A DNA stretch of 64,000 nucleotides, taken from the NCBI GenBank assembly GCA_951406725.2, contig OX597825.1:77934001-77998000 (forward strand), written 5' to 3'. Below, one piece after another: positions 1-64,000 of this stretch. The position numbers and the translations under genes are program-made. Each line of letters starts with the position of its first letter. The first letter of the stretch is position 1. Source of the stretch: Octopus vulgaris (lineage: Eukaryota). The notes beneath the pieces were generated by a model. The model was given only the letters and a program-made list of their open reading frames with translations, made no database searches and was not told the DNA's origin.

Positions 1-808
1 CTCTGCTGCGCATGCGCACTACATTTTAACGTTCTAACTCACTTCCGCTGTTTACAGCAGTGCTTGGAAGAAAGCTGTGTAGCGTGTGATCGTCGCATTG
101 TCCATGACAGAGAAAGTTGTCATGGTGATACCTACTTAGAGACCTACACAAAGTTGCAGAAAGTGTATGGAGAGGAGTGTATGAGCCGTACACAAGTGTA
201 CGAGTGGTATAGACGTTTCCAAGATGGCCGTAAAAATATCGATATTGACAAACATTCAGGGAGATCTGCAACAAGCAGAACTGATAAAAACATCGCAGAT
301 ATGCGTGCGGTTGTGAGGGGAAATCGTGGAATCACCATCCGTGAGTTATCAGTGGATGTGTAGATTAGTTACGGTTCAAATCAGTCTATTATCATTGAAG
401 ATTTGGATATGAGATGCATGTCTGCCAAGTTTGTGTCAAAACTGCTTTCAGCTGACCAAGAGGACACTCGGGTTTCAGTTGCACAAGACCTCCTTGATTG
501 TGTCAAAAATGATGAAAACTTTCCGAAAACTTTGCGTCGGCATCAGAGTCACATTCGCCAAACTTTTGACAAAATGTGATGCAGATTCTCTGCTCAACTT
601 TCTCTATCATGGTCAATACGACGATTGCAAACTACACTTCTTCCTTCCACGTTCTGCTGTAAACAGCAGAAGTAAGGGAGGACGCTAAAACTTAGTGCGC
701 ATGCACAGAAGAGTTAAAGGTCAATCTGTGTGCCAAGTGGCTTTATTCTACGTGCTTTATCTCCATTACTATAGAAACACTCCGGATACTTATTGATCAG
801 ACCACATA
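1..808 (+). mobile_element. Tc1/mariner non-autonomous derivative with long inverted termini (left end outside window)
   Basis: ORF 64-363 resembles a mariner transposase N-terminal HTH region (KLQKVYGEECMSRTQVYEWYRRFQDGR...SGRSATS...ITIREL). Bases 1-119 are a diverged reverse complement of 595-713. Mariner-like end near 808. Confidence 0.85.
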
Positions 809-826
809 TTTCTGTGTGTATGTGGG

Positions 827-867
<41 letters not shown>

Positions 868-1782
868 GGGAGAGCGAGACAGACATTTGTAGAGAGATAT
901 AATATACCTATTATATATGTGTGTGTGTTTATGTTCGTATATATGTAAACATAGATATCAATACATACAAATATTTATAAGTGTATTTCTTATCTCTCTA
1001 TATACACGTGTCATATATGTATATATATGTATGTTTTGCATAGTGTGTACGCATGTATGTATACATATCTCTATATTGTACATGGTTGCGTGTATGTGTA
1101 TATATATATACATATATATTATGTGTGTGTGTGTATATATATATATAATATGCACATGTATACATGTATAAACATCTACATACATAGTCACACAACACAC
1201 ACACACACACACATAGATGCTTACACATACACACACACACACGCACACGCACACACACGCATATACATACATATATTTCCACGTCCTCCTCACTGCTTCC
1301 GCAAGCTATCATCACCCACTCTTCCACATAACTCCAGCAGATGTCATTACAATTTTTATTGGGTGTAGATAAACAACATATACAAAGGACGCCATTTTTT
1401 ATGGTTCAACTTAATTCAATTTGTCTTGGAGATTAAACTGTAGAAGATAAATAAATTGTTGGATTTTGTTCCGTTAAATTAGCGACTCGTTTATAAATTT
1501 GCATTGCGTATTTCATAAAGGTTTTCCTGCTGAAACTGGATGTTTATATAAACGAGTGTGTGTGTGTGTGTGTGCGTGTGTGTGTGTGCGTGTGTATGTG
1601 TATGTGTGTGTATGTGTGTGTGTGTGCGCGTGTGTGTGTGTGTGTGTATGCCTGTGTGTTATCAAAAAGGATTAAGAGAAACTGTACTCAAAGAATACAG
1701 AACAAGTTTCACGCTTCTACATATATACGTCCACTCATACATATGAACACACACACACGTGTGTGTGCATGTGTGTGTGTGT

Positions 1783-2110
1783 GAAGGTTCGTGGTTTAGT
1801 TGTTAGGGTATTCAGCTCAGGATCATAAGGCCTTGAGTTCAATTCCCGGCAATCCGTTGTATCCTGGAGCAAGACACTTTACTTCACGTTGCGGCAATCT
1901 ACCCAGCTTGCAAAACTGAGATGTACCTATATTTCAAAGGACCAGCCTTGTTACACTTTCTGTGTCTCGCTGAATCTCTCTGGGAGCTATGTGAAGGGTA
2001 CGTGTGTCTGTGGAGTGCTCACCCACATGCATATCAATGACACGAGGAGGCTACTCAGTTGATCGGATCAATAGAAAGTCTTATCGTCGTAAGCGACGGA
2101 AAGCGAGTTC
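1783..2110 (+). mobile_element. tRNA-derived SINE (family D), diverged, with CORE-like segment
   Basis: A-box-like TGGTTTAGTTG, B-box GAGTTCAATTCC, then tcctggagcaagacacttt CORE-like motif. Confidence 0.65.
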
Positions 2111-2312
2111 AGCTCTAACCATTCAACTCCTGGTATCCTTTATATTCTGTATCCATACACTTGAAAATTTTTTTCTTATTCAATGTATTTAATATTCTGT
2201 GTAAATCGAGTTGCCTAACTTGCTTTTCATTACATTTACTCCTCTAACTGCTCAAGATCAAATCTCTTGAGCACTTCGAAGTCTATTCTATATAGAGAAC
2301 GCCCGTCTCTAA

Positions 2313-2385
<73 letters not shown>

Positions 2386-2387
<2 letters not shown>

Positions 2388-2758
2388 CAACAATTGAGGT
2401 AAAATTAATTAATTATTAATCAATTTCACCAAGTATTCATATGTAAAGGGACCATTTAAGGCGAATTCAAATATTACATTTTATACTTAGTAAAATAAAT
2501 TACTTGACATACTGAACTCAAAAATAAAAAAATTTTTAGCCATTTCTAATACTTAAAGAATTCTCAGATAGTGTTTACTCAAAATAACCCGAATGGGGTA
2601 AAACATAAAAATCACAAGTGCACTTTACCTTCGTGGGTTATTTTTGATTAAACACTATCTGAGAGAAATTTTTTTATATTAGAAATGGCTAAAAAATTTT
2701 TTGCTATTGAGTTCAGTATAAAGTAATTTATTTACTAAGCCCTTTATAAAATGTTATA
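2386..2758. repeat. Asymmetric fold-back element between (TA)n tracts
   Basis: Arms ~2472-2603 and ~2623-2758 are imperfect inverted repeats; unpaired extension 2386-2471. Confidence 0.8.
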
Positions 2759-2764
2759 TATATA

Positions 2765-2808
<44 letters not shown>

Positions 2809-2929
2809 CTTTTCATTGCATTAAGTGACTTCCATAGTTGACCTATCTCCGTAACATACATAGCCTTCGTATTTGTTTACAAATATTATAAGTAGTATTG
2901 GACAGTTAAAGTATATGTTCATAAAATTT

Positions 2930-3062
2930 GATTAAAATGGTTGGATGAACATTTGGCCCAATCGGATGCGTATGATGCGTTGATATGTTGGTTCGATTCT
3001 GGTCTGGGTCAGCTCATCATTTTCCAGTCAATTGTTTATATTAAAAAATGCCGCTTTAAATC

Positions 3063-3065
<3 letters not shown>
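2930..3065 (+). mobile_element. tRNA-headed short element (family E)
   Basis: A-box-like 2954-2965 and B-box 2990-2999; body matches 11250-11362 and 20398-20480. Confidence 0.65.
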
Positions 3066-3112
<47 letters not shown>

Positions 3113-3221
3113 ATATATATATGTCTATATATGTAAAGATATGTGTGCGTGTTCATGTATGTATGTATATATGTATGTATGTATGCATGTGTGAAAGTGT
3201 GCATGTATGTAAAACATGAAA

Positions 3222-3377
3222 GGCTTCAGTTTCCGTCTACCAAATCATTTCACATGGTTTTGGTCAACCTGGGGCTCCAGTAGAAGACATTTGGTCAAGG
3301 TGACACGTACTACGATTGAACCCGTTTCCATGTGTTTGGACGCCAAACTTCTCGCCACACAGCTTCTCCGACTCCTC
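3222..3377 (-). mobile_element. SINE family A, 5' half, diverged
   Basis: Similar to the reverse complement of 15168-15330. Confidence 0.7.
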
Positions 3378-3986
3378 TATCTAGATTAATCATAAGAAAA
3401 TATAATTTTTCATATTAAATATTTTTAACTACTCTGTTATTACTCATTTTAATCAGAGTAATTAAAATTTATTATCAAAGCGATGAGACTTTACGAGATT
3501 TTAAGTAAATATACGTTTAGAGTATCGAGAAAAATTCGTTCTGTTTCGCAAATTATTAACCAGGCGTTAATTGGTTTACCGGCTCTTGTTTATTTATTTG
3601 GTGAAATTTTGGATCTTTATTAGAATCAAATAACTGTAAGGCTAAGAAAAGAATGTGAACATCTAAAGATGTTCTTACAAACTCTGTTTTTAGGATGAAG
3701 AATTTTAGTAACACAAAAATGCCGTCATTTTTTTCATAAACAAGTTGTCTGTACACTAACTTTCGTTTCTCTAATGTAGACGAAATTCTTGCCCCTCTGG
3801 GATTTCCATGGTGCCAAATATCTACAAGGATATTACTAAGTTGTCTCCTAAGAATTATTATTTCCAAAGCTTGTAATTGTTTGTCAATGATAGAAAACCA
3901 CGTTTTATCTTTCTCTCTCTCTCTCGCCCTTTCTTCACCTCAATATATATATATATAATAAGTGTGCGTGTATACATATATCGAAT

Positions 3987-4051
3987 ATAGCGCCGATGAC
4001 GGAATTCAAACTGATTTCCATGTTTGCGATCCAGAAACATATGTCCGCTAT
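3987..4051 (+). ncRNA. Type I hammerhead ribozyme-like motif (U4C variant)
   Basis: Stem I atagcg/cgctat; core CCGATGA 3993-3999; stem II gga...tcc; GAAA; palindromic stem III ACATATGT; GUC site. Confidence 0.7.
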
Positions 4052-4309
4052 TAACGGTAAGTGACTGAATTCGTATATTTGCCACTCCGGTTTTGTGTAT
4101 GTGAGCCGTAAGGGCCTTCGTTTTTGGATTCTCCACTTATAGAAATTGGAAAAACGGTCTTTGACTGCCATTTCTAATTCCTTCGGTATGAGGTGAAACA
4201 GCCTGCTGTTAACCTTCTTATTTTTTCTTTACTATATATATATATATATACACGTATATATACGTATATGTGTCAATATATATATATCACTAACTCTGTC
4301 TAGCTCTTT

Positions 4310-4353
<44 letters not shown>

Positions 4354-4360
<7 letters not shown>

Positions 4361-4652
4361 ATCACGTGACCGACCAGACCATCAGATGCTGCTACACATC
4401 GCTGGTCACAATGCGTTCGCATTGTTTTAGCCTTCGAACGACGCCACCCCGCTGGCTAAGCGAGCAGGCCAACAGAAGAAAGTGGGAGAAAGAGTGGTGA
4501 AAGAGTACACCAGGGATCACCACCCCCTGCCGGAGCATCGTGGAGCTTTTAGGTGTTTTCGCTCAATAAACACACACAACGTCCGGTCTGGGAATCGAAA
4601 CGGCGATCCTCCGACCGCGAGTCCGCTGCCCTAACACTGGGCCATTGCGCCT

Positions 4653-4654
<2 letters not shown>
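4354..4654 (-). mobile_element. tRNA-headed SINE, subfamily C1 (possibly octopus OR1/OR2 group)
   Basis: tRNA-like head with A/B boxes on the minus strand; 5' half shared with 14659-14930; tail ends cacgtgatcacgtga-(TA)n; second copy 56709-56927. Confidence 0.8.
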
Positions 4655-4688
<34 letters not shown>

Positions 4689-4870
4689 ATATATATATAT
4701 ATATATATATATATAGGTAGCTAGGTAGCTAGCTAGATATACACAAACATGCATACGCATAGATATTGATGTATATGCACATATACTCACACATCACTAT
4801 CCCTCTCTCTCTCTCATTCTCTCTGCCCCTTTCTCTCTCTCTCTCATTTTCTCTCCCTCTTTCTCTCTCT

Positions 4871-4906
<36 letters not shown>

Positions 4907-5229
4907 ATTAAAAAAACTATAAAATGTATTGTACCCATGTTACAGAATTTTAAGTCGTTTGGTGTGTGTTTTTTACCTTGGAAGACTCATCTGTTTTCTC
5001 AGTTAATTTTCATATACTCACCCGCGAAATTCACAACTTTTCATAGAAGTCTTTGACAGAATCGATCGCAAGAGGGGTCCTGATAAGAAAAGTTGTTGTT
5101 TTTGTTGTTGTTTCATTCATAATATTTCGAATTATTTCAATAAAGAAAAAGAGGGTGAATTTTTTTTTTTTAATGTGATTTATTCTTCTTCTTATTGTTA
5201 TTATTATTACTGTTGTTGTCGATTTAATG

Positions 5230-5810
5230 CAGGTTTTGTTGGGACTCCTGAAACCCTGCATGCGGTACCATGCTATCTGTTCTTTTTTCAACTACCCAAT
5301 ACTTTCGTTTCTGACCGCGCCAAGGAGGCAAAACTTTCGAAACAGCTCTTCTGAGCACTTTATTCCCATTTCCTTTATATTCTTCTTGATGCCTTCTGTT
5401 ACTGCCCCTAAGGACCCAAAAATAATTGGTACTATCTTCACCATCTTCATTTTCTACAGTCGAGCTACGCCGTATTTAAGAGGATAGTATGTCTATTTTT
5501 ATCACCTTCCTTCTTGTCTATTCGTGGATCAAAGGCGCACTCTGCTATGATTATAGAACACATGTGGTTCATCTTGTCCATCACCACTAGATCCGGATCA
5601 TTGTATCAAACACCTAATCCGTTTGTATTGTGCTTTTTGCTCACACTACGTCTTGTCTTTTTCTAATCCCCACTTTTCACATGGTTTCCAATGTAGCACT
5701 TTCGCTACCTCATCATGTCACCAAAACTTATATTGCTTTTGGGAAAGTCGAGGGCATTCGTTCACGATACGGGCAATGGTTTTGTCAGAATCAGATAATA
5801 GAAACACTTG
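5230..5810 (-). mobile_element. 3' relic of an RLE-type non-LTR retrotransposon (R4/Dong-like)
   Basis: Minus-strand broken translation TIARIVNECPRLSQKQYKFW*HDEVAKVLHWKPCEKWG ... PDLVVMDK ... KIVPIIFGSLGAV ... CLLGA; TAA/CAA-rich tail near 5200. Confidence 0.75.
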
Positions 5811-6009
5811 CTCAGTCTTATGGTTGACCCTCTAATTTGCATAATTTCTCCAGACTGTTAAAGGTCTGAGCCCGAATTCGGCCGTGGCCAACTTTGCCTT
5901 TCGTCTTTTCGGGATCGATAATAAAACGTACCAGTTGAATACTGAGGTACATACCATTCTCCCAAAATTTCAGTCATAGTCCCAACAAGAGAAAGAATTA
6001 TCCCCATCA

Positions 6010-6103
6010 TCATTATGGTGATGATGATGATGATTGATGATGATGACGATGATGATGATGATGGTGGTGGTGGTGGTGGTGGTGGTGGTGGTGGTGGTGG
6101 TGG

Positions 6104-6185
<82 letters not shown>

Positions 6186-6285
6186 GATGATGATGATGAT
6201 GATGATGATCGTGGTGGTGGTGGTGGTGGTGGTGGTGGTTGTGGTGGTGGTGGTGATGGTGGTGGTAATGATGATGATGATTACT
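6010..6285. repeat. Compound (GAT)n/(GGT)n microsatellite
   Basis: Directly visible. Confidence 0.95.
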
Positions 6286-6784
6286 AACGGCGATATTCCT
6301 TTTATATCGATGTAATGCTATAATACAGCAATCAAAATTTTCGCGTCGCAACACCGTCTTTCTTTTACCAAAATGTCTCCAAGTGTAAATTCTCAAGAAA
6401 GCTTGTTGATTAAAGGGAATCTTTGGTAACCTGGAAACGAGGATTGAGAGAAATTTCGGACGGATCACGTAATAGAATTAGCCAAGTATTCTTTAATACC
6501 CAATACAAAATGTTTAACACTGTAAATAATACGTAAACGGTAAAAGCAATCGATTTTTCCCAGAGCGTCAATTTGACTTAATAACAAACTGACGACGCCA
6601 TATTGCCATTTTCTATTTAAGCAGGATTTTATACATACATACACATACATACATACGTCATACATACATGCATGAAGATATATATACACACATATGCACA
6701 TATGTGCATATGTACATACATACATACATACATACATACATACACACATACATACATACATACATACATACATACATACATACA

Positions 6785-6820
<36 letters not shown>

Positions 6821-7259
6821 TATTAATATATATTTTAAAAATCCTAGGGAATAATAAGTATTCCAAGTTATCAGGACATTTACTATTTTACACTTTACTA
6901 ATGCAATGTAAACAGTATCATCTATAATATTATTACAAATTTGGTATTTTACCAATAAAACCGCAACTCCTATTTCAAGATAACCTTATTGTCTGGAATA
7001 CACATAGAAAGTTATATCCAATAAAATAACATAAGCATTTAAAAAAACCTACTATAAAATTCAATAAAATTATTTGAAAAAATATATATAAATTACCTGT
7101 TATTAGTCTGAGGGGAAAGAAGATATTTTTAATCAACGCAAATTTGCAATATTACACATATATATATACATACATACATACATACATACATACATACATA
7201 CATACGTACATACATACATACATACATACAAACATACATACATATATACATACATACAA

Positions 7260-7384
<125 letters not shown>

Positions 7385-7417
7385 GGCAGACGGAGACGGC
7401 ATTATGTGCGTATATGT

Positions 7418-7555
7418 ATTAGTATAGCGCTCAGGAATAGAAAAAGTCTTTTACGTTTCGAGCCTACGCTCTTCGACAGAAAGATACACAGATAAAAAAA
7501 CAAGGAGAGAAACAAGGAGAGAAAAAAATGCGTGTAGTAGCTAACGATGGCGTCT

Positions 7556-7556
<1 letters not shown>
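7418..7556 (-). mobile_element. Solo PLE pseudo-LTR fragment with hammerhead (7447-7484)
   Basis: Reverse complement closely matches ~42815-42965; reads tcttt-CTGTCGA-a-gagc-gtag-gctc-GAAA-cgt-a-aaaga. Confidence 0.85.
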
Positions 7557-7631
<75 letters not shown>

Positions 7632-8243
7632 GATATCCTTTCCGTTTCTATCTACCAAACCCACTGACTAGGCATTGATCAATCCAGGGCTATATTAGAC
7701 ATTCGCTCAAGTTCTAGTGGAACTGAACCCAAGCCGACATGCACGCTCCGCTATATAACCCATGAGGTCTAAACACCACCACCACCAACCACAAGATTAT
7801 GAAATACACATACTCCTATGGATAGACTGAAAAATCTAAGCGTGTTGTAACTTTAAAACTCAGCAGACATGGCGGTCTGTTACATTTACAGCCAATAACA
7901 GACCTCAAACAACTCGAATACAACGTTTGAATGTATCGATTCTTGGCGGGTGTACAAAATCTGCGTTGAATTTGTTTGTAGAGCCTAGGTTGAGCTAAAG
8001 ATATAAAATTGAAGGGGTTTTTATTTTTATTTATTTCTGTTATTATCACAGCTAGAATTACGGCAATTTCAATAAACAGGTTTTCGTAAACGTTATAGGC
8101 TAATATGCAATTCATATTTCTCCTTACATACCTGTATAGCTGTGTGCGTTGGTAGATATATATGTGGGTGCGTATATATGAATTCCTATGTATGTGCGTG
8201 TGTGCATATACATGCATGCGTTAATATGTATTAATATGTATGT

Positions 8244-8293
<50 letters not shown>

Positions 8294-8384
8294 TATAGAT
8301 ATATTTATATACATGTATACATGCACATATATATATATGTGTGTGTATATGTATATATGTATGTATATTTATATATATGCATAC

Positions 8385-8433
<49 letters not shown>

Positions 8434-9230
8434 TAAGTGTCCATGGATGCATTTGTGAATACATCTAAATATGTATGTGTATGTGTATATATATGTATAT
8501 AAATATATATATTTACATTTTTACAAATATACATATACATATATCTATACTCACATGCATACACATACACACATACGTATACATACATGTATATATATAT
8601 ACATACATATATATGCATACATATATATACATATATACAATATATATATACATATAATATATATATATATCTATGAATGTATGTATGTATGTACGTATGT
8701 ATACATGTATACACACATAGAAATGATAGAAATGTCACGGAAGAATTGTGTATGAGTATAAATGGTATACACATATACGTGTGTATGCAAGTGCGTGTGT
8801 GTGTATGCTTGTGCGTGTGTGTGTGTATGTGTGTATACGTGTGCGTGTGTATATATGTGCTTGCACGTGTATAAAATAAAGGGGTTGATATCTCCAGAAA
8901 AAGTGTGTCTGTGTGAGATCTTAATATGTATATTGATTTCTGTATACATCTATGCAAATAACTGTATCGGCCGACATCAAAAAGAAAGGAATGATATATT
9001 TACTAGTCTTGCTCCGGAAATTCAGATACGCTGATTTCCATTAAAGTTAGCTCTTGGGATAATATCAGGAATTTTCTGCTTATAATTAAAGACAAGTGCT
9101 AAAAATTGCATCGATAAAATTGACCAAAACCGAAAGCTATGCATGCAATAGGTTTAATAAATTACTATTAATCGATAAATCACACATAGGGATATATACA
9201 CATACACCCTTACACACATACACACACTTG

Positions 9231-9268
<38 letters not shown>

Positions 9269-9508
9269 CGTGCGTGTGGCATTTGTATGTGGGTATATAT
9301 GTACATATGTGTATAAATATATAGACGTGTTTACTTATGTATAAATATACATGTATGCATATATGTATATATATATGTATGTATATATATATATATATAT
9401 TTATATACATATGTCTTATCTATGTGCCTATGTATACATATATACGTACATACACACACACATATATGTATGTATATATATATATATGTATATATGTATC
9501 CATATATA

Positions 9509-9542
<34 letters not shown>

Positions 9543-9893
9543 CTTATATATATATAATATATAATATATATACGTATGTGTGTATGTGTTTAAAAGATTG
9601 TATGAGTGTGTGCTGGTATTTGCGCCTCGCATTCAACTTTTTTACGTATGACCATAGTCATCAATATGTATATATACATAGACACGTATATCGCATATAA
9701 TACACACACAGACAAATAAAAGAAACACACATATAAACACACACACACATTAGAATTTCAACAATACATTAATCGAATGTACAAACGAACGGACTCAGCA
9801 TGCCGCCATATTTACATAAATAAATATATATATAAATAAATAAATGAATAAGAAACCAAATAAATAAGTAAAGCGTCCCATACACACAATGTA

Positions 9894-9942
<49 letters not shown>

Positions 9943-9960
9943 TTATATATATATATATTG

Positions 9961-10017
<57 letters not shown>

Positions 10018-10031
10018 GAAACACACTGACA

Positions 10032-10149
<118 letters not shown>

Positions 10150-11044
10150 TGCATATATGCATATATACATATAGATGAGCAAATATGTTGATGGTAGCTT
10201 GAAATAGTACTGTAGTATACTCTACAGTACGTAGTATTTGGTACATAAATACCTGTCGTACCAAAGTGGTTAATCTGATGCCATTTGTTATGCAAACATT
10301 ATACAAACGACTGCCAAATGACTTCAATATCAAAAATAAATCATATCTATTCGTTATTGTTATGTAGTTGTCTGGGAGCGAGCTACAGTGTAATGCAGAA
10401 GGCTGCAACGTCGATAAATCTTGCAAGTTGCTTGTGTAACTAACAAGTTCGGGTTAAGTCAAATTGTGTTCTTTGGGTAAATAACTTTCCTTCTAGTAAA
10501 TCCCTACCATGTAGAATAATGCCCTCTAAGTGAATTTGATAATCACAAGAGGCATAGCGACTTGGACAAGTGTCTTCTACTATACTCTCGGACCGACGAA
10601 ATCGTGAGTGGATTTTGTAGACGGAAACTTAATTGTTTGTCTAAAGAAAAACCTAAAGGAAAATTTTCTGACTTAAAACATAAGTACTGAAATTCGATAT
10701 ATCAAATTAAAACCTTTAAGGTGGTACCCTAGCATGGTCCCAGTCCAATAACTGAAACAAGTGGAAGAATAAAAGAATATTTTTTCATCAACTGTGTGAC
10801 GTCATTGCGCTAAATTTGGTGGGATATCGTCTTTAAAATATAATTTGAGGGCTGATATACGTATGAATATGTTCGTAGTAATGTCCAAGGCGTCCTGTAT
10901 TGTATTACATTGTACAAATATATACATGTATGTACATACATATATATTCACATATATGTGTGTATGTATTTGTATATATAAATATATATCGACATACATT
11001 TGTTTGTATGTATTTATATATATATATATATATATCGCGCATTT

Positions 11045-11385
11045 ATAAACAATCCAGAAGGCTTTGTAAGTTACGGAGAGAAAGCTACTATGGAAGTCTA
11101 TTAGTACAAGAAAACTATAATAATATATATATATATTTTATCCTATATAAAGTGTCATTTATCTATAAACAAATTGAATGAAAAATGATGAGCCAGAATC
11201 GAACCCACATGTATATGCGTAAAACTTTGGCTGAAATTGATGGGTGAGTGTTTGGTCCAGTGGAATGTGCATGTAAGTCATGTGGGTTCGAATTTGGATA
11301 GGGTTAGCTCATCATTTTTCTGTCAAATTGTTTATATATAAATGTCGCTTTAAATCGTAGAATATATATACTATTATTGTGATAT
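11045..11385. mobile_element. Family E tRNA-headed element with inverted duplication
   Basis: A box 11253-11263 and B box 11285-11294; arms ~11165-11208 and ~11278-11336; 11045-11130 is the reverse complement of ~20500-20583. Confidence 0.7.
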
Positions 11386-11386
11386 A

Positions 11387-11446
<60 letters not shown>

Positions 11447-12173
11447 GTGTGTGTGTGTGTGTGGATAGATCGATAGATAGATAGATGCATTATGTATATA
11501 TTTTATATACTGACGCTAATGAACATAGTAAGTTGCCTACAATGCAATTTCTCAGATAATTTCCTGAAAAAGTGGCTCTAACCTCAAAATATTGAAATAC
11601 AAGATAAAAGTACAAACCAACCCCCTTATACACACATACTTTCAATATATATAATGTGTGTGTGTGTGTGTTATTTCTGAACAAACACTCACTCGCCAAC
11701 TGTTATGTTTCCTTATCTCTACAATCGCATTTTTATATCATCATTTTCGACAAGGTTTTGCCTTGTCCTATTTGTTTTCATACCATTCCGCTTATTGTGA
11801 ATGTTGTTATTGGTTCTTTCTATTATTCCCGTTGCTAGTATTCACAATGCTATTACCTTTAGTGTTTACCCTGCTTCCGTTATTGTTCCTGTTATCTATG
11901 TTAATGTCGATAGTTATACTTACATTAGGAACATTTGGACACTCACGATTTCTCCCCACTCCCAACCCCACCCGAGCACTATTGTCTTCCCGACTCCTTA
12001 GACCTAAGCTATTCCAGACGATATTTTTAAACTCTACGCTTACTATATTCAGCTTACTATTATTTAGATTATGACTATAGTATGCCAGGTTGCTTGATGT
12101 TTCATATGACAATTACATAATATGCCTGTTAAAAATCTTATGACACCTATAGATTTAGGGAAATGTCTATCTA

Positions 12174-12275
12174 ATGCGCACAAAAGATTTTCTAACCGTC
12201 TTAGATTCTACACGTAATCCGAATATTCGATTGAACCATAAAATGCTACCTTTGTTAGATTTATTATTATTTTCG
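12174..12275 (+). pseudogene. Highly decayed PLE RT fragment
   Basis: DFLTVLDSTRNPNIRLN..MLPLLDLLL resembles the PLE RT segment FL..LNS.HP.I.FT...LPFLD. Confidence 0.4.
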
Positions 12276-12464
12276 TTTTTAGTAAGAGTCACTAGGATCG
12301 GAATTAATAATAAGCTTTCTTTCCCTATTTCCAGCTGCCTTCCTTCTGTCTTTATTACTGCTTGTAATTATTTTGATTTGACTATCAGATTCTGATTCTA
12401 AGTATAGGTTTTCTCTTCTGCAATAACAACCCTAAGATTCACATCTTCTTTATGTCGGTTAATC

Positions 12465-12680
12465 CACATTACTCCTTAAGGAGCATAGGGCTGGTTTCCC
12501 GGTCTCTCTGGCGTATATATCTTCCTGGCTGGATGGGACGCCGTTCTGTCTCACTGTTACTCATTTTTTATCAACTGGATGGACCAGAACAACGTGAAAT
12601 TGAGTGTTTTGCTCAAGAATACAATGCTTTGCTCGGTGCAGGAATCGAAACCACGATCTTACGATCCAACACCCAAATCA
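12465..12680 (-). mobile_element. Diverged SINE related to family C
   Basis: catagggctggtttcccgg and ggaatcgaaaccacgatc resemble parts of 30825-31128 and 4354-4654. Confidence 0.55.
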
Positions 12681-12944
12681 CTGAGTACTACTCTTTATGC
12701 TAGTGTGTGTGTGTGTGTGTGTGTATGCGCACGCGCGTGTGTGTGTATTGAAAATTATAGCAACGCTTAATCTCTAGCTCTTTGACAAGACACCACTTTA
12801 TGTATGGCTGTACCTGATGTAACCCATACAACGTGTTGAACGGAGTGTCACCCATAAGAGAGAATAGCAGGATAGATCGAAACGATCGTTGTACTAGATA
12901 AAGACGAATACCAAATCTGTCTTCGGGTTACTTAATTATTATTA

Positions 12945-13356
12945 TTAGGTTGAATGAAAAGGTTCGTGCGCCGTGTTAAAAATAATGCTTTTTTTATATG
13001 ATGCAACTTGTTCGTCGAAAACGCGATTTGTTCCAACGAGACAATGCAAAGCTGCCTACCGCCAGAAAGCCCAGCAACAAGATTGAAGGATTGGACGGTG
13101 TGGAAGTTCTGCCGCATCCAGCCTATAGTCCAGACGTTGCTCCATCTGACTATGGTCTCTTCTGGTCAATGCAGCACTTTATGAAAGGTCGCCGATTTGA
13201 GTCATTCGATCAAGTTGAAGAAGGGTTGGTACTTTGACCAAAATCCGAAAGCTTGCAGATCGTTGGCAGAATGTCGTGGTAAATGATGGCCTTCATTTTG
13301 AAGAAAAGCTGTTTTTGAATAAATTCTTGCATAATGACTTTCAGTTCGTCATTATC
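12945..13356 (+). mobile_element. Internally deleted mariner element (DD34D C-terminal relic)
   Basis: LFQRDNA...VLPHPAYSPDVAPSDYGLF...KGRRFES, then [18 protein letters not shown]; starts TA-ttaggttg. Confidence 0.9.
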
Positions 13357-13377
13357 CACAGACAGATAGACAGACAG

Positions 13378-13412
<35 letters not shown>

Positions 13413-13444
13413 GACAGACAGACAGACTGACAGACAGACAGACT

Positions 13445-13530
<86 letters not shown>

Positions 13531-14658
13531 CAGCTCTTTTCTCTTACTCCCTCAGTCCTTATACCCTTCTTAACCATTCTGTGCTCCTCTCTCTTTCCCT
13601 CTTTCGTTTAGTCCCTCCTCTCATTACATCTCTCTTAATTCCTCCCACCTTCCCTCATTATCAGTCTCCTCTCTCTTTCACTAAGTTACCTCAGCCAAAG
13701 GACGCCATTCTACCGTCTAATGTATTATTTCAGTCAATTTCTAAATCCCTCGGGGAGCATTTCTTTGCCGCACTGATGGCGGTGGTGGTGTTTGATGGTG
13801 ATGATGTTTGATAAGAACGTGGTGGTGGTAGTAGTGGTAGTGGTGGTGGCTAGTTGTAGTGGTATAGTGGCTATCTTTGAGGCGGCTGTGGTGTTGTTTG
13901 GCGGGGGTGGTGATGGTGTTGATAGTGATGGTGATAATGATGGCGATGGTGGTAGGGGTGTGGTTGATAACGTTGGTGATGGGGATGGTGATTGTGGTGG
14001 TTGTGATGGTAATGGTGGTAGTAGTAGTAAAGTAGTGGTGGTTGTGGTGATAGTAGTAGTAGTAGTAATTGTTGTTGCTATTTAGCCCCAGGTCAACCAG
14101 CCCGAGCAGACATACAGTTAAATGATTTACATCCATGACCATCTCATCAATTCACCGGTATTTAGCGCTACACTGTTTCACATGCTATAATGTACTACAG
14201 AATATATTTATAGGCTTTGGTGGGGGCCAATACTACAGTACTTTAGAGAATATTCTGGACATGACTTTAGACTGCGTCCGATAGTGGGGCCCTGTTTCGA
14301 AAGTTCTAGGGTTTGGGGAGTGTGGAACCATCTCTTAGCCCCTATTGTTTCCAATCTTCTCTGACCCGGAATAGTAGCATTTGTCAGCCGTCTTTGCGGA
14401 AGAAACATTTCTGGTTCAACGGTGGAGAAGGCAGCTGCAGCATCACATTGTGGAGTGCAAAAAGGAAGCTGAGTCAAGCGAAACATCTTGGTCATCCACT
14501 GCATCCGTTTCCATCACCTGTTTTTGCCACTGGACTGAAGATGGTCACGGACGAAGAGTGTGGCTGACGGTGCTCAACGCTTCTTCAGTTTAAACAAAGT
14601 CACTTTCGAGTCTTTAGTCATCCTTAAGTACGAACAGATGGTTTTCGTCATTCCATGT

Positions 14659-14930
14659 GGAGGCACATGGCCTAATGGTTAGAGCAGCGGATTCGCGGTC
14701 GGGAGATCGCGGGTTCGAATCTCAGACCGGACGATGTGTGTGTTTATGAGCGAAACACCTAAGCTCCATGCGGCTTCGGCAGAAGGTAATGGCGAACTTC
14801 TGCTGACTCTTTCGCCACAACTTTCTCACACTCTTTCCTCCTGCATCTTGCAGCTCACCTGCGACGGACCGGGAAACCGGGAAACCGGCCTTTATGAGCC
14901 AGGAATAGCTCGAGAAGGAACAAACTAAAC
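14659..14930 (+). mobile_element. tRNA-headed SINE, subfamily C2, with TSD
   Basis: A box TGGCCTAATGG, B box GGTTCGAATC; TSD ttttcgtcattcc at 14642-14654 and ~14935-14948; second copy 30825-31128. Confidence 0.9.
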
Positions 14931-15167
14931 TTTTTTTTCGTCATTCCGATGCAGAAATACATTATAGAGTCTTGGCTGAATAGAAAAACCTTTAAATATA
15001 TGCAACGAAGCGAAATATTGTTAACACAACAAGTGCTTAATGTTTAATTTCATTGCTACAAAAGTTAATTGTTCCGTCCAATTAACTTTAACCTCTGATG
15101 ATTAATTTAAACAATTTAATGCTCCATCAGGCAACTGCGAAAGTGTTAAACATCCAGACTGTTCTAT

Positions 15168-15331
15168 AGGCGCAGGAGTGGCTGTGTGGTAAAGTAGCTT
15201 GCTTACGAACCACATGGTTCCGGGTTCAGTCCCACAGCATGGTACCTTGGGCAAGTGTCTTCTACTATAGCCTCGGGCCGACTAAAGTTTTGTCAGTAGA
15301 TTTCATAGATGGAAACTGAAAGAAACCCGTC

Positions 15332-15369
<38 letters not shown>

Positions 15370-15986
15370 TAGGGAGTATAACTCCAAATTTACACGGAAA
15401 AATTCAATTTAGTATTAAATCAAATTTCACAATATAAATATACAAAATATAAATTAGAGATAAAACCACTATTATGCAATTCAAACAATGATAGACATAA
15501 AGCAAATCATAAATAGCAAATAAAAAATATTTTTATAAAACATATACCTAGATAAAAAAAAGTATAGAAATGAATTATCGATATATAATCTTTTTACTTA
15601 TTATATATTGATTATTCATTTTTATACTTTTTTTATCTAGGTATATGTTTTATAAAAATATTATTTATTTGTTATTTATGATTTGCTTTATGTCTATCAT
15701 TGTTTGAATTGCATAATAGTGGTTTTATCTCTAATTTATATTTTGTATTATATATATGTGTGTGTGAGTATTTGTGTGTCTGTATTTGTCCCCCACCCCC
15801 AACATCACTTGACAACCGATGCTGGTGTGTTTATGTACCCGTAACTTAGCGGTTCGGCAAAAGAGACCGATAGAATAAGTACTAGGCTTACAAAGAACAA
15901 GGCCTGGGGTCGATTTGCTCGACTAAAGGCGGTGCTCCAGCATGGCCACAGTCAAATGACTGAAACAAGTAAAAGAGTAAAAGAGT
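15168..15986 (+). mobile_element. SINE family A, full length, with nested fold-back insertion
   Basis: tRNA-like head, CORE-like accttgggcaagtgtctt, internal microsatellite, tail gtaaaagagtaaaagag; at least 12 related copies in window. Confidence 0.9.
15369..15748. repeat. Near-perfect AT-rich fold-back with ~150-bp arms
   Basis: Arms 15440-15589 and 15600-15748, 10-nt loop, extension 15369-15439. Confidence 0.9.
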
Positions 15987-16121
15987 ATTCAGTTTTAGTG
16001 GGTTATAATCAATGTAAACCGAACCCAACATGTTTGTTGATATTTAAATGTAGTACAGAGTGGCCGATGAAGTCTCCAAGAGCCGAAAACTATATACAGT
16101 CGTTACCCCTTTTTTGTCCTC

Positions 16122-16216
16122 TCACAAGGTTGGCTGAAAAGCTCATAAACTGACCAAGATATTTTCTTGGAATGTATCCACATGAGGCTTATTTTTTAAC
16201 ATAGTTCCCCCTTGCG
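16122..16216 (+). mobile_element. Mariner terminal fragment
   Basis: caaggttggctgaaaagctcat resembles mariner TIR starts. Confidence 0.45.
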
Positions 16217-18050
16217 TAGTGTGTAGACGAATCGTTTGCAATCGTCATAACACAGTGTTGCCTAAAAGGTCTATAGATATGACCCGCAATACTTTATACC
16301 AACGAAACGAAATACTGTTAGTGCACAAGTTACTTAATGTTCGGTCTCATGACCAGGAGAGGGTTAAATATGCAAATTGTTCTTTCCAGTTTAATTTAAC
16401 CGCTAGAATTAACGGATTTATGTCGGGAATGTCAGAGTTGTAGGAATTTGAACTATAAATAGGCATTCTTTACTACTAACTGGACTGGACGTCAAAAATT
16501 ATACAAAAAAACTGATCTAACCCAAACAATGGACAATACGAGTACTGAATCGATGTAATCGATCTAATCGACGAACTCCTTCCCGCTTAAAGTTGCTAGT
16601 GTGATTTTAAAATTTGAAGCAATTATGTTAAACAAACCGTTTATGTCATTGCTGTGGTTCCATAGTTTAAAAGAAAAGGCTTTTCTGGAGCGTTAACACA
16701 CGAACACATCGGGTGACTAGCAGAATATTAAAGTTGATGGTAGATGTGGTGGTGTCAGTGTCGGTGGTGGTGTTCGTGGTTTCGGTAGTAGCGGTGTATG
16801 GTTAATGTTATGGAAATGTTAACGGAGAGATACGATGGTGATTTGATTTGATCTGAATGGAGACGGTGTGCCGCGGTTTTATTGTCTTACTGGAGGTGAA
16901 GGTTGGGTTAAGGCTCATTGTGATAGCGGTAGTAGTATTAGTGGTCATCCTGGTTGTGATGGTTGCAGGAGAGGTGGTAGTGAGGGTGGTATTACTAGTG
17001 GTGATGGTGATCATCATGTATTCGTGGCGTAACGGTGGCAATCGTGATGGTGATAGTGGTGATGATGGAGGATGGTGCTGTTGATAATAATGGTGGCGGT
17101 GGTGGTGGTGGTGGTGGTGGTGGTGGTAGCAGTAGTGGTCCTTGTCGTCGCCGTGTTGCTGCTACTGCTATTGGTGTTTCTGGTGGTCGGGGGCGTTTCG
17201 TTTCCGTTGCAAGAACCTAGCATTTTTAAACCAGGAAAAACTCTGCAGCAAACATTGAACAAAGTCTTGTTGGCTCCATGGCGAAGAAACGCCCAAGAAA
17301 ATCAAAGAGAAAATTACAATAATATGAAATGGAGATTTCCTTCTGGATTCCTTCGTTAATCCTCCTAATCTCTGCATAGCATTCGTATAGCATAATACAA
17401 CAGCATTAAAACCTTCTTCTCACTAGACTTAATCAATCGCTCAGTTTGATCTCAATACAAACGAAGTTGAGTTTGTGTGTTGAGTGGATTCGTCTCAGCT
17501 TCCGTTATTAGCCCTTTTCATTCCAGTCCGCCTGAGCCCGCTTTTAGTCCATCAATACAAGCTTCCTGTTTTAAAGTGATCTAAAGTAAAACCATCCACT
17601 TAAATTTAATGGTAACATGTGTTCAAAACACCAACTTAATGAACGACGAAAGTATTTCAGTAAAAAAAAGTAATTTTGAACTAGTTGCACTCCGTGTATG
17701 TGGTCTACATTCAATATAAATTTTAGGGTACCTCCTCAAAATTTCTCTTGTTCCGCCATGGAGGATTGTGAATTGTGCAACTTCTATTTCTACCTTACCG
17801 GTTTATATGTTTAAAATTTGCCCGTTGATGGCAGGTTTTTGGCATGATGTGATTTAAGAATGCATCAATTAAATGATGCCGAAACAGCTGTTGAGAAATT
17901 TTCTCTTCTATTATACAAGCGCTACACTTGAAAAGATCCATGAGTTAGATCTACTGGTTAAATTGGTTTGAGTACCTATGAATCTGCCTGTGTGTATATT
18001 TAGATATATGAATGAAAGTGTGTGTATATATATACATATATATATAAATA

Positions 18051-18087
<37 letters not shown>

Positions 18088-18214
18088 GTATATATATATG
18101 TATATATATATATATATATATACATGTATATACATATATATATGCATATATATAGACACACACACATATAGATATATATAATATATATATTATACATATA
18201 ACTTTAATTTCAAA

Positions 18215-18445
18215 ACATGAAACCGTTAATCCCGACACATTTTTCTCTTCCCATGTGTTTTTTGTTTATTTTTGTTTTTTTCTTTCTCTTTCTCTCCATT
18301 TTTTTTCCTCTCATACATTTCTGTCAAAGAGAGTAGGCTCGAAACGCCAAAGACATTTCCATTTTTACCGAGCTTCAAACGAATACATCTGCGTGTTGTT
18401 CCCTCACCTGTCTCTGTCTTTTGGTGTCTGTAAATTTGAACATGG
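18215..18445 (+). mobile_element. Diverged PLE pseudo-LTR with decayed hammerhead (18318-18353)
   Basis: ctgtcaaagagagtaggctcgaaacgccaaaga aligns to 42894-42926. Confidence 0.7.
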
Positions 18446-18642
18446 AAAACGGAAGAAAGGAGCAATGACCATATTTAGTAGGAATTACATTTATTAATGC
18501 TTATTACGAGAATTAATTTGTTTCAGTCCCACAGTTGAAGTTTCGTACGCTCAATAGACAAACTTAGCTCCTTAGGTTTTTGACACAAGCACACACACAC
18601 ATATATATATGTATATCTATCTATATGTATATATGTATATAT

Positions 18643-18686
<44 letters not shown>

Positions 18687-18826
18687 CCACACACACATAT
18701 ACATATATACATTTATATGTATGTATATGTGTATACATATATACACACTATATTTGTGTGCCTCTGTCTCGATGTACTTACTTGCACACACAAACGCACG
18801 CGCAATCGCAAGGAGAGAAAGTGACT

Positions 18827-18862
<36 letters not shown>

Positions 18863-19325
18863 CACTCACACATACACACACACACACATACACACACACA
18901 GGCAGACACTCAGGCACACACAGAGAGATAACCGGACCAACATACATCGAGATATCGATGCATATTTATATAGGTGTACAAACACTTCTATCCGATTTCG
19001 AGAAGCGACCTGGTGAATGTGCACCGGTATATATCGCTCCTCGTTTCTTACATCCTGTCGACAGAGTAAACAAATCTATCTGCACAAAGCATCTGAAACA
19101 TCATGTTTTACATGATGAAATGTTTAGAGAAATAACACGACGTCAGTATATTTAGCCACAGACTGCTTCATAGCTAGCGAAATATGCTGCAGGCTAAATC
19201 TGTACATACATATATATATATATATATACATGGATATATATGTACATTGACATGTATATATATATCTATATGTCTCTGTGTATATATGTATGTATACATG
19301 TATATATATATATGTATATATATGC

Positions 19326-19357
<32 letters not shown>

Positions 19358-19484
19358 ATACATATATGTGTGTGTGAGTATACATGTAGACCGACGCATA
19401 CACACAATTTATATAACCATATGTACGTATATATATAGGTACACCTATACATATACATACACACATCTTATTCGTATATATATA

Positions 19485-19546
<62 letters not shown>

Positions 19547-19589
19547 TATATACATACGAATATGATGTGTATGTGTATGTATAGGTGTT

Positions 19590-19621
<32 letters not shown>

Positions 19622-20250
19622 ATGTACACACACATGTAAATATATATATAGAGAGAGATACAGATATATGTATATATATATGTAGATATTTGTATATATG
19701 TATATATGGATATATGCGTGTGTGTGTGTGCATATATAAGTACATATGTATATAGTGACACCCACGCACACAAACATACACACACATACATAGATACATA
19801 CATAAACACACATGCACAGACATATATATATATGTATATATATATATGTATATATATCTACATACACATATTCTCGAAGGCAGAAATATGGCTAATGCTG
19901 TGTCACGTCTGTGTAGGTGCGTATTTGAATGTGTATCTAAGTTGCTGAGTATGTATGGTTCTATAGTTATGTAAGTGTGTGTTTGTGTGAATGACTCTGT
20001 GAGTGTGTGTGCTTGGCTCTGTGGTTGTGTCTTCCTAATTATGCGTATATATGTATGTATGTTGCGCGTATTATATGATCATGGCAGCGAGAAAAAGAGA
20101 GACGTAGAGAGAGTAAAAAAAGAGGTTAATTATAGAGGGACAAACGCCGATATTGTATACGTCACTCGTGCACACACACATGCGCAACTACGCATATACA
20201 CACACGTTCGCGTATATACATACATGTGTATATATATATATATATATATA

Positions 20251-20583
20251 TAACTGTATAATAACATATTATGATTTATATTATCCGATTTGAAGCGACT
20301 ATTCCTAAATACAAAGAAATGACAGAAAAATGATGAGCTAACGCTAACCAGAATCGAATCCACAAACCAGCGATTACATGGCTCCTTGCGCATCCGATTT
20401 GTGAGTTCGGTTCTGGCTAGGGTTAGCTCATCATTTTCCAGTCATGAGTTTGTATTTAAAAATTGTCGCTTCAAATCGGAGAATGTACATTATTATGATA
20501 TATTATTATACAGTTATTATTATACTATGAGTCTTCCTTGGTAGCTTTCTCCCTATAAATTACAAAGCCTTCCTCCTTTGTTA
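20251..20583. mobile_element. Family E element as an asymmetric hairpin between (TA)n tracts
   Basis: Arms 20251-20366 and 20398-20516; extension 20519-20583. Confidence 0.8.
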
Positions 20584-21389
20584 TATATATATATATATAT
20601 AATATTTTACTTGCTTCAATCAGTGAGACATCGACTTCAAGGGTTTTAGTCAAAAGAATCGACCCAGAGTACCTATTTTTATAGCCTGGTACTTATTCTA
20701 TTGATCTCTTTTGCAGAAATGACAAGTTGTAGGGACGTAAACAGACCAACACTGGTTGTCAAGCGGTGTGCAGTGACAAACACAGAAACCAAGTCACACA
20801 CATACACACACACACATACACACACACATATATATATACGAATATTACATGGAGACATACATATGTACATACATATACGCACGCATGCGCACACACATAT
20901 ATATATGCGTTTATATTTGTGTATGTATGCATGAATATATGTATACAAATATACATAGAAGATCACATATGTACACCATAATTAGTTTGTTGTGGGTGCA
21001 TAACGAAATTGCACGTGTCATCAGGTCTGTAATATTTACATACCAGCGCCGGGAATGCGTTTAATATGTAAATTGGTATATCCAATAACTTAACACCGTT
21101 GTATGCAGTGGCTATATAAACAATATGTTTGGAGACAAGAATGGGTTAGATGAGTGCTGATGGAGGAGCAACAACCCCCGAAGTATGGCATATACACTCA
21201 ATAGCCTATTTTTGTCTCCGATCTCATTGTTTGCACCAGTGCTGGCTATAATTTCTGTTGCAATAACCTTAATATATATATATATAGGGCAATTTTATCA
21301 TGTTGAACCGTTAAAATTTAGACGTTTATTTTTTTCTTTTCACTCGCTCTCTCCGTTTTTTACCTCTTAATCTGTCGAAGATATATATA

Positions 21390-21519
21390 TTAGGTTGTCC
21401 CAAAAGTTCGTAAACACTTGCGAAAGTTGAATTTTTACTCGCCAAGCACTAACAAAAACAACAAAAATTATTCCTCAAAATAAAGACATTTATGTTTACG
21501 AACTTTTGGGACAACCTTA
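21390..21519. mobile_element. Tc1/mariner-type MITE (~130 bp)
   Basis: ~27-bp TIRs ttaggttgtcccaaaagttcgtaaaca / tgtttacgaacttttgggacaacctta; TA flanks. Confidence 0.9.
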
Positions 21520-21670
21520 TATAATGGAGAAATTATACAAAATGTCTAAGTGGTTGATGAGTAAAGCACCAGCACAATTTCGATTACCTGTTGTTATCCA
21601 TAGATTGCAGGAAATACATAGTGGCGGCAGAGGTAACAGTATTAATAAAATAGATGGTTGAAAAAAAGAT

Positions 21671-21730
21671 TTTATTTAGTACGACACATATTTCGACCCG
21701 TTCTGTGTCTCTTCGGGTACATAAATAAAT
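21671..21730 (-). ncRNA. Type I hammerhead ribozyme-like motif (U4C variant)
   Basis: Minus strand gtac-CCGAAGA-gac-acagaacgg-gtc-GAAA-tatgtg-TC-gtac, with stem I extended by tttattta/taaataaa. Confidence 0.7.
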
Positions 21731-22151
21731 AAAAATGATAAAAAGTATCACTAGAGATTCGGTTCTACGTATGGCTAAATGTCCGTCAACTTTGGGAATA
21801 CTGCTGCTATATATGTGTGCGTGAGTGTGCGCACATATGTATAAACATAGATAGATAGAAAGGCATATGTATCTCATCAGACTATTTCAAACTTCGTTGA
21901 ATCTTGCCGTATATTTACAGAAGTCATGCACCATTTGCATACTTCACACAATGATCATCCTGTGTTCCCTTGCACATCATTTCAACACTTCCCCTGCCTT
22001 CTTCTTCTGATAATCAGCCAAAATCATTGCTGTCTTTGTCTGCTCACAAACGTTTTTTTCTTCTCTTATCTATTTATTCTTTGCATATGGACCTCTTCGC
22101 AGCGGCGAGGTGATTAGAGAGGTGCAGTGACTAAATAAAAAAACAGATTTG

Positions 22152-22198
<47 letters not shown>

Positions 22199-22442
22199 CG
22201 CAGAAATATATGTATATGTATGCATGTATTCATGTATTCATGTATGTATGTATGTATGTAATGTATGTATGTATATATGTATGTAGGCATTAATGTTTGT
22301 TTTATGTCAAGCTATAATAAAAACACTTGCATTAACTTAAATGATCACACAATAGTTTTGTAGAGTATATGTTCATAAATATTTCACATGAGTAGTGCTG
22401 ATAGTGACGACGAAGCTTCGGCCTCCTTATCTTTCATTGGTC

Positions 22443-22503
<61 letters not shown>

Positions 22504-22599
22504 ATACGTATATATATACATATATATACATATATATATATATTTATACAATATACATATACATATATATGTGTATATATATATACAATATATATATAT

Positions 22600-22685
22600 A
22601 TAATAGGAAGCTTTATGAAAATAGACAAAAGACGAAGAAACAAACAAACAATTGTATTAGTATGGCGCTCAGGAAATATAAATAT
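22600..22685 (-). mobile_element. PLE extreme 3' terminal fragment in (TA)n
   Basis: Reverse complement of ~42935-43025 with a small deletion. Confidence 0.8.
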
Positions 22686-22714
22686 ATATAATATATATAC
22701 ATTTATATACAATG

Positions 22715-22761
<47 letters not shown>

Positions 22762-23032
22762 TTGTGTGTGTGTGCGTGACTTTATGTGTGTATGTACGTA
22801 TGTGTGAGTGTGCTCTGTGTGCATATATATACATATATGCAAATATGCATATAAATATATATATATATATACACATACATACTTACATACACACACACAC
22901 ACACACACGCAGTGTCTCACCCACACACTCCCGCACAATACGTCGCGGGCACACGCACACACCAGCACGCACCTAGATAGATCTTTCAGTGCGTAAGAGA
23001 ATATGTGTGTGTGTGTGTGTGTGTGTGTGTAC

Positions 23033-23063
<31 letters not shown>

Positions 23064-23516
23064 AAAGGAGAGAGAGAGAGACGGTGGTAGAAACGAGGGA
23101 GAGCGGAGTAGAGAAAGAAAGAAGAGGTAAAGAAACAGAGATGTAGGGATACTCGACGCTGACAGGCGAGCAACCATTGCTGTGTGTATGTGTAGAGATG
23201 TGTCTTATCAGAGCATTGGAAATCTCCTTGAATAAACTCAGACAGGAGACATGCACCAGTTACTTGCAGACTCCACACAATAACTGTTCTAAATATGTCC
23301 GCCACTCTCTCAAATTCTTTTGTCTTCTCTGACTGAAAACCGTCCAAAATCATTGCTGCCTTTGTCTGACAACAGCCCACCTTTCTCTGTATTTTGGGAG
23401 TGTAGAAGTGTATGTATGTATATGTATGTCTCTTTTTCTCTTTTACTTGTTTCAGTCATTTGACTGCGGCCATATATATATATATATATATATTTCATGT
23501 GTATATATATATATAT

Positions 23517-23599
<83 letters not shown>

Positions 23600-23950
23600 T
23601 ATATATATATATATATATCCATATATATATATATATATATATATATCCGTACATATAAGTGAGTATGCATGAGTGTATGTATATATTTGTATATATACAT
23701 ATGCGCATATGTGTATGTATATATATATATATAGATGTGTGTGTAAATATATATATATGCATATATGTACGTATAATTATATATACATATATATATATAT
23801 ATATAAAAAAAAAGAATTATATATAACAAGGGCAGTTTATGCATATATATATGCCTATATATATATGTGTATATATATGCACACATATATATATCTATAT
23901 ATGTATACATATAATATATATATATATGTGTATTTATTTATGTAATTATG

Positions 23951-23982
<32 letters not shown>

Positions 23983-24752
23983 CATATATGTCTATGCATG
24001 CAAATACATATATAAGGAGAGATGGAGAGTGGGAGAAGCGTGGAATGGAGAGACATTGCTAGATATGCGTGGGTGGGGGTTATCGGTGCTTTTGTGTGTG
24101 TGTTGGTCACAGTTGAGGTATATTAGTAACAGCATACGAATAGTCGTTTCTAAGTTGTTGTGTTTTTGTTGTTTAACCTTCGGATCAGCTGTAACGGATC
24201 CAACCACTGACCGAATATTTTCCAGCCCTTACGCATCCCATGTTTCTGTATCTCTAGAACTTCGTCATCGAACTCATCCTGGCTTTTTTTATTACTTTAT
24301 TTTATGTCCATACCTGAAGATCTTTAGCATTTGTTCCTTAATAAATGTTTGAAGATTGCTTACCATATTTTCCGGCAAATAAAACGATATAGCATTTAGC
24401 GTAAACATGTAGAATAAACAGTCCAACGTCTTTGCTATGATTCCATTTCCCGCTGCACTTTATATATACACTTAATACACTTTATATATACACTTTATAT
24501 ACTTTATACACAATTTTATAGACTTAACACACAACACTTTCCTTCTTTCTCTTCGCTGATTATTCTTCGCGCGGCCATTTTCTTATCGTCTGCATTTGGT
24601 TAAAGCGAGAGATCGATGTACCAATCAAAGGACTCCTTTTACTTTTCTATCACTTGTCAAATTTTGGAATATTGACGATAGTTTTTGATGTTTTTACTTG
24701 TATTTTCTCAACTACTTTTATTCTCTCTTCCCCGTCTCTCTCTCTCTCTCTT

Positions 24753-24798
<46 letters not shown>

Positions 24799-24932
24799 TG
24801 TTCATATATATTTGATGTTTTTTTCTATATCTTATTTATATTAACTCAGCATATATGACATACGTATACGTTCACATACACACACACACACACATACACT
24901 CACAAAACAGACAATATACATACGTGCGTGTG

Positions 24933-24973
<41 letters not shown>

Positions 24974-25010
24974 TAACAGATACGTAGATTAACAAATAGG
25001 GAGACCTACG

Positions 25011-25126
<116 letters not shown>

Positions 25127-25827
25127 TCAGACAAAAAGACAGATAGGCACACAGACAAATCGTGTTTACAACTTATATCTTTATTCACATTAAGGTCAAT
25201 GACCATGCATGCGTGAGTGTTTAGGTATATGTGTATGTACGTGTGTGATTTTGCATGCGTGTAGATATGTGTATGAGAGTATATATGAGTGTAGCTGTGC
25301 GGAGGGGTGTCGATGCATGATCGGTGGCGGAGGTGGTGGAGGTCTTTGCAATGTTTTGTATTCAAAGAATTATTGACATGGAATCTTCCGATAATGGACA
25401 ATTTTAACATTGAAAAGCCGAAGTTACATGACTGATTCATCTCCTCGATTGAAGGAACCTCAACATACTTACTCCGCTTGCTAGAGATAGCAACTAAATT
25501 TTCCTCAAATTTTCCTCTACTCTCTTTAAGATCGAGTTTGATGATGTTTGAAAGTGTATGCTGAGATAAATTATGAAAGTATGTGTGAATATGAGACAGG
25601 GTGGTCACGTGCGGTTAGTATGTTTTACTTTTCTCTCATATGCGCATGCGTGGTGATGTGTAAGAAGCTTGATTCCTAGTGACATGGTTCCTGCTTCTGT
25701 CTCACTGCAAGGCATCTCGGGCAAGTGTTTCTACTACAGCCTTGGGCCGACGAAATTCTTGTGAGTGGATTTGGTAAACGGAAACCAAAAGAAGGCCTTA
25801 TGCACATACACACAATATATGTATATG

Positions 25828-25904
<77 letters not shown>

Positions 25905-26144
25905 AATAAAAAAAAACGAAGAACAGACACAAAAAACAACAACGTGAGGACGTGGTACATGTAAAGTATTAGCAGACGCGCAGGGAAGGAAAGAAAGGTG
26001 GCTTAACGTTTCGAGCAAAGCTCTTTTTAGAAACAGAAGAAAGTCCTTACTCGTAATAGTAAGATTGTGACTTCAGTTTCTGAACCGGTTGTGCGTTTTG
26101 TTCTTGAGCAAAACATCTCATTTTCACGTTGCTTCGGTTCACAA

Positions 26145-26470
26145 AACTCTCACAACTGCAACAACATCCACTCAACTGTAACAATATCCTCACAACTGCA
26201 ACAACTTCCTCACAACTGTAACAATATCCTCACAACTGTAACAACACCCTCACAACTGCGATAACATCCTCATAACTGTAACAGTATTCTCACAACTGTA
26301 ATAACATACTCACAACTGTAACATCTTCACAACTGTAATAATATCATCTCGACTGTAACAATACCTTCACAACCGCAACATTACCCTCACAATTGAAACA
26401 ATATCTTCACAACTGGAACAATATGATCATAACTATAACAATACCCTCACAACTACAATAACACTTCCAC
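26145..26470. repeat. Degenerate ~20-bp minisatellite (ctcacaactgtaacaatatc), ~15 units
   Basis: Directly visible periodicity. Confidence 0.85.
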
Positions 26471-26960
26471 AATAGAAACTATAACCACAAAACCATAAAC
26501 AACAACTACCGGAAGAAGAATCGCAACACTGATATCAAGAATACTAATAACAACACCTTAACGATTTCCACAATGACACCGGTAACATTGAACAGAAGCA
26601 ACAATGGCGGTGTGAGTCATTCATTTCCTCCAACGAAAACCGAAGAATGAATACTTTTAGAAGAAATATCGGCAGACTCACCAGATTCCTTTATAAGGTT
26701 CTATGGTGCTATTGCTTAACCATTCCTCTTTTGGTGTGGTAAATTGAAAAGTCTTCAAGGAAATGTAAAAGACTTCATATTGGGTGATTCAACTGACGTA
26801 ATAGCATCGTGTTTGAGTTGATTTGGAATTTTGAAACGGTTCACTTCATTAAAGGGAGAATTAGTAATTTAACACCGTTTTTAGGCGTGTGTGTGTGTGT
26901 GTGTGTGCATCTGTCTTTGTCTGTATATCTATATGTGACTGTGAGTGACAGAGAGAGAGG

Positions 26961-27001
<41 letters not shown>

Positions 27002-27231
27002 TATGTGTACATTTATATGATGCTTATGAATATTTGTGTACATGTATTTCTCTATGCATCACTATATATGATTATGTCTACATACATACATACGCCTGTC
27101 TATATTATTATTATTATTAGTTCACGCGAGATATGAAACCAATGCTTTTTTCTAAACTGTTACGGTACACATACAAATATACATACACACACACACATAC
27201 ACACACACACATATGTAAGTATAACGTATGT

Positions 27232-27286
<55 letters not shown>

Positions 27287-27508
27287 TTATGTGCTTATCT
27301 GGTATATTCAACTGACGAAGTCAGAGCTTCTCTGATGCAAAGTCAGAAATCCAGGATCTTGAATTATCCAGAAAAATCTTTTTTTCTAGTTTATTTTGTC
27401 TCTCTGTCTTCTCTCTTAGCGCTATATGAACATTTAAGGTGGCTTTAGGGTCAGGGTTTTGACTGCTATTTCAGCATGGTGGTATCTCTCAGATACCCTA
27501 ATTTATAG

Positions 27509-27557
<49 letters not shown>

Positions 27558-27962
27558 TACACCACACACATATATATTTATATTGTTCTTAAACAAGAAT
27601 AGCTTCGGCTTGCATAGCCTTCATCGGAATATGGTGCATTTCAGTTTATCTCTGCTTTATATTGTTTCTGAAGCTCAATCTTTCTGAGATAGATGGAGCT
27701 CTCCATACACACATACATATACTATACATACAGACGGACATACATACATACATACACACACATACATACATACATACATACATACATACATACATACATA
27801 CATACATACATACATACATACATACATACATACATACATACATACATACATACATACATACATACATACATACATACATACATACATACATACATACATA
27901 CTTACATACATACATACATACATACATCCATACATACATACATACATACATCCATACATACA

Positions 27963-27998
<36 letters not shown>

Positions 27999-29949
27999 TA
28001 TACATACATACATACATACATACATACATACATACATACATACATACATACACACACATATATATATATATATATCAGTTGCTTTAAGGTGTGTAGATCC
28101 TTTTTCTTCGTGGAGTGAGGAATTGAGCGCCAAGGATGTCTCTTATGCTCTTTCCTTTAACACAATGGAAAACAACCCTCTCTCCCGCTCCTCTACTTTT
28201 CCTCCTCTCTCTCTCCCTCTCTCTTTCGCTCTCTCTCTCTTTCTCTTTCTCTCTCCTCAGCCCCCAAACAAACAGCAAGAACCCGGAAGCACCAGATTCT
28301 TCTACAGTCTGGCAGGAATATAACTAATCGAAGACTCCTATATACTAATTGTTTCCTGGCGTCCATCCCCACCAGTTCGCCTCGAAATCCGTACGCCACC
28401 CGATAGATTAATTAATTACCGGATTCTATCAACTGAAAGATTAACTCTTTTATGTCCACTTCATTTCATCTGATAATCTTCTAATACTTTTCTTTCCCTT
28501 TGACATCCCTTTTGCTATTTCATTTTCAAATTGTGACCATCCTGCCTTATGTTGGCTAATTAAAAGGTTCTATATCCAGGAAACAGCATCCTAGTTCTAG
28601 AACAACCGAGTCGTTTTTTATATTCGAATCATTTCATTAAAATTGGGATTTTGAAGAACCGAATTAGACAGAAAGTGTCCGTACCAAAGTAATTATAGAT
28701 TATTCACTTAAACAGTTACTTCTACGAAACTGTTATTCGTTTAAGAGGTAACTAGTTGTAGACCGATTCTAGAGTATTCGTTTAAGCGGTTACCCTGACA
28801 ATTCGATACGTACCTGACTTAAGACAAGTTAGTGGAGTCAGTTCCTTTCCCTCTTGTTTTATTATTTACCCCGTTTATCAGTTCTATGATCAAACAGATT
28901 CCTTCCGTGGCCATCCTCTCTGTTTTTCAGACATACGGTAATTGAGGCTATCTTATGTTTGTCCTTCCTTTTACTTCCGTATAGGCTCAAATGAACCCTA
29001 ATCCAATGGTCAACCATCGAAGACCTCACGCTATAACCATTCTGTATTTTTTCTAGATTTAGTCGGTTGCGATTTGAAAGGGAATTGACTGATATTTTTA
29101 GTAGATCAAATAAACACGTAGGGACTCCCTCATTGACTCGCAGCAACAGTCAAGGAATTAATTTATTCGCTCAACCATTCCGCTATTTCATTTTTCTCTC
29201 TCCCTCCCTCCCCCTCTCTCTCTCTCTCTCTCTCTCTCTTTTCTTTCTTTATCTCTCTCTCTATCTATCTATCTGTCTCATATGCTATCACACATTTTAC
29301 TCCCTCTGTCTGTCTGTTGTCTCTCTCTGTCTCTCTCTGTCTCTCTCTCTCTCTCTTTCTGATTTACCTATTTGGTCTTTTGCCATAGCTTTACTGGCGC
29401 CATACTTCAGGGATTTTTTTTTTGCTTTTGGTTGTTGTTGTTTTTTGTTACCCCCCACCCCGTCCTTTCATACACTTCATTCTGCTTTATTTACAACCGT
29501 TAATCAACTGATGCCACTTCTACAACCGACACCATTTTTCCGTTAATATCTCGCAATCAATTTTATTTTAACCATCGCCAGTGGAAGCCTGCCTTTTGGC
29601 TCGAGAAAGGATCAACATATTGTGTAGTAAAATGAAGAACTTTTCTTATCTTTTCAAACAACTTTCAGTTCTTCTCTCATCCTCTAATTAAAGACATATT
29701 GAAATTCTATGCCAACATGGCGAGTGTCATAATCGTGTTTGTAGTTTACATTTTCTTGTAGACATTCGTCTTCCTTTCTGCCAAATTCTAATTTCACTGA
29801 GGCTGTCTACTCATTCATTCCCCGAAGCACTATCCATTGTTAGGCTCTGGTCAAGTTCCAAAACCTTTTTACCTATACACGGCTTTTGGGAGTTAAGAGA
29901 AGAGAGACGGAATGATTTAAAGCTTTTAGAAATATCGATTTATAATGGT

Positions 29950-30165
29950 ACTCTTTTACTCTTTTACTTGTTTCGGTCATTTGGCTGCGGCCATGCTGGA
30001 GCACGGCCTTTAGTCGATCAAATCGACCCCAGGACTTATTCTTTGTAAGCCAAGTACTTATTCTATCGGACACTTTTGCTGAAGCGCTAAGTAAGTTACG
30101 GGAACGTAAACACACCAGCATCGGTTGTCAAGCGATGTTGGGGGACAAACAGACACACAAACATA

Positions 30166-30215
<50 letters not shown>

Positions 30216-30285
30216 CACACACATATATATATATATAAATATATATACGACGGGCTTCTTTCAGTTTCCGTCTACCAAATCCAAA
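29950..30285 (-). mobile_element. SINE family A, 5'-truncated
   Basis: Matches the reverse complement of the 3' part of family A. Confidence 0.85.
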
Positions 30286-30314
30286 AGTCAATCATAAAAT
30301 AATAATAATAACAA

Positions 30315-30765
30315 TGGTTTCAAATTCTGGCATAAGGCCAATATTCTCGAGGAAAGGGATAAATCGATTACAATGACCCCGGGGCTCAAATGGTACTTAT
30401 TTTATCGACCCTGAAAGGATGAAAGGCAAAGTCGACTTCGGTGGAATTTGAACTCAGAACGTAAGGACGGGCGAAACGTTGCAAAAAGTATTTCGTTCTA
30501 CGTGCTAACGATTCTACCAGCTCAACGCCTTAAAATTTCACTTAATCATTCTGTTCTACTTTAGGAACAAGGCCAGAAATTTTGAGGGAGAGGGGATCAG
30601 TCGATTAGATTGATCTCAGTACACAACTAGTACTTAATTTATCGACCCCAAAAGGATGAAAGCAAAGTTGACCTCAGTGGAATTTGAACTCAGAACGTAA
30701 AGACAAACGAAATACCACTAAGCATTCCGATCTGCGTGCTAACGATTCTACCATCTCAGTGCCTT
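30315..30765 (-). mobile_element. Two tandem SINE family B copies
   Basis: tttatcgacccc..aaaggatgaaag..aaagt.gac.tc.gtggaatttgaactcagaacgt occurs twice. Confidence 0.85.
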
Positions 30766-30824
30766 AATATACCATTTAATTATTTAGCGGCGAATTAATA
30801 CCTACGAACCCTTCCGTAAATTAA

Positions 30825-31128
30825 AGTTTGTTTGTTCCTTCTCGAGCCATGCCTGGCTCATAGGGGCCGGTTTCCCTGTTTCCTTGGCGTATAGGTTCCC
30901 CACCTGGACGGGACGCCGGTCCGTCGCAGGTGAGCTGCAAGATACAGGAGGCAAGAGTGAGAGAAAGTTGTGGCGAAAGAGTCAGCAGAAGTTCGCCATT
31001 ACCTTCTGCTGGAGCCGCGTGGAGTTTAGGTGTTTCGCTCATAAACACACACATCCCCGGTCTGAGATTCGAACCCGCGATCCCCCGACCGCGAGTCCGC
31101 TGCTCTAATCACTCGGCCACGTGCCTCC
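30825..31128 (-). mobile_element. SINE subfamily C2, full length, with TSD
   Basis: Very similar to the reverse complement of 14659-14930; flanking repeat tccgtaaattaa at 30813-30824 and 31126-31137. Confidence 0.9.
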
Positions 31129-31526
31129 GTAAATTAATGTACCAGGCATTATTGCACCCCGATCTGAATAACGAAGTCCCACCGTCTTAACCCTTTTCCC
31201 AATCATTCCCAAAATGACGTTAATTATCCACAAAAAGATAGAATTGATGTCCTGCTTCTGTAATACTTTCTCATTATCTCCTGTGGGTTCTTTTCCATGG
31301 CCACCTCTAAAAGTATTTCATTCTTGCTCTTTTAAGAAATGTGTGAAAAATTATGGGAAACGAAATCATAATGCACGCGCACGCTGTGTGATGTGTATAA
31401 GTGTGTATGTATATGTATGTATGTGTTTGTCTGCACGAATAGGTGTGTGTGTGGTTCTGACCCAGCATGGCCAGAATCCAAAAATCAAAATATATAAAAA
31501 GAACAGAAAACAGTTAGCTACATTCG

Positions 31527-32150
31527 TTGCTAAAAATAGCAGCCAGATCGAACCTTCTTTTTGTTTAAAACTTCACGCCTTCCCAACCCACTTCTGTTGC
31601 TACAGTCATTGCTAAAAATAGCAGCCAGATCGAACCTTCTTTTTGTTTAAAACTTCACGCCTTCCCAACCCACTTCTGTTGCTACAGTCATTGCTAAAAA
31701 TAGCAGCCAGATCGAACCTTCTTTTTGTTTAAAACTTCACGCCTTCCCAACCCACTTCTGTTGCTACAGTCATTGCTAAAAATAGCAGCCAGATCGAACC
31801 TTCTTTTTGTTTAAAACTTCACGCCTTCCCAACCCACTTCTGTTGCTACAGTCATTGCTAAAAATAGCAGCCAGATCGAACCTTCTTTTTGTTTAAAACT
31901 TCACGCCTTCCCAACCCACTTCTGTTGCTACAGTCATTGCTAAAAATAGCAGCCAGATCGAACCTTCTTTTTGTTTAAAACTTCACGCCTTCCCAACCCA
32001 CTTCTGTTGCTACAGTCATTGCTAAAAATAGCAGCCAGATCGAACCTTCTTTTTGTTTAAAACTTCACGCCTTCCCAACCCACTTCTGTTGCTACAGTCA
32101 TTGCTAAAAAATAGCAGCCAGATCGAACCTTCTTCTTGTTTAAGATTTCA
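31527..32150. repeat. 82-bp tandem array, 7 identical units plus a diverged partial
   Basis: The gctaaaaa motif recurs at 31529, 31611, 31693, 31775, 31857, 31939, 32021, 32103. Confidence 0.95.
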
Positions 32151-32947
32151 TGTCTTCTCCACAAATATTATCTCAATACCATTCCGTTTCTACTTCAGAA
32201 GTACTTGGAATCCATACTTTCATCGCAATTTTCATCAATGGATTATTCTGAGAACATTGTGTTACTGTAGAGTTTGAAAACGTAATCCCTGTGGGTTTCG
32301 CTAGTTTAGCCTTTCGTTGAAACCAATAACAAAGGTTCTTTACATTTTTATTTTTCTCTTCACAAAAGACACATTTGCTCAATTCCCTTCGGTAATGATA
32401 AATAACTCTTGTATAAGAGCTCGGTCTGTTGAAGTACTTCAATTCTTACGAGGCTTGTTCACTCTTTCATAATTCTTTTCTCTTCTCTGCCATTTCCAAG
32501 ATTCGTTTGATTTTATACTCCGCTCGAACCATTCATGTGTCCAAACACTGCTTTTAAATTTTGGCACAAGGCCAGCAATTTCGAGGAAATACATAAGTCA
32601 ATTACAACAATCCCACTGCTCAACTGTTACTTATATTCTTTTGTACTCTAGACACAAGGCTCTTAATTTATCGACCCCGAAAGGATGAAAGGCAAAATCG
32701 ACCCATGCAACACGCGAGCAACATACATACATATACAACATCCATCCATCCATCCTTCCATCCGTCCATAAATACATATATACATACATACATGCATACA
32801 CACATACATACATGCATACATACATACATGCATACACACATACATACATACATGCATACATACATACATACATACATACATACATACATACATACATACA
32901 TACATACATTCATTCATACATACATACATACATACATACATACATAC

Positions 32948-33339
32948 AAGGCGGCGAGCTGGCAGAAACGTTAGCACGCCGGGCGAAATGCGTAGCCGTA
33001 TTTCGTCTGCCGTTACGTTCTGAGTTCAAATTCCACCGAGGTCGACTTTGCCTGTCATCCTTTCGGGGTCGATAAATTAAGTACCAGTTGGACACTGGGG
33101 CCGATGTAATCGACTTAATCCGTTTGTCTGTCTTTGTTTGTCCCCTCTATGTTTAGCCCCTTGTGGGTAGTAAAAAAACAGGTATTCCTTCTGCCGCTAC
33201 GTTCTGAGTTCAAATTCCGCCGAGGTCGACTTTGCCTTTCATCCTTTCGGGATCGATTAAATAAGTACCAATTACTCACTGGGGTCGGTATAATCGACTA
33301 GCCGCCTTCCCCCAAATGTTTTTCAAGGCCTTATGGCTA

Positions 33340-33340
<1 letters not shown>
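32948..33340 (+). mobile_element. SINE family B, dimeric
   Basis: aaggcggcgagctggcagaaacgttag head; B-box-like gagttcaaattcc duplicated; (AAT)n tail. Confidence 0.85.
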
Positions 33341-33426
<86 letters not shown>

Positions 33427-34264
33427 TAATAATAATAATAATTAAAAGAAGAAGAAGAAGACGAAGAAGAAGAAGAAGAAGAAGAAGAAGAACAAGAATA
33501 CGTACATACATACATACATACGTACATACATACATACATACATACATACATACATACATACATACATACATACATACATACATACATACATACATACATA
33601 CATACATACATACATACATACATGCAGAAACAGAACATATACACTAACGCGCGCACACACGCACACACACACATGCATAAGACACGCGCGCATTCATCTC
33701 AACAGTTAATATTTCATTCTCGCTTTAAAGAGATATCTTCTGTTGAATAAACTCTGAGAATTCTCTTGCATGATTTCGCCTAATAGCTGCACATCTGTCG
33801 GCACCAGAGTACTTAGTGCTAATGGTACATGTTTGCCGATGTTTCGTTCAGCTCCAAAAGAAAAGATGGCACAATAAATGCCAACAGCAGTGAAATATGG
33901 CGAGTTGAGTCGTCAAATATATTTTTAGCCCACCTGCCCACCCCTCCACCTACTTTCATGGCGTTGAGTAGAGAATAGGGAGGCAAACAACATACGGATG
34001 TAATAGACTAACATGGAGGCATCTACGTGTGTATGCCTGTATGTATATATATATGCGTATGCATGACTTATGTATGCATGTATGTATGTATGTGTGTTTG
34101 TATGAACGTGTATAAGAAAGTGCCTGCATGTACGTATATATACAAGTGTAATATACATAAACACTTATGTTCATATATATATATATACATATATATATAT
34201 TATATATATATATATGTATATCTGTATATACACACACACGCACATATATATATATATGCATGCA

Positions 34265-34326
<62 letters not shown>

Positions 34327-35069
34327 GATATATATATGTATACATATACACTCACACACATATACAAATATACATATATATATATACACATAAAAGTAAA
34401 TATATATATATACATACAAAGATACATACACATTTACATACATATATACATACATTCATACATACATACATATATGCATACATACATACATACATACATA
34501 CATGCATGCATACATACATACATGCATGCATGCATGCATACATGCATACATACATACATACATACATACATACATACATACATACATACATACACACATA
34601 CATACATACATACACACATACATACATAACTGCCTCATATTGTCAGCTGATAGCTGCCTCGCCTCATGATAGTGAGGTATCTGCACGTCATTGTAGTTAA
34701 GCAACAAGACCCTGTACAACACTCTCACCCCCCTTTCAGTCGCCATATTACGCAGGTCCCAGTGACAAGCATTACAAAATAACTCATAATATTTTGACTG
34801 CAATTTTTTGTCAGATTATCTTTATCCTAGAAGGGCTAATTTCCCGAGGGCTATGTCAAATAATAACAAACGGGAGCCCCCTCTACCTCTGGGAAATATA
34901 TTTAATTCATCGACAGAGCCCTGACAGGCACTGCAGTTCCGTACCACCATGAATCTGGTAGTAATGATAACTAAGGGGTGGCTTTACGCTCCTCCACAAC
35001 TCCAGAAACCCAAGACTCGAGCTTCACCATCGGATGCAAGTGTAAGATCAGACCCAGGATAGATAGATA

Positions 35070-35466
35070 TTCTTTTCTACTCTAGGCACAAAGCCCGACA
35101 ATTTGGGGAAGAGGCAGTCGATTAGATTGACCCAAGAACGCAACTGGTACTTAATTTATCGACCCCGAAAGGATGAAAGGCGAAGTCGACCTCGACGGAA
35201 TTTGAACTCAGAACGTAAAGACAGACGAAATACCTATTTCTTTACTACCCACAAGGAGCTACACACAGAGGGGACAAACAAGGATAGACAAACGGATTAA
35301 GTCGATTATATCGACCCCAGTGTCCAACTGGTACTTATTTAATCGACCCCGAAAGGATGAAAGGTAAAGTCGACCTCGGCGGAATTTGAACTCAGAACGT
35401 AGCGGCAGACGAAATACGGCTACGCATTTCGCCCGGCGGCCTAACGTTTCTACCAGCACGCCGCCT
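35070..35466 (-). mobile_element. SINE family B, dimeric
   Basis: Similar to the reverse complement of 32948-33340. Confidence 0.85.
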
Positions 35467-35677
35467 GAGGACAGATATATATTGATATACATTTATGTAT
35501 GTGCATATGTGTGTGGGTGCATGTGTCTGTGTGTATGTGCTCGTGTGTAAGTGTATGTGTGAGTGTGTGTGAGTATGTGTGTGCTTGTAAACACCGTAAA
35601 CACTCGTGAAGGTCTACAACTGGGGCAAAGCATAGCCAACATCTCAATAAATGTAGCACCGTTTATGTTGCAAAGCA

Positions 35678-36067
35678 TTCTTTTACTTGTTTCAGTCATT
35701 TGACTGCGGCCATGCTGGAGCACCGCCTTTAGTCGAGCAAATCGACCCCGGGACTTATTCTTTGGTAAGCCCAGTACTTATTCTATCGGTCTCTTTTGCC
35801 GAACCGCTAAGTGACGGGGACGTAAACACACCAGCATCGGTTGTCAAGCAATGCTAGGGGGACAAACACAAACGCACACGCGTATATATATATATATATA
35901 CATATATACGACAGGCTTCTTTCAGTTTCCATCTACCAAATCCACTCACAAGGCATTGGTCGGCCCGGGGCTATAATAGAAGACACTTGCCCAAGATGCC
36001 ATGCAGTGGGACTGAACCCGGAACCATGTGGTTGGTTAGCAAGCTACTTACCACACAGCCACTCCTG
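35678..36067 (-). mobile_element. SINE family A, full length
   Basis: Matches family A. Confidence 0.9.
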
Positions 36068-36617
36068 TGGCTATTTTGAATGTTTTAATGAATTTCGTGA
36101 CTCTGTCATGACGTAGCTGCTTCAATTTCCTCACACCACCTCAGATTAAGTTACCTGCCTAAATACAACTTGTACATATAGACATACATACACAAATACG
36201 TATGTATGCATGCATATATATATATATATATATTATATATATTATTTAAAATCTATTCTGTCTCTCTGTGTGTCTTCTAGGATCTCGGGCATCCTCCATC
36301 CGATTGCGCACAAATTTGATATGTTGATACCGACGGTATCAGGGCGTGTATAAGTCTTGAAAAATTACAAAAATCTGATTCCAGGTGAGAATGCGATCGA
36401 TAAAGCCGTGGGAACGTGCATTTGTAAAATCGTTTTTCTTTGGAATAGAAAAAAGTCTATCTTTATTTCTTCTTTTGGTGGTGTCTCAAATTTAGGTTAA
36501 ATAAGTGTTTCTCAAAGGGGTGGCCTATGGGACAGTTGAACAAGTTTTTTGAGAAAATTTGGTTTAAATGTTTGACAACTCAGTACCGTCCATTGGACGG
36601 TGGGGAGCGTTTTGCTC

Positions 36618-36680
<63 letters not shown>

Positions 36681-36711
36681 CATATATATGAATATGTATA
36701 TATATATGGGT

Positions 36712-37138
36712 AGGCGCAGGAGTGGCTGTCTGGTAAGTAGCTTGCTTACTAACCACATGGTTCGAGGTTCAGTCCCACTGCGTGGAACCTTGGACTAGTG
36801 TCTTCTACTGTACTATAGTCTCGGGATGACCTAAGCCTTGTGAGTGGATTTGGTAGACGGAAACTGAAAGAAGCCCGTCATATATATATATGGATATATA
36901 CATATATGTTTATGTGTGCGTCTATGTTTCTGTGTCCGTGTTTGCACCCTCCCCCAACATCGCTTGACAACCGATGCTGGTGTGTTTACGTCCCCGTAAC
37001 TTAGCGGCTCGGCAAAGGGGAACCGATAGAATATGTACTAGGCTTACAAAGACTAAGTCCTGGGGTCGATTTGTTCGACTAAAGGCGGTGCTCCAGTATG
37101 GCTGCAGTCAAATGACTGAAACAAAAGGGTAAAGGAGT
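36712..37138 (+). mobile_element. SINE family A, full length
   Basis: Matches family A. Confidence 0.9.
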
Positions 37139-37739
37139 ATATGTGTGTGTGTGTGTGTATGTTATACATACATGCATATATATATACACACATACATGCA
37201 TACATACATACATGCATATATACATACATACATACATACATACGTACATACGTACATACATACATACATACATACATACATGCATACATACATACATACA
37301 TACATACATGCATACATACATACATACATACATACATACGTACATACATACATACATACATACATGCATACATGCATACATACATACATACATACATACA
37401 TACATACGTACATACGTACATACATACATACATACATACATGCATACATACATACATACATACGTACATACGTACATACATATATGCATACATACATACA
37501 TGCATACATATATACACACACACATACATACATGTCTGTATTTTATGTTGTTTTATAGCTGTGCATTTGTCTGTATAATCAACGCACACAGAATTACACA
37601 CACAAACTCACACACACACTAACACACACACACTTGCTCACTAACACACACACACACTTGCACACATACCGTACACATGCACAAAAATACACACGCACGT
37701 GTGCGAACACAAGTACTGCGTGAAACTATTCGACATAAT

Positions 37740-39460
37740 CCACCCGAAACACGCAACCCACCACCACCCGCCACCACCCGCCACCACCACCCGCCACCGC
37801 CACCACCCCTACACTCCACCACTGAACTACCTACCCCTCCACATCCACCCCGCCATTACTCTCCCACCCTGTACCCACCCTTGTCACTATCATTTCATCT
37901 CATCATTTCATCCCACCTCTCCCAGTTATGCTGTGCCAATCTGTTGTTTCCCCCCACCTTTTCGTGTGTGTTTAAGCACCACCACCTCCACCACCACCAC
38001 GCCCCAACTCACGTGATCATCATCGCCAACACCCACCCGCCCCCGCAACGCCAGCAACACCACAGCCATCTTTAGTAATAGCTATCTCCGCCAACATCAC
38101 CACTATTAAGTAACACCACCATCATCACTACCACCACCATCACCACTACCACCACCATCACCACTACCACCACCATCACCACTACCACCACCATCACCAC
38201 TACCATTAATAGTGCCACCACCACCACGACCACCACCGCCTCTACCACCACTATCAACAACACCGTCACCACCCTCAACACCATCACCACCATCAACGTC
38301 ATTACCAACGCTATTACTTTCAGCATCACTGCTACCACCACTACCACTACCTCCACCACCACTATTAGCTAATCTCCCTGGCACCACCACCACCACCACC
38401 ATCACTTTTACTGATATCCCTATCACCAACCTCTTTATCAACACCACCTCCGCCACCAATACTAGTATTATTTAGTACTACTACCACCACCACCACCACT
38501 TCTATTATTTAGTACAACTACCACCACCACCACCCCCACCACTACTATTATTTAGTACTACGACTACTACCACCACCACCACCACTACTATTATTTAGTA
38601 CAACTACCACCACCACCACCACCACCACTACTATTATTTAGTACTACGACTACTACCACCACCACCACCACTACTATTATTTAGTACTACGACTACTACC
38701 ACCACCACCACTGCAAACCTCTCTGCTACGACGTTTTCCTCTAACATCACCAGTACCGCTACCACCAACACCACCATTACTCATACTTAGTATTGCCATG
38801 ACCACCACTACCAACCCCACTTCTAGTACTACTACCAGTAAATGCGCCAACAAATCTGCTACTACTACTACTAAAACTACTATTTCTACTGTTACTACTA
38901 CCACTACTACTAACGTCAGCGCTACCACTAGCACCATCGCCATTACCTTCATCACTACACTTACCAATCCAGTACAACCACCGCTACCACTACTGGTATC
39001 AAAGCCAACGCCTTAACCACCACCACTACCACTACTACAACCATAACCACCACCTCTATCACCAGAACCATCACCATTAACAGCAGTACCACTACAACCA
39101 CCGCCACCACCACTAACACCAGAACTATCACCGTTAATAGTACCACTACCACCACCACTACCAATACAACAACCCACCAGATCACCATTAATAGTACCAC
39201 TACCACCACCACCACCACAACAACACCGCCACCACCACTACCTCCACCAGTACCGTCACTACACTACTAACAAAACCATCACCACCACCACCACCACCAC
39301 CACCACCATTACAACAACCGCCACCACCACTACCTCCACCAATACCGTTATCACTAACAAAACTATCACTACCACCGCCACTACCACCACTACCACCACC
39401 ACTACCACCACCACCACCACCGCCAATTACCACCACGCGACTCCCCCCATGCCCTCCCAT
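37740..39460. repeat. Long degenerate (ACC/ACT)n low-complexity tract with a ~40-bp higher-order repeat at 38455-38710
   Basis: tattatttagtac occurs 6 times, separated by ACC runs. Confidence 0.85.
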
Positions 39461-39686
39461 CCTCGAGCAACGCCTTTATCATCTCGCTCACTTCATTCCT
39501 TCCGTTTGCTTGTCTACACATATAAAGATAAGCGTTATCTTGTTGAAGGACAATTTACAAAGTTGTAAGAATCGCAGATATCAAATGAACCAGAACACAT
39601 TATACATCAGCAAATAGACATAAAATATATATATATACACCCCCACACACACACACCCATTAGGTATGTGGGTGTATGTATGTGTG

Positions 39687-39724
<38 letters not shown>

Positions 39725-39939
39725 TATATATATATATACATGTATACAGATGAATGTGTGTGTGTATGTCTATTGCTGTTTACGTCTATGTGAATAGGTA
39801 TTTATTTCATATACATATGTTATGAATATCTAAACATATACATGTTTGATACATACATACATGCATACATATATATATATATATATATACACAAGAAAAA
39901 AGCAACAAGTATATATATATATATATATATGCATATATA

Positions 39940-40468
39940 CGAGGGTGGGTCAAAAGGTAATGCCATTTTGTTTAGGACAGGTATAATTACCAACACAGGA
40001 ACATGTATCATACATTAAAATGAAGCTGGTCCTCTGTGGATCACATCCCTCTTTCTCAACCTAGTCACCGTTTATCTCAATAGCAATGTTCCACCTTCAA
40101 ATGAGAGCATGTATTCCTGCCCCCGTAAAATTCTATTGACTGGTCTTCACTACCTCCATACTCACCAGACTATCATCTCTTCGGTGCCACGAAAGAGGGT
40201 TTGAGAGGCAAACATTATTCCAGTCACGAGGAAGTGGAAACTGTAGTGAAGAAGTGGCTCGAAGAACAGTTATCAGAATTTAACGGGACAGGGGTACATG
40301 CTCTCATTCGAACGTGGAACATTACTATTGAGAGAAACGCTGACTGTGTTGAGAAGTCGGGATGTGATCCAAAGAGGACCAGCTTCATTTTGATGTATGA
40401 TACATGTTCCTGTGTTGGTAATTATACCTGTCCTAAACAAAATGGCATCACTGTTTGACTCACCCTCG
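39940..40468. mobile_element. Mariner-derived palindromic MITE (both arms from the 3' end)
   Basis: TA-cgagggtg...caccctcg-TA; ~200-bp inverted arms; plus strand encodes PYSPDYHLFG..KEGLRGKHYSSHEEVETVVKKWL...DCVEK. Confidence 0.9.
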
Positions 40469-40504
40469 TATATATGCATATATATATATATATGTATGTA
40501 TGTA

Positions 40505-42052
40505 TACAAACCCAACAACCCTGGCCGCCCCATCGTCTCCGCCTGTAACTGCCCCACGGAGCTCATCTCTAAATACCTCGACCGTGTCCTTGCCCCCCTA
40601 GTGGCATCTCTTCCCTCCCACATCCACGATACCAACCATGCTCTCCGGCTTTTCAACTCTTTCTCCTTTCCTCCCGGCTCCTCCAAAATCCTTTTTACTA
40701 TGGACATCCAAAGCCTCTATACTGTTATCCCTCACCACGAAGGACTGCAGGCCCTTCGACACTTTCTTGACCTCCGCTCTAACCCTGTACCTGACACCTC
40801 CACACTCATTCGTCTGGCCGAACTTGTCCTTACTCTGAACTGCTTCTCGTTCGCGGGCGAGTTCTACCATCAGGTCTCGGGAGTGGCCATGGGAACGCGA
40901 ATGGGCCCCAACTATGCGAACCTGTTCGTTGGCTATGTTGAGGCCCAAATATTCTCTAATTTCACTGGTCCCACTCCTGAACTATATGGTCGTTATATTG
41001 ACGACATTATCGGTGCCACCTCACTCTCCCGCGAACATCTAGATTCCTTCCTCTCTTTCGTCCAATCTTTCCATCCAGCCCTCCACTTCACTTCCACTAT
41101 CTCCAACACCTCTGTCTCCTTCCTCGACATTTCGGTTAGCATTCTTCACTCCACTCTTACCACCTCCATTCACTACAAACACACAGACTCACACTCATAC
41201 CTCAACTTCTCTTCCTCCCACCCAGAACACACCAAGCTTTCCATCCCCTATTCCCAATTCCTCCGTCTACGTAGGCTCTGTAGTGACGACCATGACTTTG
41301 AGACTCAGTCTCAACGTATGGCTCACCACTTCACCCTACGTGGATACCCCCTCACCACTATCCACACCGCCCTTGCCAGAGCACGGTCCGTGGACCGTGT
41401 ATCTGCTCTCTCTCCCCGAACCCGCCCTGTAGTCTCCCGCCTCCCTTTTCCCCTCACTTACCACCCCACGACCCTACGTCTCCAACGCACCATTCTTCGA
41501 GCTTTCCGTCATCTCCAGTCCGACCCGTCCACTTCACACCTCTTCCCTAACCGACCCCTCCCCTCTTTCAAACGAGCCCACAACCTTCGAGACCTTTTGG
41601 TCCATAGCTCCTTCCCTGACCCTACCTCCCAACCCGGCTCGTTCCCATGCTCCCGCCCACGTTGCCGCACTTGCCCTTACCTCTCCAACACCACCCGCCT
41701 CACTAGCACCCACCATCGACCCTATCCCATCATCCACTCCTTCACCTGCACCTCCAGCAATATTATCTATTGCATCTCTTGCTCTCTCTGCAATTCCTTG
41801 TACATCGGACAAACGGGACGCCGCTTGGCTGACCGGTTCGCGGAACACCTTCGTGACATCCACCTTGCGAACGACACACCGGTCTCACGCCATTTCCGCT
41901 CCACCGGTCACTCCTTGCAACACCTATCTGTGTTCGGTTTGTCCTTACACAGAGGCCATCCGGATTCCCGTTTGCGCCGTGAACAGGAATTAATCTTCTC
42001 TCTTCGCTCTTATACGCCATTTGGTCTCAACTCTCCTCCCCTCCTCATCTAA
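40505..42052 (+). CDS. PLE reverse transcriptase + Cys-rich linker + GIY-YIG endonuclease (515 codons, N-terminally truncated)
   Basis: PGRPIVS, LFTMDIQSLYT, GVAMGTRMGPNYANLF, YGRYIDD, SFLD, RLRRLCS, CSRPRCRTC, IIYCISCSLCNSLYIGQTGRRLADRFAEH; no stops or frameshifts. Confidence 0.95.
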   Translation, partial: YKPNNPGRPIVSACNCPTELISKYLDRVLAPLVASLPSHIHDTNHALRLFNSFSFPPGSSKILFTMDIQSLYTVIPHHEGLQALRHFLDLRSNPVPDTSTLIRLAELVLTLNCFSFAGEFYHQVSGVAMGTRMGPNYANLFVGYVEAQIFSNFTGPTPELYGRYIDDIIGATSLSREHLDSFLSFVQSFHPALHFTSTISNTSVSFLDISVSILHSTLTTSIHYKHTDSHSYLNFSSSHPEHTKLSIPYSQFLRLRRLCSDDHDFETQSQRMAHHFTLRGYPLTTIHTALARARSVDRVSALSPRTRPVVSRLPFPLTYHPTTLRLQRTILRAFRHLQSDPSTSHLFPNRPLPSFKRAHNLRDLLVHSSFPDPTSQPGSFPCSRPRCRTCPYLSNTTRLTSTHHRPYPIIHSFTCTSSNIIYCISCSLCNSLYIGQTGRRLADRFAEHLRDIHLANDTPVSRHFRSTGHSLQHLSVFGLSLHRGHPDSRLRREQELIFSLRSYTPFGLNSPPLLI

Positions 42053-42888
42053 CCCCCTCTCCCCCTCCTCACCTATCCTGTCTCCCCCCGACCCCTACTT
42101 CTTCAGTCCTTCATCCTTTTCACCCCTACTCCCCTTCCCTTCTTCCCTCTTTCTCCCTCCCTCTTCCCCTTCCCTCTGCTCCCTCACTCCCTCTCTCCCC
42201 TTCTCTCTCCCCCTCTCCATCTTTCCTCCTTCATCCCGCTCCTCCCCTTCCTTCTCCCCCATCCTCTCCTCTTCCCCCTTCTCCTCCCCCTCTTCTCCCC
42301 CTCCCCTTCTCTCCCCACCTCTTCTCCCCCTCCCCCTCTTCTCCTCACTACACCACATGACTTTACACATCACATCACATATGATGTGCCATACTAATAC
42401 ACACACCAACTAATACATACTAATACGTACTAATACATACTAGTACATACTAATACACCAACCCTATACATACACACGTCCAGACCCCGCATACGCACTT
42501 ATACTCTCACACACACACACACACACCTATACATACCAATACGTACTAATACATACTAATACATACTAATACATACACCAACCCCATATATACGCACGTC
42601 CAGACCAATCCTACGCACTAATACTCTCTCATACACACACACACACACACACCCTTATGCATACTAATACATACACCAACCCTATACATACACACATCCA
42701 GACCCCTCCCACGCACTATTAGCTGGTCCCTCAACCCTTTTATCAACCCTATTATCTCCCCCTATTTCGCTCTCGCGTCTCATGTTTGATCTTTGACCTC
42801 TGGCCGAAATCAGATCGCCATGTTGATTCGTTAGCTACTGCACGCATTTTTTTCTCTCCTTCTTTCTGTGTTTTTCTCTCTGTGTGTA

Positions 42889-42926
42889 TCTTTCTGTTGA
42901 AGAGCGTAGGCTCGAAACGTTAAAGA
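42889..42926 (+). ncRNA. Minimal hammerhead ribozyme of the PLE pseudo-LTR (A6U variant)
   Basis: tcttt-CTGTTGA-a-gagc-gtag-gctc-GAAA-cgt-t-aaaga; palindromic ACGT stem III. Confidence 0.75.
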
Positions 42927-43023
42927 CTTGTTTTATTTATATTTCCTGAGCGCCATACTAATACAATTGTTCGTTTGTTTTCCACCTGCCTTCGTCTTTT
43001 GTTTATTTTCATAAAGCTTCCCG

Positions 43024-43075
<52 letters not shown>

Positions 43076-43105
43076 ATATATATATATATGTATGTATATA
43101 TGCAT

Positions 43106-43331
43106 AAGGCGGCGAGTTGGCAGTAACGTTAGCGCGCCAGGCGAAATGCTTAGCGATACTTCGTCTGCCGTTACGTTCCGAGTTCAAATTCCGCTGAGGT
43201 CGACATTGACTTTCATCCTTTCGGGGTCGATAAATAAAGTACCAGTTACGCACTGGGGTCGATGTAATCGACTTAATATCTTTGTCTGTCCTTCTTTGTC
43301 CCTTCTATGTTTAGCACCTTGTGGGCAATAA

Positions 43332-43413
<82 letters not shown>

Positions 43414-43795
43414 GCATATATGGGTACAGGACGTCACCAACAGAAAACTTTGCTTTCATCCTTCGGGGTCGGTAAATCAAGTACCAGTGAAACGCTAGTC
43501 GTCGACTAGTCCCGCACCCACCAAAAAATTTTAGGCCTTGTGCCTTTAGTACAAAAGAATATTACAGGAAGGTTTAGGGCATCGAGCTGGCAGTGTCATT
43601 AGCGTGTTAAACAATATGCCAAGCTGCATTTCGTCCGTCTTTACGTTCTGAGTTCAAATTCCACCGAGGGCGACGTTGTTTTTCATCCTTTCCGGGTCGA
43701 TAAATAAAGTACCATTTGAGCAATATGGTCGATTTAATCGGCTTAACCATTTGCCACCAAAACTGCTGACCTTATCCCAAAATTTCAAACCAGTA
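43106..43795 (+). mobile_element. Cluster of SINE family B copies and fragments
   Basis: Family B motifs at 43106-43330, 43445-43560, 43575-43795. Confidence 0.8.
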
Positions 43796-44114
43796 TTACA
43801 GGAGGGTTTCAGTATTTCCTGAACTTTTCTAGTTCCCGAGAAACGAAATCAGATTGTCACAAACAACGAAGCTTTAAAAGAAGTCTAAAATAACTTGAAG
43901 TGCAACATAGAACTACAGAAATGCCTCGATATACGAGTTCCCGGAGACCACTTGTGAAGTGAAAACTCGTAAAACAGAGCGATAATTTACCCTAGCAGCA
44001 ATGTTATAATCGTAATTCGTTCTCAGAAGAGTATTGCACCTTGTTAATTTTTCCTGATGAAATGGCCTATGACCTGTTCAGAAATGACCCTGTTCATTTC
44101 TGTGAATGCATATG

Positions 44115-44632
44115 TTAGTTAATTAGTTAAATTAATTTGGCTCAAAAGCAAATAGCAAGGGACATGGAGTTAAGTACAGGGTGGTGTTCATGTAAAGAGT
44201 TCAGGCCACTTGAGGTCAAGGGAGGCTTTGAACAAAGCGGTCGTCGGTATCTTCACCATCTCGTCTGGCAGCTTGTTCCACGGATCCGCAACCCGGACGG
44301 AGAAAGCTCCTCTCCTTCGATTGAGATGAAATCGTCGCAGGTTTTCGGAATGACCCCGCAGCCGACGCTCTGGAGCAGGAGTGAAGAACAGCTCTTTCGA
44401 GAGATTACACTTTCCGCTTATGATGTTGTGGGCGACAATGAGATCACCACGGCGGCGGCGTTTTTCTAGAGAATAAAGGTCGAGCGTCCTCAGCCTTTCT
44501 TCATAGGACAAATTTTTGAGACCATGAACCATGCGGGTAGCCAGCTTCTGGACTCTTTCGAGATGCTGTATGTCTTTGAGGAGATAAGGAGAAGAGGCTC
44601 GAATCCCGTACTCCAATATGGGTCTCACCATA
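44115..44632 (-). mobile_element. CR1-clade LINE 3' fragment
   Basis: VRPILEYG..SPYLLKDIQHLERVQKLATRMV.GLKNLSYEERL..LDLYSLEKRRRRGDLI...WNKLP...FKASLD; short tandem-repeat tail. Confidence 0.92.
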
Positions 44633-44864
44633 TGAATGTATTTTGATTTTAGTTTGCATATCCATACATATATATGTGCATATCCCTACATATTTATCTG
44701 GCCGCTCTGTATGGGTGTTTACTATCGTATTTTGCAAACAATACAAAAAATATCTATATAATGTACTAGCAGATCTTATGTAAGCATTTTTGTATTGTTT
44801 TCCTCAGCTTGTGACTGGTTTTTTTCGCCTACTTATTTCACCTACTTATTTCCTTTCTTTAGCA

Positions 44865-46340
44865 TCATGTATATCTCTGCTGCTTCTTGTCGCAAGTCTC
44901 TAAACATCCCTGATTCCTTTTATGTCGCAGTTTCACCATTTCTAGTCAAAAGGCAAACATCAACAGATTTATGAAGCAAAGATATTTCGCATATATTAAA
45001 GTAAAAGCTGATGATCAAGACTTGTTTTGGACTCCTCACAAGATGTGCAAGCAGCGTGTCGACAGTTTGCGGATGTGGACCAAAGAAACACGCGATAAGT
45101 TGGCATTTGGTATAACTATGATTTGGCGAGCAGCAAAAGATCATTGCACAGACTATTAGTTTGTTTAGCGAAAATATACGATGATATCTTTATATATAAA
45201 AGTCAAGTTGTGTGTCTGTCTCCTACGATTTAGATTCCTAACTACTCCCACATTTTGCGGTGCAGTTTAACCAAAACCGGGTATCTTACAGTCGTGATTC
45301 ATATCGAGCCCTTCTGGGTATTATCGCGCGTCTACGATGAGTCTACGATTTTAAAAATAATTTACCATCATTTTTTTCCTTTTTAATGCATTTTTCGCTA
45401 TTATATAAGGGAAGTAACTCTCTTAAAATGTCTACGATGAGTCAACGATTTTTTAAAAAATTTACCATATTTTTTTTCCATTTTTAATGCATTTTTTTGC
45501 TATTTTTTGGCTATGACTCTCTAAAAATGCTTTATAGTTATTTCCCTTACAAACCCGAGCAACGCCGGGCGATACTGCTAGTATAAAATAAATACTCTAT
45601 AACAAGAAAATATAAAATTGAGTACCATAGTTTACCATCAGTTCTAGGTCCAATAACTAATTCAGCTGAAATCCCGGGGTCGGTTTTCGTTCATCTACCC
45701 CCTCTTTAAAATTTGGATGGTGATGAAATAAGTCAGTGACAGCAAAGATGCAGATTTTGAAATGAAAGATAAATCACCTCGTAAAGGATTCGATGTGGAT
45801 GAGTTGAATGCTTTGATACACGATTCGGGACTATCAAAACCGATTTTGCTCCTCCTAACATCAACAGTGAATGAGAAAAATTTGCTAGAAAAAGGAGCGA
45901 AGCTACTCTACTTTCGATCCAGAGGAAGTGCATTTCTGTAATTACTTTTGGAGTGACAGTAGGTTCGTTTATTGCAATAACATGAAAGATTTATTGAACG
46001 AATTGGGAATTCTGATCTACATCTCAACTGAATGGCGACTATTCAGCAGTAGTTCAAAGCAGAGCTTTAGGTGTGTCCTGCGACAAAATGGCTATATTTA
46101 TATGGTGCCGATCCAAATGGGGCATTCAGTTTGTCTTCATAATTTTCCATAATATGTTAATTTTGTAAAAAAGTTCAAACTAAGCACGAATTTGTTACAC
46201 GCCGTAATTTTATGGTTTTTAAGACAAAGCGAGAGAATCTTGAAACTCAAAACGTTGATGTGGTGCAGAAAAACTGGAGTCACTTTTGGTTTCAGACGCC
46301 AAAATTTAGTTAAATCAACGAAAATTATGATCCTCAGTGT
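44865..46340 (+). mobile_element. Decayed DNA transposon, probably Chapaev3 (CMC superfamily)
   Basis: Broken motifs DDQDLFWTPHKMCKQ..LRMW..LAFGITMIWR..KDHCTDY and EWRLFSSSSKQSFRCVLRQNG; family assignment from memory. Confidence 0.6.
45187..45581 (+). mobile_element. Non-autonomous Helitron (395 bp)
   Basis: 5' TC, 3' hairpin cccgagcaacgccggg then CTAG, inserted between A and T with no TSD. Confidence 0.88.
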
Positions 46341-46511
<171 letters not shown>

Positions 46512-46554
46512 GCATAGAAACAGAGGGAAGAATTAATATACATATATATATAAT

Positions 46555-46597
<43 letters not shown>

Positions 46598-46961
46598 GTT
46601 TATATACATACACACTTATGCGTCTACACTCATTCATGGTAGATACAGCTTAATTCGCCTGTTTACGATGATATATAAAATAAATACTCTATAAACTTGT
46701 CGAAACTAATGTAAGTGAGTCGAGCTGGGTGTAAATATACTCAATCAACTCGTGAGTTATTCTCTTGTTGAAAAGAAGCACAGCACTTCAGGGTGAAATA
46801 TAGCTAAACAATATCTTAGAAAGAGAGGTGTAGAAAAGCTAAACGAACGCACAGCTGTTAACTGCAGCCGACATCAATCTACAAGCTCACTCTTCGGAGA
46901 AGGAGAGAGAAAAAGTAGTGTATGCCAGAGTGAGGCAGATGTTTACTGGCACGTCGCATTG

Positions 46962-47033
<72 letters not shown>

Positions 47034-47587
47034 CGTATATATATATAAATATCTACTTATCTATCTATGTTTATATCTCTGTCGGTCTGTTTCCCTTTCT
47101 GTTCATAAAACAAGCAGTGCAGCCATTTGCAAAACAGAATATCTGTATTTATTTATAGCTGTTCACATGTATGCAAACATATAAACATCATTTTACAGCC
47201 CACATAGGGGCCAGTGCTGATTTTTTAGGGGCCTTTTTTAGTTATTTTTTGGTGATGGGAGATCACTTTTCTTGTATACTACACCCGTTGCTGTCCTGCA
47301 GCGTCAGGCGGATAAAATATGTTGGCTTATCTTATTAACCGGTACACTTTCTTTAGGAAAAAAATATATTTTGAAACATATACAAAGAAATAAAGTTTCT
47401 GGCGCTTTGGTAGACTTATTCATTTAATAAGCAATTAAATAAATTGAGGTAACGTATAATTAAAAACAAAAGGCTAAAATAAAAATTAAGCGTCCAAATA
47501 ATGAAGCGACAGTCTGTCAGCGTTGAAACATATGCGCACACACATAGAGACGCACACACACACACAGATATGTGTATATAAATGCAT

Positions 47588-47622
<35 letters not shown>

Positions 47623-47869
47623 TACACATATAAACACATGTGTATACATACACACACATACACACACAAACATAAATAGACAAAAGTACGTATATATATG
47701 TATGTGTATGTGTATATAAATGCATGCATATATATATACACACACATACACATATAAACACATGTGTATACATACACACACATACACACACAAACATAAA
47801 TAGACAAAAGTACGTATATATATGTATGTGTATGTGTTTGTATATATATCTATGTGTATATACGCTTGC

Positions 47870-47949
<80 letters not shown>

Positions 47950-48158
47950 GTATATCTATATATGTACATATATATATATGTATATATATATGCATACACA
48001 CATTTTCGTTTATAAATATACACGTGTGTATATATAAATATGTATATGCAAGTATGTATCCATTATTTATTTGTATATATTTACAAACATTGTATATATA
48101 TATATATACACACATATATATATATAAAGTATATATACACACATGCACACACACACAC

Positions 48159-48194
<36 letters not shown>

Positions 48195-48614
48195 TGGGAT
48201 GGAGGATGTATACATATATATGTGTGCGTACAAGAGAAAACAACAAACTCGTACGACTGAAGGTTCCGGGTCTCTAACAAGAACGCTTTTGACAAGGCTC
48301 CGACGCATCTCCGCAAGACATCAAATAATGGTCATGATAGCGCTTGACTGTAGGGTTGTATGGGTATATGTTTATGTGTTTGTATATGTATATATGTGTA
48401 CATGTATGGGTGTGTATATATGCTCGTGTTCGTATGTGGTGAGTATATGTATATATGTGTACATGTACATGTGTGTACATGTAAGTGTATGTATATGTGT
48501 ATGTGTCCGTATGTGTGTGTATGTATATATGTCTGCGAACGTTTATGTGTGTATGCGTAGCTATGTATGTATCTGCGTGTGAGCTTATCTATGTGTGTGT
48601 GTTGGGTTATTGTA

Positions 48615-49163
48615 TTGGGTTGTCCGGAAAGTTCGTGCCAATTTATAGTAGCTCACCTTTTGACTTATTTTAGAACATGGGTGAGTCTATAAAATAGGAT
48701 TTTACTACACCTACATTTAGAGCACAGTTTAAGCTATCTTTTCGTGTAAGAAGGTTTATGTTCCTATAACTTGTGCTATAACTTGTAACCCTTTACGATG
48801 GAAGATAAGAAAGTTCATTTTCGGCACTTGATGCTTTGGAAACCAGGCAAAATTGCTGCAGTTCGGCTGGGATGTGATACCCCACCCTCCATATTCACCA
48901 GATATTGCTCCTTCGGTCTCTGCAGAATAGTCTTAATGGTGAAAATTTCAATTCCTTGGATGACGTAAAAAGGTGCCTTGATGAATTCTTTGCCATGAAA
49001 CCACCTCAATTCTGGGAAGAGGGTATTTTCAAGTTAAAGGAAAGATGGAGACGCATTGTGCAAGAAAATGGTTCATATTTGGTTGATTAAAAATGTAATG
49101 GCAAGTATTTATTGACCTTTTTCTTTCCTTTAAAAATCGGCACGAACTTTCCAGACAACCCAA
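48615..49163 (+). mobile_element. Internally deleted mariner with both TIRs
   Basis: ~30-bp TIRs ttgggttgtccggaaagttcgtgcc, TA TSD; MEDKKVHFRHLMLW, PHPPYSPDIAP, KLKERWRRIVQENGSYLVD. Confidence 0.93.
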
Positions 49164-49812
49164 TACATGTATGTATTTATGCCTGCGTGTGTGTGTATGG
49201 ATGCGACAAATGTTTGAGTGAATGTGTCTATATGTATGTACGAATATGTGTGTGTATAACAAACGGCCGAAGAAAGATTGTGCATTAGTGTGTGTATGTG
49301 TTATGTGCGTTATATGTGGTCAATTTGATGACAAATTATGTAAGTGTGTAATTTGTGTGTGAGTGTATGTGTGTGTGTGTGTGTGAGAGAAAGTGAGATC
49401 AATTGTCCGAACGTGTATGTGGTGCAAACATACGTATATACACAGACAAACATACATGTATACACACACAAACATACACGTATACAGATATATGTATATA
49501 CATATATATTTATAGCATACCACACGCACACACACATACACGAACACAGACACACACATACTGATATATATGTATACACACACATATATATATATATGTA
49601 CATATCTGTAGACTTTTGTATGTGCCCACAGCGTGTGTGTGTGTGTGTGTATGGTTGCGTGTTGTGTTGAATGGCCACTTAGCAATGACTTAACGTGTAT
49701 GCATTTATATGTGTGTACGTATGTATAACGTATACAAACATATTTGCGTGTATATCGATAGGTAGATAGAGAGAGAGAGAGGTAGATAGTTAGATAGATA
49801 GATAGATAGATT

Positions 49813-49843
<31 letters not shown>

Positions 49844-49869
49844 TAATAGATAGATTAATAGATAGATTA

Positions 49870-49939
<70 letters not shown>

Positions 49940-50323
49940 TAATAGATAGATAGATGTAGATATATATACAAAGAGGTGAATACATATATACATCTATATT
50001 TATATACATTTATATAGATATATGTGTATATATATATAGGCATGCATATATGTGTATGTATATATGTATTCCTATCAATGTATGTGTATACATATGTATG
50101 TATGTATGTACATATAAATGTGTATGTCTGATCAATGGGCTGTAAGTTAACTAGTAACGCTTCACTGCACAATTGCTTCTGCCAAGTCAACCGGAACGAA
50201 CCTACCAGAATGTACCTTGTTTTCCAATGAACGCTTCCCTTCACCCATTTCTCAGCCTGCGACACCATTATCACACTCACACACTTGCACACAAGCGTAG
50301 ACACACACACACACGTACGCGCG

Positions 50324-50379
<56 letters not shown>

Positions 50380-50499
50380 AACACGCACTACACATTTACA
50401 CATGCATACAAAATGCAAGCGCACATATAATCGCATATCGACAGAGATGCATACTCGTATACTCACACACGTATATACATGTTATTTACACATGAATAT

Positions 50500-50565
<66 letters not shown>

Positions 50566-50740
50566 ATATATGTGTATATGTATATATATATGTGTGTGTG
50601 TATGTATATATATATATATATATATATACGTGCATACATACATACATACACACACATGAACACAAAGATGCGCATGTTCGCATACGCATATGTGTGTTAC
50701 TGTGTGTGTGTGTGTACGTGTGTTTGTGTGTGTGTGTGTA

Positions 50741-50791
<51 letters not shown>

Positions 50792-51699
50792 AGAAGGTGC
50801 AGAAGTGGTTGTGTGGAAAGAAGCTTGCTTCCCAACCACAGTGTTCCGGGTTCAGTCCTACTGAGTGGCACCTTGGGCAAGTGTCCTTTACTATAGCCTC
50901 GGGTGTTTACGTCCTTGTAACTAGCGGTTCGGCAAAAAGAGTCCGATAAAATAAATACTGGTTTCAAATGACTGAAACAAATTACAAGAGATAAAATGAA
51001 TAAGATTAAAATCACGAGCAGGTGAGATGGTTAAAAGATTTACAATAGTCCTCGAATGATGTACAATTAAATAGATTGTAGTTTTCACGCTGTTCATCCG
51101 ATTTCTTATTTCCAAAATCAAAAAAAAACCTCTCTATCTCATTCTTTTAATCAGGTCATTAACCTTTACCGATAATGTTTCCATATATATGTTTTGGAGG
51201 AATTGGGATGTTTTTAATGGATAAACCCAATATCTGCTTCTATATTTGTTATTTCTATAGGTGGAGCTCAATTTGAGCTAATGTTTCATCAAATAATAAA
51301 AGAGTGGGTAGGTCTTTGCACGAAATAACACGGAAAGGCTCAATATATTGAGCAAATAACAAAGTTCAAGGAAGGAGAACAGACAGCTTAGTTTATCATC
51401 CTCCTACTCCGGTTAATATATATTCAAATTGGGAATATAATCAAATATATACATATCATATCGAAGGGAAATGGAAATTGATAGAAATTTTCACTTTCAG
51501 TGGCCTAGCATGTAAAAATTTAGTCCAAAGACTATGTATCACTCATAAAATACAGTATACGTTTAAATACATAAAAGGAACCCACTCATGGGATTCATCA
51601 CGCTAGAAAGGACAGCTAGGTTCTAAAACCACAAAATTAGGGATAAAATCCCGAAAGGAACAAAAATGAGAATAATAACTTTTTTTTTTTATAACCCTA

Positions 51700-51900
51700 G
51701 GTTGGGCGATCACAATATATATACATATATCATTAACTCAAATTGAGCATATTGAATTGATTCACATAGGAGAAAGTAAAAAATTTTAATTCTAACATTC
51801 ATACAAACAAGACATTAGTTCACACGTCTTATAGGGATAATGCCCTACATATAAATGGGTATGAAAAGTGGATCTTAGGCTGCTTTGAAATGAGTTTGGA
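51700..51900 (+). pseudogene. Possible ancient PLE GIY-YIG relic
   Basis: Broken translation IHIGESKKF...YKQDI, with DNALH in another frame. Confidence 0.3.
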
Positions 51901-52735
51901 TACCAAGTATTTTGTATAATATTAATATTTTGTGAAAAACCTTTGAAAATATGTAGATGATGTCAATATGTAGATGATGTCAATAAATATGTAAAAAATA
52001 TGTAGATGATGTCAATAAATGACAGCAACAGGGAATGTATATTTTATAACTTTATATAGATTGTTGAATGATCCCATAATATTTCGGCGAAGATTCCCCT
52101 TTGCAAATAGAATAATTAAAGCAAAGTGTTCGAAGTGGGTTGTTACAAACAAGCTAGCGCTCTTCATGAAATATACATTCTTTTGAGTTACATATATATT
52201 TTCAGAGGGGAAATTTCCTTGAATGTAACAAAACAGGCTATAAAACCATGTGGTAACCTTGAGGAATAAAACAAACGGATTTATTCTGTTTCTAAATACA
52301 CAAAAATAATTTAATCTTTGATGTAAACAATTTCGGGATAAACTGCGCGCTTATCAAACACTTAACTATAGATTTAATTTTAATTGCTAATTAGTAAAAG
52401 AATAATTAATTGCGCGTTATTTGTATGTATGTATATGTGTGCGTGTTTATGAGGATGTATTACAGAAACATTATGTATGCTCGTAAGTGTACATGTATGG
52501 ATATACATATGTACATATGTAAATATATATGTGTATATATATATATATGTGTGTATGTGTGTATATATATATATATGTATGTATATATATTTATTAATAT
52601 ATGTATATATATATATATACACAAACACATAAACATATACATGCATACGTATATCAGCCATACATAGGTACACACGCAGAGAGAAATTAAGGTAAGTCTA
52701 CGCCTAGAGAGGCGGCATTAGCAATCTAGGAAAAC

Positions 52736-52819
<84 letters not shown>

Positions 52820-53008
52820 ACACACGCTCACATATATAGAGATAGATAAAGGTATAAATATACATACATGTATATGTATATGTATATATATGTATGTATT
52901 AACGCATCCATCATTCGAATCTATTCATATACAGCCAGGAATTTACACACATACATCTATATATATGCATAGAATCATCCGTAATAACCGCACACCTCAT
53001 ATAGTTTT

Positions 53009-53051
<43 letters not shown>

Positions 53052-53099
53052 TACTATATATACATGCATATATGTATATGTATGTGTATGTGTATATAA

Positions 53100-53151
<52 letters not shown>

Positions 53152-53564
53152 GCACACTCACTCACGCATACATATATATGTATGCATACACACACACGCA
53201 CAGCCACTACACAGATATATGTACAGTTACACCCACACGGCTATTTGCATTGAGCGGTGATACAGAACCACATCAATATCTGGAAAAACCTTTTCAAACT
53301 ACAAGCTCCGCTAGACACAGTTATTCATGAACCGAAAGTGAGGCTTTGAAATCTATAATTACAGGCCACACTTGTAATTTCAACAGCCATGGCTATGTAG
53401 CGATATAAGCTATGTAGTACGGCTGACACTTTTATTTTGCTTTCGTATTCAATGAAACTTCACAAAGCAAATCAGTGTGTATAATAGAGCTTGCATGATG
53501 GTTTCACCAATTCTTACACGCTGCTTCACTTTGCCTGTATATATGCGCGTGAAATTGTGTGTGT

Positions 53565-53603
<39 letters not shown>

Positions 53604-53884
53604 TGTGTGTTTGTGTGTGTGTAAGTTATATGGTTGTGCTGTGGGACACTCCCTTCATCATAACGACTTCGCAACCTTTGCGACAGTTGTGCGACAGAAG
53701 CACCAGCTCTACCGTGCGTATATCTATCTATCTATCTATTCGTCCCTCCGTCCGTCCATCTATCAATCTACCTATTTATTTATCTATCAATCTAACTCTA
53801 TATCAGATGTAACCATGTACATACGCACACACATATGCACATACATACACGCATATACAAACACATACACACGAATACATATGC

Positions 53885-53930
<46 letters not shown>

Positions 53931-54205
53931 CCCCCCTCCCACCCAGACACACATTATTAATAAGGATTGAATTGATAGCGACTTAGAATTTCTTTCCAGA
54001 CAAACCTCCGCCAGATGATGGTTTCGCAGGCCAAATTTTCGCAGTTACTGTCAAGATATATATATATATATACATATATATATTCATATATATGTATGTA
54101 TATACATATATATACACACATATATATATACATATATATGTATGTATATATATATACACATATATACATGCATATGTATGTGTTATATATGTGTGTATAT
54201 ATATA

Positions 54206-54236
<31 letters not shown>

Positions 54237-54331
54237 ATGTATGTATGTATGTATGTATGTATGTATGTATGTATGTATGTATGTATGTATGTATATGTAT
54301 ATATCCAAATTGAGGGAGTGGAAAAGGTAAA

Positions 54332-54427
54332 ATCCATGCTACATATGTTTGCTAGCAAACCCATCCACTGAAGTAATAATTACTCAACGAGAGTGTACTC
54401 GGTCAACTATTCATCAGGCCGAAGATA
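54332..54427 (-). ncRNA. Decayed hammerhead (inverted partner of 54550-54641)
   Basis: Minus strand ggc-CTGATGA-atag...ctag-CAAA-catatgta-gc; G12 lost. Confidence 0.55.
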
Positions 54428-54549
54428 ACCTCACTATATGAAGGTTACATTGTCATTAAGGAATTCCAAATTAACTCGTCAAATATGTGATCTGAAATGA
54501 ATAAAACAACAGAATAAACCAACGACAATGTAGCATTCATATAATTAAG

Positions 54550-54641
54550 ATATCCTCGGCCTGAGGAGTAGGTAGTTGAGGACGCCTCGTTGAGTTATTA
54601 CAGAAGATCTGCTAGCTAGGAAACATATGTAGCCTGGATAT
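54550..54641 (+). ncRNA. Type I hammerhead ribozyme, canonical core, long stem-loop II
   Basis: Stem I atatcc-tc-ggc / gcc-t-ggatat; CTGAGGA 54561-54567; tag/cta stem II; GAAA 54620-54623; ACATATGT; GUA site. Confidence 0.75.
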
Positions 54642-54874
54642 GACCCGCTCCACTTTCTCACCATTTATTCGCATTCATAGCAACTCTGTTTGCTAATCGT
54701 GAGCTTTACATAACATTTTTCAGCTCCTCTAGCTTCGATATGGGAAAAGCTTCCAATCTTCGACGCCGATGAATTATTATTGTTTCTGGGGGTTGTTTTT
54801 TTTACACCTAACATGGACTGCTCGAAGATAACAAACTTTCTACAGTTAAATCCTTGGATCTTATGCTAATAATG

Positions 54875-54945
<71 letters not shown>

Positions 54946-55050
54946 TATAATAAGTGACAAGAAAAGAATAAGAACTCCATATTAGGTAAATAGAAGATTA
55001 TTTATAATAGCCGACGAGAATGCATCGTAGCTCGGCTCTTCACTCCGACA

Positions 55051-55134
<84 letters not shown>

Positions 55135-55215
55135 TATAGCAAGAAAAATGAAGGACGTGATTAATTGTAATGAAAAAATATATATAGAAAAAAATAAGAG
55201 AAGGAAAATGCACAC

Positions 55216-55247
<32 letters not shown>

Positions 55248-55649
55248 GTATCTAGGTATATAAGTGTGTAGACGTGTCTGTGTATATGTGTTCGGCGTAT
55301 CCCCATTGGACAAATATTTTCATTTTGAGCTGTTTACATCCCGCCGCACTTGAATGTATATCTACCAGGACACCTCTGGGACGACTAGAAGTTTCCACTT
55401 CCTCATAAAAAATTAACAGACCTAACCCTTCTCTTGTGTACTGCACCCTACAAACCGGAACAAAATGCATGACTAGCGCGCAGTGTTATACAATAAACAA
55501 ACGTATGGATCAGCTGAAATATACTTGGGAAATAAGTGAGACTCAGTTTGCCTTAGATAACAATTCTTGTTTACGTCTAATATTTTTGCCTAAAACGAGA
55601 AAGTTCCTCCATGACAAGCTGCGACGAAAATGACCTTTTTATATGATGC

Positions 55650-55812
55650 GGTGACTATACTTTTTTGTCTACCTTGTTTTTTCTTACCTTGTCTTTCCCT
55701 TCAGTAGAAGAGCGTATGCCCGAAACATAAAGGGGATTTTGTAATATTCCTAGGCGGAAACCTAAAATACCCTCTCTGTTTTTTACCATTTCTTCGTGTG
55801 ATCTTTTTGCCT
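55650..55812 (+). mobile_element. Diverged PLE pseudo-LTR with decayed hammerhead (55697-55734)
   Basis: ccctt-CAGTAGA-agagcgtatgccc-GAAA-cat-a-aaggg. Confidence 0.6.
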
Positions 55813-55878
55813 GATATACATACATACATACGTGCATACATGCATACATAGATACATACACACATACATGCATGCATT

Positions 55879-55932
<54 letters not shown>

Positions 55933-55941
<9 letters not shown>

Positions 55942-56260
55942 TAATGTAGGATAAAATTTTTTCGAAAAAAATTTTTATCAATGGCCAGCGTATTAAAAAA
56001 TACCTTTAAAGGTTAAATTTATAACCAACTTATAAATGAGGGCAAACGAAAAAATTTCTAATGCCGACGAAGGGAGGGTTCTTACGAACTAACCCTGAAA
56101 TCGGTCCGATATGGTAATAATGGAATTTTTTAGAAATTTCATTCGACCTTTTTTGGGTAGCGTGCGTATTGTGAAAAAATTATAATGGTTATGGACACTA
56201 TGTCTAATTTCGGCATATTTGGCATTAGAAACTTTTTCGTTTGTCCTCATTTATAAGTTG
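55933..56260 (+). mobile_element. Asymmetric fold-back insertion in (TA)n containing an HHR-like motif (56060-56110)
   Basis: Arms 56026-56065 and 56221-56260; CCGACGA 56064-56070, agggtt/aaccct stem, GAAA-tcgg-TC. Confidence 0.7.
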
Positions 56261-56655
56261 TATATATATATATACACACACACATTTATATAAAATAATC
56301 AGTATATAAGTCTTAATTTATCAAACTTCAATAAGTTTCATCAAATAAATGAAGTAGAATAGATATTAGAATGGATTATCCTTTTATCTCATAATCCCAT
56401 ACATACATAGAAGGATAAGCACATCATGAAATACTTTACGCGAGATGAAAACAGATTGTGTATTCCACTTTATATGCAAAATGCACATACATGCAAACAC
56501 ACACGTACATTACATGCATATATACAGACAAACAGACAGACGGATAGATAGATAGGTAGGTGCGTATTTTTGTATGTGTACATATATATATGTGTGTGTA
56601 TGTGTTTGTGTATATGTAGCAACATCTGATAGCCTGGTCGGTCACGGTGATCACG

Positions 56656-56708
<53 letters not shown>

Positions 56709-56713
<5 letters not shown>

Positions 56714-56926
56714 CGTGATCACCGTGACCGACCAGGCTATCAGATGTTGCTACACATCGCTGGTCACAATGCGCTTCGCATTGTTTTAGCCTCCAAAAGA
56801 GTGAGAGAAAGTTGTGGTGAAAGAGTACAGCAGGGATCACCACCATCCCCTGCTGGAGCCTCGTGGAGCTTTAGGTGTTTTCGCTCAATAAATACTCACA
56901 ACGCCCGGTCTGGGAATCGAAACCGC

Positions 56927-56927
<1 letters not shown>
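56709..56927 (-). mobile_element. SINE subfamily C1, 5'-truncated and internally deleted
   Basis: Matches 4354-4610. Confidence 0.85.
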
Positions 56928-56968
<41 letters not shown>

Positions 56969-57628
56969 TCACCGTTCCCTCTCTCACTCCTTCTCGACTC
57001 TCTCATCGCTAACACGTGACGAAAGATAATCTGTCTTTCTGCCCACAACCTTTGTAAAGAAAAAGCGTGCTTATACTGTCTCCTTCATAAGCTCGTCCTT
57101 CTAGGGTTCAAAAAATTTTTTTTATATTGTCTCGGCTTAACAGCCCGCGCCGTATGTTTTTACTGTTTTGTTCTCTCTGTCCTGTTCTTGTTACCACTTT
57201 AACCCTCCACAAAAAATCCAAAATTTTATTTAATTTGCTTTGCGAGAAGAACTATTTCAACGAAGTCGCGTCTTGTCCTTGCCTTCGAAAACGTGGAGTA
57301 GTTGAAACAGGGACAACTGAAGAAGGGGAATATTCTTTATGTTGTATGTCTCATTTCTCTGTTTTTTCGTTGTTCGAATAAATGTTCGTTTCTATGTTTT
57401 TGTTTTTATGTTTTCGTTTCTCATTGTGTTCAACGTTTTTTTTATGTCCTGTACCCATATATGCATGTATATATACATATATATGTAGGTATGTATGTAT
57501 ATATATAATTATATATTATTTATATTATATATATATAATATATATATATATCATATATATTGTATTATATATTATTAATATATTATTATATAATTATATA
57601 TACATACATATACATACATATATATACA

Positions 57629-57660
57629 CTAGACGTGCTACTACCCAGCGTTGCCCAGTA
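57629..57660 (-). mobile_element. Helitron-like 3' terminus
   Basis: Minus strand ctgggcaacgctggg...CTAG-T, similar to 45554-45582. Confidence 0.5.
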
Positions 57661-58124
57661 AAGTATTCACGGAATTATTTGCCAGTTTGTAGAATGGGAA
57701 TTCATGGTACTTATGCATGTATATTTAAACTAACCTCTGGAATTATTTATTTGGAACTATCCAAATAAGAGTAATCAATTTACATGAGAAGAATTTTTTT
57801 TATATAATCCTTATCCTGAAGTTCAGTTGTTACTTTTGTTTCAAAGTTAAAGAAAGAATAAATTGAAAGATGTGTGAGCGTGTATATGAAATGGACGTGT
57901 ATGTGAGAGAGAGAGAGAGAGAAGGAAAGAGAGAAAGAGAGAGTACCACTTACACATACATGAGAACACACACGTTCACTCACTCTCTCTCACGCACATA
58001 CATACCAAAAACATGTAAGCGTATGTATTGATGTATGTACGTATACATGACAATACACCTCTTCACTCACTCTCTCTTTCTCTCTTTATTTTTCTCCCTC
58101 TTCCTCTCTCTATTTCTCTCTCAT

Positions 58125-58254
58125 TTAATCGACCCCGAAAGGTTAAAAGGGAAAGTCGACCTCGGCGGAATTTGAACTCAGAATGTAACAGCAGACGAAA
58201 TACCGCTAAGCATTTCGCCCGGATTGCTAACGTTTCTGCCAGCTCGCCGCCTTA
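58125..58254 (-). mobile_element. SINE family B, 5' part
   Basis: Similar to the reverse complement of 32948-33075. Confidence 0.85.
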
Positions 58255-58304
58255 ATTGTACTAATAACTTTTTTGTCTAATGATATTCAATTATTTTTTT
58301 ATTC

Positions 58305-58813
58305 TTTTATTCTTTTACTCGTTTCAGTCATTTGACTGCAGCCATGCTGGAGCACCGAGTTTAGTCAAGCAAATCGACCACAGGACTTAGTCTTTGTAAG
58401 CCTAGTACTTATTCTATCGGTCTCCTTTGCCGAACCGCTATGTTACGGGGACGTAAACACACCAGCATCGGTTGTCAAGCGATGTTGGGGGAGAAACACA
58501 GACACAAAAACATACACACACACATGCATACACACATACATACACACACATACATACACACACATACACACACACATGCATACACACATACATGTACACA
58601 CATGCATACACACACATACACACACACACATAAATATATATATATATATGTTCGACGGGCTTCTTTCAGTTTCCGTCTACCAAATCCACTCACAAGGATT
58701 TGTTCGATCCGAGGCTAGAGTAGAAGACACTGGCCAAAGATACCACGCAGTGGGACTGAACCCGGAACCATGCGAGAGGTAAGCAAGCTACTTACCACAT
58801 AGCCACTCCTGCG
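58305..58813 (-). mobile_element. SINE family A, full length
   Basis: Matches family A. Confidence 0.9.
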
Positions 58814-59425
58814 ACTATATTTTCTATACTATCTATTTTCCCTTTGTGTTTTATTTCAAGTTATGTTAAAATAAGTTAATATTTTCCACATTTTTTGAAT
58901 TTCCGGTTATTTGATTTCCGGTTTCGTTTCTCTTCTTATCTATTTATTTATTGTTTATGAAATATGAAATGTTATTTAAAGTCAATATCGATTTATTGTA
59001 AGTTGCATGATTCTGTTTATTTATTTCATTTTTGCGATCTCAGTAGTGATAAAGAGGGTTGAAGAATGTTACGTGTGTGTTTGTGTGTGTATGTGTGTCT
59101 GTGTGTACACATATATATGTATATATAACTATATATATATTTATATAGAGAGAGAGAGAGACAGACAGACTGATAGACAGGCAAAAAGATAGACAATAGT
59201 AATAATAATCCTTTCTATTATAGGCAGAAGGCCTGAAATTTTGGAGGAGGGGGGTTAAGTCGATTACATCGACCCCAGTGCATAACTGTTACTTATTTAT
59301 CGATCGCGATAGAATGAAAGGCAAAGTGGACCACAGCGGAATTTGAACTCTGACTGTAAAGACGGACGAAATGCCGCTAAGCATTTTGTCCAGAATGCTA
59401 TCGACTCTGTTAGCTTGCCACCTTC

Positions 59426-59646
59426 AAGAAGAAGAAGAGAAAGAAGAAGGAGAAGAAGAAGAAGAAGAAGAAGAAGAAGAAGGAGGAGGAGGAGAAGAAG
59501 AAGAAGAAGAAGAAGAAGAAGAAGAAGAAGAAGAAGAAGAAGAAGAAGAAGAAGAAGAAGAAGAAGAAGAAGAAGAAGAAGAAGAAGAAGAAGAAGAAGA
59601 AGAAGAAGAAGAAGAAGAAGAAGAAGAAGAAGAAGAAGAAGAAGAA

Positions 59647-59678
<32 letters not shown>

Positions 59679-59680
59679 AA
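59426..59680. repeat. (GAA)n microsatellite next to a family B SINE (59208-59425)
   Basis: Directly visible. Confidence 0.95.
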
Positions 59681-60080
59681 TGCAGCCATTATTTATCTAT
59701 TGAATTTTCTGTGTTGTGAGGATAATGAGAAGTTCTCTCTGACGTTGAGTTTATAATGTAAACTGCAAAACCTTAAAATGGACGTCCATTGAGATAATTA
59801 GTCATGCCATCGTCTTTGCAGTTGACAGCTAGCGGACAGTGTGATAAATAACAGGAAAAAGGGGAGATAATCTACCATAGTCTTAGTTTATCCATTTACT
59901 GTCACTTGTCGAAGCTTTATTGACTTTGGCTTGTCATCAGTTGGCTGTAATTAACGGTCGAAAACGGATATATCGATCTTTCAATTCATCTCTGTCGCTA
60001 TTTCTCTATCCTTGTCTGTTCCTCTCTTTCACTCTCTTTCTCTCACTTTTTCTTCCACTGTCTTTCTTTCTCACTCTCTA

Positions 60081-60181
<101 letters not shown>

Positions 60182-61437
60182 CCCAATGCTTTATATCACT
60201 CTCTGTACTTCTACACCAGACTTAACTCTCTAAGCAAAATATTTCTACAGTCTACCCCTCTGTCATATTCTATAGGTTTTGTTTCTCTCTCTCTCTCTCC
60301 CTCTCTCTCGCCATATCCCTCTCTCTCTCTCTCACCATATCCCTCTCTCTCTCTCTTTCTCTCCTTCTCTCGTTTCCTATCCATCTATCCAAGTATTTAT
60401 CTATCTACCTATCACTTTTTACCCAATCCTTATCTTTAGCTCGTTTCTCTTTCGCCTTTTTCATTTTGCTCTAACTCTTCCATTTTTTTTCGTCTCAATT
60501 CAGTTTTCTATCTTCCTTTCCATATATTCCCCTTCCTTAACTCTCACATCCTCCATCCGTTCTTCTCCCTCTATCTAACGCAACTAGTTTGCGGAGTCAT
60601 TAGAGCGTCTGAAACATTATTTTCCGATAATCGTTCCTTCTCTCTAAGCCGCGAGTTCAATTCCTGTTGAGGTCAAGCTCAACTTTACTCTTCGTTCATT
60701 CGAGTACTTCAAATAAAGTGCCAATCTTGTACAGGATTCGATCGTTTCTTCCGCTCACTCCTTCTGTCTGTCGAGGTCGACTTTGCCTTTCATTCTTTCG
60801 GGATCGATAAAATAAGTAGCAGTCTAGCCCTGAGGATCGAGGTAACTGATGTGCCTCTTCCCGGAAAATTTCATGCTTTGTACCTATTTTAGAAAGTGGG
60901 AATTGAGGCGGAACATTCAGGACCATATCATCTAGAACAGTTTTTCTCAAGCAAGGACTCCCATATGATTTCTGAGGGTCCCAATGATACTGGGTGGGGA
61001 GGCATATGATCTTTGAGGGACCATATGACCTATTTGGAGAAGTGGGATTCAATATGATCTTCGGGGGTTCATAGGATCTTTGGGGGGGGGGTCCATATAT
61101 GATTTTGTTCTTAAAATGACTCGGTTATACTCCAACATTACACAGAATATTTAAACAAATTTTTGATAGACATTCTTAATAATAATATTTAGTCATAAGA
61201 ACATAACAGGATTATTTTAAACACCGATGACTATGGAGTTCCAGTAGCGTTAGAAAATAGGAATTGAAGAGTCCAATGGCCAAAATAAATAAAGTCGAGA
61301 ATGGTTTACTTTCTAAGTTGTTTTCTAAAGTGTTATATATATATACATACACGTATGTATGTATGTATGTATGTATGTATGTATGTATGTATGTATGTAT
61401 GTATGTATGTATGTATGTATATATGTATGTATATAAA

Positions 61438-61591
61438 AGGCGTATGAGTGGTTGTGTGGTAAGTAGCTTGCTTACCAACCACATGGTTCTGGGTTCAGTC
61501 TCACTGCGTGGCACCTTGGGCAATTGTCTTCTACTATAACCTCGGGCCGACCAAAGCCTTGTGAGAGGATTTGGTATATGGAAACTGAAAG

Positions 61592-61661
<70 letters not shown>

Positions 61662-61906
61662 TTATGTATGTGTGTGTATATGTTTGTGTGTCTGTGTTTA
61701 TCCCCCGCCTCTTAACATCGCTTGACAACCGATTCTGGTGAGTTTACATCCCTGCAATTTAGCGGTTCAGCAAAGGAGACCGGTAGAATAAGTACAAGGC
61801 TTACAAAGAATAATTCCTGGGATCGACTTGCTCGACTAAGGGCGGTGCTCCAGCATGGCTGTAGTCAAATGGATTAAACAAGTAAACGGCTAAAAGAATA
61901 AAAGAA
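61438..61906 (+). mobile_element. SINE family A, full length
   Basis: Matches family A. Confidence 0.9.
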
Positions 61907-61948
61907 TATATATACATCTATATATATATATCTCTCTGTATGTATGTG

Positions 61949-61996
<48 letters not shown>

Positions 61997-62314
61997 CACA
62001 CACACACACATTCTTTTTCTTTTATTCATTTACTTGGTTCACTCATTTGACTGTGGCCAGACTGGAGCACCGCCTTTAGTCGACGAGCTTCTTTCAAGTT
62101 CCGTCTAGCAAATCCACTCACAAGGCTTTGGTTGGTCCGAGGATATAGGAGAAAACACTTTCCCTGGGCGCCTCACAGTGAGATTGAACTTGAGATTACG
62201 TAGTTGGGAAGCAATCTTCTTACTACAGGGGCCTTGTTTGTTATTTCTAGCAATTTGATTGACCATGTAATAAAACTTCCACATTAGCGCGTATTGTTGT
62301 GAATAAACCCATGC

Positions 62315-62366
<52 letters not shown>

Positions 62367-62529
62367 GTGTGTATGGATGTATGAGTGTGTAGTTTGTGTG
62401 TGACATGTGTGATTGTGTGTATGTGTTTGGTTTAATACGTTTGTGTGTATTTTTGGATGTGTGTGTTGTGTGGTTTGCGTTGTCGTCCAATATTGCAGAC
62501 ATTTTGTGGCAGTAACAGATCAAGTAATA

Positions 62530-62642
62530 TCCATCACCCCGCCGCCTCCTTCCATCACCCCGCCGCCTCCTTCCATCACCCCGCCGCCTCCTTCCATCAC
62601 CCCGCCGCCTCCTTCCATCACCCCGCCGCCTCCTTCCATCAC
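62530..62642. repeat. 21-bp tandem repeat (ccatcaccccgccgcctcctt) x5
   Basis: Directly visible. Confidence 0.95.
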
Positions 62643-62789
62643 AAACGCCACCACCAAAATTGTCCCACTTATTTACTGCTTACATCCGGTAATCATGCAT
62701 TTATTGCTGCATTTTTTTGGAGTCTTAAATTCAATGGAATTCTTCCCATCTTTTCTAAGGTTTCTTTCTCCCTTTATTCTTCTGCATAA

Positions 62790-62909
62790 GATCTTCTTCT
62801 TCTTCTTCTTCTCTTTCTTCTTCTTCTTCTTCTTCTTCTTCTTCTTCTTCTTCTTCTTCTTCTTCTTCTTCTTCTTCTTCTCCTTCTTCTTCTTCTTCTT
62901 CTTCTTCTT

Positions 62910-62991
<82 letters not shown>

Positions 62992-63082
62992 TTCTTCTTC
63001 TTCTTCTTCTTCTTCTTCTTGTTCTTCTTCTTCTCCTTCTTCTTCTTCTTCTCCTTCTTCTTCTTCTTCTTCTTCTTCTTCT

Positions 63083-63141
<59 letters not shown>

Positions 63142-63198
63142 TTTCTTCTTCTTCTTCTTCTTCTTCTTCTTCTTCTTCTCCATCATCATCATCATCAG

Positions 63199-63247
<49 letters not shown>

Positions 63248-63290
63248 TTCTTCTTCTTCTCCTTATTCTTCTTCTTCTTCCTCATCATCT
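62790..63290. repeat. Compound (TTC)n/(TTA)n/(CAT)n microsatellite
   Basis: Directly visible. Confidence 0.95.
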
Positions 63291-63488
63291 TTTTTCGTGA
63301 ATCCTGTCACTAATAAAGTGAAACTCTTCTTGAAAATACGTTTTGAAAGAATAAAAAACGACAACAAATAAGAAAAAAATAGAGAGGAAGAGAGAGAAAG
63401 AGAAATAAGTCGAAAACCAACATAAGCGACATCCCTCAAAACATACAAATCTGTACGTACAAAAATTCATACATACATGCATACAAAC

Positions 63489-63625
63489 ATACCCTATTGT
63501 TGATGCTGAAGTTCCAAAGTAGGAAACTTGGATCCGAGTTAGAAACCGGGTCTTTCTCTAGTGGCAAAAAATTTTGAGATAGAACTGAATAATGCCATAC
63601 ATACATACGTACATACATACATACA

Positions 63626-63656
<31 letters not shown>

Positions 63657-63812
63657 CATACATACATACATACATACATACATACATACATACAAACAAA
63701 CAAACAAAGTACCCTGTTGTTGATGTTGAAATTCCAATGAAGAAACCTTGGATTTAGGTTAGAAACCGGTTCTTTCTCTGTTGGGAAGAACTCTTGAAAT
63801 AAAACTGAATAA
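63489..63812 (+). repeat. Two diverged ~105-bp units in (CATA)n, each with a decayed HHR-like motif
   Basis: Units 63489-63596 and 63709-63812; the second reads CCAATGA-aga-aacct-tggattt-aggtt-a-GAAA-ccggt-tc. Confidence 0.65.
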
Positions 63813-64000
63813 ATACATACTTACATACATACATACATACATACAAGCATGCATGCATGCATACATACATACATACATACATACATACATACATACATGC
63901 ATACATACATACATACACACACACATACATACATACATACATACATACATACATACATACATACATACATACATACATAGATACATAGATACATACATAC

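Follow-up and report, generated by a model that had tools for sequence, protein, structure and literature searches.

The genome of Octopus vulgaris carries a short repeat that is probably a non-autonomous, ribozyme-free, tRNA-containing passenger of a Penelope-like element (PLE). Three copies occur in the 64-kb stretch of DNA analysed here (the window). Integration of the Penelope type is well supported by features of the sequence: insertion at TA, arms placed head to head whose inner breakpoints vary, an optional tail present on one arm and a permuted direct copy.

Copies and their organisation

The copies are found at 2803-3064 (copy 1), 11043-11385 (copy 2) and ~20253-20584 (copy 3) and match each other with E values of 1e-12 to 1e-20, in agreement with the positions proposed in the initial annotation of this DNA. 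Sequence comparison of the window revealed no fourth copy. The repeat unit includes, in order, a leader, a tRNA-like part, GCTCATCA with a T run, a body, an AT-rich linker and a 65-nt tail. It is ~330 nt long (parts summed), non-coding and of low GC content (34-35%). No reading frame for an RT and GIY-YIG nuclease is present in the three copies, and a 49-codon open frame of copy 2 has no Pfam match, no homologue and Atlas scores all <0.8. The parts are arranged as follows:

2803..2886, plus strand: copy 1, end of the AT-rich linker and tail, upstream of the leader and in direct orientation
2887..2953, plus strand: copy 1, leader (2911-2953 common to copy 2)
2954..3064, plus strand: copy 1, A box at 2954 (0 mismatches), B box at 2990 (1 mismatch), T4 run at 3020-3023 and body, ending at (TA)n
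11043..11211, minus strand: copy 2, inverted arm that includes the tail (~11045-11112), with a truncation immediately upstream of the B box and a 10-nt deletion after it
11211..11385, plus strand: copy 2, direct arm without tail, with leader, A box at 11253, B box at 11285, T5 run at 11315-11319, body and AT-rich linker
20253..20399, minus strand: copy 3, inverted arm without tail, with linker, body, T5 run and the tRNA-like part to the middle of the A box (from self-alignment, arm comparison and contig loose ends)
20396..20517, plus strand: copy 3, direct arm starting just before the B box, with T4 run at 20434-20437, body and AT-rich linker
20518..20583, plus strand: copy 3, tail of 65 nt, on the direct arm only and abutting (TA)n

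The B box, the GCTCATCATTTT motif and the body are common to all five arms, which bears out the shared body described initially. Pairwise identity between the arms is 77-86%. Since arms within one insertion (84%) are no closer to each other than arms of separate insertions, the family appears to be old.

Copies 2 and 3 both include a partial inverted copy placed head to head, as had been observed before. The two arms of copy 3 overlap by 4 nt and folding of its hairpin gives a z value of -12.4. In copy 2 the direct arm is longer than the inverted arm; the two insertions differ both in their inner breakpoint and in which of their arms is the longer. Copy 1 is without inversion and runs from linker to tail, leader, head and body, ending where the linker would begin. 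By this order it is nearly a complete unit in circularly permuted form. The 65-nt segment is homologous among the three copies (its score was reached by 0/1000 shuffles), and a comparison limited to these three sequences detected no conserved structure in it. It had been described as terminal, which is correct for one arm only: it lies on the right arm in copy 3, on the inverted left arm in copy 2 and upstream of the head in copy 1. The outer ends of the insertions fall at two fixed places, the end of the linker and the end of the tail, while the inner junctions vary.

The family in public contigs

Part of copy 3 is present in 20 public runs from 10 studies. Contigs from four of these runs were aligned to copy 3 at 80% likeness, giving 503-558 contigs per run. 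The summed depth on copy 3 is hundreds of times that of a single contig, a ratio which is not a copy number. Altogether 41 joints were obtained, of which 15 were displayed, and each of them (at 80% likeness) is represented by one or two contigs. Four of the 15 lead from an inverted to a direct arm at places other than that of copy 3, and three of these come from one run, which means that they cannot all be alleles of a single locus. There is also a fifth junction of this kind. One joint steps back head to tail and was found in two of the four runs. The other displayed joints include two mirror artefacts of the palindromic query, four same-orientation jumps and four strand changes within an arm for which no direction is given. 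Loose ends behind 20399 (10-21 contigs per run) run on past the A box to reach the leader that copies 1 and 2 also have, with 30 letters shown. The repeat is a multi-copy family with additional breakpoints.

TA tracts and flanking sequences

All six ends of the copies lie within 10 nt (0-9) of a (TA)5+ tract, compared with 4.4% of non-tract positions in the background, and the TA-rich target first proposed is thereby upheld. Three other interspersed families of the window gave 5/12, 1/12 and 0/6 ends in the same test. Some of the flanking TA runs may have originated from the AT-rich linker of the repeat. Like the initial annotation, we saw no TSD: the copies are not flanked by direct repeats of ≥5 nt that include non-AT bases, a search to which a TA-only duplication would be invisible.

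The window is rich in microsatellites (29% is masked) and includes several interspersed repeat families. Another abundant interspersed repeat (20645-20790) begins ~60 nt to the right of copy 3, and a young tandem array with an 82-bp unit (7.8 copies, 98% matches) occupies 31517-32157. A 165-codon frame at 44188-44685 on the minus strand has no Pfam match; we take it to resemble the C-terminus of a CR1/L2-group LINE.

A tRNA-type promoter inside the unit

The window was scanned for an A box with ≤1 mismatch together with a B box with ≤2 mismatches. Of the five sites returned, two are those of copies 1 and 2, and the remaining three belong to copies of a different tRNA-type SINE. Shuffling produced an A+B pair in 0/2000 cases for copy 1 and in 5/2000 for copy 2. 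Complete pairs are limited to these two copies, as the left arm of copy 3 ends inside the A box and its right arm begins just before the B box; the A/B-box head that had been attributed to all three copies is therefore complete in two. The boxes are separated by 24 nt and 21 nt in copies 1 and 2; when copy 1 is combined with the left arm of copy 3, the spacing is 33 nt. ARAGORN folds this composite into a 73-nt cloverleaf with weak pairing, only when its threshold is lowered to 65%. At the default setting it reports no tRNA in the window, and Rfam gives no tRNA match in any copy, only weak hairpin-type matches.

A run of four or five Ts normally stops Pol III. Such a T4-T5 run starts 19 nt past the B box of the repeat, whereas the control SINE has none for 208 nt, and T5 is the majority form in all four runs of public contigs (79-94% of summed depth). 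At least 45 nt common to copies 1 and 2 precede the A box, and the initial view of an element headed by its tRNA part has to be abandoned. The tRNA-derived A and B boxes are real, yet they are not an ordinary SINE head. Judged from the order of its parts, the layout is that of a putative decayed tRNA gene with its flank and terminator inside a longer unit. The designation SINE-like is thus appropriate for the boxes and not for the position of the head, which is internal and has a Pol III stop signal between it and the body and tail.

These observations bear directly on whether the repeat might be a true Pol III SINE, transcribed from the tRNA head past the T run as far as the tail, the RNA then being inserted by a PLE enzyme. 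This would be a special case of the passenger reading and we regard it as possible, with the odds rather against it. The strong A and B boxes at tRNA spacing are what it would require, and Pol III promoters of schistosome repeats are described as transcribing the next unit (part of the review PMC6765202). It has to contend with the position of the T run, the predominance of T5 in every run and the sequence that precedes the head in the copies.

Search for ribozymes

A descriptor search of both strands of the copies detected no hammerhead. The descriptor recovered 24/53 Hydra loci on the sense strand and two on the other, and missed the variant motif of a Neptune-type element (see below), so its sensitivity is limited and decayed or variant cores could escape it. 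One opposite-strand candidate (TGATGAG ... CGAA) was rejected: C3 is absent from the core in all five arms, there is no stem and its second half is the reversed B box. Where a hammerhead core is present in the Hydra-type metagenome loci (L001-L120), it is mostly located 193-275 nt downstream of the C-terminal CxxC codon.

A model for insertion

We propose that the ~330-base unit is copied into TA tracts by the RT and GIY-YIG nuclease of a Penelope-like element. The enzyme would nick both strands of (TA)n and start two cDNAs at two sites on the RNA, with the result that one arm would include the tail and the other would not; the two truncated cDNAs would then be joined head to head. The template was probably a tandem or circular RNA, for the leader is copied despite its position upstream of the promoter, and the tail of copy 1 runs straight into the leader, evidence which in the latter case comes from that one copy. 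Such a template may arise by Pol III read-through of the T run; otherwise the tRNA part could itself be a passenger in a read-through transcript.

Many of these steps have counterparts in the literature. Partial tandems, an inverted 5'-truncated copy, a tail of 30-40 bp often at one end, a (TA)n bias and non-autonomous forms are all described for PLE insertions in parts of PMC8557442. Sections of PMC11167929 place the PLE tail between two sites at which the RT starts, show cutting and extension of both strands of the DNA at AT-rich sites, and find that in vitro the hammerhead need not cleave. With two fixed outer ends and inner junctions that vary, the copies of the repeat fit these descriptions closely. 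The tail of the repeat, at 65 nt, exceeds the published 30-40 nt. Among 120 metagenome Hydra-type PLE loci, 12 are inverted close to the 3' end, and the head-to-head arrangement of 10 of these 12 indicates that the strand chosen in the initial annotation is the RNA strand, with the tail at the RNA 3' side.

The main rival to a passenger is that the unit is the pLTR (end repeat) of an autonomous PLE with a tRNA-type promoter, the copies being ordinary short 5'-truncated insertions. Every structural feature of the unit is also a feature of PLE ends, and the leader, seen only as far as the 30-letter loose ends, may reach further 5'. We consider this explanation rather improbable: the unit is without an open frame or hammerhead, and the tail of copy 1 leads into the leader. 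No coding sequence follows it there, unlike the tail of PAc, which occupies the beginning of the ORF (part of PMC11167929).

If the unit is indeed a passenger, it might belong to a class of Pol III-driven retroposons without a ribozyme, in which a captured tRNA gene would drive a read-through RNA; once tandem or circular, this RNA would be copied by a PLE RT from two starts into (TA)n. We put this forward tentatively, in the expectation that it may well prove incorrect. The further suggestion that such ribozyme-free, Pol III-driven retroposons would fill the place of SINEs in the third class of retroelements is equally speculative. Were it true, Penelope enzymes would carry tRNA-promoter passengers as LINEs carry SINEs, with no need of a hammerhead, and some cephalopod repeats labelled SINE or MITE by pipelines would be PLE-driven. 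So short a unit would also narrow what the enzyme must recognise in the RNA, namely the linker and tail. Given its apparent age, the family informs mechanism and annotation and not present activity.

Candidate helper elements

The window includes one element with the appropriate enzymes:

40498..43026, plus strand: Neptune-type PLE (from Pfam, relatives and linker motif), with a 5'-truncated RT and GIY-YIG frame to 42052 and a 3' region reaching 43026; flanked by TA tracts, it exemplifies a PLE insertion inside the window and is a candidate helper

Its frame (40498-42052) matches the Pfam domains RVT_1 (E 1.5e-7) and GIY-YIG (E 0.003), has relatives reaching 58% over the full length and carries a CX4CXXC linker, as in Neptune elements. 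The 3' region is CT-rich and includes a hammerhead-like motif with a variant core at ~42894-42925. Short Neptune 3' pieces also occur at ~7420-7556 (minus strand), 18300-18423 (plus strand) and 22600-22685 (minus strand). The three tails of the repeat match the same 16-19 nt near the 3' end of the Neptune-type element, weakly (p 0.06, 0.34 and 0.05), and whole copies compared with the whole element gave p values of 0.25-0.64. The structure of the insertions favours the proposed dependence on a PLE, with the Neptune-type element as a candidate helper only.

Other leads concern the opposite strand. On the reverse strand of the tail, RLC.L occurs in all three copies, which accounts for three of the five such matches in the six frames of the window (chance ~5e-4 for the pentapeptide, calculated post hoc). 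Copy 2 has Y-x4-RLCKL on this strand, with a spacing like that in Hydra-1_Obim when compared by eye with an entry in the PMC8557442 supplement. Compared with Hydra C-termini, copy 3 gave p 0.02 and copies 1 and 2 gave p 0.54 and 0.38. With Hydra profiles of 59 and 147 sequences, the best frames of the repeat ranked 74th and 149th of 3474 tile-frames and did not enter the top 25. At the DNA level copy 3 showed two 26-nt matches to Hydra loci, with E 0.07 and in another frame. One of six 10-letter probes matched the 3' UTR of two octopus Naiads, where more short blocks can be seen in order by eye. Six probes of 11-13 letters from the repeat found no match in the PMC8557442 supplement. Probes from the repeat likewise had no match in metagenome and viral contigs, and a single 22-nt match in a bacterial genome is due to chance. 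The Neptune, Hydra and Naiad leads cover the same bases and are mutually exclusive; none was accepted as the helper.

Read on the other strand, the copies could derive from the 3' part of a Hydra-clade (or Naiad) PLE that has since decayed, their tRNA likeness being incidental or captured. RLC.L in the three tails, Y-x4-RLCKL in copy 2, the Naiad probe and the p value of copy 3 are in its favour. We think this unlikely, given the p values of copies 1 and 2 and the profile ranks. Moreover, the fixed ends would then fall 5', with the 3' ends pointing inward, contrary to 10 of the 12 Hydra inversions, and the Hydra and Naiad likenesses, which occupy the same bases, cannot both hold.

DNA transposons and LINE-dependent SINEs

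A MITE or other fold-back DNA transposon targeting TA runs could explain why copies 2 and 3 are long hairpins in a window that has other palindromic elements, one of them symmetric-ended between TA. It would have to accommodate a copy 1 without an inverted arm, inner breakpoints that vary and a tail that makes the ends asymmetric and switches sides, and is most improbable. Nor did we find the fixed TIR ends, or a match to the LINE piece of the window, by which the initial annotation would have been refuted. An ordinary LINE-dependent SINE, inverted by twin priming or later rearrangement, is likewise a very poor prospect: the boxes are tRNA-derived and LINEs and SINEs are abundant in octopus genomes (part of PMC13282606), but two of three copies are inverted with both 3' ends outward, the leader and T run are present and the LINE fragment gives no match.

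The palindrome with symmetric ends (39940-40468) resembles a Tc1/mariner-type MITE, has arms ~80% alike and is situated directly upstream of the Neptune frame. Other fold-backs unrelated to the repeat are found at 2476-2754, 15444-15744, 54311-54660 and 56030-56256. Several adjoin TA tracts and they could be MITEs or head-to-head PLE ends. At 56600-56740 there is an inverted pair around (TA)n, and its right arm leads on into a tRNA-type SINE family. This may be a further family with Penelope-style ends, to which the region 4355-4605 also relates; more copies of that SINE family occur at 4370-4653, 14659-14867 and 30921-31128.

Comparison with known systems

Our literature search, which excluded subscription papers, Repbase and Dfam, found no description of this family or of a tRNA-bearing, ribozyme-free PLE passenger. 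The initial annotation did not know the pairing of a SINE-like family with PLE machinery to be well documented. The pairing is less novel than this implies, as published descriptions exist of PLEs that are non-autonomous, of retrozymes connected with the end repeats of PLEs and of SINE-like schistosome repeats driven by Pol III.

tRNA-derived SINEs, such as the other families of this kind in the window, resemble the repeat in their A and B boxes at tRNA spacing, short length and high copy number. The repeat differs in its internal head followed by a T run, its inversions and the lack of a visible LINE-like tail or TSD. Short (~170-400 nt), low-GC retrozymes have been proposed to be moved by PLEs (parts of PMC7229834 and of bioRxiv 10.64898/2026.07.22.740005). 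With the metazoan non-LTR retrozymes described there the repeat shares a short, low-GC, non-coding unit of ~300 bp, and its permuted copy would fit a tandem or circular RNA. It differs in that no type I hammerhead was found in it and no full tandem array in the window, and in having a tRNA-like gene. In the SINE-like repeats of schistosomes, as treated in part of the review PMC6765202, the Pol III promoter likewise lies away from the 5' end of the mobile RNA unit, and a tandem arrangement is required. They carry a hammerhead; none was detected in the repeat described here, and its head-to-head pairs and optional tail point to insertion of the PLE type.

The closest parallels are among PLEs. 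Non-autonomous Chlamys elements (MRC1) are also protein-less PLE passengers with end repeats, from a clade that is mostly without canonical hammerheads. They share 3' sequence with an autonomous partner, and the passages of PMC8557442 devoted to them report no tRNA part, whereas the repeat has a tRNA part and candidate partners only. Truncated EN+ PLEs (Neptune, Hydra, Naiad and Poseidon) likewise insert at (TA)n and show a truncated copy in inverted orientation, a partial tandem and a tail at one end (parts of PMC8557442 and PMC11167929); the repeat is distinguished from them by the absence of an ORF, its 65-nt tail as against 30-40 nt and its internal tRNA-type boxes. Its internal tRNA part, which a Pol III stop signal separates from the body and tail, sets it apart from SINEs, and the lack of a detected hammerhead sets it apart from retrozymes. 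As far as its structure allows us to judge, the repeat is not a member of the SINEs, retrozymes or MITEs and works like a non-autonomous PLE.

Follow-up and report, generated by a model that had tools for sequence, protein, structure and literature searches.

How far can the conserved core of a hammerhead motif depart from its consensus while the retroelement that carries it keeps spreading? The question is raised by a small motif in a window of Octopus vulgaris DNA (the whole stretch analysed, 64,000 nucleotides), which lies behind the truncated open reading frame (ORF) of a Penelope-like element (PLE) and has U at core position 6. PLE hammerheads show poor self-cleavage in vitro, and the one element tested in this respect could insert without cutting. 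Their minimal motifs, as described in the sections of PMC4209133 covered here, lack helix III; their cleavage is weak and depends on multimeric RNA or on the addition of a helix III. Judged from its sequence, A6U in the octopus element is a real core change, inherited and most likely derived, that marks the minimal hammerhead of a PLE family which is highly repeated and was recently mobile.

The motif runs exactly from stem I to stem I over the range delimited by an earlier sequence-only reading (Table 1), and all five copies for which that reading had claimed T at core position 6 were found at their places when the cores were re-read in the window: CTGTTGA at 42894, CTGTCGA at 7479 on the minus strand, CTGTCAA at 18321, CTGTCGA at 21372 and CAGTAGA at 55702. 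A pattern of the family motif matched the window four times with at most three mismatches, whereas 100 shuffles yielded no match at all (mean 0.00, maximum 0), so that the motif is not a product of chance. The hammerhead layout, proposed by the same reading to be kept in the U6 family, is whole apart from position 6 in the two best copies (42889 and 7415), where the stems, the extra base 9a, the G10.1-C11.1 pair, G8, G12, GUH and ACGU are intact and the palindrome is followed by U or A as H17; this set of palindrome and cut site is broken in the two old copies. Throughout the four complete copies of the window H17 is never G, G8 is kept in three and G12 in all. The consensus core CUGANGA is not matched, with U at position 6 in all five copies, and the motif should therefore not be filed as a canonical hammerhead before an assay.

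Table 1. Parts of the element, of its hammerhead motif and of related copies, in positions of the window.
Feature	Position	Strand	Remarks
5'-truncated PLE ORF	40508..42052	+	RT, CxxxxCxxC linker, C-terminal GIY-YIG; about the last 514 of 800-890 aa; start adjoins a (TA)n run
Long 3' untranslated part	42053..42888	+	Polypyrimidine run, repeat unit, U-rich leader before the motif
Minimal type I hammerhead motif	42889..42926	+	Span from stem I to stem I
Motif, stem I	42889-93/42922-26		5 pairs
Motif, core C3-A9	42894-42900		U6 = 42897
Motif, extra A (9a) after A9	42901		
Motif, stem II	42902-05/42910-13		4 pairs, G10.1-C11.1 closing, 4-base loop
Motif, GAAA	42914-17		
Motif, ACGU palindrome	42917-20		For a dimer helix III
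Motif, predicted cut after H17	42921		
Element 3' tail beyond predicted cut	42927..43024	+	Ends at a (TA)n run
Dispersed 3'-end copy	7415..7547	-	84% alike to main copy; whole motif, U6, C7, A17; ends 44 bases beyond predicted cut
Older copy	18277..18423	+	71% alike; U6 kept; G8A, U16.1C, stem mismatches (decayed)
Copy ending inside motif	21300..21381	+	Core 21372-21378 with U6; 5' limit approximate
Most distant copy	55661..55806	+	64% alike; U6 retained; both sides of two stem I pairs altered; U4A, G16.2A (decayed)
Tail-only copy (BLAST)	22597..22684	-	87% alike; starts 13 bases downstream of predicted cut
Degenerate relative	25994..26040	-	Stem II, GAAA, ACGU, GUU kept; 5' core scrambled, position 6 ambiguous; E 1.3e-4

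General searches gave little for such a motif. Rfam models had no match with E<=10 at 42780-43020, and five loci with minimal motifs of this kind, four of them with a canonical core, were likewise without a hammerhead match. The miRNA matches of the Rfam scan of the window were microsatellite artefacts below their cut-offs, the top ones deriving from one of two small inverted-repeat elements found at (TA)n (21386-21523 and 56609-56756, the latter being the source). The family pattern with U6 had no match in viral contigs, where none of 96 looser U6 matches passed a two-stem filter and protein relatives of the window ORF were not found either; three matches in bacterial genomes were discarded for lacking GUH or stem I. 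Two candidate structures were also rejected. A pseudoknot of loop II with an upstream CUAC would use a site that varies (variant rows at 42835-42837) and is absent from other copies. Folding further predicts pairing of U6 with A15.1 in a long monomer hairpin, which as a stable fold does no better than shuffles (27 and 88 of 200 fold equally well).

The copies dispersed in the window tell how U6 arose in them. Those that are 64-84% alike to the main copy (BLAST, over some 140-160 columns for the 84%, 71% and 64% copies) all have U6, which is thus older than their split and inherited, rather than a private decay. Since the copies with cores at 18321 and 55702 have suffered extra core damage, they are evidence for the ancestry of U6 and not for a present function. 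The T7 and A8 states of two copies would fit CpG decay from a C7-G8 ancestor, and in the copy at 21300..21381 the motif is cut after 10 bases by a (TA)n run followed by a small inverted-repeat element. A covariance model made from four window copies and 12 relatives gave 16 matches in the window at E<=10, comprising these four copies (which, like the 12 relatives, match by construction), the degenerate relative at 25994-26040 and a weak remainder; no A6 copy of the U6 family was found by the scans of the window. A hammerhead-like motif of another family lies at 27302-27369 on the plus strand, with the canonical A6, a stem I of five pairs, a hairpin of seven, GAAA, a near-palindromic 7-mer and UC; it occurs as one copy with a model E of 0.13 and, if real, would mean that the host has A6 motifs as well.

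Each of the four complete motif copies continues beyond the predicted cut by 44-103 bases, and at least two classes of ends occur among them. Such an overrun occurs in A6 relatives too and is for this reason no proof of inactivity. The tail-only copy that starts 13 bases behind the cut is a single case, which ordinary truncation would explain equally well. Within the 3' part of the element, a 120-base unit present in 2.1 copies (42399-42646) is made of ACTAATACAT repeats, and a CATACTAATAC word repeated there recurs behind the motif at 42954-42965, where the 7415 copy ends, other copies ending about 60 bases after that point. This recurrence, together with the two end points, resembles an optional PLE tail between two start sites of reverse transcription.

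That the element is a PLE, as had been read from the letters, was borne out by its domains and protein relatives. The ORF contains an RT domain (PF00078, E 1.5e-7, above cut-off) and, in the same frame, a C-terminal GIY-YIG domain (PF01541, E 4.5e-4, 20.9 bits, below the curated cut-off of 22.6, with 20.8 and 25.0 bits for full-length relatives). Among 8000 candidates 1164 were relatives of its protein, the best being about 53-59% identical over most of its length, and the 800-890 aa of the full-length ones indicate that the window copy lacks its 5' third. The linker C-x4-C-x2-C, at residues 381-389 of the translated part, is invariant across 20 aligned proteins. Both ends of the main copy lie in (TA)n; a zinc-finger-like linker between RT and endonuclease and (TA)n targets are features of Neptune elements, the linker being a feature of Nematis as well. 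The Neptune label would follow from the motif of the sister clade, which matches a Neptune motif of Acropora (PMC4209133), the tree itself holding no named Neptune or Nematis proteins. As to the term pseudo-LTR, applied in the earlier reading, a second pseudo-LTR is absent from the main copy, which is truncated at its 5' end and has one motif. In one relative (L002) the ORF is flanked by two occurrences of the motif, spaced 3066 bases apart. The window motif stands some 840 bases behind the ORF versus mostly 100-160 in relatives. The view that the copy bearing the ORF is young found further support. Its 514 codons without a stop are weak evidence alone (chance 0.14 at 5% divergence); stronger evidence is that 68-86% of 258 sampled 31-mers of the ORF were present in 20 of the 24 runs listed (10 studies, four organisms), or 68-83% without the best holder, a possible source. 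Such sharing places the ORF within about 1% of sequences in those runs, with the reservation that many copies jointly supply the words.

The surroundings are microsatellite-rich animal DNA with other repeats. Directly upstream of the truncated PLE lies a MITE-like element in (TA)n (39911-40497), whose 219-base arms are 90% complementary. Downstream, a SINE-like repeat on the plus strand (43069-43200) is presumably typical of octopus genomes, and a stop-free frame on the minus strand (44188-44685) looks like the C-terminal part of a LINE protein, which we take to be of a CR1/L2-like family.

The abundance of the 3' end was followed in contigs of four of the 24 listed runs aligned to 42700-43030. 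Three large DNA-like runs placed 8,676-13,283 contigs on these 331 bases, which indicates that the 3' end of the element is highly repeated in three organisms. In the same runs, summed contig depth over the motif was 2.3-6.3 times that of adjoining bins, and hundreds of contigs fitted the motif only, their long loose ends lying before 42883-42891 and behind 42929. The pattern suggests that subfamilies have the motif in common but differ in their flanks; the depth is no copy number and may include A6 families of similar stem II. One loose end, from three contigs of run X7, spells the core of a further subfamily with U6 and A7, and no cluster of insertion ends at the predicted cut was seen among the loose ends listed. 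None of the runs listed as sharing the ORF was marked as RNA, and the 12-16-fold depth peak of run X7 over the motif was dismissed as evidence of transcription, this run being only guessed to be RNA. Of the 35 rows of the variant table, five lie within the motif (38 bases) and 30 in the remaining 293; their density is no lower in the motif and so shows no conservation. The commonest rows in the motif, over the four runs, are T>A at H17 (59-88% of depth) and T>G at N7 (8-15%), both positions being free to vary in active hammerheads; the remaining ones are T>C in outer stem I at 42889 (5-43%) and two CpG changes. The change at 42889 matches the 5' stem I change of the 55702 copy, with its partner change absent from the listed rows. 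None of the listed rows falls on conserved core bases, 42897 included, where about 1.3 would be expected by chance on 13 core positions. The table is incomplete, as it lacks T>C at 42898 (N7), present in three of the four other window copies, and lists one strand only of each CpG. Because it omits real variants, a missing T>A row at 42897 carries little weight.

Relatives outside the window gave the direction of the change. A metagenome scan recovered 373 relatives among 459 candidates, and in the best 80 of these loci the covariance model found 49 motifs at E<=1. Position 6 was A in all 37 motifs with E<1e-4 and in 44 of the 47 with E<0.01, counts in which the rows are not independent, several coming from one family; the non-A rows at E<0.01 were one U (L065, where the core has changed further), a G in a partial match and a gap. 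When A6 was not required, a scan of the best 80 related loci found no U6 motif with both stems. A quick tree with midpoint root and without reference PLEs was built from the window protein, the 25 of the 80 loci with a motif just behind the ORF and eight of 120 listed proteins. The window protein falls in a clade of 16 rows (99% SH-aLRT) and is there sister to 15 rows (95%), although its composition departs from the alignment, making its exact placement less sure than the support suggests. Apart from its A6, the motif of the sister clade agrees with the window motif in the core, in the CG palindrome and along the 3' strand of stem II, and outside the clade of 16 rows all tree motifs but that of L065 have A6. 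With A in the relatives and in the closest clade, A6U in the window family is, on sequence grounds, most likely the derived state, and the early claim that U6 is the shared state of the family (five of five window copies) is thereby extended. Within the sister clade, a subclade of six rows, five of them distinct (98% support; L027, L041, L060, L062, L013 and L075), carries U4C; C4 was also read in L008, L044, L053, L066, L073 and L074, and accounts for eight of the 37 strong matches and 15 of the 47 at E<0.01. U4C and A6U together mean that the CUGA turn has been altered at least twice in the group. In L065, two stretches on the plus strand (1500-1547 and 1754-1804) form a tandem PLE junction where one motif reads U3, C4, U6 and A8, and a second canonical 5' core without GAAA lies near the apparent start of the next ORF; the motif of this single copy could represent decay or another variant.

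Whether the fold has been maintained was approached through covariation and conservation. The change of stem I from tcttt/aaaga to ccctt/aaggg, which the sequence-only reading had taken as covariation of the family, is real and affects two pairs on both sides; as covariation it falls short of significance, being that of one copy (55702) and reached by 56 of 500 shuffles. When the four window copies were joined with the 12 relatives, 92.9% of cells pair and none of 500 shuffles reached the covariation score, in a control that ignores relatedness. Within the window, the motif was more alike than its flanks in six of six pairs of copies, never significantly (pairwise Fisher, p 0.15-0.32).

What, then, may the U6 motif do? 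We give an even chance to its being the 3'-end hammerhead of a Neptune-type PLE with a lineage-specific U6 that is likely still a slowed ribozyme, cutting only as a dimer and with the protein of the element. The two motifs of a tandem transcript would pair through the ACGU palindrome to build helix III, G12 and G8 would still serve catalysis, and U6 would weaken the CUGA turn and lower the rate. The slower cutting would cost little or even help, because reverse transcription uses RNA uncut at this site, and the family would have kept amplifying after the change. Such a ribozyme is rated the most likely explanation in view of an otherwise preserved active site and palindrome and of the variation at N7 and H17; it is also supported by the anatomy of the motif, by U6 in the 64-84% copies, by the A6 of relatives, by insertions that extend past the predicted cut, by the subfamilies that share the motif and by the second change (U4C) of the CUGA turn. 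The slow but active natural A6C, the protein-dependent hammerhead of a lizard PLE and the weak, multimer-dependent cutting of PLE minimal motifs speak for it as well. Nevertheless, A6U should sharply lower intrinsic cleavage, and a loss on the scale of A6C in a motif already slow may mean no cleavage at all; moreover, mutants of the CUGA turn are nearly all of low activity, no cluster of insertion ends at the predicted cut stands among the loose ends listed, conservation of the motif over its flanks is not significant and in-family covariation comes from one copy. Along this line it is conceivable, if somewhat unlikely, that the motif with A6U, unable to cut alone, needs binding by the protein of the element (or Mn2+) to act, or never acts, serving as a switch or a purely structural signal whose fold is kept by selection.

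That the motif no longer cuts and keeps its hammerhead shape as a structural signal, for instance as a site for binding or positioning the RT-endonuclease near the start of reverse transcription, we regard as unlikely. Changes at A6 are strongly damaging in vitro (PMC9901934, PMC7151607, as far as covered here), cleavage was not needed for insertion in the PLE studied in PMC11167929, and the degenerate relative keeps stem II, GAAA and ACGU despite its scrambled 5' core; the overrun of all complete copies and the predicted U6-A15.1 pairing would also fit a dead structure, but the former is shared with A6 relatives and the latter belongs to a hairpin no more stable than shuffles. The listed variation at N7 and H17 is moreover like that of active hammerheads, and G8 and G12 are largely kept. 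Still less favoured, and distinctly unlikely, is that A6U killed a dispensable ribozyme in a successful master and spread along with it, what remains of the motif being due to its recent descent or to a constraint at the DNA level, for instance by a promoter. Naiad PLEs have spread without canonical hammerheads (PMC8557442, in the sections covered), and the window offers no significant excess of motif conservation. Its older copies with broken cores may be counted on the same side, yet such decay after insertion is expected in any copy; subfamilies of unlike flanks share the motif, as seen in the loose ends and the depth peak, and two stem I pairs have changed on both sides in the 55702 copy, with the matching 5' change, T>C at 42889, found in the runs as well, though its partner is not among the rows listed. 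A further scenario, in which the U6 copies form a branch mobilised in trans and the autonomous masters have kept the canonical A6, appears highly improbable. It draws on the 5' truncation of the window copy, on the want of a full-length element in the window and on the little that the absent T>A row at 42897 can say, but U6 is attached to a stop-free ORF lying within about 1% of sequences in four organisms and is common to copies down to 64% identity, no A6 copy of the family being found in the window.

Although confined to five informative copies and to sequence, the finding matters in either outcome. A family has spread despite a change at a nearly invariant base, and its close relatives differ there and at few other positions, which provides a natural comparison of U6 with A6. 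If the U6 motif cuts, the dimer or the complex with protein could do without A6; otherwise, the fold of a ribozyme would have been kept for a non-catalytic job. Published descriptors of PLE hammerheads, in the sections covered here, fix the CUGA core and cannot see such families, and descriptors of the CUGANGA type would likewise miss U4C, the second change of the CUGA turn at the level of a family. Should the reading as a switch or structural signal be true, Neptune-type elements would repeatedly detune the CUGA turn (A6U plus the independent U4C), and many PLEs filed as lacking hammerheads would hide such variants.

No natural A6U hammerhead was found in the literature searched, within the sections covered. 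The survey of Lünse, Weinberg and Breaker (RNA Biol 14:1499), which lay outside this search and may have rows with U6, is reportedly the largest of such motifs, with about 150,000. In Fig. S3 of PMC4209133 (Cervera and De la Pena 2014), 56 of 56 motifs have A6, from a search that required A6 and a set including no cephalopod. The covered sections of PMC8557442, bioRxiv 10.64898/2026.07.22.740005, PMC7229834, PMC6765202, PMC6466107, PMC12192606, PMC11014351 and PMC8967140 name no such variant, and the 'A6U' of PMC11662667 belongs to a twister paper, not to a hammerhead. A repeat annotation of Octopus vulgaris (PMC13282606) describes recently active Penelope-like families, with no mention of hammerheads in the sections covered.

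The element and the class of its motif are known already, the U6 family variant being what appears new. As in the metazoan PLE minimal type I hammerheads of pseudo-LTRs described in PMC4209133, the window motif has a short stem I, an extra base between A9 and G10.1, a G10.1-C11.1 pair, no helix III in the monomer, a palindromic 15.2-16.2, a UH cut site and a place behind the ORF; unlike them, it has U6 and is separated from the ORF by about 840 bases. One locus (L005) in the sister clade of the window protein has a motif that matches, from stem I to stem I, the Acropora digitifera Neptune motif printed there. The U3-A8 core of the Schistosoma Cercyon PLE (PMC4209133) is likewise non-canonical throughout a family and missed by the standard descriptor, but it keeps a base pair, whereas A6U in the window has no evident compensation. 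A natural change at position 6 itself is found in the hammerhead of phage Bcep176, where A6C is slow yet active (PMC3088659) and largely rescued by Mn2+ (PMC7151607). Here the base is C and not U, and a single assayed phage ribozyme with its own helix III is compared with a highly repeated retroelement family known from its sequence. In a fast hammerhead, A6C lowered the Mg2+ rate from 0.3 to 3.55e-6 per min, about 10^5-fold slower at 0.3 mM Mg2+ (PMC7151607), and in a comprehensive mutagenesis single and double mutants of the CUGA turn all had low activity except for the C3/G8 swap (PMC9901934). A functional parallel comes from Poseidon of Anolis carolinensis (PMC11167929), like the window element a PLE with a hammerhead and then a tail, although its motif overlaps the start of the ORF, it belongs to another PLE clade and the covered sections mention no change at position 6. 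The Poseidon hammerhead cuts only with the protein of the element, its catalytic mutants remain capable of insertion in vitro, and the uncut RNA from which the element inserts is reverse transcribed from a start downstream of the motif; the overrun of 44-103 bases in the window copies is in line with such a start.
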